From Nitrospirota bacterium (GTDB lineage Bacteria > Nitrospirota > Nitrospiria > Nitrospirales > Nitrospiraceae), in contig CAVPBK010000005.1 of the NCBI GenBank assembly GCA_963701855.1, forward strand, positions 160,001 to 224,000: a stretch of DNA of 64,000 nt, given 5' to 3'. Position numbers and translations under genes: made by a program. Of the stretch, positions 1-64,000 are shown piece by piece. Every line of letters starts with the position of its first letter. Positions within the stretch are counted from its first letter, which is position 1. Under the pieces are notes generated by a model. It was not told where the DNA came from and did no database searches. It was given only the letters and a program-made list of their open reading frames with translations.

Positions 1-854
1 ATCTCCTGCAGTGTACAAAGGCTCACTACCATTCTAGAGAGAGAGTCCTTGCAAATCGCAACAGCAGGTTCCGTGTAATCAGAATATGATATAAGAATTC
101 CCCTGGCGCAGTTTCGATTAAAGATGCGGACCAAATGTTGCGAAACTTCCCCGGTTCCAAGAGGCTTGTCCCACCACTTCATCTCAACAAGATAGATGTC
201 TCCATCCAACGAAATCACACCATCAATTTGCTCGACAACACCTTCCCCTGCATCTCCGACACGTTGAAAGGCTTCGCGAATAAGTATGCCGTGAAGGCCG
301 AACAAGCGGTTGAGCACACCCTCCAACTTCCTTCCACGAAGCTGCCTATTTGTTTCAGAAAATAGAGAATAGAGATCCTGTTTTACTTCGTCGCGTTTCG
401 AGCGTTTCTCATTCAACTCATCGACTTTTCGCTTCTCCGCCTCCATGCGCTTGTTTCGTTCTGCCTCTTGTTCCTGTCGCATCCGACCGAACGAATCTTT
501 CACATCGATCACGCGCCGGATTTCTCCAACAAGGCCCTTCGCTTTGAGTTGGTCGTCAGGCCAACAAGTCGAGAAGTCCTCAAATTCCACTACGCGCTTC
601 AGAACTTCACGGCGATGGCGCAGTGTTGCATCACCTCCATCGTTAATCCGTACTAGAATTTGCCTTACGATCTCGTATTTGTTGATAGTGGTTGGGGCGG
701 CTTCAACTTTCGCACGAACATCGGCGAAGGTTGCTGGGGGCACCCCAGCTCCGTGGAAAAAAGTCAGGACATCTCTTTTGCTGCGAAACAGTAAAGGGAT
801 TGTATCCACTAAAAGACTCATTAGTTCTGGAGGATAGTGGTGTGGAATATTCAT
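1..854 (-). CDS. Mrr-like (type IV-like) restriction endonuclease with N-terminal helical/coiled-coil region; runs off window edge
   Basis: Manual translation from ATG 854 (absent from ORF track), open to position 1: MNIPHHYPPELMSLLVDTIPLL...RGRKLEGVLNRLF...EQIDGVISLDGDIYLVEMKWW...GILISYSDYTEPA; PD-(D/E)xK Mrr_cat-type motifs. Confidence 0.75.
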   Translation of the reverse strand, partial: MNIPHHYPPELMSLLVDTIPLLFRSKRDVLTFFHGAGVPPATFADVRAKVEAAPTTINKYEIVRQILVRINDGGDATLRHRREVLKRVVEFEDFSTCWPDDQLKAKGLVGEIRRVIDVKDSFGRMRQEQEAERNKRMEAEKRKVDELNEKRSKRDEVKQDLYSLFSETNRQLRGRKLEGVLNRLFGLHGILIREAFQRVGDAGEGVVEQIDGVISLDGDIYLVEMKWWDKPLGTGEVSQHLVRIFNRNCARGILISYSDYTEPAVAICKDSLSRMVVSLCTLQE

Positions 855-917
855 AGGATCGTCCAATGGTGCCCCTAAAAGCCCCTACGAAAATGGATTT
901 CCTTTACGCGTTTGGCT

Positions 918-1748
918 TCATGACTTCTTAGGTCGCGCACCATGTAGTGTCTTCATTCTTTCTTTGAAAGCAGTAAACTTCTCATCGTCAGTTTTCTTTC
1001 CGTTAACCACCAACAAGTCGCCCTTCAGCCAGCGGTCGATGTCATAACCTAGGCCCTTGTAATATTCGATATCGTTAGGCTCTATGTGAATCTCGTTTGG
1101 CGACAGCCAAGAAAATACTAGAGTATCGCTCCGATGGCGATATTTGAATGAAAATTTCTGACCTTTCTGAGACATTACGTCTAACAACTGATTCTGTCGA
1201 ACCTGGTAGGCGCTAACTAGTGAGTCATATGTCAGAACTTTAAAATCCTCTCTCTGTAGACCTTCGAAAGCATCCATCTTCTCTTGGTTTTTCTCAAACT
1301 CCTTGGTCCTTCCAATTACCAGAGCGTATCGAACCTTCATCTTATTACCCGCGAGAGGCTTCTTTAGCGGTGAAATCTTTTGCTCGATTATGGACGGGTT
1401 TCTCTCGATAAACGTCCTCCAATCATTGACCTGACTTATTGCCGCAGTAAGTTCTGCTGAAGGTATGGCCCTCTTTCCGAATAGCCGTTTGCTGGGATGC
1501 TCGATTTCAACAAGGACGAGCCACCAAGACGCAGAACTTTTTGTTAGATATGCAAAATCTGTCGTTAGTGAGGTATCAATCTTCAATTTCGACAATAACA
1601 GGGACAGATGTACTGAATGATTCTGTTCGAAAGGAGGGAAGAACAACTTCGTATGCTGTTCCAGATAATCCTGAAACGATTGCTCCGTTGAATCTTCAGC
1701 ATCTAATAGCTTCTTGAAATCAGGAATTATGCTTTGATGTCTCTTCAT
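918..1748 (-). CDS. sduA: Shedu anti-phage nuclease (DUF4263)
   Basis: TEQSFQDYLEQH, TDF...VEIEHP, LTAAISQVNDW, ALVIGR, VLTYDSL motifs; start overlaps hsdS stop (ATGA). Confidence 0.8.
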   Translation of the reverse strand: MKRHQSIIPDFKKLLDAEDSTEQSFQDYLEQHTKLFFPPFEQNHSVHLSLLLSKLKIDTSLTTDFAYLTKSSASWWLVLVEIEHPSKRLFGKRAIPSAELTAAISQVNDWRTFIERNPSIIEQKISPLKKPLAGNKMKVRYALVIGRTKEFEKNQEKMDAFEGLQREDFKVLTYDSLVSAYQVRQNQLLDVMSQKGQKFSFKYRHRSDTLVFSWLSPNEIHIEPNDIEYYKGLGYDIDRWLKGDLLVVNGKKTDDEKFTAFKERMKTLHGARPKKS

Positions 1749-2947
1749 GAATCGTCTCGAAACCCTGTAATCTTTCCCGAAAGCAGCCGCGGGAGCAGAA
1801 GGTCACGGGTGCGGCGGAGATTTGTGATTTGCTCGATAAGTCTCCAACAGAGTTGGGTTATCGGTTCGCCAATTTTAGCCCAAGCACCTTGGACTTCTTG
1901 GCTTGGAAGCACGATTTTGAACTGTTTAAAATCGCTTAGGATAATCCTGGGAATAGCTGCTCCAGTGACGTAATTCTTCATCCGGTCTTTGTTCTCCGGG
2001 GCGCTCAAGATGGCAGTCAGTAGATGGGGATTGATCTTCTTATTCGGACGGAGAATGGCGACAGAAGAAAGCAGAACCAATTCCAACTCGTCGCGCATGA
2101 CGAAAGTACGCTTTAGGTAATTGGCACCATCTTTTGTAATGAGTACGTCATTCTTTTGCGGTTTACAGCCATTCCTTACGAGCTGGTCAAAATCCTCTCT
2201 GCTAATGTGTCTGCACGTATCTAAGTTGAGACCCCAGGCATGCATGTCTTTCGAGGATGCCATCGGTAAGCCTTCATCGACGGACTTTGGGCTCGAGTGT
2301 GAACCGTCAGTGACCAGCTCGCAGACATCATCAATAGAGACATTATTCCAGCCCTGGGGGATGGGGCCGAGGGGGGATGGAACTATTTTGCCTTTGTCGT
2401 GGCCGGGGAAACGAAAGTGGACAAACCACTCGCGGTAGAGGGACCGGGCCATCTCTTCCAGAATCTTGATGCGCCGTTGGTTGTTCTCGATCAGCTCGTC
2501 ATAGGCGGACAGGATACCCGCAATTCGGCGTTGAGCCGAGAGCGGAGGAACTTCGATCTCTGTTTCGTTGAGAATGGTGAGCGTCAAGAATTTCGTCGCG
2601 GCACCTGTAGAGACACTGCGAAACTGTGAGAGCTTTGGTCGTAGTGCGTAGTAGAGAAACCTGGCTGTAAGAACCTGGGGGTCGCGAGTTGTTACTACAT
2701 AAGTCCGCTGATAAGCGTCAAACTTCCCGTTGAAATATTTAAGGGGATAGATGCCGTTCGCATTGTTGCCTGCAAGCAGCACACACTCGGTGTCAAAACT
2801 GTAAGTGTTGGTCCGAAGCGTCTCCTGAGAACATGTGAAAAATGGGTATTCGCCATTTGGGATAGCAGCGTTCGAATCAAGCTTACCAGTCTTGAAAGCA
2901 ACCAGCTCGCCAAGCCTCACTCTACGACATCCACTAACCATCGTCAT
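1745..2947 (-). CDS. hsdS: Type I R-M specificity subunit
   Basis: Two TRDs with conserved [45 protein letters not shown]. Confidence 0.95.
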
Positions 2948-4555
2948 GATTCCAAGATCTCTACAACGTTCTGAGCGATCGTTCGCTCAAGCTCTCGGGC
3001 CTGGACGTTCAGGATTTCTAGCTCCTCGTTGAGGGTTTCGAGCTGTTGCTTGAAATCCTCGATCGCTCACATCCTCACCGGGAGCTACGCCGACATAGCG
3101 GCCTGGGTTCAAACTCCAGCCCTGCGCTTCGATCTCCTTGATCGTGGCTGTCTTGCACAGACCTGGCACATCGGCAAACTTCAGTTTCTTGCCGAAAACT
3201 TCCTTGAGCTTGGCTTCGACCTGACCACCACCAAGGGTGAAGTCAGGCTCTTCACCTCTATACAGGCGAACGACGTTAGCTAAAAATCCGATCTGGCCTT
3301 CGGTCCAGTCGCGATGCGCTCGATCTATCTGCCGATAGATATGCCGCGCATCCAGGAAGAGAACCTTATCCGCTCGCGGGCTACGGTGCTTCCCTTTATC
3401 GAGGAACCACAGCGTGCAGGGCAGCGTGACGGTGTAGAACATGTTCGGCCCGACGGCAACGATGGCATCCACCGCGCGGGCTTCGATGAGCTGCTTTCGG
3501 ATGTCCTGCTCGGAAGAGCGGGCATCGGAGGCGGAATTGGCCATGACGAATCCCGCACGGCCAGTCCCGCTCAACGTCGAGTAGAAGAGCTGAATCCAGA
3601 GGTAGTTCCCATTGTCTGTGCGCGGCAGACCAAAGGGATACCGGCGGCCTTTCCCCACCTCGGCTTCCAGCCGTTCCTTGTCGACGGCATTTACGTTGAA
3701 CGGCGGATTGGCCAGGACGAAGTCGAACCGTCCGGTGCTGTTGTGCAGATCGTGGTAGTAGGAGATGGCTTCTTTGATGTCCCCTTCGAGTCCGTGCATC
3801 GCCAAGTTCATGCGGCAGAGCTTGACGGTATCCGATACTTTCTCCTGTCCGTGAATGGCGAGTTCGGACGACGGGTTCTTCTTGTGTTCGGACACGAATC
3901 GGGCACTTTGTACGAACATGCCGCCTGAACCGCAGGCAGGGTCCAACATACGTCCATGGTACGGCTCCAACACTTCCACCAACAGACGCACGATGCTGGA
4001 TGGCGTATAGAACTCGCCGCCCTTTGATCCTTCTGTGCGGGCGAATTCGCCGAGAAAGTATTCGTAGATGCGACCGAAGGCGTCATAGTCGATGGTAGCG
4101 GGGATTTCGGAGACCCGCTTGAGGAGTTCTTTCAGCAGCGTGCCGGTGAAAATTTCGTATGTCTTGGGCAACACCCCGGCGAGTTGGACATTGTGCTTTT
4201 CAATGTCCCGCATGGCTTCGTTGATCGCCTTACCAGCATTGCTTCCCTCTGGCAGATGCAGGAGTTTCTCAAAGCGAGCGTTGGGCGTGAGATAGAGCAC
4301 CCCTTCGGCATTATAGGCGGCTGGATCGTCCATACGGGAACCGCGGCGAGACGAGGCTGCGGTCTTTTCTAGCGTCGTTCGCCGTTTGGCGAAACGAGTA
4401 TCGGCGAAGCGCAGGAAAATGAGGCCAAGGACTGGGGTAGAGTATTGCGCAGAAGTCAGGCCGCTATTGGCCCGAAGCTGATCTGCTGCGGCCCACAGGC
4501 GATTTTCCAGTGTGTCGGTGGAGATGTCTTTTTCGGAGGGAGCGATCCACTGCAT
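2944..4555 (-). CDS. hsdM: Type I R-M methyltransferase; apparent +1 frameshift near 3061 (as read, stops at 2987)
   Basis: [19 protein letters not shown] motifs; typical C-terminus [18 protein letters not shown]...EILES lies in the shifted frame and ends overlapping the hsdS ATG. Confidence 0.95.
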
Positions 4556-4592
4556 CCGGTGACCTCGGCAATAGACTTCTGAAGAGGCAAGA

Positions 4593-4820
4593 GAATACCC
4601 CTTTCGCCGAGAGAAATCACTCCGCCCGTTTGGGGAAGTTCTGAGTGATGAGTTCTGGGTTCTGAGTTGTCTGGTCCAGTACTGAGATGTAGGAGAAGGG
4701 CTGAGGGGGTCTGTCTGGTCTATCTTGTTTGTCTGGGTTGTTTCGTTCGTCTGGTTTGCCTTGTTGGCCGGACCGGAAACCCATCAGAGGAACCAAAGAA
4801 ACCAGATGGATAAGAGAGAC
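4593..4820. repeat. Direct repeat copy 1 (~220 bp; 7-mer tract plus 9-mer inverted array)
   Basis: Near-identical to the 5484 copy over the first ~165 bp (ccgcccgtttggggaagttctgagtgatga...gttcgtctggtttg). Confidence 0.9.
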
Positions 4821-4872
4821 GTGCGCACTGCAATGGTGGGCGAAGATTATTCGTATTCTGCGCGTGGGTGGC

Positions 4873-5172
4873 TCAGCGGACGAGAGCGGGAGATTTCAGA
4901 GTCAGGGACTGAGGAGGAGCGGCGGAGCTCTTTGGCGGGAGTCCACCCCAAATCAGGACATCGGGGCAGAGGTCGGCCCCATTCGGCCAAACGACCGTCC
5001 CTGATTCGACTTTAACCTGTCGAAAAGCGAGAGGGTCTTTGCCTATGGTCTCGAACATCGGACCCGTCAGCAGATCGGCAATATCGCGCTCAACGATCGA
5101 TTCATCAGTCAGCGTAAGCCGAAGCCGAAAGCTTTCCACCGGCAGGACTTCACGAATCCGAAGCAAGGACAC
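4873..5172 (-). CDS. DUF2442 antitoxin (DhiA-like)
   Basis: FRLRLTLTD...GTVVWPNGADLCPDVL. Confidence 0.85.
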   Translation of the reverse strand: MSLLRIREVLPVESFRLRLTLTDESIVERDIADLLTGPMFETIGKDPLAFRQVKVESGTVVWPNGADLCPDVLIWGGLPPKSSAAPPQSLTLKSPALVR

Positions 5173-5189
5173 AGGCGAGTCTCCTCGTA

Positions 5190-5450
5190 TTACTCAAGCG
5201 GGGCGATGGGTGCGGGCGTGCGGCCACTACGTGCCAGATCCCAATCCCGCCGCAGTTCGTCCCGATGCAATACTGCCCATTCTACCACTAGAGCCAGCGC
5301 TCGGCGAGGCAATTCCCCCCGCACCACGACCAAGGTGTCAATTTCGATCAAGACTTCATCCTCTCCATAGACCGCATGAAAGTGTGGCGGATCATGGTCA
5401 TTGAAATACATCCGGATAATGATACCGAAGAAACGACAGAGTTCAGGCAT
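5190..5450 (-). CDS. DUF4160 toxin (DhiT/HicA-like)
   Basis: MPELCRFFGIIIRMYFNDHDPPHFHAVYG...IAPLE. Confidence 0.9.
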   Translation of the reverse strand: MPELCRFFGIIIRMYFNDHDPPHFHAVYGEDEVLIEIDTLVVVRGELPRRALALVVEWAVLHRDELRRDWDLARSGRTPAPIAPLE

Positions 5451-5483
5451 CCTCACTTCTCCGAGTCCTTCGTTGCCGCCGCA

Positions 5484-5710
5484 GAATACCCCTTTCCCTT
5501 AGAGAAAGCACCCCGCCCGTTTGGGGAAGTTCTGAGTGATGATGTTCTGGGTTCTGAGTTGTCTGGTCCAGTACTGAGATGTAGGAGAAGGACTGAGGGG
5601 GTCTGTCTGGTCTATCTTGTTTGTCTGGGTTGTTTCGTTCGTCTGGTTTGTCTAGGTTATGACCCAAGGGAACCAGATAGACCAAAGAAATCAGATGAAC
5701 AAGTACGACG
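5484..5710. repeat. Direct repeat copy 2
   Basis: Matches the 4593 copy; period ~891 bp. Confidence 0.9.
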
Positions 5711-5740
5711 GGTGGGATGGGGGAACTTGAGGCGGGAGCC

Positions 5741-6022
5741 TTAGCGACTGCCGGCCTTGATCTCGTATGTCGGGATCGGCGTTCCTGTCACACGTGCATA
5801 GAGGACAGCGGGATCGAGGTCGGCCCCGTTCGGCCAATAGATGGTGTCCAGGTCCGGATGCACGCGAAGTTCTCGGAAGCGATTGAGGTCTTTGAGGGCG
5901 GCAAAGACACCCTCAAACCGCATGGTGGCTGAGAGATCAAGTTCGCCCACCACTCCATCTTCAAATCGGAGGCGGACGTGGTAACCTTCCAGCGCGGTGG
6001 CTTCTACGATATCTCTCAGCAT
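5741..6022 (-). CDS. DUF2442 antitoxin, second paralog
   Basis: MLRDIVEATALEGYHVRLRFEDG...TIYWPNGADLDPAVLY; ATG at 6022. Confidence 0.85.
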   Translation of the reverse strand: MLRDIVEATALEGYHVRLRFEDGVVGELDLSATMRFEGVFAALKDLNRFRELRVHPDLDTIYWPNGADLDPAVLYARVTGTPIPTYEIKAGSR

Positions 6023-6027
6023 TCGCC

Positions 6028-6200
6028 TTACTCCAGCGGCTTGATCTTCTTGAGCGGTGCCCGTTGCTCCGCTAGTGTCCAGTCGTCTCTCAACTCGTCC
6101 TGATGACGTGCGCCCCACATAGCAACTAACCCCAATGCCCGTGGTGGCAAGTGGCCTTCTAATAGCATTAGCGAATCGATTGCCATTATAGCCTTATAGG
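6028..6200 (-). pseudogene. 5'-truncated DUF4160 toxin
   Basis: Only the C-terminal part is present (YKAIMAIDSL...LPPRALGLV...IKPLE); the HxPPHFH N-terminus is missing. Confidence 0.8.
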
Positions 6201-6325
6201 TCGGAAAACAGGGACATTCTACGTTTCCACCAGTTTCTGCGGGCGGTTGATCAGTCCGAGGCATGCATCGAGTCCCGCTCGAGGCTATCGAGGGAAAAGG
6301 GGGTAGGGGGAATATTTAGGTCGCG

Positions 6326-6449
6326 CAGGCTGCTCAAAAAGGCCTTCCAGCAAGGCCGCAGCGAGTGAAGACCGGAAGCGTACCCTCTGGGGTACGTTGA
6401 GGATCTGAACGATGCGAGAACGAAGCTGGCGGGCTTTTTCAGCAGCCTG
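6326..6449. mobile_element. MITE family A (CAGG(A/C)TGCT(G/C)AAAA termini)
   Basis: CAGGCTGCTCAAAAA...TTTTTCAGCAGCCTG; interior shared with copies at 34036 and 45121. Confidence 0.85.
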
Positions 6450-6452
6450 CCG

Positions 6453-6851
6453 TTATTGAATGCCTGCCTGGCGCTGCAGCCACCGCACATACTTCACGAT
6501 CTGATCGACATCCGCCGGAGTGACGGCGTCGATCTTCGGCATGTTGCCGAATTCCCAGTGGTGTGCCTTGACGCCGTTGGCCGCCGCCCGTTTGAAGGCC
6601 TCATCCCCGTGGTGGTTCGGCTCATAGACCTTGTGTACTAATGGAGGTCCGTGGTCGGTTCCCGCCGCTTGTTTTCCGTGACATGCCGAACAGTTCGCGT
6701 TGAATGTGGTTTCGCCCATTTGGAATTCGGCAGGCACAGGACCGCTTGCGGCTGTTGGCTTGGGGGGCTCCGAGGAATCGCAAGCCGCGAGGAGGCCCAA
6801 GCCTAGCACACACACTCCGATCTGAAGCTTTGATGTCATCCTAATCTTCAT
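6453..6851 (-). CDS. Monoheme cytochrome c lipoprotein
   Basis: LAAC lipobox, CSACH heme motif, distal Met (GNMP); start 6851 or 6839. Confidence 0.85.
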   Translation of the reverse strand: MKIRMTSKLQIGVCVLGLGLLAACDSSEPPKPTAASGPVPAEFQMGETTFNANCSACHGKQAAGTDHGPPLVHKVYEPNHHGDEAFKRAAANGVKAHHWEFGNMPKIDAVTPADVDQIVKYVRWLQRQAGIQ

Positions 6852-6865
6852 GGAATCAGCACCTC

Positions 6866-7084
6866 TGATCTTGTTCATTTGGTCTGTCCGGTTTGTTTGG
6901 TTGAACAGGCGAACCGAAACCTGAGGAGGTACCGACCGCACTCCGTGGAGCCGTTCGCCCGTACATATGGATCTTGGCGAACGGAAAAACCCCTCCAGCA
7001 CTTCCGATCTCTGAAAATCTCAATCGGTACGTTGAGGATTTCGATGAGCCGGGAACGACGCTGGCCGCCTGTTTCAACAGCCTG
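6866..7084. repeat. 9-mer arm fused to a MITE A variant that supplies the queC stop
   Basis: tcttgttcatttggtctgtccggtttgtttggtt then ...gtacgttgaggatttcgatgagcc...tttcaacagcctg. Confidence 0.7.
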
Positions 7085-7778
7085 AGGTTATCGCATATGC
7101 GATGGGATCTACAACCCCCACCTTCGCAAATCCTTCGCGTCGAATCACGCAACTATCGCATCGTCCACAAGCCTGGTCTCCTAACGGATCGTAACAACTA
7201 TGGGTCAGATGAAACGGAACATGCAGGTCGATCCCTTGTCGGATGATTTCCGCTTTCGTCAGCATCAGCAAGGGGGCTTTGACATGGAGGGGGTTTCCTT
7301 CCATGCCGGCTTTCGTACCTTCCTTTACTGCCGATTCAAACGCGCGAATGAATTCAGGCCGGCAGTCTGGATAGCCTGAATAGTCGAGCACGTTCGCGCC
7401 AAAATAGATGAGAGACGCGCCCACGGCCTCCGCATGCGCTGCCGCAATCGAGAGAAAGATGAGATTCCGCCCTGGCACATAGGTGGCAGGAATGGTTCGG
7501 CTACGCTCGTTGCTTGGGCGGTCTTTGGGGACTGCCGCCGGGCCGGTAAGCGCCGACCCGCCGATGGCACGAAGATCCAGATTCATCACCAGATGGTTTG
7601 CTACCCCCAAGGCAGCTGCGACCTGCCGAGCCCGCTCCACCTCCACCGCATGGCGCTGCCCGTAGGCCATCGTGAGGAAAAAGAGCTCGCAACCATCCCG
7701 CTTGGCAATGGCCGCCGTGACGGTGGAATCCAGCCCTCCACTTGCCAAGACGACCGCTCGATTTCCTGTCGGCGTCAT
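7074..7778 (-). CDS. queC: 7-cyano-7-deazaguanine synthase
   Basis: SGGLDS, YGQRH, YVPGRN, YPDCR, CGRCDSC. Confidence 0.95.
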   Translation of the reverse strand: MTPTGNRAVVLASGGLDSTVTAAIAKRDGCELFFLTMAYGQRHAVEVERARQVAAALGVANHLVMNLDLRAIGGSALTGPAAVPKDRPSNERSRTIPATYVPGRNLIFLSIAAAHAEAVGASLIYFGANVLDYSGYPDCRPEFIRAFESAVKEGTKAGMEGNPLHVKAPLLMLTKAEIIRQGIDLHVPFHLTHSCYDPLGDQACGRCDSCVIRREGFAKVGVVDPIAYAITSGC

Positions 7779-7924
7779 CGATCCTACTCCCGTAAGTGGC
7801 ACAGGGTACCAAGTGCGGTCACAGAACACGAGCCTTGCCTGAGGAGGGAACAACCAGCAGTCAGCGAAAAAACTATTGTGGCGGGATGGAGATTCGATGG
7901 TCCGCGCGTATGGGACACGTCAAG

Positions 7925-8050
7925 TCTGTTTGGTTTATCTGATCTGTCTGGTTTGTTTTGTTGCGTGACCCCAGAGAAACCAAACAAACTAAATAAACCA
8001 AATAAACGAGACAGACCGGACAAACCAAACAGATCAGAATGACGAGATGA
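7925..8050. repeat. 9-mer inverted array
   Basis: (TCTGGTTTG-like)n, spacer, (CAAACCAGA-like)n. Confidence 0.85.
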
Positions 8051-8094
8051 AGACCACGTGAGGCAGGGACATGATCGATCGCGTGGAGAAATAG

Positions 8095-8661
8095 TTAGTC
8101 GCGATCTTCTTCTCGCTCGATCTTTTCCAGCAGCTCTTCTTTCGACTGACACTCGACGCAGAGTTTTGCGAATGGGACGGCTTCCAATCTCCGCTCACTG
8201 ATCTCTACGCCACATTCCGCGCAGATACCATAGGTGCCCTCGTTGAGCCTCGTCAACGCTTCATCGATGGCCTGCCGGCGGCGATTGCGCATTTCCATTA
8301 AGGAAATGCCCAGCTCGCGATCGAGATCCATGAGGGCTTGGTCGCCGACGTCGCGTGCAGATTCAAGCCGCCGCTGTTTATCTTCGATAAGGGATTGGCC
8401 CAGACTCCCCTCAATCTCTTTGATAATTTCCTGGCGCTTCCGCATCAACATCTGATGGAGGACTTGGCGCCGGCGCTCTCGGTCTTCTCGTTCCTTAGCC
8501 GATTCTTTCGGTTTGGCAGCCAGGGGAGAGACGGTCATGCTGATAGATTTCTCGGGGACCACAACTGGGGTGCGCTTTGGTTTGCTCGCTGGTTTCTCGA
8601 TCTTCGCCCGTATCTTGGCTTTCGCTGCCGGTTTTTTCTTGGCGGGGGTTTTTGTTGCCAT
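8095..8661 (-). CDS. TraR/DksA family transcription factor
   Basis: GTYGICAECG...RLEAVPFAKLCVECQ zinc finger; Lys-rich N-terminus. Confidence 0.9.
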   Translation of the reverse strand: MATKTPAKKKPAAKAKIRAKIEKPASKPKRTPVVVPEKSISMTVSPLAAKPKESAKEREDRERRRQVLHQMLMRKRQEIIKEIEGSLGQSLIEDKQRRLESARDVGDQALMDLDRELGISLMEMRNRRRQAIDEALTRLNEGTYGICAECGVEISERRLEAVPFAKLCVECQSKEELLEKIEREEDRD

Positions 8662-8777
8662 GGCAGATACTACTCCTCTGGTGAACGTCGAATAACCGAA
8701 AAAAGTTCGGCATTCATAGCATGGCACTCTCGCATTTTACAAGCGGTTGTGGAGAAGAAGAGGCTGGGAGCCTCTAG

Positions 8778-9067
8778 CAGGTTGCGGGGGAAAAACTAGC
8801 ACGGCACGAGGTAACTCAACGGTCTGCATGTGTAGGACAACAGAAGAACCCTGCGCAGGATGCTCAAACAGGCTAGACTTCTCACCCGCCCAACCCTGGC
8901 GCGCCGAGACGCGCCTTTTCCCAAGCAAGGCCGCAGCGAACTATCACTTCCTAAGGGGTGGCTGGGATGATCCCAACTGCGCGCGTCCAACGAGGGGAGG
9001 CTGCGACCGCGCGTTGCGCGAGCAAGGGGATTGTCCCAGCCATCCCGTCCCCTTTTGCAGCATCCTG
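8778..9067. mobile_element. Composite MITE A containing a GGGGTGGC-type palindromic unit
   Basis: TA-GCAGGTTGC...inner CAGGATGCTCAAA (8856)...TTTTGCAGCATCCTGC-TA. Confidence 0.75.
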
Positions 9068-9592
9068 CTAAGGATAGAGGATTGTTGAATGGATAGGGTA
9101 GCCGACTAGCTTGTCTCGACCCTTAAGGCTCTGGAGCTCCACGAGAAAGTCGAGCCCGGCAATCTCGCCTCCCAACTGTCGAACGAGAGACACCGTTGCG
9201 GCTGCCGTGCCCCCGGTGGCCAGCAAGTCGTCCACGATCAGCACCCGCTCTCCCATTGCAATCGCATCGCGGTGGATCACAAGGGAGTTCGAACCGTATT
9301 CAAGGCTGTATTTGACTTCAAAACTGTCGGCGGGCAGCTTGCCGGGCTTCCGGACTGGAACGAACCCGGCGTTCAACCGGTTTGCCAGCATACCGCCGAA
9401 AATAAACCCGCGCGATTCGATGCCGATGACTTTGGCGATCCGCTGTCCCTGATAGTAGTCAGTCAATTCATCGGCAATCGACGACAGGGAGCGGGCATCT
9501 TTGAGCAGCGTGGTGATATCGTAGAAGAGAATACCGGGCTTGGGGAAATCGGGAACCTCACGAATGAGGGCGTGATAGTTGACGGGGGGCAT
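9068..9592 (-). CDS. apt: Adenine phosphoribosyltransferase
   Basis: [29 protein letters not shown]. Confidence 0.97.
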
Positions 9593-9595
9593 CGA

Positions 9596-10564
9596 TCAGA
9601 GCAAGTCGGCTTGTGTCATGGTTCTACGCTCAATGGTATGGCGCAAACGCGCCAAGGCGGCCATTTCAATCTGCCGGACCCGCTCACGGGTCAACCCCAT
9701 TTCCCGGCCGATTTCTTCCAAGGTCTTGGCCTCACTCCCATCGAGCCCGAAGCGCGACATAATAACCGATTGCTCTTTCTCAGGCAACTCCTGTACCCAT
9801 TCCATCATTTCCGCCCGACGCATCACCCCCTCGGCCGTATCGGCAGGCGAGACAGACGAAGGATCCTCAATCACATCGCGCAAGAATGTGTCCTCGCCCT
9901 CATTGATCGGGCTGTCCAGCGAACAGGTCGTACGGACCACTTGCTTGAGATCCAACACCGTTTCGTCGGTTGTCTTCATCCGTGCCGCGACTTCCGACGC
10001 AGTCGGTTCTCGTCCGAGTTCCTGAACGAGCTGCTCGGACTTGGCAAGATAACGATTCAGCCGCTCCACCACATGCACCGGCAATCGCACAAGCTTCCCT
10101 TGATTGATAATCGCTCGTTCGATGTATTGCCGGATCCACCAGGACGCATAGGTACTGAAACGAAAGCCACGCTTATAGTTGAATTTTTCGACGGCCTTGA
10201 TCAGCCCAAGATTGCCCTCCTCGATGACATCGGAGAAGGGAAACCCTCGATGCATATACCGTTTACCGATACTGATCACCAGACGGAGATTCGATTCGAT
10301 CATTTCTTGGCGCGCCTGCTCGTCCCCTGCCATGACCCGCTTGCCCAGCAGTTGCTCTTGCTTAAACGTCAGCAAGGTCGAGTGACGGATCTCGCGCAAG
10401 TAGCACTTGAGGGTATCCAATCCTTCGGAGCGGCGACTCGGCCTTTCCTCGTCGACAGGCGACTCGTTCGCACCAGACGACGCGGTCGTGTCCTCGTCGT
10501 CATGGTCGACGACGTGTCGGCGCGCTTCGCCCAGATCGTGTAACTCCTCGCCGCCTCGCGCCAT
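9596..10564 (-). CDS. Sigma70 factor, RpoD/RpoS-like, lacking region 1.1
   Basis: [41 protein letters not shown]. Confidence 0.92.
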
Positions 10565-10592
10565 AATGTTCAGTTGCTCCTAACCGGCTCGA

Positions 10593-10889
10593 TCAGTACC
10601 ACACTCGAAAATCTGAAAATCGCCCCGTCGCCGGACTCCACTCCACTTCAACGGCTGTCACTTGCGACGCCGGCGGCCCAGTCTTTACGTCTTCGATCAG
10701 GATCAGAATCTGGTCTTTGGAGCCTTCAACTTCAAGTTCGACTCGTCCATCATCGAGATTTCTGACACCTCCGCAGAGTCCTCGTTGTGATGCGACGCGA
10801 GCCGCGAATGCTCGGTACCCGACTCCTTGGACCTTTCCCTTCACAAACAGTTTCGCCCTGAGGGCTGCCGGTTCTAGAGGTTCGGCCAT
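10593..10889 (-). CDS. acyP: Acylphosphatase
   Basis: GKVQGVGYR, GGVRNLDDGRVE. Confidence 0.92.
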   Translation of the reverse strand: MAEPLEPAALRAKLFVKGKVQGVGYRAFAARVASQRGLCGGVRNLDDGRVELEVEGSKDQILILIEDVKTGPPASQVTAVEVEWSPATGRFSDFRVWY

Positions 10890-11145
10890 ACATTCAACAG
10901 ACTGCGCATTACCAACGATGCCCAATCCAACGAACGGATACTCTCATACCTCCGCAGAGGCGTCACGCGTTTTGCGATTCCGCGCGAGTGAATGTCGCAC
11001 ACCTATTCTGAAACGGGGAAAGGAAATGCTGGAAGAGATTCGATGCGTGTCCTGTTGGCGGAATCATTCCAACAGGCGTGTGCGGGAACGTCACGAATAG
11101 TGGCTGGAGAGATTGTTCCGTGTCACGGCATGAGCAAGCTCTGTA

Positions 11146-11222
<77 letters not shown>

Positions 11223-11260
11223 ACAAAATCAACAGAACCACAACGCGAGGGGCGATTGTC

Positions 11261-12364
11261 TTACATCAGGGGGTCGAAACGCAAGCCATGGGCATCGGCC
11301 ACCGCTCGACAGGTGATCGTGCCGCCGGACAGGTTCACCCCTTTCGCCAGTCCAGCGTCTGCCTGCACGGCTTCCTCCACTCCCTGCGAGGCCAGACGCA
11401 GCAGATATGGAAGCGTGGCATTCGTCAACGCGACAGTCGATGTATGCGGAACAATCCCCGGCATATTGGACACACCATAATGGAGCACTTCGTCCACCAT
11501 ATAGACCGGGTCCGAATGAGTTGTGGTCTTCGTGGTCTCGAAGCAGCCGCCTTGATCGACGGCGACATCCACCACTACCGCTCCTGGCTTCATGCGCGCG
11601 ACCAGTTCCCGCGAGACCAACTTGGGCGCTCGAGCCCCAGGAACGAGGACCGCCCCGATGACAAGGTCTGCGGTCACCACGGTTTCGTCAATCGCAGCCT
11701 GTGTGGAGGCGCGCGTCACAATTCGACCACGATACAATTCGTCGAGCGTACGGAGCCGTTCAAGGTCGAGATTGATCACCGTTACCTGAGCCCCCATCCC
11801 GACAGCAATCCGAGTCGCTGCGCTACCCACCACTCCAGCTCCCAGCACGACGACCTTCCCTGGCTCCACGCCAGGCACACCACCCAAAAGAAGCCCTCGC
11901 CCGCCTTGCGTCTTTTCCAGATAGCGCGCGCCGATCTGTACCGACATCCGCCCTGCGATTTCGCTCATCGGCTTGAGCATCGGCAACGTGCCGTCTTTTG
12001 CCTCGATCGTCTCATAGGCAATTGCGGTGATCGAAGTATCCAGGAGGGCTTTCGTGAGATCCGGCAAGGAAGCCAAGTGTAGATAGGTAAATAGGGTCTG
12101 GCCCGGACGGAAAAAGTGGCACTCGGAAAGCAGCGGCTCCTTGACCTTCACAATGAGCGTCGCCCGCTGAAACAGTTGCTCCTTGGATTCTGCCATGGTA
12201 GCGCCGGCACTTCGGTAGTCCTCATCCGAGTATCCGCTGCCGACTCCGGCCGATCGTTCGATCCAGACGTCGTGGCCGGTCTGACGCAATGCCCGTGCTC
12301 CATCGGGCGTGACACTGACACGATACTCATGATCCTTGATCTCTTTTGGGACTCCGATGACCAT
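11261..12364 (-). CDS. ald: Alanine dehydrogenase
   Basis: [35 protein letters not shown]. Confidence 0.97.
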
Positions 12365-12536
12365 GGCCGCTCTCTCCCCGCGCAATCGATTCTGAAAATC
12401 CTTCACCCATTATATACAACGTCTGTGGAAATGCACGGCAAGACTTGCAGGGGCCCTCTCACCAAGTGGACAGTGCGCGCAGGCCTGGTGTAAGATTCGC
12501 TCCCTCTTCAGTTCACGATCGACAGAGGGAGGTTCT

Positions 12537-12920
12537 ATGAATTCCGCAGCCGGGTCCTGCAATGCTTGCGGCGCCATCAGCGCCGCGCTCATGAAGTTAT
12601 CGCTCGGGAAGGACTTTTTTGGTCGGACGTACGACCGACTCTCCCCCTCGACCGATCAGAGCCCTAAATGGTATTGCGAAGGCTGTTCGATGCAGAAAAA
12701 TCTCCAACGAGACTTCCGAGACATCACCGCCGAGATCGACAAGCTTGCGGCTGGACAGGCCTCGCAACTGTCGAAATCCGATGAGTTCCAGCGTGCCGCA
12801 TTGCGAGTGAGAGAAATTGTCGCGTTGCTCGATGCTGCTCAGAACCCATCACCTCTGCTCGCGAGTAGCGAGGTCAACCGTTTACTCGAACGACTCAATA
12901 CCATCACTATTCCAGCCTAA
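12537..12920 (+). CDS. Hypothetical protein with CxxC...CxxC (possible Zn ribbon)
   Basis: CNAC and CEGC; GGAGG RBS. Confidence 0.75.
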   Translation: MNSAAGSCNACGAISAALMKLSLGKDFFGRTYDRLSPSTDQSPKWYCEGCSMQKNLQRDFRDITAEIDKLAAGQASQLSKSDEFQRAALRVREIVALLDAAQNPSPLLASSEVNRLLERLNTITIPA

Positions 12921-12933
12921 CCCATAATCAATC

Positions 12934-13284
12934 ATGTCTGGTTACAAACGCCACATCTTCGTCTGTACGAATCAGCGGAGCCCCGACGACCCCCGTGGGA
13001 GTTGCTCGAAGCTGGGATCTGAGACGCTCCACGCCCACTTCAAGCAGGAAGCAAAGCGGCTGGACTTGAAAGACGTCGTTCGCGCGAATAAGGCCGGGTG
13101 CCTCGATCATTGCGCGGAAGGGCCGAGCGTCGTGATCTATCCAGAAGGCGTGTGGTATCAAGTCAAGTCCGAAGCCGACGTGACGGAAATCATGGAGCGC
13201 CACGTCATCAAGGGCGAGGTCGTGACCCGTCTCATCATGCCCGACCACCCGGCTCCCACGATACTCCCTCCACTCACATCGTAG
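12934..13284 (+). CDS. Thioredoxin-like [2Fe-2S] ferredoxin
   Basis: HIFVCTN...GSC...AGCLDHCAEGP..VIYPEGVWY. Confidence 0.92.
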   Translation: MSGYKRHIFVCTNQRSPDDPRGSCSKLGSETLHAHFKQEAKRLDLKDVVRANKAGCLDHCAEGPSVVIYPEGVWYQVKSEADVTEIMERHVIKGEVVTRLIMPDHPAPTILPPLTS

Positions 13285-13305
13285 CGTCGCACCACAAGGA
13301 TCCTC

Positions 13306-13719
13306 ATGGCTGTTGAAGAAAAGTGGAAAGCCAACCTGGAAAAGGTGGCCTTCATGAAACAGTTTCCTGGGCTGCTCGGCAACTGGGAGGCCCTGGCGGG
13401 AAAAACCATCAAGGCCGTCATCCCGCTCAAGGGGAAACAGGGAACCGCTGTGCTGGTTTGCACAGATGGTACCTTTACCATCTTGCCACCGATGGCGTCG
13501 GAACCGTACGAGTTGGGCGAGGCCTTGGCGGTAGCACGAGCGCTTCTTGAGCCGGCGCATCAGACGGCCTACGTGGAGTATGATCGACTGGTCAAGAAGG
13601 ACAAAGACGCCCTCAAGTCGGCTAGGGTCGAGAAGATACTCGGAGCGATTCACAACAATTTGGAGCAGCATCCGGAACTAAAAGATCGCTTGAAAGAACT
13701 CGTGAAGGAGTGGAAGTGA
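13306..13719 (+). CDS. Hypothetical protein
   Basis: AAGGA RBS; tightly packed in the operon. Confidence 0.75.
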   Translation: MAVEEKWKANLEKVAFMKQFPGLLGNWEALAGKTIKAVIPLKGKQGTAVLVCTDGTFTILPPMASEPYELGEALAVARALLEPAHQTAYVEYDRLVKKDKDALKSARVEKILGAIHNNLEQHPELKDRLKELVKEWK

Positions 13720-14018
13720 GCAGCCTTCCGGATAGAAACATGTTCGAGATCTTTTCCCAAGGTCTCTTTGAAGGAGTCAAACCCATGATGGTCATTCGCG
13801 ATCACCTCATCCGCCATCCCGACCGCTGCACCCATCAAGCGATCTGTGTCCCGATCTGTCCGACCGGCGCCTGGCTCTCGACTCCTCCTTACAAGTTCGA
13901 CTCGTCCCGTTGCCTGGAAAGCTGCCGCCTCTGCTTAGATGCCTGTCCCTCTCAGGCGATTTTCGCCGTGTTCAAGAAGGGGGAGAAGTTGCTGGAGCCG
14001 CAAAAGAAGACGGGGTAG
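13716..14018 (+). CDS. 4Fe-4S dicluster ferredoxin-like protein
   Basis: CTHQAICVPICP and CLESCRLCLDACP; GTGA overlap with upstream gene. Confidence 0.8.
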   Translation: MSSLPDRNMFEIFSQGLFEGVKPMMVIRDHLIRHPDRCTHQAICVPICPTGAWLSTPPYKFDSSRCLESCRLCLDACPSQAIFAVFKKGEKLLEPQKKTG

Positions 14019-14107
14019 CCTGGTAAGTTCCCGTTGCTCGCAGAGCCCCCACGATAAAACGGTGGTCGCTCGATGCGCGCAGTCGGGAACCAACCAGGCC
14101 ACCCCTT
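14010..14107. repeat. GGGGTGGC...GCYAYCCC palindromic REP-like unit
   Basis: Reverse complement aligns with ~8955-9050 (actgcgcgc...gcgagcaa.ggga). Confidence 0.7.
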
Positions 14108-14354
14108 GAGAAAGACGAAGAGAAAAGAAAGAACCTTTTCAGTTTCCGCTTTCTTTCTCCCCCTGACCGTCTCAGCTTCTTCGCTTCTTCGGCAAAGTCG
14201 CCTCGAAACTCTTCTCGCCAGACGTGTGGGAGAACCACGAAAGAAACTCTTAGCCCTCGTCGCGCATCCGTTCCATCCGTGACTGAAAAAGGATAGAAGG
14301 AAGGCCCTCGTTGGGCGCGTGTAGATGAAGTAGAAGAGAAAATGTGCGCGCAAT

Positions 14355-14693
14355 GTGCAGGATGGCCTAGCCGAATGGTTCTGGTACATTTTTAGGCTCC
14401 AAACTTGGTTACTCGGGTCAGGACACATCGGCGTCAACCGGGAACTACAAGAATCCGCCTGCGCGCGATACTACCTCGTGCGGGAACTTCGAAGCGGCCT
14501 GCCTGCCGAAAAAGTGGGACTCAAAGTCGGTGATAGAGTCGTTGCCTGTAATAGCGCGCTACTATCCAGCGTGTCTTCAGAGCGGGAGGCGAAACGACTC
14601 TGCTGGGGCGAAGGGGGCGGAGCGGAGGCCTGGGTTGTGAGCTCGTTGGTAGATGAGATCACGTTTGACTACCTTGTCCAACGGACCAATTGA
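14355..14693 (+). pseudogene. PDZ-domain remnant
   Basis: YLVRELRSGLPAEKVGLKVGDRVVACN; no convincing start or partner domain. Confidence 0.45.
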
Positions 14694-14717
14694 AAAATCT
14701 AAGAGGGGAGACCATTT

Positions 14718-15591
14718 GTGATTGATCGCAATTTCAATGAGAGAGTTCAAGAACTGGCAATGGCCATGGACAATCTCGTTGATAGAAGTGCTCCTATCGA
14801 AATAAGAAGAATCGCAGGATGGCATGAATTTTTACTGGTTGCAGTTTTGGCAACTCGGACACTATATGGAACGATCACATATCTCTCGCGAGAATAAGGG
14901 CAGCAAAGATGACCTCATGCCAAAATTAGAATATGGGGTTGCATCGTCTCCGTTAGTACGATCACTTCTCGAGCTGGTATTTACGGTCATATTTATCCGA
15001 GAGCTGCCACGTACTCGCGTGAAATGGTTTCATCATTCTGGCTGGAGAGAATTGAGAGAGATGTTGGATTCTTTGCAGGGGAGGTATAGCTCAAAGCGTA
15101 AGTGGAAGACGAAACTTGTTCAGCTTGCCAATAGTGTTGAGCAGTTGCGCCTTAGCCTCCGAGTCTCAAAATGGACGGCGGGAGATCCAAAGTTCATCAA
15201 GTGGTGGCCGACAGCAATGCAGATGCTTGATCCAAAGAAAAACCATTTGAATAAACTCTCACGACGTTTCTTGGACTATTTCACCCTTCGGTATAGAACT
15301 TTATCTCAAGACCACCACTTGAGTGGTGCAGGACTTGTCAGAGTATATGCGAAGTTGCTTATCGATGAGAAGGATGCTCGCCGTGATCCCATTCTTAGGG
15401 ACTTAAAGAATAGTAATGTTATTCTGGCCCTATCAATTCTCCTTTCGATCTATACTGAAATTAACGATATATGCCGTTTCGATAGAGGGAGGGCGTTAGC
15501 CTACTGCTGGCGCATTTTGATGGAAGACAGGGATGAGGTTCGCGAGTTGTACAACCATCGTTATCGATCGATGCTTCGACGGGCAGCATAA
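14718..15591 (+). pseudogene. Frameshifted HEPN/DUF5677-like protein
   Basis: GAGGGGAG RBS and GTG 14718 give 59 aa to TAA 14897; continues in the +1 frame with RSLLE and YRTLSQDHH. Confidence 0.5.
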
Positions 15592-15609
15592 TACTCCGAG
15601 TGTATAGAG

Positions 15610-15815
15610 TTAGCTTATTAGTACCCCCGATAGGAGTTTCCCTGTATGCGACGCTTCCACTTTCGCCACTTGCTCGGGTCGGCCTTTTGCCACGATGTGT
15701 CCGCCTGCTGCGCCGCCTTCTGGGCCTAGGTCGATAATCCAATCTGCTGACTTGATGACGTCGAGGTTGTGTTCCACCACCACGGTGTTGCCGGTGTTCA
15801 CTAGTTTGTGCAGGA
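15610..15815 (-). pseudogene. Orphan uvrA 3'-end copy 3
   Basis: [39 protein letters not shown]...[14 protein letters not shown]. Confidence 0.9.
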
Positions 15816-15824
15816 CGGGGTCAT

Positions 15825-16259
15825 CTAGGGGGCTGCGACTTTGAGGCTCGGCACTTTGGTGGCGATACGCCGAAACTCCAACACGTTGCTTGTCACGACT
15901 GTGGCGCCGATTTCTCGTGCCGTGAGGGCAATGAGAACGTCGTTCATGGGGCCCAGACGGTCGGTCAATCCGGACGCATTCCCATATAGGGCTCGAAAAA
16001 TTTGTCCGGCATTGTCGAGGAGTGTTGGCGTAAGACCGAGGGTGCGTCCTGATCGGAATGCCTGATGGAGCCGGTCTACGGCCTTCTTGCGCTTAGGGGT
16101 ATCCGCGCCAAGCCGGAGTTCGAGCAGCGCCACAGCAGAGATGAATCGAACAACGGTACCTTGTCCGCCCAAGACCCATTCCGCATGCATCCCAGCGCGA
16201 AGAAAATCGATCAGGACATTGGTGTCGAGTAGGACCTTTCCGCCTACCGGTAAGGCCAT
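15825..16259 (-). CDS. PIN-domain (VapC-like) toxin
   Basis: [26 protein letters not shown]. Confidence 0.9.
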
Positions 16260-16447
16260 GGCCGCTCGTCGCCTTTCAAGACTCCCTTTAGGGGCCGCAA
16301 CGCCTTACTGAGTCGCTGCTCTTCGACGAGGAGCGACAGTGCCTTGTCGATCGCCTCCTGCTCAGAAACGACCCCAAAGTATCGCTTCGCAGCATTAATT
16401 TTGCGCTGGTCCAGCACGAGATGCTTGTGTTTGAGTGCGGCGCCCAT
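16244..16447 (-). CDS. Antitoxin (VapB-like)
   Basis: MGAALKHKHLVLDQRKI...SEQEAIDKAL; GGAGG RBS; overlaps the toxin start. Confidence 0.8.
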   Translation of the reverse strand: MGAALKHKHLVLDQRKINAAKRYFGVVSEQEAIDKALSLLVEEQRLSKALRPLKGVLKGDERPWPYR

Positions 16448-16534
16448 GGTGCCTCCATTATGTACAGGGCATGTACATACACTATATGCGATTATGGTCA
16501 GAAACGGCAAGAGTCCGCGCGTCGCTCAGAAGCT

Positions 16535-16806
16535 CTACTGAGCTTGTCCCGATAAGACCTTCGAGAGGAATCGTCCTATATGAGAAGCCGCTACTTTCGC
16601 TACTTGCTCCGGTCGTCCTTCTGCCACGATATGTCCGCCTGCTGCGCCGCCTTCTGGGCCTAGGTCGATAATCCAATCCGCTGACTTGATGACGTCGAGG
16701 TTGTGTTCCACCACCACCACGGTATTGCCGCTGTTTACCAGCTTCTGTAGCATCGCCAGGAGTTTCTTGATGTCTTCGACGTGCAGGCCGGTGGTCGTCG
16801 TCCATA
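16535..16806 (-). pseudogene. Orphan uvrA 3'-end copy 2
   Basis: From (MD)..[19 protein letters not shown] to [17 protein letters not shown]. Confidence 0.92.
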
Positions 16807-16825
16807 AGGCCTCTCGTCGGAATCA

Positions 16826-16860
16826 TTGATTCAAGTCAGACTGGTCTATATACTGGTCTG
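16826..16860 (+). promoter_or_regulatory. Sigma70 promoter with overlapping TA operator
   Basis: TTGATT-17 nt-TATACT; ACTGGTCT twice, the first within near-palindrome AGACTGGTCT. Confidence 0.65.
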
Positions 16861-16888
16861 CAATGAGTTTACATGGCTGGAGGACGGC

Positions 16889-17131
16889 ATGAAGATCGAG
16901 ATTGGCTCGTATGAGGCGAAAACAAAGCTCCCTGAATTGCTGCGGCAGGTAAAAGCCGGCAAAAGCTTTACCATTACAAATCGTGGGGAAGCCATTGCGG
17001 ATCTTGTGCCTAGCGCGGGCGTGAGGGCGAAGGACAAAGTTTCAGCAGTGGAAAAATTGAAGGCCTTCATGCTGGCCGATCCGGTGAGCAGTGCCAACAT
17101 CAAGGCACTCATCGAGGAGGGGCGTGCATGA
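16889..17131 (+). CDS. Phd/YefM-family antitoxin
   Basis: IGSYEAKTKLPELLRQV..G....ITNRGEAIADLVP. Confidence 0.92.
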   Translation: MKIEIGSYEAKTKLPELLRQVKAGKSFTITNRGEAIADLVPSAGVRAKDKVSAVEKLKAFMLADPVSSANIKALIEEGRA

Positions 17132-17547
17132 GCTTCGTCCTTGATAACTCGGTGACCATGCGTTGGTTTTTTGGTGATGGCAAGCCACAAGAACTTGCCT
17201 ATGCAGGTAAAGTGCTCGATGCGATGCAAGATGCCAAAGCGCTTGTACCTATGACCTGGGGCCTAGAAGTGGCCAACGTCATCGCCAAGGCGGAAGAAAA
17301 AGCCTTGGTGACAGAAGCTCGGAGCGGGGCATTTCTTGAGATGCTGGAAGGTGTAGATATTGAGGTGGATGCAGCCACATTCGCACACGTGCTATCTGAT
17401 ACCCTTCAACTGGCGCGGCGATACAAGCTATCCGCTTACGATGCTTCTTATCTCGAACTGGCCTTACGACTAGGCATACCTTTGGCCACGCTCGACGAAG
17501 ATTTGCAGAAAGCTGCAAAGAAAGCAGGCGTGAAAAGGTTTGCGTGA
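17128..17547 (+). CDS. VapC PIN toxin
   Basis: FVLDNSV, EVANV, LSAYDASYLELA, LATLD; ATGA overlap. Confidence 0.92.
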   Translation: MSFVLDNSVTMRWFFGDGKPQELAYAGKVLDAMQDAKALVPMTWGLEVANVIAKAEEKALVTEARSGAFLEMLEGVDIEVDAATFAHVLSDTLQLARRYKLSAYDASYLELALRLGIPLATLDEDLQKAAKKAGVKRFA

Positions 17548-17560
17548 AGAAGCATCGGTG

Positions 17561-20368
17561 TCAGGAACCATTGTTGTCAGTAGCTGGCATGAGCGCATCC
17601 GCTAGGAATCGTCCCGTGTAAGAAGCTGCCACTTTTGCCACTTGCTCCGGTCGGCCTTCTGCCACGATGTGTCCGCCTGCCGCGCCGCCTTCTGGGCCTA
17701 GGTCGATAATCCAATCGGCGCACTTGATGACGTCGAGATTGTGTTCCACCACCACTACGGTATTCCCGCTGTTCACTAACTTCTGCAGCATGGCCAGGAG
17801 TTTCTTGATGTCCTCGACGTGCAGCCCGGTGGTCGGTTCGTCCATGATGTAGAGCACGTTCTTCGCGGATGAATCTCTAAGTTCGGCTGCAATCTTTAAC
17901 CGTTGGGCCTCGCCGCCCGAGAGGGTCGTTGCGGATTGGCCGAGCCTGAGATAGCCGAGCCCGATGGTCGAGAGAAGGTGGAGCTTTTCAGTGAGCTTGG
18001 GTGAGCCGCTAAAAAACCCCAGCGCTTCTTCCGCCGTCATCTGCAACACATCATGGATCGTTTTCCCGCGATAGCGGATGGAGAGAACATCCGGTTTGAA
18101 TCGCTTTCCGTCACAGGCTTCGCAGGTGGCATATATGTCTTCGAAAAAATACATTTCCAGCTTTTCGACGCCGCTCCCTTCGCATCGGTCGCACCGGCCC
18201 CCGGTGGTATTGAAGGAGAAATGGCCTGGTGTGAGCCCGCGTCGGAGCGCATCGCGCTCAGAGGCGAAGAGCGTGCGAACTTCATCGAACGCTTTCAGGT
18301 AAGTGATCGGATTCGAGCGTGGCGTTCGGCCGATCGGTTCCTGATCGATGAGCTTAATGCCGGTGAGATGTTCAATTCCTTTAATCGCGCGAAATTTTCC
18401 CATCGGCAGCGACTCGACACGAAAGGCGCGGGCGAGGGCTCGGTAGAGTGTGTCTTCAACCAATGTGCTCTTGCCGGACCCTGAAACGCCGGTAATACAG
18501 ATCAACATGCCGAGCGGAATACGGACACACAGATCTTTGAGATTGTGTTCGCAGGCGCCGGCTATGACAAGAAATTTTCCGCTTCCTCTGCGCCGAGACC
18601 TGGGCGTTGAAATTTCATCTTCGCCGCGCAGGTAGCGGGCTGTGATCGAGCGCCGGTCTGCAATGAATTCTTGTTGTGGCGCTGCGCAGATTACTTCACC
18701 GCCTTTCTCGCCCGACAAGGGGCCCAGTTCGACAAGATAGTCGGCTGCCTGCATCATCTGGCGGTCGTGTTCGACGACAATCACCGTGTTGCCCTGGACT
18801 GCCAGCTCTCGCAGAATGCCGGCGAGCGTCGCGGTGTCACGCGGGTGGAGACCGATGGTCGGTTCGTCGAGGACATAGAGCGTGCCGACTAGGCGGGCGC
18901 CGAGTTGATTGGCCAAGGTTGCCCGTTGGGCTTCTCCGCCCGACAGCGTGCGGGTCTGGCGGGAGAGGGTGAGATAGCTGAGGCCCACGCGGAGGAGAAA
19001 GCCAAGCTTGGCCGTCAGTTGTCGGAGAATGTCGCGGGCGACCTGTTCCTCATAGGGAGAGAGGGAGAGAGATGTGATCCAAGCAGCAGCCTCTTCTATC
19101 GTAAGTGTAGACAGCTCATGAATATCTGTGCCCGCAATCTTCACGTAGCGGGCATCCGGTCGGAGTCGAGTCCCCTCACATGTTGGGCAGGGAACCGGTG
19201 TCCGGTAGCGGCTGAGCATCACGCGCACATGCAACTTGTAGCGCTTCCCTTCCAAGTATTCGAAAAATTGCCGCACGCCCTCCATCTTGCCTTCTCCCTG
19301 CCAGAGCATCTGCTGGACAGGCTGTGGCAGGCCCTTGTAGGGGGTGCTGAGGTCGATCCCACGCCGTTTCATGGAGAGCAACATTTGCTTCTGCCACCAA
19401 TCGCCGCTGGGCTTGCTCCAAGGTTCAATCGCGCCTTGGGCAAGTGACTTGCTGTGGTCGGGAATGACGAGGTCGGGATCGTAACGGAGAATATTGCCGA
19501 ATCCTTTGCATTCCGGGCAGGCGCCGAGCGGATGGTTGAAGGAAAAGAGGACCGGGCGAATCGGTTCGAACGTTCGGCCACATTGTTGGCAGCGAAAGTT
19601 TGTGCTGTAGGTTCGGAGGCTCTGGTCGATAACCTCCACGCGGCACAAACCCTCGCCCTCGTGGAATGCGGTTTCGATTGCTTCGACGAGACGAGATCGG
19701 TTGTCTTCTCGGATCACCAGCCGATCGAGAATCACATGAAGATGATCTGGCCTGGTTTTGGGAAGAGTGTGAGTCTCATGGAGATCGAGGATTTCTTCGC
19801 CGCACTGCACTCTGGTGAACCCGCGTAGCAACAGCGATTGGAGGAAAGCTTGATCTTGTTTCGGCGTTGGCGCTGCGACAGGAAAGAGGATCATTGCCCG
19901 TGCATCGCCGCAATGGTTCAGGAGATCATCGGCAACACTGCCGGGGTGAAAGCTGCGCGCAGCGACGGCGCAATCTGGGCAGACCGGGTGGCCCACTTTG
20001 GCGAACAGAAGTCTTAGAAGGTCGGCGATTTCAGTCGTGGTTCCAACTGTTGAGCGGGCGGTGCGGATGGGGTTCTTCTGCTCGATCGCAATGGCGGGGC
20101 GGACGTTAATCAGCCGGTCGACATCGGGTCGATTGACCTTATCGAGAAACATGCGTGCATAGGTGGAGAGCGATTCCACATAGCGCCATTGGCCTTCGGC
20201 GAACAGCGTGTCGAACGCGAGCGAGGATTTTCCCGATCCTGATACGCCTGTGATTGCTGTAACCTGATTGTGCGGAATGCGGAGCGAAATATTCTTCAGA
20301 TTGTTCTGCCGCGCACCTTCGACGATGAGGTTTGCAGACTGGTTCTGAGGCAGAGGGGTGGATTCCAC
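17561..20368 (-). CDS. uvrA: Excinuclease ABC subunit A
   Basis: Two ABC modules (GVSGSGKS twice, LSGGEAQR twice, DEPT) and zinc fingers. Confidence 0.97.
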   Translation of the reverse strand: MESTPLPQNQSANLIVEGARQNNLKNISLRIPHNQVTAITGVSGSGKSSLAFDTLFAEGQWRYVESLSTYARMFLDKVNRPDVDRLINVRPAIAIEQKNPIRTARSTVGTTTEIADLLRLLFAKVGHPVCPDCAVAARSFHPGSVADDLLNHCGDARAMILFPVAAPTPKQDQAFLQSLLLRGFTRVQCGEEILDLHETHTLPKTRPDHLHVILDRLVIREDNRSRLVEAIETAFHEGEGLCRVEVIDQSLRTYSTNFRCQQCGRTFEPIRPVLFSFNHPLGACPECKGFGNILRYDPDLVIPDHSKSLAQGAIEPWSKPSGDWWQKQMLLSMKRRGIDLSTPYKGLPQPVQQMLWQGEGKMEGVRQFFEYLEGKRYKLHVRVMLSRYRTPVPCPTCEGTRLRPDARYVKIAGTDIHELSTLTIEEAAAWITSLSLSPYEEQVARDILRQLTAKLGFLLRVGLSYLTLSRQTRTLSGGEAQRATLANQLGARLVGTLYVLDEPTIGLHPRDTATLAGILRELAVQGNTVIVVEHDRQMMQAADYLVELGPLSGEKGGEVICAAPQQEFIADRRSITARYLRGEDEISTPRSRRRGSGKFLVIAGACEHNLKDLCVRIPLGMLICITGVSGSGKSTLVEDTLYRALARAFRVESLPMGKFRAIKGIEHLTGIKLIDQEPIGRTPRSNPITYLKAFDEVRTLFASERDALRRGLTPGHFSFNTTGGRCDRCEGSGVEKLEMYFFEDIYATCEACDGKRFKPDVLSIRYRGKTIHDVLQMTAEEALGFFSGSPKLTEKLHLLSTIGLGYLRLGQSATTLSGGEAQRLKIAAELRDSSAKNVLYIMDEPTTGLHVEDIKKLLAMLQKLVNSGNTVVVVEHNLDVIKCADWIIDLGPEGGAAGGHIVAEGRPEQVAKVAASYTGRFLADALMPATDNNGS

Positions 20369-20383
20369 GGCGCGCGCTCCTTG

Positions 20384-20470
20384 CAGGATGCTGAAAAAGT
20401 CCGTCAGCTCGTTCTCGCTTCGCTCAGAGGTTCAATGTACCGAAGCGTACGCCTTGCCTCTTTCGCCTCG
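20384..20470. mobile_element. Partial MITE A just upstream of uvrA
   Basis: CAGGATGCTGAAAAAGTCCGTCAGCTCGTTCTCGC. Confidence 0.7.
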
Positions 20471-20674
20471 CCACGAACGGCAACGTCTGGCAGGTTCCAG
20501 ACGAGACAAATGCACGATCGTAGCGCGGACCATTCGTGAATATCTACTCCAGCGTCCGGTCATCTCGTCGGCAGGGTGAGTATTATCCGGTTTTCTCGGG
20601 ATCAGGGGATTCAGCGAAAGGCTTGGCGATACCTTTCGATGGTGAGAAGATGAGGTGTCCAACGGGAGGGGAGT

Positions 20675-21001
20675 ATGATTCTATCGACAACACCCAGCAT
20701 CGACGGAAAGAAAGCGGTCAAATATTTGGGGTTGGTCTCCGGGGATGCCATCCTTGGCGCGAACATTTTTCGGGATTTTTTCGCATCGATTCGCGATATC
20801 GTTGGCGGTCGATCGGCGGCATATGAAGCCGAGCTGCGCAAGGCCAAAGACATTGCACTTGGCGAAATGCGCGAGCAGGCTCGGCATCTGGGCGCCAATG
20901 CCATTATCGGCATCGATATCGATTATGAAACGATCGGCGCCAGCGGCAGCATGTTGATGGTTAGCGCCACCGGCACGGCTGTGGTTGTGGAGCCACAATA
21001 G
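20675..21001 (+). CDS. YbjQ/UPF0145 family protein
   Basis: [34 protein letters not shown]. Confidence 0.93.
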
Positions 21002-21005
21002 GATC

Positions 21006-21557
21006 ATGCAGCGCCTGCCTCCGGCAGAGTATCTCGGATTCGGCCGCCAGTTAGCCGGCCTATTAGGTTCATGTCTTGAAGGAGCGCCGGGTGACGAACT
21101 CCGGGAGCTGGATCGAGCTTACGATCCATCTGCCAACGAAGCACGTATCAGCGCCGAGGTGTTCCTCTTTCACAAATATCTGCTCATGCGAGCATGTGTC
21201 GGCGTATTCCCCGAATCGGAGGTCGACCATGTTGTCGGGGGATTGTTTGCAGCGCTCAACGAACGGGTCAGCGGGCTGGAGTTCAGTCCAGAGCGGCAGC
21301 AGCGGGCGGTGCAGTTCGACCAGCCCTTCTCGCAGGATCAAGTCGATTTTCTCGATGAGGGATCGAGGCACATCCGCTGGAAAAAGACTATTGTCCGGTT
21401 CTGTCAGAATGTGCGAGAGATCGACAACCCTCCCAACATATGGGCCGGGGCCAATGGCTCATCCCAAGCAGCAAGCCCCTCTGTCACCGCAGTCATCGAT
21501 CATATGGTGTGGGCCCTCGGCGAAATGAATCGGCTCCATTTCAGCGGAGCAGTCTGA
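21006..21557 (+). CDS. Hypothetical protein
   Basis: ORF starts 4 nt after the YbjQ-family stop. Confidence 0.65.
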   Translation: MQRLPPAEYLGFGRQLAGLLGSCLEGAPGDELRELDRAYDPSANEARISAEVFLFHKYLLMRACVGVFPESEVDHVVGGLFAALNERVSGLEFSPERQQRAVQFDQPFSQDQVDFLDEGSRHIRWKKTIVRFCQNVREIDNPPNIWAGANGSSQAASPSVTAVIDHMVWALGEMNRLHFSGAV

Positions 21558-21596
21558 GCATTGAGAAAAGCAAACTGTGCTAGCGCCAACAATGAT

Positions 21597-21935
21597 TTAA
21601 TCTAACACCTTCTTTACCAGCCCCACGCAGCCAAGATACAGCACGAGCGAACCGATCATGGAGGGCCAGAAGCCGAATCGGGGGATACCCGCTATCATGA
21701 AAACGACGTAAACAATCCAGGGCGGGACGAACCACAGCAAGTTCTTTGCGTAGCTGACGATCGCATCGTTGCCACCATTCAGATAGATGAGGATGAACGT
21801 GGCGCCGGTAATGGCGGGGAAGGTGCTGGCAAAAGCGGCGAGGAACGATTTGCCTTGAGACCCGAGGTAGGTGGAGAGACTGACAATCGTTCCACCGAGA
21901 AGGAAATACAATACATACTTGCCGAATTCACTCAT
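21597..21935 (-). CDS. Small membrane protein (DUF3147/GlpM-like)
   Basis: About four TM segments; FLLGGTIVS. Confidence 0.7.
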   Translation of the reverse strand: MSEFGKYVLYFLLGGTIVSLSTYLGSQGKSFLAAFASTFPAITGATFILIYLNGGNDAIVSYAKNLLWFVPPWIVYVVFMIAGIPRFGFWPSMIGSLVLYLGCVGLVKKVLD

Positions 21936-21969
21936 TACGCTGCTCCTTGTTGAGAAAGACCGGTTTTCT

Positions 21970-22683
21970 CTACGACAACGCGAATCTCACTGCGCTGTAC
22001 ATCACGATGACTTCGACCGCATGCGCGATGATCGTGATATAGAGATTGCGTGTGTGCAGATAGATGATTCCCCAGATGAGACCGTCCCAAAGCGCGATCC
22101 AATGGAGGTACTGGAAAGTATTCACCATGAAGGGGTCGAAAGCAAATATCAGCGCGCAGGTGATGAGCGCGAGAGGCGAGCGGCGTTGGGTCAAGCCGGA
22201 TCTCCATAGTCCCGATTCAAGTATAGCCAGTCGTCCGAGGAGAAAACCGCGAAAGTTCAGTTCCACGAAGAGTGCAATGCCACAGATGAACCAGGGAAGC
22301 ATGACCAAGAGAGGGAGTCTGCCATGCAGTGTGGTTTTGAGGAAATTGATGTCATAGCCCAAGTGTGGATAGGCCGAGAGAATCACGAATGTATTCAGAA
22401 AGCCGAGAAGCAGGCCGGTCAGGAGTCCCCAGCGGAGGCCATCCCGTACATTCTCTTTAACCAACCCAAGTCGAGATACGAACTTGTGGTTGTGCATGGC
22501 CCAAAAGCCTAAGGCGAGGTAAGCGACGATCTGTGGTGCGAATTGAGCCAGCGGCTGTTCTTGGAGCTGAGCGGGAAGGGCATAGTAGATAAGTGTTGCG
22601 ACGATGGGGAACAACCCGAGGCCTGCTCCCCATTCTTTGGCCTGAGTCGGTGTCTTGTGCAGACCAGGCTCAGGCGAGGTCAT
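21970..22683 (-). CDS. CPBP/Abi-family intramembrane protease-like protein
   Basis: VELNFRG, TRNLYITIIAH; multiple TM segments. Confidence 0.75.
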   Translation of the reverse strand: MTSPEPGLHKTPTQAKEWGAGLGLFPIVATLIYYALPAQLQEQPLAQFAPQIVAYLALGFWAMHNHKFVSRLGLVKENVRDGLRWGLLTGLLLGFLNTFVILSAYPHLGYDINFLKTTLHGRLPLLVMLPWFICGIALFVELNFRGFLLGRLAILESGLWRSGLTQRRSPLALITCALIFAFDPFMVNTFQYLHWIALWDGLIWGIIYLHTRNLYITIIAHAVEVIVMYSAVRFALS

Positions 22684-22691
22684 GGAGGCCG

Positions 22692-24299
22692 TCAGTTGAG
22701 TTGGAGATTATAGCGATCGAGGGTGGTGGCTTTGTGCCGCGCGAGGTTAGAGAGCGATTTGTTGTAGTCGACCGTGGCGCGCAACTCGTTCCCTTGGGCC
22801 GTCGCGAGATCTCGCTGGAAGTCGAGCACAAAGCGAGTCGTGCTCAGTCCCACCTTCAAGCGCTCTTGCTCCGCCTGCAACTGCTTCTCTGCCATGATTC
22901 TGGCCGATCTGGTCGTTTCGATCCGCTTGAAATCCGTCTGGACGCGGCGGACTGCTTCGCGGATTCCCACGATGATCTGCTGCCGCACGCTCACGAGCGA
23001 CGCTTCGGCGTTCTTCTCCTCCAGTTGCCGTTTGTTGTAGGTGCTCCAGGCTGAACGGTTGCCGAGTGGGTAACTTAAGACGAGGCCTGCTCCATAATTA
23101 TAGTAATCGCCGCTGAGGTTATTGTTTACCGAGTCAGTGTAGTTTCCCGCCAGTCCCGCCATTCCCATGGTCCCCTGAAACGAGAGGGTCGGGAGAATCT
23201 GATTTTTGGCAAACTTGGTGTTGAGATCGCTCGTCTCCATATTCTTCTTCGCTTGGAAAATTTCCGGCCGTTGCTCGAAGGCGACGTCGATGGCTTCCTG
23301 CAGGCTGATGGGTTCAAGGGTCACGACCGGTTGGTCGAGCGGGGTTAAGCGTAAATCTTGACGCAGGTCCTCTTCCGCAGGATTGAGCAATCGGCGCAGT
23401 TGATCTTCCTGGTCTCGAATCGCTTTATCCGCGACCAGCACCTGCTCGACCCGTGATGCAACGGCAGCTTCGGCTTGCAAGACATCGACGACCGACATGA
23501 TGCCGGCCTTCATCTTCGCCCGGTTGCTGGCCAAGAGTTCCTGTGCCGCTTTCAAGGCGGCCTCGGCCACTTTCAGGTTCTCATTGGCAAAGACGACTTC
23601 CCAATAGGTCTGTTCCACCGTGGCCAGGACGGTGAGGACGCGATCGCGAAAGACATGTTCTTCCACAGTGGCATTGTTCTGTGCGACGCGAATGAAAGTC
23701 TTGGTGATGTCAACCCCTGCGTTGCGGAGGAGAGGTTGTGTGAACGTCAGCGCAAGGCCGCCGGTCCAGGACGGATTGAACAAAAACCCTCCTCCTCCAG
23801 TACATCCAGGAGCAGTACTCGGTTTTCCAAAACACGCCTGAGCTCCGGCTACATTAGTTCGAGAGGGGCTATAGTTCAGGTCGACATTGCCGCCGGTCAG
23901 CAAATTCGTCGTCGCATCAAACGTGACGGAGTCGGTCCGTTGGTCGAAGGTTGAGTAATCATTGAGCGCGGATTTTGAAAAGCCTAATACCGGCCGGTTG
24001 AGCGGGCTGACCGTTCGATTGAATTGACCGTTGACGCTCAGAGTCGGGTCGAACCTGGCTTGTTCGACAATAATGTCTGCTAGCCGGCTCTCCTTCGTCT
24101 GGCGGCTGATGTTGATATCCAGATTATGTTGCAGCGCGCGAATGGCCGCGTCGGCGAGGGAGATGGTCTCCCGTCGTTCCGTAGGCGTCGTCGTGCCGAT
24201 CTCCAGCCCCCAACTAAGTCCAGGCAGCAAGATTAGGCCTATGCCGACGGCATAGCTGCATGTGCGTCCCCATCCATTTGCTGCGAGACCCTGCTTCAT
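22692..24299 (-). CDS. TolC-family outer membrane protein
   Basis: Signal peptide; two OEP repeats; FTQPLLRN. Confidence 0.9.
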   Translation of the reverse strand: MKQGLAANGWGRTCSYAVGIGLILLPGLSWGLEIGTTTPTERRETISLADAAIRALQHNLDINISRQTKESRLADIIVEQARFDPTLSVNGQFNRTVSPLNRPVLGFSKSALNDYSTFDQRTDSVTFDATTNLLTGGNVDLNYSPSRTNVAGAQACFGKPSTAPGCTGGGGFLFNPSWTGGLALTFTQPLLRNAGVDITKTFIRVAQNNATVEEHVFRDRVLTVLATVEQTYWEVVFANENLKVAEAALKAAQELLASNRAKMKAGIMSVVDVLQAEAAVASRVEQVLVADKAIRDQEDQLRRLLNPAEEDLRQDLRLTPLDQPVVTLEPISLQEAIDVAFEQRPEIFQAKKNMETSDLNTKFAKNQILPTLSFQGTMGMAGLAGNYTDSVNNNLSGDYYNYGAGLVLSYPLGNRSAWSTYNKRQLEEKNAEASLVSVRQQIIVGIREAVRRVQTDFKRIETTRSARIMAEKQLQAEQERLKVGLSTTRFVLDFQRDLATAQGNELRATVDYNKSLSNLARHKATTLDRYNLQLN

Positions 24300-24376
24300 A
24301 AGGCCCCCTTTGATCGACAACGAATCTTTTTCTGTACTATAATGATTCTATAGAGATCTGTCATGGATTAATTACA

Positions 24377-24823
24377 ATGAGAATTCAGGGCTATCGGGTC
24401 AAGCAAACTATCCTGTCGGTCTCGGTGTTTCCTGTGGCGCTGTCTGTGCTGGCCCTGTTCCTATTTGCACTCTCGTCGCTGAACTCGCAGGCTTGGGGCC
24501 AAACGATCTCAAGTGTTCGTTCATTCAATGGAGGGGTTACGCCACTGTTCAGTCAGCCCGGCATAGGGAATCTCTATATCGACAATCAGGGCACGCAGGG
24601 ATTTATGTACGCCCCCGGGAATAATTTCGAAACGTACAGCTTTCGGAATCCCACAACCGGTCAGTCATGGAGCGGGGCTGTGACCACGCTCGGACCGCAA
24701 CTCTCGATTGGACTGATCCAAGGTGCCAACCAGAGCGGTTCAGGGCTTGTCCTTCCCGGTCCTCCCCGCCAAACCGCGCCGTTGCCATCGATTCAGTCGA
24801 CCATTCTCGACGACATCCCCTGA
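24377..24823 (+). CDS. Hypothetical secreted protein
   Basis: Hydrophobic N-terminus ending AWG. Confidence 0.6.
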   Translation: MRIQGYRVKQTILSVSVFPVALSVLALFLFALSSLNSQAWGQTISSVRSFNGGVTPLFSQPGIGNLYIDNQGTQGFMYAPGNNFETYSFRNPTTGQSWSGAVTTLGPQLSIGLIQGANQSGSGLVLPGPPRQTAPLPSIQSTILDDIP

Positions 24824-24825
24824 CA

Positions 24826-24940
24826 CAATGCTGAAAAGACCGCCAGTATCGCTCCGCAAGAGCCGTGAAACGTAGGATTGTCGAGTGCTCTTCCTCCGAA
24901 ACGTTTTACGTTTTACGTTTCACGATTCACGTCTCACGGA
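24826..24940. repeat. Degenerate MITE A end plus 7-mer inverted array
   Basis: atgctgaaaagaccgccag; cgtgaaacgt ... acgttttacgttttacgtttcacgattcacgtctcacg. Confidence 0.7.
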
Positions 24941-26497
24941 TCAAGGAGCATTCGCCAGCTGCCAGGTGAGGGCAAGGACATACCGAGCTGCCATGTACAG
25001 AATCTCCGGATTGATCGTATCGGCGGTATCGGTGGGCTGATGAAAGTGTGAGTGGATACCGCCGCTGACGATGGTGATGGTTGGCACTCCAGCCTCTTTG
25101 AAGGGCACGTGATCGCCGCCAGGGAAAAATCCGTACAGGTCAAGTTTGTCCACCAAACCCGCTGCCCGTCCTGCTTCCTGTGCCGTGGTTTTTTCAAACC
25201 CCGTGACACCAACAGTTAACCGTCCGCTTCCCACTCCGGCATGGTCAATGTTGATCATGGCTTTCGTGGAGCTGAGGGGGACGATGGGTTTCGATGTGTA
25301 GAGGCGTGACCCGAGCAGATCATGTTCCTCCCCACTAAAGGAGACAAAGAGGATCGTCCGCTGGGGGCGCAGTTCAGTTTTTCCAAGAGCCCGTGCGACC
25401 TCCAGCACTACAGCTGTACCAGATGCGTTGTCATCAGCGCCTGGAAACCAGAGGCCCGCTGGGCGACCGAAATGATCACGATGGGCACCGATGACGATGG
25501 TATCCGGCCCTGTACCAGGGATCAGCCCCACCACGTTCGTCAGCAAGCCCTCCCGTATCGTGGATTTCCAATGGAGAGATGCATATTGGTTGGTTTGATG
25601 AGCGCGTGCTGATGGGGCTTTATTAAGTTGCTCTTGGAGGGTGCGAAGGCGGGCAGCGGTGGGCCCCTCACTGCCTCCGGCGAGGAGATTCCCCGCGAGG
25701 TCTGTGCTGATCCATGCGCCAGGGAGAGCTTGGTCAGGGGGCAGCTGCCCATAAAAGGCGCTGGGCCTTCCCGTAATACCGCGTCGAACTTCATATGGAT
25801 TGAGAATTGGCCCTGTCGCGGTCAGATAGGCCAAGGCACCTCGATCTCGAGCGAAGCGGACCTTGTCGGCATGGCTGATGGAGCCTTGGTAGTAGTCCGG
25901 TTTGCCACGCAGGAAGAGCACGATGCAGTTGTGTACGTCGACGTCTGCGTAATCGTCGATCCTTTGGGTGGGATCGACAATACCATAGCCGACGAAGACG
26001 ATTTGTCCTTGGAGGCCGGCAGACGGGGAATCAAAGACTGGAAGGTAGTCCTTGTGTAACTGTGCTGTGACGAACCGGTCCGCTGTTCCGGTGCGAATGA
26101 CCGGGTCTGGTGCGATGAGTGAAGTGGAGACCATTGAGGCCATGATGCCAGCTAGAGGGACTTCCTTTTCTTTACTGGAAAATGGAAAAGTGAGTGGGCT
26201 GTTGTCTATCAGCGGTAGCAGTACCCCCACCGAGGTTAATTCCCCTGCGACCCATTGTGCAGATCGCAGATCGTCTTCTGATCCTGCCTGTCTGCCATTG
26301 AATGCCGGACCGCTTAATGTGCGCACGTCGGCGAGCATTCGTTCGCTTGACAGGCTGTCGAGCGCTTGAAGCCATGCACGATGGTCTTCTTCCGATTGCG
26401 CAAAACTCTCGATTCCCAGGGGGAGCAGAACGAGAATGATTCCCAGGAGAGGGATCACAGTAAGGAAGGGAGAGCCTCTGCGCGTCGAGCCGTTCAT
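24941..26497 (-). CDS. M28 peptidase with PA domain
   Basis: GAHRDH, GADDNASG, GEE, DH; PA insert FVGYGI. Confidence 0.9.
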   Translation of the reverse strand: MNGSTRRGSPFLTVIPLLGIILVLLPLGIESFAQSEEDHRAWLQALDSLSSERMLADVRTLSGPAFNGRQAGSEDDLRSAQWVAGELTSVGVLLPLIDNSPLTFPFSSKEKEVPLAGIMASMVSTSLIAPDPVIRTGTADRFVTAQLHKDYLPVFDSPSAGLQGQIVFVGYGIVDPTQRIDDYADVDVHNCIVLFLRGKPDYYQGSISHADKVRFARDRGALAYLTATGPILNPYEVRRGITGRPSAFYGQLPPDQALPGAWISTDLAGNLLAGGSEGPTAARLRTLQEQLNKAPSARAHQTNQYASLHWKSTIREGLLTNVVGLIPGTGPDTIVIGAHRDHFGRPAGLWFPGADDNASGTAVVLEVARALGKTELRPQRTILFVSFSGEEHDLLGSRLYTSKPIVPLSSTKAMINIDHAGVGSGRLTVGVTGFEKTTAQEAGRAAGLVDKLDLYGFFPGGDHVPFKEAGVPTITIVSGGIHSHFHQPTDTADTINPEILYMAARYVLALTWQLANAP

Positions 26498-26604
26498 GAA
26501 GTGAGCCTTTCGAAGTAGCGCAGAACTATAGCATAGACTGGCAGGTTCGTTGCAGAGCGGCTGCGGGCCAAGGTACTATGTCGAATTATCAGGATGAAGG
26601 TTTG

Positions 26605-28668
26605 ATGACAGATTCAACCACACTAGCAGATCGTTTTCCGAACCGGCTCATTACAGAAGCCAGTCCCTATCTTCGGCAGCATGCGGAGAATCCGGTGGAG
26701 TGGTATCCCTGGGGCGAGGAAGCCTTGGCGCGGGCGAAAGCAGAGGACAAGCCGATTCTGTTGTCGATCGGCTACTCGGCCTGCCACTGGTGCCATGTCA
26801 TGGCCCATGAATGTTTCGAAAATGTCGAGATTGCCGGGCTGATGAACCAGGACTTCATCAATGTGAAGGTCGATCGAGAAGAGCGCCCGGACTTGGACGA
26901 TATCTACCAAAAGTCCTCGCAGGTGTTTTTGGGACGGGGCGGTGGATGGCCCCTGACGATGTTTCTGACGCCTGATCAAGAACCATTTTACGGGGGGACA
27001 TATTTCCCGCCAGCGCCCCGCTACAACCTGCCGGGATTTCCCGAGGTCTTGCGCGGTGTCGTCGAGGCCTATCGGAATCATCGAGACGATGTCCGCAAGA
27101 ATGTGGAGAAGGTGAAAGCTGGATTGCTGCGAGTCGGAACACCTCAGCCGTCGAACGATCCCTTGACGGATCGTTTGCTCGATGAGGCAGCCAAGAACTT
27201 AGGCCAGTTTTTCGATCCGATCCACGGCGGATTCGGTGAGGGACCGAAATTTCCGACGGTTCCCCCTCTCAGTCTGTTGCTGCGCCAGACGGCTCGGACG
27301 AAAGACGTCTCCCATCAAGAGCAGGCGCTGTTACAACTGAGAACCATGGCGGCTGGAGGAATCTACGATCATCTCGGCGGGGGGTTCCACCGTTATTCGG
27401 TGGATGGCCAGTGGTTGATTCCCCATTTCGAAAAGATGCTCTACGACAACGCGCAGCTGGTGCGGATTTATCTCGATGGATGGCGTCTCACGAAAGAGAA
27501 CCGCTTTCGTGAAGTGGTGGAAGAGACGTTGGAATACGTCCGTCGTGAACTCACGCATCCGGACGGTGCGTTCTTTGCTGCGCAGGATGCCGACAGCGAT
27601 GGGCACGAGGGAAGCTATTTCGTCTGGGAACCGGGAGAGATTGCCGCAGTGCTGGGGGCCGAAATGGCAGAGGAGTTCTGCCGGCACTATGGGGTGACGG
27701 AGAACGGCAATTTTGAAGGCAAGAACGTGTTGAATCGGCTCGGTGGGATTTCGCTCGCGCCCGATGCGCAAGAGGAAATGGAGTCTTTGTTGCGGCCTGC
27801 CAGGGTGAAGTTGCTTGCCATACGAGAGCAACGGATGAATCCGCAGCGGGATGACAACATTCTCACGAGCTGGAATGGGATGATGGTGTCCGCCTATCTC
27901 GACGCCTATCACGCGTTCGGGGTTCCCGCGTATCTAGCAGCGGCGGAACGGGCGCTCACATTCCTCGTGGACTATGCGGTCGAGAACGGGCGAGTCTATC
28001 GTACGGTCAGGGAGGGGAAGGGCCGTTTGAACGGCTATCTGGACGATGCTGCCTGTCTTGCAGCCGCGTTGCTGGACGCGTTTGAGGCCACGTCACATCG
28101 GTGGTATCTGGATCAAGCCCGTGAGATGACGGACCAACTGCTGGAGCGATATTGGGATGAGGCGGCGGGTGGGTGTTTTTATACCAGCCGCGATCACGAA
28201 GCCCTCCTTCATCGCATGAAGTCCGGGACCGACAGTGCGATTCCATCCGGCAATGCCGTTGTTGCTTCAGTCTTGCTGAGGCTGTTCTCATTCACCAGAG
28301 AGCAACGATATCATGATCGGGCGGCGCAGTTGTTCCGGGTGTTCCGAAACGCGATGGAGCACAACGCCTATGGCTCATCGGCTATGCTCTGCGCGTTGGA
28401 TTGGTACCTGACGACGTCACAAGAGATTGTTGTTGTCGGGACGCGTGGCGATGCGATGACCGAATCGTTGCTCTCAACTGTCCATCGACGCTATCTGCCG
28501 AATCATACCGTGCTGGTGGTCGAAGCCTCTCGCCGTGCCGGGGAATCCGAATTGGCGCCTGCAGTAGGGAAAGTGAGTGTGAATGGGCAGCCAACGGCAT
28601 ATGTCTGTCAACATCAGACCTGTTCGCCTCCGGTAACGGAACACCACCAATTGGACTTGTTATTGTAG
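26605..28668 (+). CDS. YyaL-like thioredoxin plus six-hairpin glycosidase-fold protein
   Basis: [30 protein letters not shown]; start 26605 or 26578. Confidence 0.93.
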
Positions 28669-28678
28669 GGAGGGTGCT

Positions 28679-28933
28679 ATGGGCGCAGGTAACTCTGGTA
28701 AAGGATTATACGATCACCTCTACCGCCGATTCTTCGAGAATCGCGAGTCGCACCAGGGCTACGATTTTCAACATGCGCCTGGTGGAAGCTCTCCAACACC
28801 AGGCGTCACATTTCCGGATCGTCTTCGATGGTGGGCGTGGGGTCGATGGAAACGCCGAAAGGTCATCATGGCTGCCCGTGACCGGTTCCAACAAGACATT
28901 CTCGATATCAAAAAACGACCACTAATAAAGTAA
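28679..28933 (+). CDS. Hypothetical protein
   Basis: GGAGGG RBS; 10 nt after upstream stop. Confidence 0.55.
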   Translation: MGAGNSGKGLYDHLYRRFFENRESHQGYDFQHAPGGSSPTPGVTFPDRLRWWAWGRWKRRKVIMAARDRFQQDILDIKKRPLIK

Positions 28934-28975
28934 GAAAAGACTCAGAAGATGGTTGCGAATAAACGCGGTATCAGC

Positions 28976-29756
28976 GTGAAGTCTAGGTATATCGGCAGGG
29001 TTTCTCTTGTGCTTGTGTTGGCCATAATCTCCAGTTGAGTGGAGCGTCTGTACCGAGCGGTCCCACGCGATTCAGGCAGAGAGCCGGACGGAAAAAGAAG
29101 CCAATCTGAAAGGTCAGGCCCAAGGAGGATTGTTTAATCGGTGGACCTTCGACCAACAAAAATCTGGTGAGGCTCCTGCAGGATTTTCAATGTTGGGATT
29201 TGGCGAGGGGCCGGCTGCGGACTGGATGGTCAAGGCGGATACTGATGCCCCTTCAGCGTCGAACATTCTGGCCGTAACGTCATCATGCCTGGCCGTAAGT
29301 TGTTACCGTATGATCGTTGCTGAGGGGTTTCAGTATGAATATCCGGATCTGTCGGTCAGGATGCGGTTTCCCATCGATGCTGGGGCGGGAGTGGGTGGCG
29401 TAGTATTTGGGCTAAAAGATGCCAGGCACTTCTATGCGGTGGTGGTCGATCTTGCGGCGAAGACGCTGGAAGTGATTCGGGTGGTGGATGGAACCGAGAC
29501 ACGGCTCGATCGGTCGTCGATCACGCCCAAAGCGCTTCCCTGGCATATGCTGCGGATTCAGCGGAACACCATCATCAGCAAGGACTTTATCGAAACATTC
29601 TTCGACGGGCAGCTCGCCGTGACGGTTGAGGATCAATCTCTGGCGACCGGTCAAGTCGGACTCCTGGTTCGCGGACCAAATGCGCTGGATTTCGACAGCT
29701 TGCACGCCGTTCCACTTTTTTCTCATCGCCCGCTTTCTGATCCTGCTGCCTATTAG
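28976..29756 (+). CDS. Secreted beta-rich (ConA-like) protein; signal peptide apparently frameshifted near 29033
   Basis: MKSRYIGRVSLVLVLAIISS* in one frame; SHA-IQAES...LFNRWTFD continues in the +1 frame. Confidence 0.55.
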
Positions 29757-30022
29757 CAGGACGCACGGCATCATGCGTGTTTGCGTTGTCGCTTGCATTT
29801 GGAGGGGCTGAGGAGTAGAGTACGGCTCGTGTGTCATCGCGAAAGGCCTGGTGGTGATACCACAGAGAGAGACAAGGCCTAAGACAGTTGTTGTTTTGGT
29901 TCTGCCCGGGAATTTGATCGGAAGCCAGCCTTGAGCCGCCATGGTGTTTGCATCTTCGGCCCACTCCTTCCTCACTTTGTTCTCGAGTCCAAGACAACAC
30001 ATATTCTCAAAGGAGGAGCCCA

Positions 30023-30334
30023 ATGGGTTCGAAGATTTATGTCGGTGGTTTGCCGTATTCTACAACTGAGCAGCAACTGAGCGATCTGTTTGCTGTGCAT
30101 GGAGCGGTGACATCATCCAGGATTATCACAGATAAGTTCACTGGCCAATCCCGCGGGTTTGGATTCGTGGAGATGTCCGGGGATTCAGAAGCGCAGGCGG
30201 CGATTACCGCGCTTAACGGCACTGAGTTGGGCGGTCGCACGTTGACCGTCAACGAAGCACGTCCCCAGGAGCCACGGACTGGCGGCGGCGGTGGTGGTCG
30301 CGGCGGTCGCGGCGGCGGTGGAGACCGGTACTAA
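30023..30334 (+). CDS. RRM RNA-binding protein with Gly-rich tail
   Basis: IYVGGL (RNP2), RGFGFVEM (RNP1); AGGAGG RBS. Confidence 0.96.
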   Translation: MGSKIYVGGLPYSTTEQQLSDLFAVHGAVTSSRIITDKFTGQSRGFGFVEMSGDSEAQAAITALNGTELGGRTLTVNEARPQEPRTGGGGGGRGGRGGGGDRY

Positions 30335-30357
30335 GCCGTAACGAGTGGTTTACACGT

Positions 30358-30390
30358 CGGGGCTGCCTATCCGGCAGCCCCGCTATTTCC
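30358..30390 (+). terminator. Stem-loop after RRM gene
   Basis: CGGGGCTGCC-tatcc-GGCAGCCCCG, weak T tail. Confidence 0.6.
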
Positions 30391-30483
30391 TTCCTAGAAT
30401 TGCCCATCAACGTGATGTGTTTCTCGGCCCTCTACCAGGCCGGACCGTGCAGTCCCAGGAAGTGTTTCCTTACAAGGAGTCTT

Positions 30484-31821
30484 ATGTCTACGTTTGCTGA
30501 TATGAATCTACCCCAGTCCCTTGCCCAGCGCCTGATACAGGCAGGCCTAACGACACCCACGCCGGTGCAACAGGCTGCCATTCCACTAGCACTGAAAGGC
30601 CAGGACATTATGGCGCAAGCCAAAACCGGGAGTGGAAAAACACTGGCGTTTTTGCTGCCGATTATTGAGCAGGTTATGCGACGGGAGGCCTCTGCGCCCG
30701 CGCCTGGTCCCTATACCAGGTCTGGACCGAGCCACGCGTCTGGACCGAAGTTTTTGGTGCTGGCGCCCACACGGGAGTTGGCGCTTCAGATCGAAATGGA
30801 GTTACGCAAGTATGCTCCGATATCCGTGACCTCGTTGTCGGTCTACGGCGGGACGCCGATCGAGCGCCATTACCGCGCACTGCAACGACCGCCTATGGTG
30901 GTGGTCGGTACGCCAGGGCGGTTGCTCGACTTGGCTGGTTCTGGCCACTTGAAGTTGGGTGGCGTAACGTTTCTTGTGATGGACGAAGCTGATCAGATGT
31001 TGGATCGCGGGTTTCTTCGGGACATCCAACGGATTATCCGTCTACTGCCGGTTGAACGTCAGACGCTGTTGTTCTCCGCGACGTTTTCGGGGGAGATTCA
31101 AACGCTCGCGCAGACCATGCAGCGCAATCCTGCTCGTATCTCTGTCGATCCAGGGATCAGCACGCCGACCACGATCGTGCATGCCTACTATGTTGTGCCG
31201 GGAGATCAGGCGCGTACGCAACTTGTGCATACGTTGCTTCAGAGCGTGACGGGTGGGGGACGATCAATGGTGTTTTGCGATCAAAAGTATAAGGTGCGAC
31301 GGTTGGCGGCCCACTTGGGTGGAGAACCGGCTTCGGTCGGTGCGTTGACCGGCAATCACAGCCAGGCGCAGCGTGAACGGACACTCGGCGCTTTTCGGGC
31401 CGGTCGTCTCCGTTCACTCGTGGCGACCGATGTGGCAGCCAGAGGCCTCGATATTCAAGATGTGGCCCAGGTGATTCACTATGAGTTGCCGACTAATCCA
31501 AATTCTTACGTTCATCGGACGGGACGAACGGGTCGAGCAGAAAAGGAAGGGGCGACATACTTGATTCTGTCTCAGTCAGAAGAGCGAGAGTACCTGCAAA
31601 TGGTGAGGCAGTTACGAATCGAGACGAAGAAACTCGCGCTTCCGGTGTTGGTTGCCCTCCCATCTCCGGCCCCTCTATCGGTCGGCGAGCAGCAGGCTCC
31701 TCGCCACCGGCCCCGCCGAAGTGCCGAACCGTCTGGTCGGCGATTCCGCGAGGGGGAGAACCGTGGATCGGCTCATAGGCCGGGAGCATCGGTCGGTGGA
31801 ACCAGGCACTCACGATATTAA
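30484..31821 (+). CDS. DEAD-box RNA helicase (RhlE-like)
   Basis: TGSGKT, PTRELA, DEAD, SAT, HRTGRTGR. Confidence 0.95.
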   Translation: MSTFADMNLPQSLAQRLIQAGLTTPTPVQQAAIPLALKGQDIMAQAKTGSGKTLAFLLPIIEQVMRREASAPAPGPYTRSGPSHASGPKFLVLAPTRELALQIEMELRKYAPISVTSLSVYGGTPIERHYRALQRPPMVVVGTPGRLLDLAGSGHLKLGGVTFLVMDEADQMLDRGFLRDIQRIIRLLPVERQTLLFSATFSGEIQTLAQTMQRNPARISVDPGISTPTTIVHAYYVVPGDQARTQLVHTLLQSVTGGGRSMVFCDQKYKVRRLAAHLGGEPASVGALTGNHSQAQRERTLGAFRAGRLRSLVATDVAARGLDIQDVAQVIHYELPTNPNSYVHRTGRTGRAEKEGATYLILSQSEEREYLQMVRQLRIETKKLALPVLVALPSPAPLSVGEQQAPRHRPRRSAEPSGRRFREGENRGSAHRPGASVGGTRHSRY

Positions 31822-31837
31822 GATATTAAAGGGTCTT

Positions 31838-31872
31838 GACGCCACCGGGCCTGGAAATGGACCGGTGGCGTC
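31838..31872 (+). terminator. Stem-loop after helicase gene
   Basis: GACGCCACCGG...CCGGTGGCGTC. Confidence 0.55.
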
Positions 31873-31958
31873 CCACCTGCCTGTCAGAGTGTGACCTGCA
31901 CCCGCAGTTGTGCTCAGTGCTGTTTCCGATGGTAAGATAACGGCCGGAAGGTCGTCCC

Positions 31959-33962
31959 ATGCCACCGTTTCAACTCGAAGCCCCATTCAAGCCCTGCGGA
32001 GATCAAGGCCAGGCCATCGATAAGCTGGTGGCTGGGATTGCTGCTGGCCGGAGGCACCAAGCGCTGCTCGGTGTCACTGGATCCGGCAAGACTTTTACCA
32101 TGGCCAATGTGGTTGCGCAGGTGCAGAAGCCCACGCTGGTTCTGGTCCATAACAAGACGTTGGCCGGTCAGCTTTATCAAGAGTTCAAGCAGTTCTTCCC
32201 CCGCAATGCGGTGGAGTATTTCGTCAGTTACTACGATTACTACCAGCCGGAAGCCTATATTCCCCAAAGCAATACGTACATTGCCAAGGACGCATCCGTC
32301 AACGATGCGATCGATCAGATGCGGCATGCGGCAACGGCCGCGTTGCTTCAACGGGATGATGTGCTGATCGTTTCGTCGGTCTCCTGTATTTACGGCTTGG
32401 GGTCGCCTGAGGTCTATCACGAGATGGTGGTATTCCTCGAAGAGGGAATGGAGATTCGGCGGGAGAAGATACTGGCTAAACTGGTCGAGATTCAATATGC
32501 CCGCAACGATATGGATTTCCACCGTGGAACCTTTCGTGCACGGGGCAACGTCATTGAGATTTTTCCAGCTTCGAATGACGCAGTGTCCGTGCGGATTGAG
32601 TTATTCGGTGACGTGGTGGACGCGATTCACGAAATTGATCCACTCACAGGGAAGTCGCTCAAGAAGCTTCCGAAAGTCGCGGTATATCCAAACACGCACT
32701 ATCTCATTGCGCCGGACCGGTATGAACGGGCGATTACAGGTATTGAGGAAGAATTAGATGAGCGTGTTGGCTATTTCAAGAAACAGAATCAGTTTGTGGA
32801 GGCCCAGCGGATTGCGCAACGCACCAAGTTCGACCTTGAAATGATTCGGGCGATGGGATATTGCCATGGCATCGAGAATTACTCGCGGCATCTCAGTGGC
32901 CGCGCCCCCGGTGAACAGCCTCCGACGCTCATCGACTATTTTCCCAAAGACTTTCTGCTGATCGTCGACGAGTCCCATGCGACGATTCCCCAGGTGGGTG
33001 GGATGTACGAGGGTGACTATTCGCGGAAGCGCACATTGGTCGAGTACGGGTTCCGGTTGCCCTCGGCGATTGATAACCGGCCGCTTAAATTCTCGGAATT
33101 TGAGCATTGTCTCACTCAGGCGGTGTATGTCTCTGCGACACCAGGCTCCTATGAGTTGGGGCATACGGTTGGAGAGGTGGTCGAGCAGATTCTCCGCCCG
33201 ACTGGCCTGATGGATCCGGTTATCGACGTGCGCCCGGCCAAAGGGCAGGTGGACCATCTCCTCGGCGAAGTGCGGGCCGAAGTGGCACAGGGGGGGCGTG
33301 TGCTGGTCACCACCTTGACTAAGAGGATGGCGGAAGACTTGAGCGAGTACTACCACGATCTTGGGATCAAGGTGCGATATCTGCACTCGGACATCAAGAC
33401 GCTGGAGCGGGCTGAGATCATACGCGATCTGCGGCGCGGGGTGTTTGATGTGCTGGTGGGGATCAACCTCCTGCGTGAAGGGCTGGATCTTCCCGAGGTC
33501 ACCCTGGTGGCGATTCTCGATGCGGATAAGGAAGGGTATCTTCGGTCCTATCGGTCGTTGATTCAAACTGCTGGACGGGCAGCGAGGAACGTGCGGGGCC
33601 ATGTGATTATGTACGGCGATGCCGTCACTGATTCTATGCAAATGGCACTCGCCGAAACTAGCCGCCGCCGCACGATTCAGGCTGACTATAACCTTAGACA
33701 TGGGATTGTGCCTACGAGCATCAAGAAGGACGTTCTGTCACTCGAATATCCCACGACGGAAGTGGACGATATGCAACTGGATTTGGCCGCGGAGTCGCCG
33801 GCCATCTACGGAGCAGAGGAAGCGACCAAACAAATTATCAATCGGCTGGAAACGGAAATGAAAGCTGCCGCCAAGGAGTTGAAGTTTGAACGGGCCGCAG
33901 TCCTACGGAACCGGATTCGAGCATTGAAGTTGAAAGAGTTAGAGTTGAAGCCGGAGGTTTAG
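31959..33962 (+). CDS. uvrB: Excinuclease ABC subunit B
   Basis: [23 protein letters not shown]-terminal UVR domain. Confidence 0.98.
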
Positions 33963-34035
33963 GTCTCGGAAGGATTATTCCTGCATAGCAGCGTTTCAGT
34001 AGCCTGTATGTCTGAGGGAAGAGGAGAGTGTCTCG

Positions 34036-34160
34036 CAGGATGCTCAAAAAGACCGTTCAGCTAGGCCGCAACTGACGGAAGCACCGGAGGCGTACCCCCC
34101 TGGCTACGTTGAGGATGCTTTCGAGGCGAGAACGACGCTGGCGGATTTTTCAGCATCCTG
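34036..34160. mobile_element. MITE family A
   Basis: CAGGATGCTCAAAAA...TTTTTCAGCATCCTG, abutting the minus-strand TAG at 34161-34163. Confidence 0.85.
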
Positions 34161-34418
34161 CTACACGTTTTTGTACAGATAGATGCCCAGAAACATCCCA
34201 AGGAGACTGAGAAGGTTGATTTTTAGCTCGAAGCCCAGAGTGAACTTGAAGAGGATCAGATCAATGGTGAACGGGCTGATGCCTGGGCTAAAATTGGTGG
34301 CGAAGACCGATTGAATTGTGCCGTGAGGGGCCATGACCCGAAGGATCTCTCCCAGTACTCCGCCCAATAGTCCACCGATGAGAACGAAAATGAGTAGAAC
34401 CCAGTATGATTTTCTCAC
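34161..34418 (-). CDS. DUF4321-like small membrane protein
   Basis: GTG start, RKSYWVLLIFVLIGGLLGGVLGE...INLLSLLG. Confidence 0.75.
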   Translation of the reverse strand: MRKSYWVLLIFVLIGGLLGGVLGEILRVMAPHGTIQSVFATNFSPGISPFTIDLILFKFTLGFELKINLLSLLGMFLGIYLYKNV

Positions 34419-34649
34419 GGCACCCGCCTTACAACTCTCATAACCCTCTGTGTAGTCTCGTAGAAACGATGGTAGGACTATCGGGACCATAGCGAAAGGC
34501 CAGGGACATGTCAATAAAATGTGCGTCTCTCTTTCCCTTGACTTCATCTTGCTTCGTCCTTTAGACTCCCCGATGCTCTTTTGCTAGAATTTTCGAGGTG
34601 ATCGGAGATCTGAGGGTAAGGCTTCGATTGCCTTTTTCTTTGTGGCGCT

Positions 34650-35996
34650 ATGCTGGATTCTCTCAGCGAAAAATTCGAGAAGATTTTAAAGAAACTGCGC
34701 GGTTCCGGGGTTCTCACTGAACAGAACATCGCAGAGGCCTTGAAAGAGGTTCGTCTTGCGCTGCTCGAAGCCGACGTCAACTTCAAGATCGTCAAGGACT
34801 TCATAGAGCGGGTTCGCGAGAAAGCTGTTGGGCAGGAAGTCCTCCAGAGTTTGACCCCTGGGCATCAGGTCGTCAAGGTCGTGTGGGACGAGCTGCGGGA
34901 GATGATGGGCCGTGAGCGAGCCGGTTTGGCTCTGGCCTCGAATCCTCCTACCGTCGTCATGATGGTGGGACTCCAAGGTGCAGGAAAGACGACGACTTGC
35001 GGCAAGCTCGGGCGGTATTTCAAGGCGCAAGGGAAACGGGTTCTGTTAGTTGCGGCAGACCCTCGTCGTCCTGCAGCCGGTGACCAGTTATCGAGTCTAG
35101 GGCGCGATCTTGTGATCGACGTGTATCGAGCCGATCAGGTACAAGCGGTCCAGGCCGATGTTGTCCGCATCTGCCGGGCTGGTGTGGAGCGGGGTCGAGA
35201 CCAGGGGTACGATCTTGTCGTGCTGGACACCGGTGGACGTCTCCATATCGACGATGAGTTGATGGGAGAGTTGGTGGCGGTGAAAACCGCCGTGCAGCCG
35301 CACGAAATCCTCTTAGTGGCAGATGCCATGACGGGCCAAGATGCGGTCACGATGGCGAGCCAGTTCGATCAACGCATCGGACTGACTGGTGTCATTCTGA
35401 CCAAGGTTGAAGGTGATGCCCGGGGCGGGGCGGTGCTGTCTATCCGGGCGGTAACCGGCAAGCCGATCAAGTTTTTGGGCGTGGGTGAGAAGCTCGATGC
35501 GCTTGAGTTGTTTCATCCCGATCGGATGGCCTCGCGCATCCTCGGAATGGGCGATGTGCTCTCGCTGATCGAAAAGGCTCAAGAGACCTTTTCGCGTGAG
35601 CAGGCAGAGGAGACGCAAAAACGGCTGACCAGCAACACGCTCACGCTGGAGGATTTTCGTGCTCAGCTAGGGCAGGTCAACCGCCTGGGTTCGATGGACC
35701 AGATTTTAGGCATGCTGCCGGGCGGCCAGAAGCTCAAAGGGGCGATGGAAGGGCAGATGCCGGAGCGAGAAATGAAACGAGTGTTAGCCATGATCGATTC
35801 GATGACCGTACGCGAGCGGCGCGATCATACGCTCATCAATGGAAACCGAAAAAAGCGGATTGCCCGCGGAAGCGGGACTAAGGTTGAAGAGGTGAATCGG
35901 TTGATTAAACAGTTTCTGTCGGCGAGAAAAATCGCCAAAGTTATGGCAGGATCGGGGGGGCGCCGGCAGCTTGCGCAGCTTATGCGCTCCAGGTAA
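34650..35996 (+). CDS. ffh: Signal recognition particle protein
   Basis: ALLEADV, GLQGAGKTT, DTGGR, M domain. Confidence 0.97.
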   Translation: MLDSLSEKFEKILKKLRGSGVLTEQNIAEALKEVRLALLEADVNFKIVKDFIERVREKAVGQEVLQSLTPGHQVVKVVWDELREMMGRERAGLALASNPPTVVMMVGLQGAGKTTTCGKLGRYFKAQGKRVLLVAADPRRPAAGDQLSSLGRDLVIDVYRADQVQAVQADVVRICRAGVERGRDQGYDLVVLDTGGRLHIDDELMGELVAVKTAVQPHEILLVADAMTGQDAVTMASQFDQRIGLTGVILTKVEGDARGGAVLSIRAVTGKPIKFLGVGEKLDALELFHPDRMASRILGMGDVLSLIEKAQETFSREQAEETQKRLTSNTLTLEDFRAQLGQVNRLGSMDQILGMLPGGQKLKGAMEGQMPEREMKRVLAMIDSMTVRERRDHTLINGNRKKRIARGSGTKVEEVNRLIKQFLSARKIAKVMAGSGGRRQLAQLMRSR

Positions 35997-36043
35997 GAGG
36001 CAAGAACTATCATCACGGGTGTGTACACAGGAGGAGGAATCTA

Positions 36044-36328
36044 GTGGCTGTTCATTTGAGATTGACGAGGACAGGACGACACAAGCGACCGCTCTACCGT
36101 GTCGTGGCAGCAGATTCCCGGAAGCCGCGCGACGGGCGGTTCCTGGAAATTCTCGGGATTTTCGATCCCTTGAAGGAGCCGGCTGTGCCGGAGTTGAAGC
36201 AGGAACGGGTGTTGAACTGGTTGCACCAGGGTGCCCAGCCGACCGTTACGGTCAGGACGTTGCTCCGCCGATGTGGCGTATGGAAACAGTTTGAGGCGGA
36301 GAAGGCTGCGAAGAAGAAGGGCGCTTAA
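36044..36328 (+). CDS. rpsP: 30S ribosomal protein S16
   Basis: YRVVAADSRKPRDGRFLE, GAQPT. Confidence 0.97.
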   Translation: MAVHLRLTRTGRHKRPLYRVVAADSRKPRDGRFLEILGIFDPLKEPAVPELKQERVLNWLHQGAQPTVTVRTLLRRCGVWKQFEAEKAAKKKGA

Positions 36329-36331
36329 GAC

Positions 36332-36868
36332 ATGACGACCGCGCAGACGGATTTGGTGACGATCGGCAAGATCGAGCGCCACTTTGGTGTACGAGGCGAG
36401 TTCAAAGTTCGGTCGCTGACCGATGTGCCAGGACGGTTGGATCATCTGAAGCAGGTGCAGGTCTTGGAGATGACGGGACAGATGGTTGAGAGGACCGTGA
36501 CGCATGTTCGGCGCGCCGGCTCGACCTATATCATGGGTCTTGCTGGTGTGACGACGCCGGAAGGAGCCGGCATGCTGCGCGGGGGCTTGATTCAAGTGCC
36601 GCGTGTTCCAGCGTCGGCGCTGTCTACGGACGTCTATTTCGAATATGACCTTATCGGGATGACGGTCGAGAACGAGCGGGGCGACGAGGTCGGAGTGTTG
36701 GAGGAAATTTGGGAGATACCGGACAATCGCGTTTTCGTCGTTCACAAGGGTACGGAGGAAGTTCTTATTCCGGCCGCGAAGAGCTTTGTGACCTCGGTGG
36801 ATCTCCAGCGTCGTCGGATGATGGTTCGCGGAATCGACGACTTGATTCAGGATCGCCATGCGCTGTGA
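36332..36868 (+). CDS. rimM: 16S rRNA processing protein RimM
   Basis: IGKI..HFGVRGE, DLIG, LIPA; synteny. Confidence 0.93.
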
Positions 36869-37640
36869 CATTTTGACCCTGTTTCCTGACATGGTAGCGC
36901 CGGTGCTCGGCCAGAGTATTCTCAAGCGGGCGCAGGAAAAAGGCCTTTTAGCTATTAAGGTGCACAACTTGCGCGACTATACGCTTGATCGCCACAAGGT
37001 GGCGGATGATGTGCCTTATGGCGGAGGGGCAGGGATGGTAATGAAGGCCGAGCCAATTTTGCGCGCGGTGGAAGAGATTCAGGACGACTATGCGCGGGCG
37101 GGTGAACAGATTCGATTGCTGTTTCCCTCCCCGCACGGCCGTCCGTTCACGCAGGCCTATGCGAAAAATCTTGCGGCAGATCCACGTCGACTCGTTATCC
37201 TCTGTGGCCACTACGAGGGGGTTGATGAACGAGTACGGATTGCCTTGCACCCTGAAGAAATTTCCGTCGGGGATTATGTATTGACCGGAGGCGAGTTGCC
37301 GGCGCTGGTGCTCATCGATGCCGCAGCCCGTTTGGTTCCCGGCGTGTTGGGTGATCCGGAGTCGATCGTGGAAGAATCGTTCACGGATGGGCTGCTTGAA
37401 TATCCGCACTATACGAGACCGGCGGAGGTTCGAGGGGTGCCCGTGCCGGAGGTGTTGCTTTCAGGACATCACGAGGCCATTCGTCTGTGGCGTCGGAAGG
37501 AGGCCCTGCGAAGTACGTATCAGAGACGGCCGGATCTTTTGCAAGATCGGGCCTTGAGTCTCGAAGATCAACAATTGCTAGATGAACTTACTCGTGAAGG
37601 TGTGGCTGGCACGCCTGTTCGATGTGGGGAGGAGGGGTAG
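36858..37640 (+). CDS. trmD: tRNA (guanine-N1)-methyltransferase
   Basis: [28 protein letters not shown]. Confidence 0.97.
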
Positions 37641-37644
37641 TCTC

Positions 37645-38067
37645 ATGAATCGGTTGGAACGTATTCAACAGTCTTTCACGAAGAAGGCGGCGCCTAGTTT
37701 TGAAATTGGAGACACCGTCCGAGTACATGTGAAAGTGGTCGAAGGGGAAAAAGAGCGCATTCAGGTCTTCGAAGGTGCGGTGATCGCTCGTAAAGGGTTG
37801 CTGAACACGGAGACCTTCACGGTGCGCAAAGTCTCCTACGGCGTCGGCGTAGAACGAATTTTCCCGCTCCATTCGCCGATCGTCACGCGCGTTGAGGTTA
37901 TGCGCCAAGGCAAGGTACGTCGGGCCAAGCTGTATTATCTCCGGGGGAAGAAGGGCAAGTTTGCCAAAGTCGAAGATCGGGAGTTCGTCGCGAGTGTGAA
38001 GGGGCAGTCGGGGGGATCCCGTAAGGCCGAAGAGCCGGTCGGAGCCGCCTCGGCTTCGAAGACATAA
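37645..38067 (+). CDS. rplS: 50S ribosomal protein L19
   Basis: [24 protein letters not shown]. Confidence 0.97.
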
Positions 38068-38223
38068 CAGGCTGCTGAAAAACCATCCCGCAGGATATCC
38101 GCTCGAGCCACGCGAGACTGGCGGGAAAGGCGAGACACTCGACATCAGGACATGCCGTCGCGCCTGTCTTGCTATTCGTGCCAGTCACGCGCTTGAGAAA
38201 CTGGCGGACTTTTTAGCACCCTG
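38068..38223. mobile_element. MITE A ends with a different, GC-rich 9-mer-like interior
   Basis: TA-ACAGGCTGCTGAAAAA...TTTTTAGCACCCTGC-TA. Confidence 0.8.
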
Positions 38224-38297
38224 CTAGTCTCATTCCCTGGTTCCGCCGACCATGGCTGTCGGGTGCCCTTTCAACGGACGCATCGCGGAGCCACATC

Positions 38298-38969
38298 GTG
38301 GGACCTACCGACGAATTTGAATTGGAAGCCCGGCGCCGTGGCTATCGCTGTATTGCCGGTCTGGATGAAGCCGGACGGGGCCCTCTGGCAGGCCCTGTCG
38401 TCGCAGCGGCGGTGATCCTGCCCACTCGGTGCCGTTTGGTCGGTGTCGATGATTCAAAAAAAGTCACTGCGCCTGAGCGAGCGCGCCTCTACGACGTTAT
38501 TGTTCGGCGGGCACGTGCGGTCGGTGTAGGGGTCGCTACAGAGCAGGAGATCGACCGCTTCAATGTATTAGAAGCGACCCGCCTGGCCATGCGTCGCGCG
38601 CTGGCATCGTTGACTCCCCCAGCAGACTGTCTCTTGATCGATGCGGTCACTTTGTCGCATCTCGCCATTCCTTCACGCTCTATTATTAAGGGTGATACAT
38701 TGTCGATATCGATTGCTGCCGCATCGATTGTGGCCAAAGTTACGCGCGATCGCATGATGGTGGTGTACCATCGGACCTACCCAGACTATAATTTTCTTTC
38801 CCATAAAGGGTATGGGACGGAAGAACATTTACAGCGGCTCGCTCAACATGGCCCCTGCGCGATTCATCGGCGCACGTTTGCTCCAGTCGCGCAGCTCTTG
38901 GGTGGAAGTAGCGGCAGGTGGCCGCTCTTGCATACTGGCCAGGACGAATCTTCACGGATGGATCAGTGA
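38298..38969 (+). CDS. rnhB: Ribonuclease HII
   Basis: GLDEAGRGPLAGPV, DSKK, AASIVAKV, KGYGT. Confidence 0.97.
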   Translation: MGPTDEFELEARRRGYRCIAGLDEAGRGPLAGPVVAAAVILPTRCRLVGVDDSKKVTAPERARLYDVIVRRARAVGVGVATEQEIDRFNVLEATRLAMRRALASLTPPADCLLIDAVTLSHLAIPSRSIIKGDTLSISIAAASIVAKVTRDRMMVVYHRTYPDYNFLSHKGYGTEEHLQRLAQHGPCAIHRRTFAPVAQLLGGSSGRWPLLHTGQDESSRMDQ

Positions 38970-39358
38970 CCATTCTCGACCCCCGGAAGATTTTTGGTCA
39001 AGCAGGGGAATCGGTGGCAGAGGAGTATCTGCGGCATAAGGGGTATCGGATCGTGGCACGCAATCTGCGTTCGTCGGTCGGAGAGCTGGATTTAGTGGCT
39101 GAAGATGGCCAGATACTGGTCTTTGTCGAGGTGAAGGCGCGCCGGACCGACGCGTTCGGCGGAGCCATCCATGCCGTCCATCAACGGAAGCAGGAGAAGT
39201 TGATCCAATTAGCTGCTCAGTATTTGGCCCGCCACCACGTGAAAGATCGGCAATGCCGATTCGATGTTGTCTTGCTGCAAGGCACGGATGCCGTCGCCCC
39301 AAAGATTGAGCATATTCAGAATGCCTTTGAAGTGTCCGGAGACGATCTCCGCTGGTAG
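38966..39358 (+). CDS. yraN: YraN/UPF0102 family nuclease
   Basis: GELDLVA, FVEVKAR, RFDVV. Confidence 0.92.
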   Translation: MTILDPRKIFGQAGESVAEEYLRHKGYRIVARNLRSSVGELDLVAEDGQILVFVEVKARRTDAFGGAIHAVHQRKQEKLIQLAAQYLARHHVKDRQCRFDVVLLQGTDAVAPKIEHIQNAFEVSGDDLRW

Positions 39359-39365
39359 TGCGGCG

Positions 39366-40034
39366 ATGATTCAATTAATCCACGTTTCGAAACAGTACGA
39401 TCAGCGGCCGGCGCTCTCGGACGTTACGCTTGAGATCGGCAAGGGGGAATTTGTCCTTCTCATGGGGCCCAGTGGAGCGGGCAAATCGACGCTGTTGCGG
39501 ATGCTCATCGGGGCCGAACGACCCGATGAAGGGCAGATCTTCGTCCACCAGAAAAACGTGACGACGATCAAGTCGTCTGACGTTCCGTATCTGCGTCGCA
39601 AGGTGGGAACGGTGTTTCAAGACTTTCGGCTGTTGCCGAAGAAGTCCGTCTTCGACAATGTTTCGCTGCCTCTGTTGGTGCAAGGAATTTCCTCTGCTGA
39701 CATTCGTCGAAAAGTCACGGAGGCGTTACGGGCGGTCGGTGTCGAGCACAAGCGTGATCAGCTTCCTGCGGGCCTCTCGACAGGAGAGCAGCAGCGGGTG
39801 TGCATTGCACGCGCGATTGTGAATGGTCCGGTCGTCTTGTTGGCGGATGAGCCGACAGGAAATTTAGATCCTGCTCTGACGTCTGAGATCATCGAATTAT
39901 TTAAACTCATTAACGCGCGCGGCACCACTGTCGTGGTAGCGACGCATGATCCTTTGGTTATGGAACAGGTGAATCGGCGGGTACTCACCTTATCACAGGG
40001 CCGGTTGCTGCCGGAACAGCGGGTGAAAGGGTGA
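39366..40034 (+). CDS. ftsE: Cell division ATP-binding protein
   Basis: GPSGAGKS, VFQDFRLL, ADEPTGNLD. Confidence 0.95.
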   Translation: MIQLIHVSKQYDQRPALSDVTLEIGKGEFVLLMGPSGAGKSTLLRMLIGAERPDEGQIFVHQKNVTTIKSSDVPYLRRKVGTVFQDFRLLPKKSVFDNVSLPLLVQGISSADIRRKVTEALRAVGVEHKRDQLPAGLSTGEQQRVCIARAIVNGPVVLLADEPTGNLDPALTSEIIELFKLINARGTTVVVATHDPLVMEQVNRRVLTLSQGRLLPEQRVKG

Positions 40035-40930
40035 GGACGTTCTCGTATCTCCTCAGAGAATCCTGGGTCAATATGCGGACCAACCGGACGACGACGATGG
40101 TCGCCATCTTGACCACGGCCTTTACATTGGCTTGTGTCGGCATCTTCTTGCTGCTCTATGTCAATCTGCGGGCAGCGGCCGGATGGCTTCAAGACGATGT
40201 CAAGATCATGGTGTATCTCGATGATCGGCTTTCCTCCAATTCGGTCGCTGAGGTGGAGCAGCGGTTGCGGGGCGATCGTGCCGTCGCCTCGCTGCTGTTT
40301 ATCTCGAAAGAGCAGGCCCTGGGAGAGTTTAAAGCGCAATTTCCTTCAGAGTCTCACTTGCTCGAGGGGTTGGGTCAGAATCCTCTTCCGGCCTCCTTCG
40401 TTGTGGCACTCAGCCCATCATTCCGTTCGCCGGATGCGGTCAAGCAATGGGCGGAGCGGGTCAGGCAGGTCGCCGGCGTTTCCAAGGTCGACTATAATCA
40501 AGATTGGATCGACGCCCTGGCGACGGTGATTCGATCGATTGAGTTGGTCGCCATCGGCATCGGCGTCATTCTCTCGGCGGCTGCCGTGACCATTATCGCC
40601 AACACGATTCGCCTCACACTGTTTGCCCGGCGGGACGAGATTGCAATTTTGCGTCTCATCGGGGCTACGACCAGTTTCATCCGTATTCCATTTCTGCTGG
40701 AGGGCGCGGTGCTTGGCGCTTTGGGCAGTGCACTTTCACTGGTCATGCTCAAGTTCATGTATGAATTGTTTCGGCAGCAAATGCGGACAACGGGACGATT
40801 TGCCGGGCTCGACAACCTCATGGCATTCTTTCCCCCATCAGTCTGTTTTGCCTTAATTGCAGTGGGGATGGGGCTCGGGTTTGCAGGTAGTTTCGTGTCG
40901 ATACGGCGTTTTGGCGAGGCCAAAGCATGA
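40031..40930 (+). CDS. ftsX: Cell division permease
   Basis: NPLP, NTIRL, LIGAT, PFLLEG. Confidence 0.95.
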   Translation: MRTFSYLLRESWVNMRTNRTTTMVAILTTAFTLACVGIFLLLYVNLRAAAGWLQDDVKIMVYLDDRLSSNSVAEVEQRLRGDRAVASLLFISKEQALGEFKAQFPSESHLLEGLGQNPLPASFVVALSPSFRSPDAVKQWAERVRQVAGVSKVDYNQDWIDALATVIRSIELVAIGIGVILSAAAVTIIANTIRLTLFARRDEIAILRLIGATTSFIRIPFLLEGAVLGALGSALSLVMLKFMYELFRQQMRTTGRFAGLDNLMAFFPPSVCFALIAVGMGLGFAGSFVSIRRFGEAKA

Positions 40931-42114
40931 GGTATTGGACGGAGTTCCTGGTCGGAGTCGCGATCTGGGGGTTGCTGGGTCTTTCCTGGACGGCGTTTGC
41001 GGTTGCCGACCCGATTACCGACAAGATTGAGAAAGAACGTAAGGTCCTCGATCAACTCAAAGATCAGATCGAAGAGACACGCAAGCAGGCCGATGAAGCA
41101 GGGAAAAAACGAGAGTCTCTCCTGCAGGGGATTCAGACACTCGACGAACGAGTGGTGCACTATCGACAGGCGCATCAGGATATTAGCCGAAAACTGCGAA
41201 TGAAAGACCAAGAGATCGAGGTTATCAATACACAACTAACTGGTTTGCGTGGTAGTGTGCGAGAACGTCAGGACGCCATTCTTGCTCGGCTAAGGGTTCA
41301 GTATATGGAGGGCCGTTTTGGATATTGGAAAACCTTGCTGGCCTCTGACTCATATGGTGATTTCCAGCGCCGGCTCCAGTATCTCTCGGCCGTATCCGAA
41401 CGGGATTATGCCCTCATGGGCACATTCCGTGCCGATATGACTCGTATGGAGCAGGCGGAGCGGCTGAGGGAGGAGGCGCGAGTCGGGATGCTGTCGTACA
41501 AGCAAAGTACCGAGAAGCAGCTGGCTGAGATGAAATCGGTCAAAAAAGAAAAGAAGGTCTATCTCACCAAGATCACTCATCAAAAAGAGTCCTACGAACA
41601 TGCCCTCCAAGAGTTAGAACGATCCGCGTCGCGCATCGACAGTCTGCTGCGTGAATTGGAGCAGCGCCGTCGCGCAGCCGCGGTTCGACCTCCGACCGGG
41701 GCGATCGCCCCTCGTGGGGTGAAGGGTGCGCTGCCGTGGCCAGCTGATGGGAGTATCGTCTCCTTCTTCGGACGTCAGAAACATTCGACTTTCAACACCT
41801 ATGTGCAGCGCAGAGGTATCGAAATCAAGACAGCCGAAGGGAGCGCCATCCACGCGGTGATGCCAGGGTCAGTCGTCTATGCAGACTGGTTGAAAGGATA
41901 CGGACTCGTTATAATCCTTGACCACGCAAATGGGTTCTTTTCGCTATATGCTCATGCCTCGAAGATACTGGCAACGGTGGGAGCGCAGGTGGGAGCCGGG
42001 CAAGCGATCGGCGAAACCGGCGACACGGGCATGACGGGTGAAAATACTCTATACTTTGAGTTGCGCCAGGGAGCGGAGCCTCTTGATCCTCTCCAATGGT
42101 TGGCGAGGCGGTAG
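40927..42114 (+). CDS. envC: EnvC-like murein hydrolase activator
   Basis: Coiled coil plus degenerate M23 domain (LYFELR); follows ftsEX. Confidence 0.88.
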   Translation: MRYWTEFLVGVAIWGLLGLSWTAFAVADPITDKIEKERKVLDQLKDQIEETRKQADEAGKKRESLLQGIQTLDERVVHYRQAHQDISRKLRMKDQEIEVINTQLTGLRGSVRERQDAILARLRVQYMEGRFGYWKTLLASDSYGDFQRRLQYLSAVSERDYALMGTFRADMTRMEQAERLREEARVGMLSYKQSTEKQLAEMKSVKKEKKVYLTKITHQKESYEHALQELERSASRIDSLLRELEQRRRAAAVRPPTGAIAPRGVKGALPWPADGSIVSFFGRQKHSTFNTYVQRRGIEIKTAEGSAIHAVMPGSVVYADWLKGYGLVIILDHANGFFSLYAHASKILATVGAQVGAGQAIGETGDTGMTGENTLYFELRQGAEPLDPLQWLARR

Positions 42115-42140
42115 GGAACGGGAAGAGGAAAGGACATTCG

Positions 42141-43514
42141 ATGATGGAACAGAACCCCCAACGACGATTCTGGATGTTAGGCCCGATGGTGGTAGTGGCG
42201 TTGGTTTTTGGCGTGCTGCTCGGCAAGGGGTGGGAGCGGACAGGGCATGCCACGGAAACCTACGAAGAGTTGAAGACGTTCTCTGAAGTGTTGACTCAAG
42301 TTCAGAAGAGTTACGTCGACGAGACGAAGGTGAAGGATCTTGTCCAGGGGGCAATTCGTGGGATGCTCTCAACCCTCGATCCGCATTCGGCCTATATGAC
42401 GCCGGAGATGTATAAGGAAATGCAGGTTGAAACGAAGGGTGAGTTTGGGGGCGTGGGCATTCAGATCGGGGTGAAGGAGAACCGTTTGGCAGTGATTGCG
42501 CCCATTGAGGGTACGCCGGCCTATCGAGCTGGGGTCAAGGCAGGGGACTTCATTACCAAGGTGAACGACGAGACGACCAAAGACCTTACGTTGATGGATG
42601 CGGTTCAGAAGATGCGTGGACCCAAGGGCTCGAAGGTCAACTTAACGATTCAGCGGGAAGGGATTCCCGATCCGCTTCAATTTATACTGGTCCGCGATAC
42701 CATCAAGATCGAGAGTGTGAAGTCGAAAGTATTGGACAATATCGGCTACGTTCGGCTGACGCAATTTCAAGAATCGACGGGGCGGGATTTGAGCAAAGTG
42801 CTCAAACAGTTTAAAGAGCAGAAGCTGCAATCGACGATCCTCGATCTTCGCAACAATCCCGGTGGGCTGCTGACCGCGTCCGTTGAGGTCTCCGAGCAGT
42901 TTCTTCCCGGCGGCAAGCTGGTGGTCTATACGAAAGGACGTGAAAGTAAGAAGGATGAGTGGATTGCCAAGGGGAAAGATCAAATGGACGATTCACCCAT
43001 GATCGTACTGATCAATGAAGGATCGGCAAGTGCATCTGAGATCGTGGCCGGTGCCTTGCAAGACTACGGGCGAGCGGTGATCGTCGGCACGACCTCGTTC
43101 GGCAAGGGATCGGTGCAAACGATTCTCCCACTGGGGGATGGGTCAGGACTTCGTCTCACAACAGCCAAGTACTACACACCGAAAGGGCGCTCGATCCAGT
43201 CAACCGGCATTACACCTGATATCGTCGTGAAGGCCCAACCGCCGGTCACGGTCGCCAAGGCAGGTGAGACGAAGGCCGGTGAAAAAGAAGGGGAACCGAA
43301 GCAGGCCAAGCCTGCGGTCGTGCCGGGAAAAGATCAACCGGCTCAGAATGGCAAAGGACAGGAGGAGGGCACTCCAAAGAACGGCGTCATGCCTCAGCCT
43401 CCTTCTGTTGAAGCTTCTGGCGAGCCCTCGCTTGAGCAGGATGTGCAACTCCAAAAAGCGGTCGAGATGCTGAAGACCTGGAAGATCTTTAAGGAGCTTC
43501 CTCGGCCTTCCTAA
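42141..43514 (+). CDS. ctpA: S41 carboxyl-terminal protease
   Basis: LDPHS, PDZ domain, DLRNNPGG, SASASEI, GKGSVQ. Confidence 0.95.
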   Translation: MMEQNPQRRFWMLGPMVVVALVFGVLLGKGWERTGHATETYEELKTFSEVLTQVQKSYVDETKVKDLVQGAIRGMLSTLDPHSAYMTPEMYKEMQVETKGEFGGVGIQIGVKENRLAVIAPIEGTPAYRAGVKAGDFITKVNDETTKDLTLMDAVQKMRGPKGSKVNLTIQREGIPDPLQFILVRDTIKIESVKSKVLDNIGYVRLTQFQESTGRDLSKVLKQFKEQKLQSTILDLRNNPGGLLTASVEVSEQFLPGGKLVVYTKGRESKKDEWIAKGKDQMDDSPMIVLINEGSASASEIVAGALQDYGRAVIVGTTSFGKGSVQTILPLGDGSGLRLTTAKYYTPKGRSIQSTGITPDIVVKAQPPVTVAKAGETKAGEKEGEPKQAKPAVVPGKDQPAQNGKGQEEGTPKNGVMPQPPSVEASGEPSLEQDVQLQKAVEMLKTWKIFKELPRPS

Positions 43515-43989
43515 TTGAGGGTTGCTGCTGTGAGGCGGTGATCGCCTCCAGCAGCCGCTCTTCCGATCCCGTGAACCCTGGCACTGTGCGTAGGAGGTGC
43601 GATCGCACCAACTGTTCCAGATCGGTCAATGTGGTGATGCCGAGACGGGTATGGAGATAGGCTACGAGCGATTCGGACAGTCCGGGGAGCTGAGTCCAGG
43701 CCTGTACTGCTTCCGGAAGCGGCGTTCTCAAGGTTTCATAGGTTTGAATTGTTCCAGTTCTGAGAAATTCTTCGATTTTGTCCGCCAGGTCCCTGCCGAC
43801 CCCATCAATATCTTCCAGCGCCTGTCGTGAGGCGACGTCTGCAATATCTTCCTCCAAAGCTTCGATGGTATCGGCTGCCCTCCGATAGGCTCTGACCCGA
43901 TAGGGGTTTGCCCGCTGGGTGGACAATCGTTCGGCGATCGATCGAAAAATGGTCGCGACTTGCTGGTTGTGTTGTGGAATGGATATCAT
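43489..43989 (-). CDS. Stand-alone PolX N-terminal helix-hairpin-helix protein
   Basis: NPYRVRAYRRAA, IDGVG..LADKIEE, LPGL; no palm or PHP domain. Confidence 0.8.
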   Translation of the reverse strand: MISIPQHNQQVATIFRSIAERLSTQRANPYRVRAYRRAADTIEALEEDIADVASRQALEDIDGVGRDLADKIEEFLRTGTIQTYETLRTPLPEAVQAWTQLPGLSESLVAYLHTRLGITTLTDLEQLVRSHLLRTVPGFTGSEERLLEAITASQQQPSIRKAEEAP

Positions 43990-44058
43990 AAGCTGTGATG
44001 GCGCTATTCTGACGTGGTCATGGATGTGGAGGCAAGGGGATGGGTACGAGGGGGTTTA

Positions 44059-44088
44059 TTGACAATAGGAATTCTGCTCCCCTAGGAT
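44059..44088 (+). promoter_or_regulatory. Sigma70 promoter of thiSGE (possibly leaderless mRNA)
   Basis: TTGACA-18 nt-TAGGAT, 5-8 nt before the ATGs at 44094/44097. Confidence 0.55.
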
Positions 44089-44093
44089 GACGA

Positions 44094-44357
44094 ATGATGG
44101 CGGAGATAATTCAGATTCAGGTGAACGGCGAACAGCGAGGTTGTCAGGCCGATGCCACCGTGGGAGACTTGTTGCGAGAACTTGCCATCAAGACCGAGCG
44201 CGTGGCGGTGGAGCTGAATTTGGAAATCGTGGATCGCAAGGACTTCGATCACCGAAGTCTAAAACAAGGGGATCGAGTGGAGATCTTGAGTTTTATCGGA
44301 GGCGGTGCGCAAATGGATGTTCAGGGCAAAGGGAGGGGTTGCGTCCATGCAGAATGA
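44094..44357 (+). CDS. thiS: Sulfur carrier ThiS with C-terminal extension
   Basis: [25 protein letters not shown] followed by 16 aa. Confidence 0.92.
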
Positions 44358-45120
44358 TCGGTTGATCATTGCCGGTCGTGAGTTTACGTCTCGGTTGTTC
44401 GTGGGGACCGGGAAGTATAAGGATTTTGCCGAAACCAAAAAAGCCATTGAGGCGTCTGGGGCCGACGTGGTGACGGTGGCGGTTCGGCGGGTCAATATCA
44501 CCGATCGTTCCAAAGAGAACCTGCTCGATTATCTCGACCCGAAGAAGTACACCATTCTTCCCAACACCGCCGGCTGTTACAACGTGGAAGATGCCGTGCG
44601 CTATGCCCGCTTGGCTAGGGCTGCCGGCGTGTCGGATTTGATTAAGCTGGAAGTGCTTGGTGACGAGAGGACTCTCTTCCCCGATACGGTCGGATTATTG
44701 GAAGCGGCGAAGATTCTCGTCAAAGAAGGCTTCGTTGTGCTGCCCTATACGAACGACGACCCCATCGTGGCCCAGAAGCTTGTCGACATCGGGTGTCCCG
44801 CCGTTATGCCGTTGGCAGCGCCGATTGGGTCGGGACTCGGTATCCGCAATCCATACAACTTAAAAATCATCATGGAAATGATCAAGGTACCGATCATTGT
44901 CGATGCCGGTGTCGGGACCGCGTCTGATGCCGCCCTGGCAATGGAATTAGGGGCGGATGCTGTACTCATGAACACGGCCATCGCCGGGGCGCAAGATCCC
45001 ATTGCCATGGCCGAGGCGATGAAATACGCAATATATGCAGGCCGGCTTGCGTACAAGGCTGGACGAATTCCGCGAAAACTGTATGCGACGGCCAGCAGCC
45101 CCATCGAAGGTATGCTCTAG
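44347..45120 (+). CDS. thiG: Thiazole synthase
   Basis: [28 protein letters not shown]. Confidence 0.97.
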
Positions 45121-45245
45121 CAGGATGCTGAAAATGTCCGCCGGCGTCGTTCTCGGCTCATCGAAATCCTCAACGTACCCCTGAGGGTCCGCCTCCGGTT
45201 TCGATTCACCTGCGGCCTTGCTGGACGGTCATTTTGAGCATCCTG
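45121..45245. mobile_element. MITE family A
   Basis: Begins directly after thiG TAG: CAGGATGCTGAAAA...TTTTGAGCATCCTG. Confidence 0.85.
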
Positions 45246-45257
45246 CTTACCATGACA

Positions 45258-45327
45258 AGTGCTGAGCGTAGAGTGCTGAGATAGAAAACAGTATGAGTGG
45301 TGAACGCGTGTACTCAGCACTTCAGCG
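45258..45327. repeat. 7-mer inverted array (GTGCTGA / TCAGCAC)
   Basis: aagtgctgagcgtagagtgctgag...actcagcactt. Confidence 0.6.
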
Positions 45328-45960
45328 ATGCTGACACTCTCTAGCCGTCTTCTTATCGTCACAGATCGCCATCAGACCAACGGGCGTCCGTTGGTTTCCC
45401 TTCTGCAGCGGGTTCTCTCAGCCGCGGCGCCTGCGATTCAACTCCGTGAAAGGGATCTTTCAGCCAGGGAATTCGTGACGCTTGCGCGTGAGGTGCAGAC
45501 CCTGACGGTTTCGCGCGGGTCTCAACTCCTCATCAATGACCGGATCGATGTCGCATTGGCGATGGAAGGAGTCGGCGTCCATCTGCGCAGCAACAGTCTG
45601 CCTATTGTGGTCGCACGGGAGTTGCTGGGGGCACAGCGTCTTCTTGGTATTTCCGTGCATTCAGTAGAAGAGGGGCTGTTAGCACAGTCGCAGGGGGCAG
45701 ACTACATCGTGCTTGGCCCGATCTACGAGACTCCATCCAAACAAGTGTTTGGTCCGCCGCTCGGCATTCACACGCTTGAGAAAGCTTGTCGGCTGATCCG
45801 TATCCCGATTATCGGGATCGGTGGAGTCACTGCAGCGCGTGCGCGTGAGATGCAGTGTGCTGGAGCATTCGGTGCGGCGGTGATCACGGCGATTCTCGGT
45901 GCGGATGATATAGAATCGGCAACGCGCGAGTTACTCGATGCCGTGACGCTCTCCCCGTGA
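45328..45960 (+). CDS. thiE: Thiamine-phosphate synthase (ThiE/TenI family)
   Basis: IQLRE, INDRIDVA, GVHL, GPIYETPSK, IGGV. Confidence 0.88.
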   Translation: MLTLSSRLLIVTDRHQTNGRPLVSLLQRVLSAAAPAIQLRERDLSAREFVTLAREVQTLTVSRGSQLLINDRIDVALAMEGVGVHLRSNSLPIVVARELLGAQRLLGISVHSVEEGLLAQSQGADYIVLGPIYETPSKQVFGPPLGIHTLEKACRLIRIPIIGIGGVTAARAREMQCAGAFGAAVITAILGADDIESATRELLDAVTLSP

Positions 45961-46004
45961 TATGCGCAATGCACGATCATCAGCTGTAACATCTCGTCGT
46001 CCGG

Positions 46005-46033
46005 TTGACCACCCTAGGAACGGGTGATAGAAT
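46005..46033 (+). promoter_or_regulatory. Sigma70 promoter of the proteasome operon
   Basis: TTGACC-17 nt-TAGAAT. Confidence 0.7.
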
Positions 46034-46091
46034 CCGCGAAGACAAGGACTTCTCGATTCAGCAAGGTGTTTCGCATTCTTCGAGTAGCGCC

Positions 46092-47861
46092 ATGGACGGC
46101 AAGAAAGAAAGTCCGAGTCGATTCCGGTCTCTCCGAGATTCCGTCACGCAGATCACGAAGCGGTTGACCGAAGGAGAAACGGGCGTGGCACAACGCAACG
46201 ACGAACATGTTCGCGAAGTTGAAAAGCTTCGGGTGCAGATCCAGTCGATGGAAGAAGAAATCCGCCGGCTGTACCAGTCCCGCTACCAGCTCGACCAAGC
46301 CACTAAACAGAACGAAAAACTCGTCTCCACGCTCCAGGAAGCGAAGTCGCAGATCGAAGCGTTGCGTGGCGAAGTTGAGAAATTGACTGCGCCTCCTTCG
46401 GCTTATGCCATCTTTTCCAGCCTCAATGATGACGGAACCGGGATTGTCTATGTCTCCGGACGAAAAATGAAGGTCAGCGTGCATCCGTCGATCAATGGAA
46501 AGGCGATGCGTAAGGGGCAGGAAGTGATCCTGAACGAAGCATTGAATGTCATTGAGGTTAAAGGTTTCGACATTCAGGGCGAAGTTGTACGGCTCAAAGA
46601 CGTGCTGGAAGGTAACCGTGCCCTGGTGACGTTGCATTTCGACGAAGAAAAGGTGGCAGAACTCGGTGATCCGTTGCTGGCCGAACGATTGAGCGTCGGG
46701 GACCATCTGCTCTACGATCCTCGCTCCGGCTATGTTGTCGAAAAGTTGCCGAGGTCCGAGGCGGAAGAATTGGTATTGGAAGAAGTGCCCGATGTTGATT
46801 ATGAGCACATCGGCGGGTTGCAGCACGAGTTGGAGCAGGTCCGCGATGCGGTGGAGTTGCCGTTTCTTCATCCGACCCTATTTTCAGAGTATAAGTTAAG
46901 CGCGCCCAAGGGGGTCTTGCTCTATGGGCCGCCGGGCTGTGGGAAAACCTTGATCGCCAAGGCTGTCGCAAATTCGATTGCCAAGAAACTCGGGCACCTC
47001 ACCGGCAAAGAAGTGCGGAGTTACTTCTTGCATGTGAAGGGCCCTGAGTTGCTCAATAAGTATGTCGGTGAGTCTGAACGCCAAGTCCGCGAAGTCTTCA
47101 AGAAAGCGAAAGAGCGGGCGGAAGACGGTAATCCTGTCATCGTATTCTTTGACGAGATGGATGCGCTCTTTAGAACGAGAGGCACCGGGATCTCTTCCGA
47201 CATTGAATCGACAATCGTCCCACAGTTTCTCTCGGAAATCGACGGCATGGAACGGCTCCGCAATGTGATTGTGATCGGAGCCAGTAATCGCCAGGATCTC
47301 ATCGATCCGGCGGTCCTTCGCGCTGGACGGTTGGATGTGAAGGTCAAGGTGGGTCGTCCCGATGCAGTGGCGGCCAAGGATATTTTCTCCAAGTATCTGA
47401 GCATCGACCTGCCGTTTGCCGAGGAAGATTTGAAACACCATGGCGGAGACGCCAAGGCCCTAGTCGAGCAGATGACCGATCTCACGGTCGGAGCGATGTA
47501 TGCGTCCTCGGAGGAGAATAAGTTCATCGAGGTCACCTATGCGAACGGTGAAAAAGAAGTACTCTACTTCAAGGATTTCGCGAGCGGTGCCCTGATCGAA
47601 GGCATCGTGTCGCGCGCAAAGAAATTTGCCGTCAAGCGGGCGATTGCGAAGGAAGGCCGTGGCCTCCGGTCCGAGGACTTGATTCGCGCTATTCGGGAAG
47701 AGTTTAAGGAACACGAAGACCTGCCCAATACGACCAATCCTGACGACTGGGCAAAGATTTCCGGGAAGAAAGGCGAGAAGATCGTGCATCTTCGGACGAT
47801 CAGCGGAGGCCCGGGCGAGTCGCGTCAGATCGAAACCGTTACGACAGGGCACTATCTCTAA
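46092..47861 (+). CDS. arc: Proteasome AAA ATPase ARC/Mpa
   Basis: Coiled coil, OB domains, GPPGCGKT, DLPNTTNPDDW, C-terminal GHYL (HbYX). Confidence 0.96.
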   Translation: MDGKKESPSRFRSLRDSVTQITKRLTEGETGVAQRNDEHVREVEKLRVQIQSMEEEIRRLYQSRYQLDQATKQNEKLVSTLQEAKSQIEALRGEVEKLTAPPSAYAIFSSLNDDGTGIVYVSGRKMKVSVHPSINGKAMRKGQEVILNEALNVIEVKGFDIQGEVVRLKDVLEGNRALVTLHFDEEKVAELGDPLLAERLSVGDHLLYDPRSGYVVEKLPRSEAEELVLEEVPDVDYEHIGGLQHELEQVRDAVELPFLHPTLFSEYKLSAPKGVLLYGPPGCGKTLIAKAVANSIAKKLGHLTGKEVRSYFLHVKGPELLNKYVGESERQVREVFKKAKERAEDGNPVIVFFDEMDALFRTRGTGISSDIESTIVPQFLSEIDGMERLRNVIVIGASNRQDLIDPAVLRAGRLDVKVKVGRPDAVAAKDIFSKYLSIDLPFAEEDLKHHGGDAKALVEQMTDLTVGAMYASSEENKFIEVTYANGEKEVLYFKDFASGALIEGIVSRAKKFAVKRAIAKEGRGLRSEDLIRAIREEFKEHEDLPNTTNPDDWAKISGKKGEKIVHLRTISGGPGESRQIETVTTGHYL

Positions 47862-47873
47862 GACGTCATACCC

Positions 47874-49373
47874 ATGCAGGAACCTACCTCGCCGCCGAGT
47901 CCCCGCGTCCTAGGAACAGAAACGGAATTCGGTATCGCGTCACGCGATCCTGCCGCCGCAGACCCTGTTTCTAACTCCATCTCCGTCATCGGGCACTATC
48001 CAGGCCTGTCGGCCCCGTTGGCTATCTGGGACTATGAAAATGAGAACCCGCTGCTCGATGCGCGTGGCTTCGAGGTTGAAGGGGAACGGGAGCGGCCCAA
48101 TGTTGAGTACAATCGTCAGCTGAATAAGGTGCTGGCAAATGGGGGACGTCTCTACGTCGATGGCGCCCATCCTGAATACTCCACGCCCGAGTGTACCAAT
48201 CCGCGTGAAATAGTGGCCTTCGAACGAGCCGGCGAGCGAATCCTTGCCCAGTGCCTCGAACAAATGGCACGCGCTACCGGGAGGGATCATTGTGTGCTGT
48301 ACAAGAACAACTCGGACGGCAAGGGGAACAGCTACGGCTATCACGAAAGCTATCTCATGTCGCGCGCAGTTCCCTTCGAGCGCATCGTGAAAGTTTTAGC
48401 GCCGTTCTTTGTGACGCGGCCAATTTTTGCAGGGGCCGGAAAAGTTGGCGCAGAGAATCAGACTAGCCCAACGGAGTATCAGATTTCGCAGCGTGCGGAT
48501 TTCTTCGAGTGCCTCGTCGATCTCAATACAATGGTGCGGCGCCCTATCGTCAACTCACGCGATGAGCCGCATGCGGAGTATGGCAAGTATCGGCGGTTGC
48601 ACGTGATTGTCGGAGACGCCAATATGGCGGAACTGTCGACTTACCTCAAGGTAGGCACGTTGGCCCTTGTTCTGGATCTCATCGACGCTGGGGCAGATCT
48701 TCCGCAGTTCGAATTGGACGATCCGGTCCGAAGCATCAAGCAAGTGTCGCGCGACTTGGGCATGAAGGAGACACTCAAATTGGCGGGGGGGCGCTCGACG
48801 ACGGCTGTGGCGATTCAACGCGCCTATTTGAAGGCCGTCATGGGATACTATGCCTGCCACGATCTCTCCCAAGTCACAAAAGATATTCTCGTCCGTTGGG
48901 AAGACGTGCTGGATAAGTTGGAGCAAGATCCTCGGCTTTTGGTGCGTGAGCTAGATTGGGTGGCGAAGCGCCAGATGATGGAATCCTATATGGAGCGAAA
49001 AGGCTGTGGGTGGGACGACCCTCGCGTACGGCTGATGGACCTGCAGTATCACGATGTCCGTTCCGACAAAGGTCTCTACTTTACACTCGAACGAAGCCAT
49101 CTGATTGAGCGAGTTGTGCAGGACGTTGAGATCGTGCGAGCGGAATTCACCCCGCCTCCTGGGACGCGCGCCTATTTCCGTGGACGATGTGTCAGCAAGT
49201 TTGCGAAGTCGCTTTATGGGGTCAGCTGGACCTCGGTCCTCTTCGACGTTGGCAATAATCAGGTCAAACGAGTTCCCTTAATGGACCCGCTCCGAGGCAC
49301 GGCATCGCTGACAAGCGACCTCCTTGATCAGGTCGAGACCGTCGACGCATTGCTGGAAAAGCTCAAGGCCTGA
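47874..49373 (+). CDS. dop: Depupylase/deamidase Dop
   Basis: GTETEFGI, NGGRLYVDGAHPEYSTPE, KNNSDGKG, RRLHVIVGD. Confidence 0.92.
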   Translation: MQEPTSPPSPRVLGTETEFGIASRDPAAADPVSNSISVIGHYPGLSAPLAIWDYENENPLLDARGFEVEGERERPNVEYNRQLNKVLANGGRLYVDGAHPEYSTPECTNPREIVAFERAGERILAQCLEQMARATGRDHCVLYKNNSDGKGNSYGYHESYLMSRAVPFERIVKVLAPFFVTRPIFAGAGKVGAENQTSPTEYQISQRADFFECLVDLNTMVRRPIVNSRDEPHAEYGKYRRLHVIVGDANMAELSTYLKVGTLALVLDLIDAGADLPQFELDDPVRSIKQVSRDLGMKETLKLAGGRSTTAVAIQRAYLKAVMGYYACHDLSQVTKDILVRWEDVLDKLEQDPRLLVRELDWVAKRQMMESYMERKGCGWDDPRVRLMDLQYHDVRSDKGLYFTLERSHLIERVVQDVEIVRAEFTPPPGTRAYFRGRCVSKFAKSLYGVSWTSVLFDVGNNQVKRVPLMDPLRGTASLTSDLLDQVETVDALLEKLKA

Positions 49374-49399
49374 TATCAACTCCCCACGCGATTGACATT

Positions 49400-50227
49400 A
49401 TGAAATTGCCATTTCTCCCCAACCACGACGACCCGAGTTTCTTCGACTTTTTGACCCAGCATCATCCGGCTCTGACTCCGACCGGCCGCAGTGGATTTCT
49501 GCAGGCTCAAGCCACGACCGAGCCGATGCGCGGGGCCGGCTCGATGAGTGTGCCCCATGCCACCACCGTGCTGGCGATCAAGTATCAACAGGGCGTGGTA
49601 ATTGCCGGAGATCGTCGAGCGACGGAAGGGTTTCAAATCGCCGAACGCCGGATCGAGAAAGTCTTCAAGATCGACGAGTTTTCAGCGATGGCAATCGCCG
49701 GCGCAGCCGGACCCTGCATCGAAATGGCCAAGTTGTTCCAAGTCGAGCTGGAGCATTATGAAAAGTTAGAGGGTGTGCAACTGTCTTGTGAAGGGAAGGC
49801 CAACAAGCTGGGTCAGATGGTTAAGGCCAATCTGCCGATGGTGTTTCAAGGGCTGGTCGTCATGCCGCTCTATGTCGGCTACGACCTGAAGCGCGCAGAA
49901 GGCCGCATCTTCAAGTACGATCTCGCCGGGGGCCGGTACGAAGAATCAGACTACCATGCCATAGGGTCAGGAGGAAAAGATGCGCGCAATACGATGCGTG
50001 AGCATTTCCTCAAAGGATTGGCTGAGCCGGACGCGCTGAAGTTGGCCCTGCTGGCTCTATACAATGCAGCAGACGATGATGTCGGCACCGGGGGGCCGGA
50101 TCTCGTGCGGGGCATCTACCCCACCGCGAAGATCGTCAACGCAACCGGCATTACCGATGTCTCGGAACAGCAGATCCGTGGCATCTATGATGGGTTGATT
50201 GCAACCCGCCGGTCCAAGGAGAACTAA
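49400..50227 (+). CDS. prcB: 20S proteasome beta subunit
   Basis: Propeptide then PHA|TTVLA, AGDRRAT, GSGG. Confidence 0.96.
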   Translation: MKLPFLPNHDDPSFFDFLTQHHPALTPTGRSGFLQAQATTEPMRGAGSMSVPHATTVLAIKYQQGVVIAGDRRATEGFQIAERRIEKVFKIDEFSAMAIAGAAGPCIEMAKLFQVELEHYEKLEGVQLSCEGKANKLGQMVKANLPMVFQGLVVMPLYVGYDLKRAEGRIFKYDLAGGRYEESDYHAIGSGGKDARNTMREHFLKGLAEPDALKLALLALYNAADDDVGTGGPDLVRGIYPTAKIVNATGITDVSEQQIRGIYDGLIATRRSKEN

Positions 50228-50229
50228 GT

Positions 50230-50916
50230 ATGCCGATGCCCTATTACGTCTCGCCCGAGCAGATGATGCAGGACAAGGCGGAGTATGCCAAGAAAGGCAT
50301 TGCCAAAGGCCGCTCCATCATCGCGATCGAATATGTGAACGGGATACTGCTCGTCGCGGAAAACCCCAGCGCCTCACTCTATAAAATTTCAGAGATCTAC
50401 GACAGCATCGCCTTTGCGGGGGCCGGCAAGTACAGTGAGTTTGAAAATCTCAGGAAAGCCGGCATCAGACACGCGGATCTCAAAGGATTCATGTACAGCC
50501 GGGAAGATGTGACAGCCCGCTCTCTTGCGAACGGCTATTCTCAAAGCCTCGGCACTATTTTCAGTCAGGAGCTGAAGCCGCTGGAGGTGGAAATCCTGGT
50601 GGTGCAGGTCGGGCACAACGGCCAGGCCAATGAGATGTATCGTATTTCTTTCGACGGCAGCATCATCGACGAACGTGCCTTTGCAGTCATCGGAGGCAAG
50701 TCAGAGGCCGTGCAGGCCCTGCTCAAGGAGAAAGGGTTGACGCAACTCCAGGAACTTCAGGCTGCTCTCACCCTTTGTATCACCGCACTTGAACAAATCG
50801 GAAACCAGAAGCTCTCGCTGGAGAGCCTGGAAGTGGCGATTCTTGATCGCACCCGCGACGGCAGAAGGTTCCGTCGTCTTGCTCCCGCCGATACCAAGCA
50901 GCTCCTCGCTTCCTAA
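50230..50916 (+). CDS. prcA: 20S proteasome alpha subunit
   Basis: PYYVSPEQMMQDKAEYAKKGIAKGRS. Confidence 0.96.
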   Translation: MPMPYYVSPEQMMQDKAEYAKKGIAKGRSIIAIEYVNGILLVAENPSASLYKISEIYDSIAFAGAGKYSEFENLRKAGIRHADLKGFMYSREDVTARSLANGYSQSLGTIFSQELKPLEVEILVVQVGHNGQANEMYRISFDGSIIDERAFAVIGGKSEAVQALLKEKGLTQLQELQAALTLCITALEQIGNQKLSLESLEVAILDRTRDGRRFRRLAPADTKQLLAS

Positions 50917-51040
50917 CAGGATGCTGAAAAAGCCCGCCAGTGTAAGAAGACCGTTATTTGGTTTGTTTGGTCTGTCTCGTTTGTTTGGTTGAACGAAACT
51001 AACCAGATAAACAAAACAAACAAGATGAACAAGACAGACC
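50917..51040. mobile_element. MITE A end followed by a 9-mer inverted array
   Basis: TAA-CAGGATGCTGAAAAAGCCCGCCAG; tttggtttg...ggttgaacgaaactaacc...aacaagacagacc. Confidence 0.8.
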
Positions 51041-51104
51041 GCATCGGCGGATCGTGTCATTCTGTTGAAGAAGACGGAGCTGGCTGGTATTCTGTCCTAC
51101 ACGC

Positions 51105-52499
51105 ATGTTGCAACCCAGTCCCCTGAGACGACGAATCTTCGGTTTGGAGAATGAGTACGGCCTCATTTTTTCTCCGAACGGACGCGTCTATCTGCCGATG
51201 GAGAAGGTGCTAGGGTATATTTTTGAAGGTCTCATTCCGAACAGCTGGCCTTCCAATGCTTTCCTGGTGAACGGCGCTCGGTTTTACCAGGACACCGGCT
51301 GCCATCCTGAGTATTCCACCCCCGAGTGTGACAACATTCTTGATCTCGTCATCCACGACAAAGCCGGTGAGCGACTGCTTGAAGCCTGCTTGCCTGCGGC
51401 TGAAGAACGATTACGGGAAGAGGGTTTGTCCGGGGAAATCTACATTTTCAAGAACAATACAGATTCGCTCGGCAATACCTACGGGTGCCATGAAAACTTC
51501 CTTATGCGCCGCGATGTTGATTTTTGGAAAGTCACGGAACAACTCATTCCCTTTTTCGTCACCCGGCAGATCTATAGTGGAGCGGGAAAGGTTCTAAAAG
51601 TATCGGGCAAACCGCAGTACTTTATCTCGCAACGGGCACAACACATTCACGAGAAGACCTCCTCCTCGACCACCTCCTCGCGCAGCATCATCAATACTAG
51701 AGACGAACCGCACTCTGATGCGGAACGCTACCGGCGGCTCCATATCATCGTCGGGGATTCCAACATGTCGGAGTTTGTAACCTATTTGAAGGTCGGCACG
51801 GCGACGTTGGTGCTGTCCATGATTGAGGAAGGGTATGCAGTCCAAGGGATGGAGTTCGAGGACCCAGTCAAAGCCATTCGGGAGGTGTCGCGTGATCCCA
51901 CCTTGAAGCGCAAGATTAAGCTGGACGATGGTCGTCAAATGACGGCGATCGAAGTTCAGCGGGTCTATCTGGATCGAGCGCAGGAGTATTTGGCCCAACA
52001 GGAGCACGATCCGACCCTCGACGATGTGTGGCAGCGATGGGCCATGGTGCTGGATAAACTTGAAGAGGATCCGATGCAGCTCGTGCGTGAAATCGATTGG
52101 GTGACCAAGCGCCATCTGATCCAGTCCTATATCGACAAGAAGGGTTGCGGTTGGGACGACCCACGGGTGTTCCTGCTCGATCTCCAATTTCATGACGTCA
52201 AACGGACGCGCGGATTGTACTATCTGATGGAGTCCCGTGGGCTGATCGAACGGGTGGTGGAGGAGGAAGCGGTGCAACGGGCCATGTCGACTCCGCCACA
52301 GACCACGAGGGCGAAGGTGCGCGGCGATTTCATTCGGTTTGCCCGCGCGAAGAATCGCTCCTACACGGTCGACTGGACCTATCTGAAACTCAATGGCTAC
52401 TGGGAAGAAACGATTCTCTGTATGGACCCTTTCAGCGCCGTGAATCGGCGTGTGGATGAATTGCTCTCGCAGGTGGCGGGGCTACGGTTTTACCGATAA
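51105..52499 (+). CDS. pafA: Pup-protein ligase
   Basis: RRIFGLENEYG, NGARFYQDTGCHPEY, TTRAKVRG, DPF. Confidence 0.94.
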   Translation: MLQPSPLRRRIFGLENEYGLIFSPNGRVYLPMEKVLGYIFEGLIPNSWPSNAFLVNGARFYQDTGCHPEYSTPECDNILDLVIHDKAGERLLEACLPAAEERLREEGLSGEIYIFKNNTDSLGNTYGCHENFLMRRDVDFWKVTEQLIPFFVTRQIYSGAGKVLKVSGKPQYFISQRAQHIHEKTSSSTTSSRSIINTRDEPHSDAERYRRLHIIVGDSNMSEFVTYLKVGTATLVLSMIEEGYAVQGMEFEDPVKAIREVSRDPTLKRKIKLDDGRQMTAIEVQRVYLDRAQEYLAQQEHDPTLDDVWQRWAMVLDKLEEDPMQLVREIDWVTKRHLIQSYIDKKGCGWDDPRVFLLDLQFHDVKRTRGLYYLMESRGLIERVVEEEAVQRAMSTPPQTTRAKVRGDFIRFARAKNRSYTVDWTYLKLNGYWEETILCMDPFSAVNRRVDELLSQVAGLRFYR

Positions 52500-53506
52500 T
52501 GATGACTGCTCTCAAACAGACGCGTTCGCGGATCTCGCAGCTGGACCGAACGCTGATCACGGCCGTCTTGTTGCTATCCAGCGTCTTTCCCGTCGAGTTG
52601 TTCTCCAATACGCCTCCAGCGCCGATGGGGCACGATGGGCAATATAGCGGCAGGCAGGGGCAAGTGCTGGTGATCAAAGTGAAGGGTGAAGAGCAGGCGA
52701 CGGAAGTGAAGGGGACGTTTCTGAAACGGACGATTCCATTTTTCCGAGAGTTCAGGCCTGGGGAGCCGACTGGCTATATTGGGCTGCTCGGGATCGACAT
52801 GCAGGATGAGCCGGGGACCTATGAACTTGTCGTTGAAGTAAAGCAGGGCGAACAGGCGAAGCAGTTGAGCTTCAATATCCTCGTGGCCAAAGAGAAGTTT
52901 ATCGTCGAGCATCTGAAGCTGCCGAAAGAGAAGGTCGATCTGGATGAGAAGAGCACGGCACGTTGGAAATCCGAACAAGAGCAAGTCAAGCAGGCGCTTG
53001 CAGAGAACTCGCGTCTGAAGTTATGGCACAGCAACTTCGTGGAACCGGTGAATGGCAAACGTACCGGTATCTTCGGCAGCGTGCGGATTATGAACGGCCA
53101 GCCGCGCAATCCACATAACGGAGAAGATATCGGTGCGCCGCTGGGGACTGATGTAGCCGCGACGAATGATGGGATCGTCCGCATCACGGTCGATCATATT
53201 TTCTCCGGCAAAGGCGTCTTCGTCGATCACGGCCTGGGGTTCTATACGATGTATTTTCACCTGTCGGAGATTCTGGTCAAAGACGGAGACTTGGTCACGG
53301 CGGGGCAAATCATCGGTAAAGTGGGAGCAACCGGCCGCGCCACCGGCCCGCATCTCCATTGGGGTGTCAAACTCAACGGCGCCCGTGTGAATCCTTATTC
53401 ACTGCTCGATCTACCGTTCAAGAATGGAATGACACCAGCGGCGACGGTTGCCACGCCGGCTCCTGAAGCCCCGCCGAACCAACAAGCCGTACCCGTCAAA
53501 GAATAG
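52499..53506 (+). CDS. M23 metallopeptidase
   Basis: HNGED and HLH motifs; TAATG overlap with pafA. Confidence 0.9.
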   Translation: MMTALKQTRSRISQLDRTLITAVLLLSSVFPVELFSNTPPAPMGHDGQYSGRQGQVLVIKVKGEEQATEVKGTFLKRTIPFFREFRPGEPTGYIGLLGIDMQDEPGTYELVVEVKQGEQAKQLSFNILVAKEKFIVEHLKLPKEKVDLDEKSTARWKSEQEQVKQALAENSRLKLWHSNFVEPVNGKRTGIFGSVRIMNGQPRNPHNGEDIGAPLGTDVAATNDGIVRITVDHIFSGKGVFVDHGLGFYTMYFHLSEILVKDGDLVTAGQIIGKVGATGRATGPHLHWGVKLNGARVNPYSLLDLPFKNGMTPAATVATPAPEAPPNQQAVPVKE

Positions 53507-53538
53507 AAAAGTAGGGCTGGTGGGTTCTGCCCTGCTCA

Positions 53539-53690
53539 CGCGCTCCGGCTCGACCGCACTAAGCCTCCCATCTGCTCGCCTGCGCAACTTGTTCCGTTCA
53601 GAGCTGCGCTCGAACGGAGTTTCGAACAGTGCTCGTCGTCGCTTACGCGATCGCAGCTGTTCGACAAGTGCGGTTCCCGAGCCTCCGCGC
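53539..53690. other. Multi-stem palindromic element
   Basis: Outer stem GGCTCG-ACCGCACT / AGTGCGGT-CGAGCC enclosing two hairpins. Confidence 0.55.
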
Positions 53691-53823
53691 AAGTCGCGAT
53701 GAAGGTCCCACCAGCCCTAATGAAATGGTGGAAAACGTCGGCGATGCCCGCTCTGAACCCTGGCACACCTTTCTGATGGAATTTGACTATGCTCGTGCAA
53801 AAAAGTAGCCTGCCCCAGTATTT

Positions 53824-53945
53824 TCTTCCAAGCGAAAGCGAAGCGAGATTGTGCGAGATGCGCTTCGTCATCAGCTCTCATTGATGACATTTGAGCAGCT
53901 TTGCCACAAAGTCATGCTTTTTCGGAAGCGTGCGGCTTCTGGAAT
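53824..53945 (+). pseudogene. RHH/CopG antitoxin remnant
   Basis: RSEIVRDALRHQLSLMTFEQL..KVM.F, then an EA.GF-like segment in a shifted frame. Confidence 0.5.
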
Positions 53946-54076
53946 CATGCCAAGAAACGACCAAGAAAGTAAGTGCTCCTTCTTGCGGGTGAGGCGGGTC
54001 GACGAAAAGACTCCCGACACCGTTTTCCCTTTTGGATAGGCTCCTAGTACGATAATTTACTAATGCCGGATGAAGC

Positions 54077-54310
54077 ATGGGTTACTGGAAACAAAAGATG
54101 CTAGAGGAGCAAGAGCACGGATGGTCATCGTTAGGTAGTAAGTGTGTATGTGCAAAATGCTTCGAAGATGCAGCCCTCGCAGCTTTTGCTTCTGAGAATG
54201 CAGTCGAACACGAGTGTGATTATTGTGGGAGAAAATCTAGAAAGAGGTCCATCGCAGTAGGAATTAATGAGGTTATGGAGGTGATCGATGAAGGCATTCG
54301 AAGTGAATGA
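54077..54310 (+). pseudogene. Truncated N-terminal Zn-ribbon domain of a RES/HEPN-type protein
   Basis: VCAKCFED..L...CDYCG; ends after 77 aa; no continuation beyond the IS. Confidence 0.55.
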
Positions 54311-54359
54311 CAAACGAACTGGGACATTCTGAGCTGCCCCGGGTTTCGTGGACACCAGG

Positions 54360-55259
54360 TTAAGAGTCACTGCTCCGTCGCTCGAACTCCAGCGGACTGA
54401 GATACCTCAGGCTCTGATGCAGCCGCTGGCGATTGTAGAACCCCTCGATAAACGCAAAGATCTCCCGGCTCGCCTCGTCCCGCGTGTGATACGTCTGGTG
54501 ATGGACCAATTCATTCTTGAGCGTGCTGAAGAAGCTCTCTGCCACGGCATTGTCATAACAGTTGCCCTTCCGACTCATGCTCGGGACTATGCCGAGACTT
54601 ACGAGCTGCCGTTGATAGGCCAGACAGCTATATTGAGCGCCTTGATCGGAATGATGAATCAGGCCTGGCCGGACGCGTCGTTGATGCACCGCCATGGCCA
54701 GGGCGTCGAGCGTCAGCTGTTGATCGGGCCGGGCACTCATCGCCCAGCCGATCGCGCGTCGTGAATACAAATCCAGCAGCACCGCCACATAGAGCCAGCC
54801 AGCTCGTGTCGGCACGTGAGTCATGTCACCGACCCACACCCGATTCAGTTCCGTCGTCACAAAGCGTTGCTGGAGCCGGTTGGGTGCCGGTGGGGGAAGT
54901 TGATGGTGTTCGACGATGACGCGGAAGCGCCGGGCTCGCCGGGCTTCGAGCCCCGCGAGTTTCCGCAGCCGGGCTACCCGATGGCGGCCACAGCGAATGC
55001 CACGGGCAGTCAGCACCCGCCAGAGTTTCAATGCGCCGTACCCTTCGCGCGTCTGCTGATGCAGGTCCCGCAGGACTGGGAGGAGCTGGTGATCCTCTGC
55101 GGCCCGCGCACTCACCGGGCGATCCCGCCAGGCATAGTAGCCGCTCCGACTGACGGCGAGGGCCGCGCACAAGCGACTGACGCGATGAGTCTGTGCCTGA
55201 GTCCGGATAAACGCGTATCTCACGTGGACTCCCTCGCAAAGAACGCGGCGGCTTTTTTT
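54360..55259 (-). CDS. IS3 OrfB DDE transposase (joined to OrfA by -1 frameshift)
   Basis: WVGDMT, HSDQGAQY, DNAVAESFF, YNRQRLH. Confidence 0.93.
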   Translation of the reverse strand, partial: KKSRRVLCEGVHVRYAFIRTQAQTHRVSRLCAALAVSRSGYYAWRDRPVSARAAEDHQLLPVLRDLHQQTREGYGALKLWRVLTARGIRCGRHRVARLRKLAGLEARRARRFRVIVEHHQLPPPAPNRLQQRFVTTELNRVWVGDMTHVPTRAGWLYVAVLLDLYSRRAIGWAMSARPDQQLTLDALAMAVHQRRVRPGLIHHSDQGAQYSCLAYQRQLVSLGIVPSMSRKGNCYDNAVAESFFSTLKNELVHHQTYHTRDEASREIFAFIEGFYNRQRLHQSLRYLSPLEFERRSSDS

Positions 55260-55510
55260 AAAATGTCGCGCTCCTCCGTCACTCGGGCCAACTCCCGCTT
55301 GAGCCGGGCCAGTTCGGCCGCGGGTTCGGCTTGCCGCCCGGAGCCCGGGAATGCCCCGCCATGCGTGGCCACGTCCTTCTGCCATTTATAGAGACGATTG
55401 CGTGGGACGCCGAGCTCCCGGGCAATCTCGGCCGCGGGCCGTTGGCCCGCGTTCAGCAGCAGCACGGCTTGTCGCTTAAACTCAGGGGTGAACCGTCGTC
55501 GTTGGCCCAT
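55220..55510 (-). CDS. IS3 OrfA (HTH)
   Basis: FTPEFKRQAV, IARELGV, ERDILKKAAAFFA. Confidence 0.93.
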   Translation of the reverse strand: MGQRRRFTPEFKRQAVLLLNAGQRPAAEIARELGVPRNRLYKWQKDVATHGGAFPGSGRQAEPAAELARLKRELARVTEERDILKKAAAFFAREST

Positions 55511-55658
55511 GTCGCACCTCCTCGGGGGCTATCGTGCCCCCATTTGAGGTGTCCGTCAAACCCGGGCTAGCTCATTCTGCTTTTTTTGAATGTCACGAGG
55601 TGACAAGTTTCGTAATTTTACACTGCGTGAAAGGGCGGGTGGCACAGCACTCCTCTTG

Positions 55659-56027
55659 TTACTGTGGTCGCCCGGTCATCCCGCCGAGGAGGTCTGGGAG
55701 ATTTTCGGTGTTGGGACTATTCTTCATGGAGGCGTTGATGTCGTCGAGTAGTTGGCCGGCTTCCGGGTTCATGGATTTGATGGTCTGCTGAAGATTGCCG
55801 GACATCAATTCTCGTTGAATTTGAGCGTCGGTGATTTTCCCTTCCTTGATGTTCTGCTGTAGCATCAGGCCAAGTTGATGCATCTTGGTCTGAACATCGG
55901 ATGGTAGGGCATCCATGATGCCTTCCGCGCTCTGTGACGGGTGGCCTCCGGGGGCGATTTGTGCGTCGGCTTCTGCAGCGAGAAATACACAGCATGCGAT
56001 TGTCAGTATGGGGCTCCATCTTGTCAT
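55659..56027 (-). CDS. Hypothetical secreted protein
   Basis: Signal peptide ending ADA; GGAGG RBS. Confidence 0.75.
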   Translation of the reverse strand: MTRWSPILTIACCVFLAAEADAQIAPGGHPSQSAEGIMDALPSDVQTKMHQLGLMLQQNIKEGKITDAQIQRELMSGNLQQTIKSMNPEAGQLLDDINASMKNSPNTENLPDLLGGMTGRPQ

Positions 56028-56039
56028 AGCCTGCCTCCG

Positions 56040-56131
56040 TATCTGTCTTGTTTATTTGGTTGAGCCAGACTTACCAAATAAACCAAATCAACCAGATAGA
56101 CCAGACAAACCAGATAACCAGACAGACCGGA
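56040..56131. repeat. 9-mer inverted array
   Basis: tcttgtttatttggtt...accaaataaaccaaatcaaccagatagaccagacaaaccaga. Confidence 0.85.
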
Positions 56132-57553
56132 CTAGTCGTTCGATTCGAGGCTCGACGGGGTTTTGTTGAGTACTGTGGCGGTGGCGCGAGAGAGGGCTTC
56201 GTCATGCGCGTGGTCGAGGGTATAGACGCGGAATTGGACTAAGCGCGTCGGTAGCAGGTCGAGGAATTCTTCTAGTGGGTCGGTTGAGATGCCTTTGGTG
56301 CCGGGGTCATACACATAGAGGGGGCTGCCTCGTCGGTCTTTCGGGTCTGGCCGTGGGTCGAGCGGCGCCATGTCGACACGGAACTCAACTTTTTGGAGGC
56401 GCGTCGGTAATTCCTTCCTGATCTGCTCTTGGAAGTGCTCGTGGCTGGGAAAGTCCATGCCGCGCTCCTGGCCCTTTTCCTTGAGCACGGCGCTGTAGGC
56501 CATCTTCCATTTGACATCACGCCCAAGAATCCGCTGCCACTCTGCACCGAGGCGACGCTCGGCGGCATGGCGCGAGGTCTTCCACCCCCGTACCTGTTCA
56601 AGTAGGGACCAGTCAGTCAGTGTCAGGTACTCGTCCATCTTCTTGCGAGGATCGTGGGGAAACAGAAGCTTCATGCTGTCGCCGAAGATGTCGCGAAGGT
56701 GGATGTCGATCGCTCGAGTGGTTCGGTGATAGTAGACATTGGAATAGAGATACATGCGGGTATTCAGGAACATCTGCAGGGCAGGAAGGCCCGTCTTATG
56801 AATCGTAAATCCCTTATCCGTGATGATCGTGTAGTGAATGAGTCTGGAGAGATCGACCGGGCCGACGGCGACGCCGCACATATAGGAGTCGCGCAGGACA
56901 TAGTCAAGATTGTCCGCAGTATAGCTGCCGGAGATAACCGGCTGGAGCATGTTGAGCCATGGCGGAATGCGGGAGTTGTCTTTGCCTTTTTCCTTGAGAA
57001 TCACATGCGCGATTTGATCGGGGTTGAGTTCCTCGCCTTTGGCGAAGGGGCCGGACGGACTGCGCCGGATCTTGCGGATGATCGGGCCGAGATAGTCGCG
57101 GATGATGATCTGCCCGAGTTTTTCGTGACTGGCATGGAAGGCGTGCAAGTAATTGTCGTCGAAGAAATGGCAGAAGGGACCGTGGCCGATGTCGTGCACG
57201 AGCGCCGTGACGCGGAGAAGCTCCTCGACATAGTTCGCCGAGGGGACATCCTTGACCGCTTTCTTGAGGAACGGATAGAGGTGCTGTGCAAAGCGGCCTG
57301 CCACATGCATGGTGCCGAGCGAGTGGACGAAGCGGGTGTGTTCCGCTGAGGGGTATACCCAACGGGCGCTTTGGAGTTGATAGATGTACCGGAGGCGTTG
57401 GACCCAGGGGGAGTCGATGAGGTCTTTTTCCGTCCGTTCGTGTTGGTCCGCAGTGGAGAAGGGTACGGTGAAGGAGACGTACTGGTGGATCGGATCTGCG
57501 ATCAGCGCCGACCCATCATAGGGAGCATTGGATTGATGGCTGGATTGAGACAT
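56132..57553 (-). CDS. HD-domain phosphohydrolase (dNTPase-like)
   Basis: DPIH, QRLR, HTRFVHSLG, HDIGHGPF, DYVLRD. Confidence 0.92.
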   Translation of the reverse strand: MSQSSHQSNAPYDGSALIADPIHQYVSFTVPFSTADQHERTEKDLIDSPWVQRLRYIYQLQSARWVYPSAEHTRFVHSLGTMHVAGRFAQHLYPFLKKAVKDVPSANYVEELLRVTALVHDIGHGPFCHFFDDNYLHAFHASHEKLGQIIIRDYLGPIIRKIRRSPSGPFAKGEELNPDQIAHVILKEKGKDNSRIPPWLNMLQPVISGSYTADNLDYVLRDSYMCGVAVGPVDLSRLIHYTIITDKGFTIHKTGLPALQMFLNTRMYLYSNVYYHRTTRAIDIHLRDIFGDSMKLLFPHDPRKKMDEYLTLTDWSLLEQVRGWKTSRHAAERRLGAEWQRILGRDVKWKMAYSAVLKEKGQERGMDFPSHEHFQEQIRKELPTRLQKVEFRVDMAPLDPRPDPKDRRGSPLYVYDPGTKGISTDPLEEFLDLLPTRLVQFRVYTLDHAHDEALSRATATVLNKTPSSLESND

Positions 57554-57567
57554 AACGAGCGATCATC

Positions 57568-58056
57568 TTAGCGTACATCTTGAGGGGGCGGCAATGGCTC
57601 GGTCTGCTCGAGTGGGTGTGACTGCCGATATCTGGCCACGAAATAGTAGGCGAGTGGATAGGCCAATGCCGCACCGAGGAGGCTCAAGACCAAACCGCCA
57701 ACGATAAAGGGCATGGCATAGGGCATGACCTGTGCGTAGATCGCGCCAAAACTCATATCCCGCCAGTCGAAGGCTGGGCTGTCCGATCGTCCGAGCAAGA
57801 GTGCGCCAACCCAGTAGGTGGCACCGAGGATGGGGACCACGGTCCAGGGGTTGTTGAGAAAGGCGCCTGCAAGGAGTGCGAGAACGTTGAGACCCAATGC
57901 CCAGGAGAAGAAGAACACCATGACGGTGTGTAATCCGTAGGCCGGGGAGAAACAAATGAAGACTCCGATGGCGAAGGCCAGTGCGGTTCGCTGCGGCGAT
58001 TCGTGTAAATGAAGAGCTTGTTTCAGCAGCGATCGAAATGAAGGAATCTTGGCCAT
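57568..58056 (-). CDS. DUF2062 membrane protein
   Basis: SPQRTALAFAIGVF, NNPWT. Confidence 0.85.
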   Translation of the reverse strand: MAKIPSFRSLLKQALHLHESPQRTALAFAIGVFICFSPAYGLHTVMVFFFSWALGLNVLALLAGAFLNNPWTVVPILGATYWVGALLLGRSDSPAFDWRDMSFGAIYAQVMPYAMPFIVGGLVLSLLGAALAYPLAYYFVARYRQSHPLEQTEPLPPPQDVR

Positions 58057-58077
58057 GACTGTCGTGGAGGAGGTTGG

Positions 58078-59133
58078 TTAGGTGAAATGTTCATAACTGC
58101 GGTTTGCCAACTGGTGACGCGTACCGTGAGGGGACAGGGCCTGCATCCCGAAGCGATGGGGGTGAATTTTTCCAATGCAGGTCAGGGAGAATCCCTGCTT
58201 GAAGGCTGTCCGTTCGAATCGTGGACGTTGTCGTGGCGATACGGTAAAGAGCAATTCATAATCCTCGCCTCCGGTCAGCGCGAGGTCCACCGGATCGAGT
58301 TTGCAAGAGGCTGCATAAGCGCGGCAGGCCGGCGATAACGGGAGCGCGCCGAGGTCCAACTCCAACCCAACATGGCTTTCCTCGCAGATGTGGCGGAGGT
58401 CGCCTGAGAGGCCGTCTGAAATATCGATTGCGGAGGTGGCAAAGCGATGGGCACTGAGCCACCGACCTTCTGCGATGCGCGCGGTTGGACGCAGGTGCCG
58501 CCTGATCAGAAATTGTCGGTGTTTCGTTGAGAGTGCCGAAGTGCGGGGACGGCGGCTCGCATGTGGCGGCGGTTCGTTCAAGAGTCTCAGGCCGGCCAAT
58601 GCGTCTCCGATTGTGCCGGTCACATAGAGGCCATCGCCGATTTGTGCGCCGCTTCGAAAGAGGGCCTTGCGGGGAGGGACCATTCCGACCAGTGTCAGAC
58701 TGAGAAACCATCCGCTGCTTGAAGCTGATGTATCTCCGCCGATGAGCCGTACGCGATGCGGGCGGCATGCGGCCATCATCCCTCGGTACAACTGAAGCAC
58801 ATGTTGTCTGGTGCCGGTACGGGGAATGGCCAAGGATACGAGCAGATATTGAGGGGTCGCTCCCATTGCCGCGATGTCGCTAAGATTCGCGGTTGCAGCG
58901 CGGAAGCCGATATCAGCCATCGTGGCGGTTCGGAGGTCGAAGTGGACCCCTTCTGTTAAGAGGTCGGTTGTCAACACAGTCCATTGGCCGGCCTGTGATG
59001 TGATGACAGCGGCATCGTCTCCGATCCCTCGAATTACCGAGGGAGTGCGGCGGCTGTACTGTTGATGGAGTGTGTGAATGAGATCGAATTCGTGGATCGT
59101 GGAGCTGGCTTTCGCGCGGACCGTAAACGCCAT
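58078..59133 (-). CDS. thiL: Thiamine-monophosphate kinase
   Basis: GIGDDAA, NLSDIAAMG, GGDT, DISDGL, GGEDYEL. Confidence 0.96.
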   Translation of the reverse strand: MAFTVRAKASSTIHEFDLIHTLHQQYSRRTPSVIRGIGDDAAVITSQAGQWTVLTTDLLTEGVHFDLRTATMADIGFRAATANLSDIAAMGATPQYLLVSLAIPRTGTRQHVLQLYRGMMAACRPHRVRLIGGDTSASSSGWFLSLTLVGMVPPRKALFRSGAQIGDGLYVTGTIGDALAGLRLLNEPPPHASRRPRTSALSTKHRQFLIRRHLRPTARIAEGRWLSAHRFATSAIDISDGLSGDLRHICEESHVGLELDLGALPLSPACRAYAASCKLDPVDLALTGGEDYELLFTVSPRQRPRFERTAFKQGFSLTCIGKIHPHRFGMQALSPHGTRHQLANRSYEHFT

Positions 59134-59138
59134 GCTAG

Positions 59139-59289
59139 CAGGTTCCTGAAAAACCATTGTGGGTTATTGGGGGATCATCGACTAGCATGCCCAAGATGAT
59201 GAGGACATGCCACCGCAGGATGCTCAAAATGTTCAGACTTCTCACCCGCCAAACCCTGGCGCGTTGCTGGCGGACTTTTCAGCATCCTG
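59139..59289. mobile_element. Composite MITE A
   Basis: TA-GCAGGTTCCTGAAAAA...inner CAGGATGCTCAAAA (59216)...TTTTCAGCATCCTG; interior resembles 8856-8905. Confidence 0.75.
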
Positions 59290-59305
59290 CTGGTGGAGTT
59301 GTCGG

Positions 59306-59507
59306 GCCCACACTATTCATGAGCGGTTCTGCTGCAATCGTGGATTAGCCGCTGCAACAAGCCTGGATGCAGCGCCACGGCAGGGAGGCTCGCCGCTTGG
59401 TCGGTCAACATACTGTTCAAGTATGCATCCCTCCCTCGCGGCTCCGCGCGCCTGTCTCGCCTGGCGACTGCGCGATTTCGCGACGAACCGTCATGAATAA
59501 TGTGGGC
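59306..59507. mobile_element. MITE family B
   Basis: IRs GCCCACACTATTCATGAGCGGTTC / GAACCGTCATGAATAATGTGGGC. Confidence 0.75.
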
Positions 59508-61998
59508 TAGGAGGCGCTGTCGTGCTGGCAGCATGCACCGGCAGCGAGCGAGCGGCTTGCCCTGTCTTTACGCGTGCGGCGTGTCTTTTTGAGCGCGGTT
59601 GCGGCGGGTTGAGTTTGCCTGTCTGGCGTGTAGGTTTCGATTCCCGCCGGAGTGCCACCTTCATCACGTCATCCATCGTGTCGGCAAAGACGAGGTGGAT
59701 GCCCTTCAAGATGTGCTTGGGAATCTCGTCGAGATCCTTCTTGTTCCGTTTAGGAAGAATCACAGTCGTGAGCTTGGCCCGTTTAGCCGCCAAAATTTTC
59801 TCTTTCAATCCTCCGATGGGGAGCACTCGGCCTCGGAGGGTGATCTCGCCTGTCATGGCCAGGTCCCGGCGTACCGGGATTTGCGACAACGTCGAGGCAA
59901 TGGCGATGGCCATGGTAATGCCCGCCGACGGCCCGTCCTTGGGAATCGCTCCGGCCGGCACATGGATATGGAGATCTTGAGTGGTGAACACATCGGGATT
60001 GATGCCGAGGGTGCGTTCGCGCGACCGGACGTAGCTCAAGGCTGCTTGCGCGGATTCCTTCATGACGTCGCCCAGTTGGCCTGTGAGAGTCAATTGTCCC
60101 TTGCCCTTCATCGCTGTGGCCTCGATGTAGAGCACATCGCCGCCAGCCTCTGTCCAGGCTAATCCCGTTGCCACGCCGACTTCGTCCATCTTCAATTCTT
60201 CTTCGGGCACGAACTTAGGGACGCCGAGATACTTGTGCAGGTTGGCGGGATCGACGGGGAACCCCACACCTTTGCCTTCCGCCACTTTCTTCGCCACCTT
60301 GCGCATGACGTTGGCGATCTCTCGCTCAAGGTTCCTGACACCGGCTTCACGCGTATAGTTGGCGATGATTTGACGCACCGCCGTCTCGGCGATGCGGACA
60401 TGTTTCTCGGTGATGCCATGTTCGTTGAGTTGCCGAGGGATCAGGTATTTCTGGGCGATGCCCAACTTTTCCTCTTCGGTATAGCCGGGGATCCCTATCA
60501 CTTCCATCCGGTCGCGTAGGGCAGGCAAAATGGGATCGATCAGATTCGCCGTCGTAATGAACATCACTTCGGTCAGGTCGAAGGGCACGCCCAGGTAGTG
60601 GTCCGTGAACGAGTTGTTCTGCTCCGGATCGAGCACTTCGAGCAAGGCTGCGGAGGGGTCGCCGCGAAAATCCATCCCGACCTTGTCGACTTCGTCCAGC
60701 ATGAAGACCGGGTTGTTGGTGCCGGCTTGTTTCATGCCTTGAATGATGCGACCGGGGAGCGCGCCGACATAGGTGCGTCGATGGCCGCGGATCTCGGCTT
60801 CATCGCGGACGCCGCCGAGACTGATGCGGACAAATTCACGTCCAAGGGCGCGGGCGATCGACTTCCCGAGCGAGGTTTTCCCGACGCCCGGGGGGCCGAC
60901 GAAACAGAGAATTGGGCCCTTCATTTTGTCTTTGAGTTTCCGCACGGCGAGATATTCAAGGATTCGTTCCTTCACTTTCTCCAGATCGTAGTGATCCTCG
61001 TTGAGCACTTTGGCGGCAGCCTTGAGGTCGAGATTGTCCTTAGATCTCTTGGACCAGGGCAGTTCCACGATCCACTCGATATAGGTTCTGACGGTCGCAG
61101 ACTCGGCGGTGTCCGGGTGCATTTTTTCAAGACGTTTGAGCTGCTTTTCAGTTTCCTTCAGCACCTTTTCCGGCATCTTGAGTTCTAGTATCCGCTTGCG
61201 AAACTCGGTGATTTCCTCCGCGCGTTCGTCGAGTTCTCCCAGCTCTTTTTGGATTGCCTTGAGCTGCTCGCGCAGGAAGTATTCGCGCTGAGTTTTGTCC
61301 ATCTCTCCCTTGGCTTGCGCTTGAATCTTCTGTTGCATGGAGAGGACTTCGATCTCTTTACCGAGGATCTCGCTGACATGCCTGAGGCGTTTGATCGGAT
61401 CGATGACTTCCAGGACTGCCTGGGTGACATCGACTTTGAGGCCAAGATTGGACGCGACCATATCGGCAAGACGTCCGGGGTCTTCGAGGTTTTCGATGAC
61501 GATCATCACGTCCGGGATCAAGATTTTGCCGAGACTCACGATCCGCTCGATCTGTTCCTTGACCGTCCGCATGGCGGCTTCGGTTTCAAGGGCGGCACTC
61601 GCCGACTTGTGTTCGCTGAGTTTGTCGATGCGCACGGAGTAATAGGGCTCCGTCTGAATGTAGCCTGCAATCTTGGCTTTCGAGAGCCCCTGCACGAGTA
61701 TTTTGATGCGTTCGTCGGGCAGTTTCAGCATTCGCATGATGATGCCGACCGTGCCGATGGTATGGATATCATCCGGTGAAGGATTCTCGACGTCCAAGGC
61801 CTTTTGGGTCGAGAGGAAGATCATTCGATTACCGGCTAACGCGGCTTCAATCGCTTTGATCGACATCTCTCGTCCGACAAACAAGGGGAGGACCATGTAG
61901 GGGAAGACGACGATGTCTCGGACCGGCAACAACGGAAGCTGGTCGGGGATTTCGACGTTCTGGGGTGGCTGCAAGTCTTGCTCGATCGGGTCGTTCAT
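59491..61998 (-). CDS. lon: ATP-dependent Lon protease
   Basis: [24 protein letters not shown]. Confidence 0.98.
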
Positions 61999-62067
61999 CG
62001 GTGTGGTCTCACTGTTGCGTTCAATGCTGAAGGAGACATATGAAGTCGTGCCTTCACTGAGAACATG

Positions 62068-62979
62068 TCAGGATTTTCGTGGCCGTGTCGTGCGGCGCTC
62101 TCCGGAAGGCCGCATCCGGTTCCGGAGATAGTCGCCGAACTCCGGTCCCAGGGATGGGTTTTTGAGTGCGAACTCGACGGTCGCAATGAGAAACCCCAAC
62201 TTGTCCCCGGCATCGTACCGTTGTCCCTGTATCTCCAGCGCAAACATTGGGGACTTCTTTGCCAATTCCAATAGCGCATCGGTCAATTGGATCTCGCCGT
62301 TTTTACCGGGCTTGGTTTTTCGCAGGATAGAGAAAATTTCCGGTGGCAGGACGTAGCGGCCGATGACCGCCAGATTGGATGGAGCTTCGGCCGGTGTCGG
62401 CTTCTCAATGAGGCCTTCGACTCGATGCAGTCCCGCTGAGATGGTTTGAGGCGACACGATTCCATAGCGGTTGACTTCATGGTGGGGCACTTCCTGAACG
62501 CCGAGGACTGCACCGTGCCGTTTCTTGTAGGCATGAATGAGTTGTGCGAGTCCAGGGACTGGGGCATCGATGATTTCATCGCCGAGAATGACGGCAAAGG
62601 GTTCGTCGCCGATCAGGTGTTGGGCGCAGAGGACTGCATGGCCGAGTCCAAGGGCCGCCGACTGACGGACGTAGCAGAAATTTGCAAGTGTGGAGATGTG
62701 CCGCATTTGGCTCAGGAGCTGCGTCTTGCCGCTGTCCCTGAGATTTTCCTCCAACTCAACGGATCGGTCGAAATGGTCCTCGATCGCGCGTTTGCCCCGC
62801 CCAGTGATGATGATAATGTCTTCGATTCCTGAGGCGACCGCTTCTTCCACTGCATATTGAATCAGCGGCTTGTCGACCAGCGGCAACATTTCTTTGGGAG
62901 AGGCTTTCGTCGCGGGAAGGAAGCGGGTGCCAAGGCCTGCGGCGGGAATCACGGCTTTGCGCACTTCGAAGCGTGACAT
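62068..62979 (-). CDS. galU: UTP-glucose-1-phosphate uridylyltransferase
   Basis: AAGLGTRFLPATKA.PKEMLP, GEIQLTDA. Confidence 0.97.
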   Translation of the reverse strand: MSRFEVRKAVIPAAGLGTRFLPATKASPKEMLPLVDKPLIQYAVEEAVASGIEDIIIITGRGKRAIEDHFDRSVELEENLRDSGKTQLLSQMRHISTLANFCYVRQSAALGLGHAVLCAQHLIGDEPFAVILGDEIIDAPVPGLAQLIHAYKKRHGAVLGVQEVPHHEVNRYGIVSPQTISAGLHRVEGLIEKPTPAEAPSNLAVIGRYVLPPEIFSILRKTKPGKNGEIQLTDALLELAKKSPMFALEIQGQRYDAGDKLGFLIATVEFALKNPSLGPEFGDYLRNRMRPSGERRTTRPRKS

Positions 62980-63081
62980 GGCTCGATACTATGTGTTGCA
63001 GAAGACGATGTCAAGGAATGCAGAAGCGTATCCTGCGTTGTGCTGAAGGTTTCTGCAGCAATCGCGGATTCCCCTGCTCTT

Positions 63082-63205
63082 GTGCGTGAATCGTGAGCGA
63101 GACAAGCAAGACGTGCGCGACAGGCGCGACGGGTTGATCTGGTTTATCTGGTTTATTTTGTTCATCTGGTTAGGCTAGTTTAACCAAACAAACCAAATAG
63201 CCCAG
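63082..63205. repeat. 7-mer and GC-rich 9-mer tracts followed by a 9-mer inverted array
   Basis: cgagacaagcaagacgtgcgcgacaggcgcgac; tctggtttatctggttta...taaccaaacaaaccaaa. Confidence 0.75.
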
Positions 63206-63278
63206 CCGCTCTTCGCGCTTGACACGCGCTACCCTGCCAGTTTTCGAGGACTCTGCCTAAATAATGTGCGCCTTCATC

Positions 63279-63307
63279 TTTACATTCAAATACTTGCCCA
63301 ATATAAT
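63279..63307 (+). promoter_or_regulatory. Sigma70 promoter upstream of bamA
   Basis: TTTACA-17 nt-TATAAT. Confidence 0.65.
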
Positions 63308-63524
63308 CCATGAGCTTTGCACGCATGTTGCCGCGATCGATATGTGTGCGAGGACGGTGTGAACTTCCCACGCCAGCAACCTTCGCTGCCGCCATCGTCA
63401 TACGCGCTCTGGATGCGTCGAGCATGAGTGTGGATAGAGGCGCAGTTGTACGGTCATGGCCAAAGTTAAGGTTGCCCATGATGCCGGTATTATCTTCCCC
63501 TACTTCCTATGGGGCGCAGAACCA

Positions 63525-64000
63525 GTGAGGGGAGTTTGCTGTTCAGCCGGGAGTCGCTGGCTTTTTGTCATGGTGCTCGTTGCCTTGGTTTTCGGGGTGC
63601 TGCCGGTATGTACAGTTGCCGCTGCTGCTGAGCAGGCCGGAGTCAAAGTGACGGCGATTGAGATTCGAGGGAATAAGCGAATCGAGTTGCCGGCGATTGT
63701 CGGCCGATTGACTTTGAAGCCCGGCGATCCCTATACCCCTGAAAATGTCCGTGGACAGATCAAGATACTCTACGAAACCGGGTTCTTTGAAGAGGTGCGG
63801 GTGGAAACGGAATCGGGCGCGGGCGGGATGATGCTGGCCTTTCTGATTCGCGAGAAACCGTTTATCACCGAAATCGTGTTCGATGGGAATACAGCGCTCA
63901 GCGACGACAAGCTCAAAGAGAAAATCACGATTAAGAGCCAAGCCTTTCTCGATCAGCCGCAGGCGAAAGAAAGTGCGGAAAAGATTCGCTTAGCGTATCA
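63525..64000 (+). CDS. bamA: Outer membrane protein assembly factor BamA, N-terminal part (runs off window)
   Basis: Manual translation: signal peptide, then POTRA VTAIEIRGNKRIE...LYETGFFEEV...REKPFITEIVFDGN; start 63525 or 63570. Confidence 0.88.
   Translation, partial: MRGVCCSAGSRWLFVMVLVALVFGVLPVCTVAAAAEQAGVKVTAIEIRGNKRIELPAIVGRLTLKPGDPYTPENVRGQIKILYETGFFEEVRVETESGAGGMMLAFLIREKPFITEIVFDGNTALSDDKLKEKITIKSQAFLDQPQAKESAEKIRLAY

Follow-up and report, generated by a model that had tools for sequence, protein, structure and literature searches.

Behind uvrA in a Nitrospira genome, toxin-antitoxin (TA) cassettes alternate with displaced copies of the uvrA 3′ end, and in relatives the same slot has been refilled without a visible cut-and-paste enzyme. 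The reading that we prefer, with a probability of about 0.5, is that of a recombinase-free cassette slot in which the uvrA-end repeats act as homologous recombination arms, founding is one-sided and TA cargo opposes deletion.

Organization of the uvrA locus

The window analysed here is a stretch of 64,000 nt from Nitrospirota bacterium GCA_963701855.1 (contig CAVPBK010000005.1, positions 160,001-224,000; coded G000, contig C5), a metagenome assembly that is 97% complete, and all coordinates refer to this window. The genome contains two full-length uvrA genes and the array sits behind one of them, at 17561-20368 on the minus strand. A preliminary description of this DNA had proposed an order of uvrA, TA pairs and two orphan uvrA ends, which was borne out by the ORFs, the sequence and a repeat search. 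Following uvrA are a Phd/PIN pair, an orphan uvrA 3′ end, a VapB-like/PIN pair, a second orphan end and a DUF5677 gene:

17561-20368 (-): uvrA, 935 aa; TIGR00630 1108.7 bits against a cut-off of 729.8; Pfam UvrA_inter and UvrA_DNA-bind
17561-17845 (-): repeat copy 1, the last ~95 codons of uvrA; tail ...FLADALMPATDNNGS
17128-17547 (+): PIN toxin of cassette A, 139 aa; PF01850 40.2 bits against a cut-off of 23.6
16826-17131 (+): Phd/YefM-like antitoxin of cassette A; PF02604 23.6 bits, under the cut-off of 29.8
~16535-16806 (-): orphan uvrA 3′ end, copy 2; BLAST 89% over 240 nt
16244-16447 (-): VapB-like antitoxin of cassette C, 67 aa from the ATG; PF09957 20.0 bits, under the cut-off of 23.4
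15825-16259 (-): PIN toxin (PIN144) of cassette C, 144 aa; PF01850 42.2 bits against a cut-off of 23.6
~15610-15813 (-): orphan uvrA 3′ end, copy 3; BLAST 85% over 187 nt; tail ...LLSGVLIS
14824-15591 (+): DUF5677-like gene, 255 aa, cargo linked to tail 3; PF18928 24.0 bits, under the cut-off of 27.1
14355-14693 (+): PDZ remnant (C-terminal part, 112 aa); weak PDZ matches

Cassettes A and C are both predicted type II TA systems, each an overlapping gene pair with a PIN match above and an antitoxin match below the cut-off. In cassette A the Phd-like ORF and the start of the PIN gene share 4 nt, and the PIN gene is convergent with uvrA, with 13 nt between the two stops. The real start of the Phd-like gene is probably internal (MKIEIG...), hence the gene would be shorter than the ORF at 16826-17131. 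In cassette C the VapB-like ORF overlaps the start of PIN144. The gene at 14824-15591 had been labelled HEPN-like, a label that was not confirmed, as no HEPN profile matched and DUF5677, under its cut-off, was the only match; its Atlas neighbours are DUF5677-type clusters. The remnant at 14355-14693 matches the 3′ portion of relatives' PDZ genes at 76-86% identity and is the leftover of the convergent CsgG/PDZ lipoprotein gene that adjoins uvrA in most of them. The translation of 14824-15591 also contains the string RTLSQDH, which fits the pattern Rx4-6H.

The cargo/orphan junctions are backed by contigs from four runs of four different studies. Two of these contigs (runs X2 and X4) span copy 3 whole, and no single contig of the four runs spans copy 2.

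The uvrA-end copies diverged while functional

The repeat finder returned a single three-copy family, arranged as direct repeats ~1 kb apart, and the alignment of the copies contains a 35-nt block that is identical in all three. A length of 35 nt is sufficient for RecA-type exchange. Copy 2 has a 2-nt deletion near its 5′ edge and is therefore out of frame with anything upstream. Copy 3 has a 3-nt deletion and begins later in the gene than copy 2 (VLHKLVN...), which agrees with the earlier observation that the copies start at different points; the distinct tail and stop reported for each of the three were likewise found in the sequence. Copies 1 and 2 differ by 21.5 synonymous and 4.5 nonsynonymous changes (dN/dS 0.053), and dN/dS is 0.19 for copies 1 and 3 and 0.14 for copies 2 and 3, with dS values among the copies of 0.44-0.50. 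The synonymous bias that had been claimed is thus present, at dN/dS 0.05-0.19. Since the copies differ mostly at synonymous sites, they diverged while functional and not by decay in place, and low dN/dS at a dS of ~0.45-0.5 is the signature of the once-functional uvrA termini that had been postulated.

The tails themselves had been viewed as alternative functional termini. Instead, they start right after the conserved FLxxxL and consist of 7-14 unconserved residues, which are read-through beyond the natural end of UvrA. Many orphans are frameshifted or contain stops, and orphans decay. A fourth orphan, which the preliminary description had missed, lies elsewhere in the same genome (G000:C4:294271-294548). 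In a tree of the uvrA ends, 22 of the 46 inner branches are open.

Cassettes recur and are shuffled among relatives

Defined as at least two same-strand uvrA-end matches within 5 kb, the pattern is present in 16 of the 85 genomes of the genus, in some cases on contigs >500 kb, and no such array was found in 16 genomes sampled from other families of the order. The other uvrA gene is also followed by such arrays, so that both paralogues are affected. Variable cargo and orphan ends had been predicted for relatives, and the cassettes indeed recur in differing orders in a slot that is refilled. The cassette A junction is common to G000, G008, G017, G044 and G078, and the PIN gene of this cassette is also next after uvrA in G004 and G094. 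The junction of cassette B (Phd/ParE) is common to G023, G044, G055, G084 and G098, and G000, G009 and G086 have cassette C. Cassettes are arranged as B-A in G044, A-B in G078 and A-C in G000; their shuffling among genomes is evident.

In other strains, tail 2 or 3 had been expected at the end of an intact uvrA, ahead of the same cargo, and the tail 2 case was found in G009 and G086, where this tail is followed by the VapB-like/PIN144 cargo C and then an orphan. The combination of tail 3 and DUF5677 recurs in G099, which shares the orphan tail and its downstream flank and in which a DUF5677 homologue follows. The proposed unit of uvrA end plus cargo is supported, with the tail between the two. 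The suggestion that the newest unit lies next to uvrA fits as well, the distal orphan being the more decayed in four of four two-orphan arrays (G000, G044, G078 and, at the other uvrA, G065).

Between uvrA and the PDZ gene the slot contains TA pairs, a PDC-S01-like ATPase, DUF4382, primase/WYL islands, a 1428-aa gene or nothing. The larger islands encode DnaG-like primase, WYL and AAA genes, and an HTH_17 (excisionase-type fold) protein is encoded behind one orphan; these islands and the HTH_17 gene look like mobile-element remains. The cargo had been characterized as TA/defence genes but also includes genes of other kinds, as at the other uvrA, where DUF485 and a solute symporter form a unit.

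Recombination at the slot

The absence of a recombinase nearby, noted previously, extends to all loci scanned: no recombinase family was found among their 166 ORFs, and contig C5 has none of the genome's 22 PF00589 and 2 PF00239 matches. The slot units have no transposase, integrase or terminal repeats of their own, and their only repeats are the uvrA ends. Orphan starts lie between query positions ~71 and 309, and traces extend upstream of this range. Those of cassette types A, B and E cluster at 216-232, within ~16 nt, and the common A junction derives by deletion from a longer orphan. Synonymous sites vary no less in the conserved core than outside it, so nothing points to a site defined at the nucleotide level. 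A search for ComEC (PF03772) in the 97%-complete G000 gave no match, which makes natural transformation doubtful.

Recombination between copies, which had been suggested on the basis of the array itself, is visible in two ways. Seven of 10 orphans rank the uvrA end of their own genome first or second among 37, and in G044 the identity between the gene and orphan 1 is 94.7% on the 3′ side of the core but 77.5% on the 5′ side. Gene-conversion tracts vary in extent, and the copies within a genome are partly homogenised (concerted evolution). Between G000 and G009, cargo C is 96.4% identical (90-100% in 60-nt windows), whereas identity is 80-93% in the flanking ends, 91.3% in the uvrA body and 87.6% in the downstream region. 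For cassette A, the identities of G000 to G008, G044, G078 and G094 are 84.8, 83.2, 81.8 and 89.4%, compared to 85.0, 85.8, 85.2 and 89.4% for the uvrA body. Because identity in the A cargo rises and falls with that in the uvrA body, vertical inheritance may account for much of the array. Cassette A may have been gained by a G009-like array or lost from a G000-like array, and either fits.

If the slot is indeed recombinase-free, a unit would comprise ~60-180 codons from the end of uvrA, a read-through stretch of a few codons and the cargo. At founding, DNA from a relative carrying a uvrA end plus cargo would pair with the resident uvrA on one side only, and the other side would be joined illegitimately at a point slightly beyond, within the resident uvrA end. 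In this way uvrA would be completed by the incoming end, and the resident end would remain beyond the cargo as an orphan. Because uvrA and the convergent lipoprotein gene usually overlap (by 6 nt in five relatives) and leave no spacer, insertions that spare both genes would tend to duplicate ends. A unit flanked by uvrA homology on both sides could then enter a naive uvrA or any array copy by ordinary homologous recombination, and the same recombination could swap cargo between genomes and delete units. TA cargo would be over-represented because its loss by repeat-to-repeat deletion harms the cell. Neither a founding event nor a donor-recipient pair was seen among these loci, and no microhomology was shown at the junctions.

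Alternative explanations

The cassettes could instead be small integrase-less (CIME-like) elements, or relics of larger ones, that accreted site-specifically at a core in the uvrA 3′ coding sequence through a recombinase acting in trans or since lost. The architecture is the classic one, in which the incoming end makes the gene whole and displaces the old one, as in the model of e14 with icd/icdC (outlined in PMC13626634). The tight clustering of the A, B and E orphan starts, the 22 PF00589 matches elsewhere in the genome, and the primase/WYL islands and HTH_17 protein in the slot are consistent with such elements, as is the presence of arrays at both uvrA paralogues, which could mean sequence-specific targeting and would then count against a recombinase-free slot. 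However, no recombinase was found in the 166 locus ORFs or on the window's contig, the other orphan starts range widely, the common A junction is a secondary deletion, the synonymous variability of the core is not lowered and the gene-conversion tracts are of variable extent, and we regard this origin as possible but doubtful. An old and mainly vertical array, altered by repeat deletions and gene conversion with little or no horizontal cassette movement, seems unlikely. It would agree with the closeness of cassette A and uvrA-body identities in G008, G044, G078 and G094 and with the resemblance of orphans to the gene of their own genome, and deletion between copies 1 and 2 would turn a G000-type locus into one of the G009 type. 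Yet identity in cargo C is 96.4% and exceeds that in the uvrA body (91.3%) and downstream (87.6%), cassette order is B-A in G044 and A-B in G078, and the nearest relatives by uvrA body (G015 and G046) are without either cassette. Moreover, copy 2 is nearly without nonsynonymous change at a dS of 0.5, for which an old orphan would need continual conversion.

Mobile endonuclease ORFs in fungal mitochondria yield a replacement end and a displaced end. The outcome at uvrA matches this, and cassettes A and C encode PIN-domain nucleases, so a homing-type nuclease might cut cassette-free uvrA ends, with repair copying in a unit that has a cut-resistant replacement end. These nucleases, however, are VapC-type PIN toxins with antitoxins, one of the toxins weakly matches a tRNA-cleaving VapC model, other cassettes carry ParE, MNT/HEPN or no nuclease, and no LAGLIDADG, GIY-YIG or HNH family match was found among the cargo ORFs; we consider homing very improbable. 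In-place tandem duplication of the uvrA end with later filling by cargo, or a mixed-strain assembly artefact, might produce direct repeats ~1 kb apart in a metagenome assembly. Both are largely refuted by the dN/dS of 0.05-0.19, where neutral decay would be expected to give ~0.5 or higher, by junctions backed by contigs of four studies and by the occurrence of the structure in 16 genomes, some with contigs >500 kb.

Comparison with known systems

A literature search found no prior account of such arrays at uvrA, as the preliminary description had presumed, although the general kind is already known. Its nearest counterparts among described systems are e14 with icd/icdC, accretion arrays and the Neisseria minimal mobile elements (MMEs). 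At E. coli, icd continues into the e14 insert, which supplies a replacement 3′ end, and the original C-terminal fragment (icdC) is found at the far side; the icd ends differ mainly synonymously, and recombination between them removes the insert and gives a chimeric gene (in the account of e14 in PMC13626634). As with e14 (and phage 21), the uvrA insert is flanked by the completed gene and the displaced 3′ end in direct orientation. However, e14 is a 15-kb prophage with an integrase and a fixed attachment site, whereas the uvrA units are TA pairs of ~0.7-1 kb that were found without integrase, have variable homology ends and are stacked in up to three copies. In tandem accretion, as described for CIMEs and the Dehalococcoides ssrA islands, direct repeats of the target-gene 3′ end separate cargo blocks, some of them integrase-less (sketched in PMC5704250 and PMC3146451). 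Such arrays result from the action of a known site-specific integrase on a short fixed core, and neither enzyme nor core was found at uvrA.

Neisseria is naturally competent, and its MMEs are single slots that are not known to duplicate gene ends or to be stacked; according to Saunders and Snyder in 2002, they reportedly move by homologous recombination in their flanks. They consist of alternative small cassettes at one syntenic site, with restriction-modification cargo and no recombinase (as summarized in PMC1797815). The uvrA slot, too, is a syntenic site flanked by conserved genes and contains different cassettes in related genomes, but unlike MMEs it has duplicated ends and stacking, and its host is one in which ComEC was not found. 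Chromosomal integrons are also ordered arrays of small cassettes, and TA cassettes bear on their stability (discussed in PMC13108822). Integrons use IntI and attC, whereas the window's contig has no PF00589 match and the repeats between cassettes are the coding sequence of a housekeeping gene, uvrA.

Polymorphic toxin loci resemble the array in having displaced 3′ gene ends behind a full gene. Their orphans encode alternative toxin domains and are accompanied by immunity genes, whereas the uvrA orphans encode the UvrA ABC-ATPase end with short unconserved tails, many of them frameshifted or with stops, and we rejected this reading. A true orphan C-terminus is present elsewhere in the same genome, where the gene for a TPS-domain protein of 1128 aa is followed, at a distance of 6.5 kb, by a 578-nt copy of its own end.

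Layout and assembly support of the uvrA-end array

The window lies on contig C5 of a Nitrospira genome (G000; 4.3 Mb in 15 contigs) and contains a complete uvrA gene, the last ~95 codons of which are referred to here as copy 1, followed by cargo genes and two orphan copies of the uvrA 3′ end. In the order in which they follow one another, the features are:

17561-20368, minus strand: uvrA, 935 aa, scoring 1108.7 bits against TIGR00630 (cut-off 729.8), with the Pfam domains UvrA_inter and UvrA_DNA-bind
First unit downstream of uvrA, strand opposite to uvrA: cassette A, a Phd-like/PIN139 pair
About 16535-16806, minus strand: orphan uvrA end 2 (copy 2), 89% identical to the gene end
After copy 2, same strand as uvrA: cassette C, a VapB-like/PIN144 pair
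About 15610-15813, minus strand: orphan uvrA end 3 (copy 3), after cassette C, 85% identical to the gene end
14824-15591, after copy 3: a DUF5677-like gene
Last of the array: remnant of a PDZ lipoprotein gene, 112 aa

In the alignment the three copies share a 35-nt block without differences, copy 2 has a 2-nt deletion at the edge and copy 3 a 3-nt deletion. The three tails (the residues ending each copy) and stops reported in the preliminary description were exact. Its HEPN label for 14824-15591 was not borne out, as no HEPN profile matched this gene, and PADLOC returned zero matches for the five cargo proteins of the window. A second full uvrA, on contig C6, is ~65% identical to the window gene in the C-terminal part.

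All cargo/orphan junctions are covered by public contigs from four runs in four studies, mostly at ≥99% identity, and copy 3 is crossed whole by two of them (record 11 of run X2 and record 27 of run X4). Copy 2 is reached from either side and crossed by no public contig because assemblies break in the identical core; the unit order therefore rests on the original assembly, while the junctions do not. Two excision or variant joints were listed among the public-run contigs, of an unreliable type in which the shorter side is only 20-22 nt and extra letters lie between the parts. One X2 contig lacks 12 nt at window position 15701, inside copy 3, an in-frame length variant from another sample.

Elsewhere in the window, a tRNA-Pro(CGG) gene (11146-11222) lies 3 kb beyond the array, with no nearby repeat of the tRNA 3′ end seen. 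A direct repeat of ~225 nt with 87% identity (4592-4814 and 5483-5703) is spaced by 891 nt, one copy starting a 598-aa open frame.

Divergence of the three uvrA ends

Differences among the copies are mostly synonymous, and dS is alike in all three comparisons (0.44-0.50).

Pairwise differences among the uvrA ends of the window
Copies; synonymous differences; nonsynonymous differences; dN/dS
1 and 2; 21.5; 4.5; 0.053
1 and 3; 16; 11; 0.19
2 and 3; 17; 9; 0.14

An in-place duplicate left to decay does not fit dN/dS values as low as 0.053-0.19 at this dS. Rather, the divergence arose under purifying selection, in functional uvrA genes of different lineages. The divergent tails start directly after the conserved FLxxxL, close to where UvrA naturally ends, and are read-through, not alternative functional ends. 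Annotators should be aware that the final uvrA codons in Nitrospira are a mosaic and that short "UvrA-like" ORFs downstream of uvrA are dead fragments. In a tree of 49 uvrA ends 22 of the 46 inner branches were open and two small cassette-linked groups were recovered; the placement of donors from this tree was dropped for its poor resolution.

Occurrence in relatives and contents of the slot

A DNA search with the uvrA end gave a match in 81 of 85 genomes of the genus, and at least 16 of the 85 carry two or more same-strand matches within 5 kb (G000, G004, G008, G009, G017, G023, G044, G047, G055, G065, G078, G084, G086, G094, G098 and G099). This count is a minimum, since the repeat interrupts many assemblies; in G069, contigs end inside it. 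Sampling of 16 genomes across the order's three remaining families turned up no orphan end. Immediately downstream of uvrA, most genomes have a convergent gene for a CsgG/PDZ lipoprotein, after which come AlgH and a CN-hydrolase; in five genomes the uvrA and CsgG/PDZ ORFs overlap by 6 nt. The contents of the slot elsewhere are:

Toxin-antitoxin pairs: Phd/PIN139 (cassette A), Phd/ParE (cassette B) and VapB-like/PIN144 (cassette C)
AAA_14/DUF4143 ATPase, with a match to the PADLOC candidate PDC-S01 at 1.7e-53
DUF2442/DUF4160 with DUF2779; DUF4382
Islands with a DnaG-like primase, a WYL regulator and an AAA ATPase
A 1428-aa gene

In G023 a 198-aa protein with an HTH_17 domain follows the orphan. 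The uvrA genes of eight relatives (loci L037, L049, L047, L074, L078, L070, L069 and L067) carry a ~100-nt in-frame insertion rich in palindromic GGGACTGTCCC-type motifs, directly upstream of the VLYIMDEP codons, between the signature motif region and Walker B. This insertion resembles a small hairpin repeat accommodated by a surface loop, and the window uvrA, near 17850, is without it.

Cassettes behave as units and differ in order

The sequence immediately left of an orphan is specific for the cassette type and common across genomes, and the order of cassettes differs, being B-A in G044, A-B in G078 and A-C in the window. The preliminary description proposed serial acquisition of units made of a uvrA end plus cargo, the newest next to uvrA, and predicted relatives in which an intact uvrA ends in tail 2 followed by the same cargo. 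Such relatives were found. Copy 2, cassette C and copy 3 of the window align end to end, at 92.7% identity, with the intact uvrA end, cargo and orphan of G009, and in G086 an intact uvrA whose end includes FLSKVL is followed by PIN144. Tail 3 with its downstream flank and a DUF5677 gene recurs in G099, after a truncated orphan. Between the window and G009 cargo C is 96.4% identical (90-100% in 60-nt windows), compared to 80-93% for the uvrA ends, 91.3% for the uvrA body and 87.6% for the shared downstream region. Since the cargo is more alike than its flanks, its exchange is probably of later date than that of the sequence around it, and the breakpoints would lie at the repeats or within them. 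For cassette A, identity to the counterparts in other genomes is 81.8-89.4% and runs parallel to the 85.0-89.4% of the uvrA body; thus, cassette A may be old and largely inherited. Taken together, the array as first observed was confirmed, and its interpretation as serial acquisitions was partly supported.

Recombination and decay of the repeats

For ten orphans the intact gene of the same genome was available, and this gene's end ranked first or second among 37 for seven of them and 7th, 11th and 26th for the rest. In G044, identity between the gene and orphan 1 is 94.7% on the 3′ side of the conserved core and 77.5% on its 5′ side. Many orphans contain frameshifts, stops or internal replacements, and in four of four two-orphan arrays decay has gone further in the distal orphan. 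Orphan starts range from about position 71 to 309 of the uvrA-end query, one orphan having traces further upstream, and the widespread junction of cassette A at position 216 derives by deletion from the longer orphans present in G004 and G094.

Synonymous variability is not reduced in the conserved DWIIDLGPE core; a nucleotide-level recombination core was rejected on the finding that synonymous entropy at codons 44-52 is no lower than elsewhere. The class-D insert, a replacement of ~110 nt within the orphans of G047, G055, G065 and G084, is one inherited event; its reading as a dispersed repeat was rejected, as it is not one in G000.

A possible route of cassette capture

Our preferred mechanism, with a probability of roughly one half, is homologous recombination in which the uvrA-end repeats act as arms. 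A donor segment consisting of uvrA, cargo and orphan would match the recipient's single uvrA end with both arms, and a double crossover would insert the unit such that the donor end completes uvrA and a hybrid orphan keeps the recipient tail. Stacking, swapping and deletion of cassettes could proceed through the same arms. The first copy of each cassette type would need a separate event, presumably one-sided homology with an illegitimate join nearby, giving an orphan with an arbitrary start; such a combination is termed homology-facilitated illegitimate recombination (PMC3240628). Since no spacer separates uvrA from the convergent gene, an insertion that leaves both intact would tend to arise in this one-sided way. 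Toxin-antitoxin cargo might resist deletion, by analogy with the toxin-antitoxin cassettes of chromosomal integrons (PMC13108822).

The alternative is a site-specific integrase that acts in trans on uvrA ends. The preliminary description had noted no recombinase nearby, and this held on a wider scale: integrase, resolvase and transposase families gave zero matches in 166 ORFs scanned across the loci, and none of the 22 tyrosine and two serine recombinase matches of G000 is on contig C5. Several observations count against homologous recombination nonetheless. ComEC is not detectable in G000, with DprA detectable, arrays occur at both uvrA paralogues, the orphan starts of three cassette types cluster and the islands found in the slot are reminiscent of mobile elements. 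An integrase acting in trans is therefore retained as an unlikely explanation, though one of some weight. Orphans away from uvrA were considered as integrase-bearing elements and rejected; no integrase was found at G069 or at G049 contig C190, the latter being a decayed orphan at a rearrangement junction.

Returning to recombination between uvrA ends, we regard as tentative, and somewhat doubtful, the broader proposal that gene-end repeats are a general recombinase-independent means of capturing and stacking genes. Here the duplicated 3′ end of a strongly conserved gene would serve as a portable homology arm, the recombination machinery of any relative would insert, reorder and delete cassettes, toxin-antitoxin pairs would ride on and hold the arrays, and Nitrospira uvrA, in both paralogues, would be one instance.

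Relation to known systems

The uvrA-end array is a known general kind in a new form. Among described systems, e14 at icd, with its icdC fragment (PMC13626634), comes closest, followed by accretion arrays and CIMEs; integrase-free exchange of the proposed kind would resemble the minimal mobile elements of Neisseria (PMC1797815). Literature on uvrA as an insertion site, or on a uvrA-end array in Nitrospira, was not found in a search that mostly excluded subscription journals and supplements. Integrase-free hotspots of accessory genes are commonly observed, the route of gene entry being for the most part a matter of inference. At uvrA, every acquisition seems to be marked by a dated scar, the displaced gene end; a single locus would therefore preserve the order in which units arrived, how far gene conversion reached and how cassettes were swapped between species. 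If the recombinase-free reading is true, small toxin-antitoxin and defence genes could pass among related bacteria by homologous recombination in which a duplicated gene end is the arm. Such a route would be concrete and testable, and would account for the dominance of these genes in the arrays.

The second uvrA paralogue, a rearrangement and other gene ends

At the other uvrA paralogue, contig C98 of G065 (L071 245-3942) has the order uvrA, DUF485, solute symporter, orphan, MNT/HEPN pair, orphan, and an orphan of this paralogue adjoins a HerA-like gene at a contig end in G004 (C179; L056 19158-19328). The second uvrA of G000 (L060; C6:921000-941000) is directly followed by an unknown gene of 184 aa, a HerA-like ATPase of 836 aa (PADLOC mad8 at 1.1e-11) and a patatin-like phospholipase, which make up a defence-like island at the end of this uvrA.

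A fourth orphan of G000 (C4:294271-294548; L058 10272-10565) has a squalene/phytoene synthase gene on one side and, on the other, an island with Lcl_C, REase-ARP, SurE-like and WYL genes, and it retains about 45 nt of the ParE-cassette junction; the full PDZ-AlgH-CN-hydrolase block lies downstream of this island. Contig C190 of G049 (L169 6562-6726) has the reciprocal arrangement of SQS_PSY, DUF4382, a decayed orphan and the genes following uvrA in G000. These reciprocal arrangements therefore place a breakpoint of a lineage-level chromosomal rearrangement inside the uvrA-end array.

Self-comparison of G000 revealed a few other duplicated gene 3′ ends, namely those of a porin, a sigma-54 activator and a chemoreceptor, with copies 1-3 kb away, and of a TPS-domain protein. 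The beta-barrel porin end and its copy are 94% identical and flank an unknown ORF of 156 aa (C9:349312-349569 and 350411-350667; L162), the sigma-54 activator ends enclose OmpA-like and TPR/PilZ genes (C6:102195-102370 and 105207-105373; L164) and the chemoreceptor end is duplicated at C9:88030-88240 and 90588-90798 (L161). The gene for the two-partner-secretion (TPS-domain) protein (1128 aa; L163, C9:54000-66500) is directly followed by an AF2212-like/PIN pair and, 6.5 kb downstream, by a 578-nt duplicate of its own end; this locus is an ordinary polymorphic-toxin orphan.
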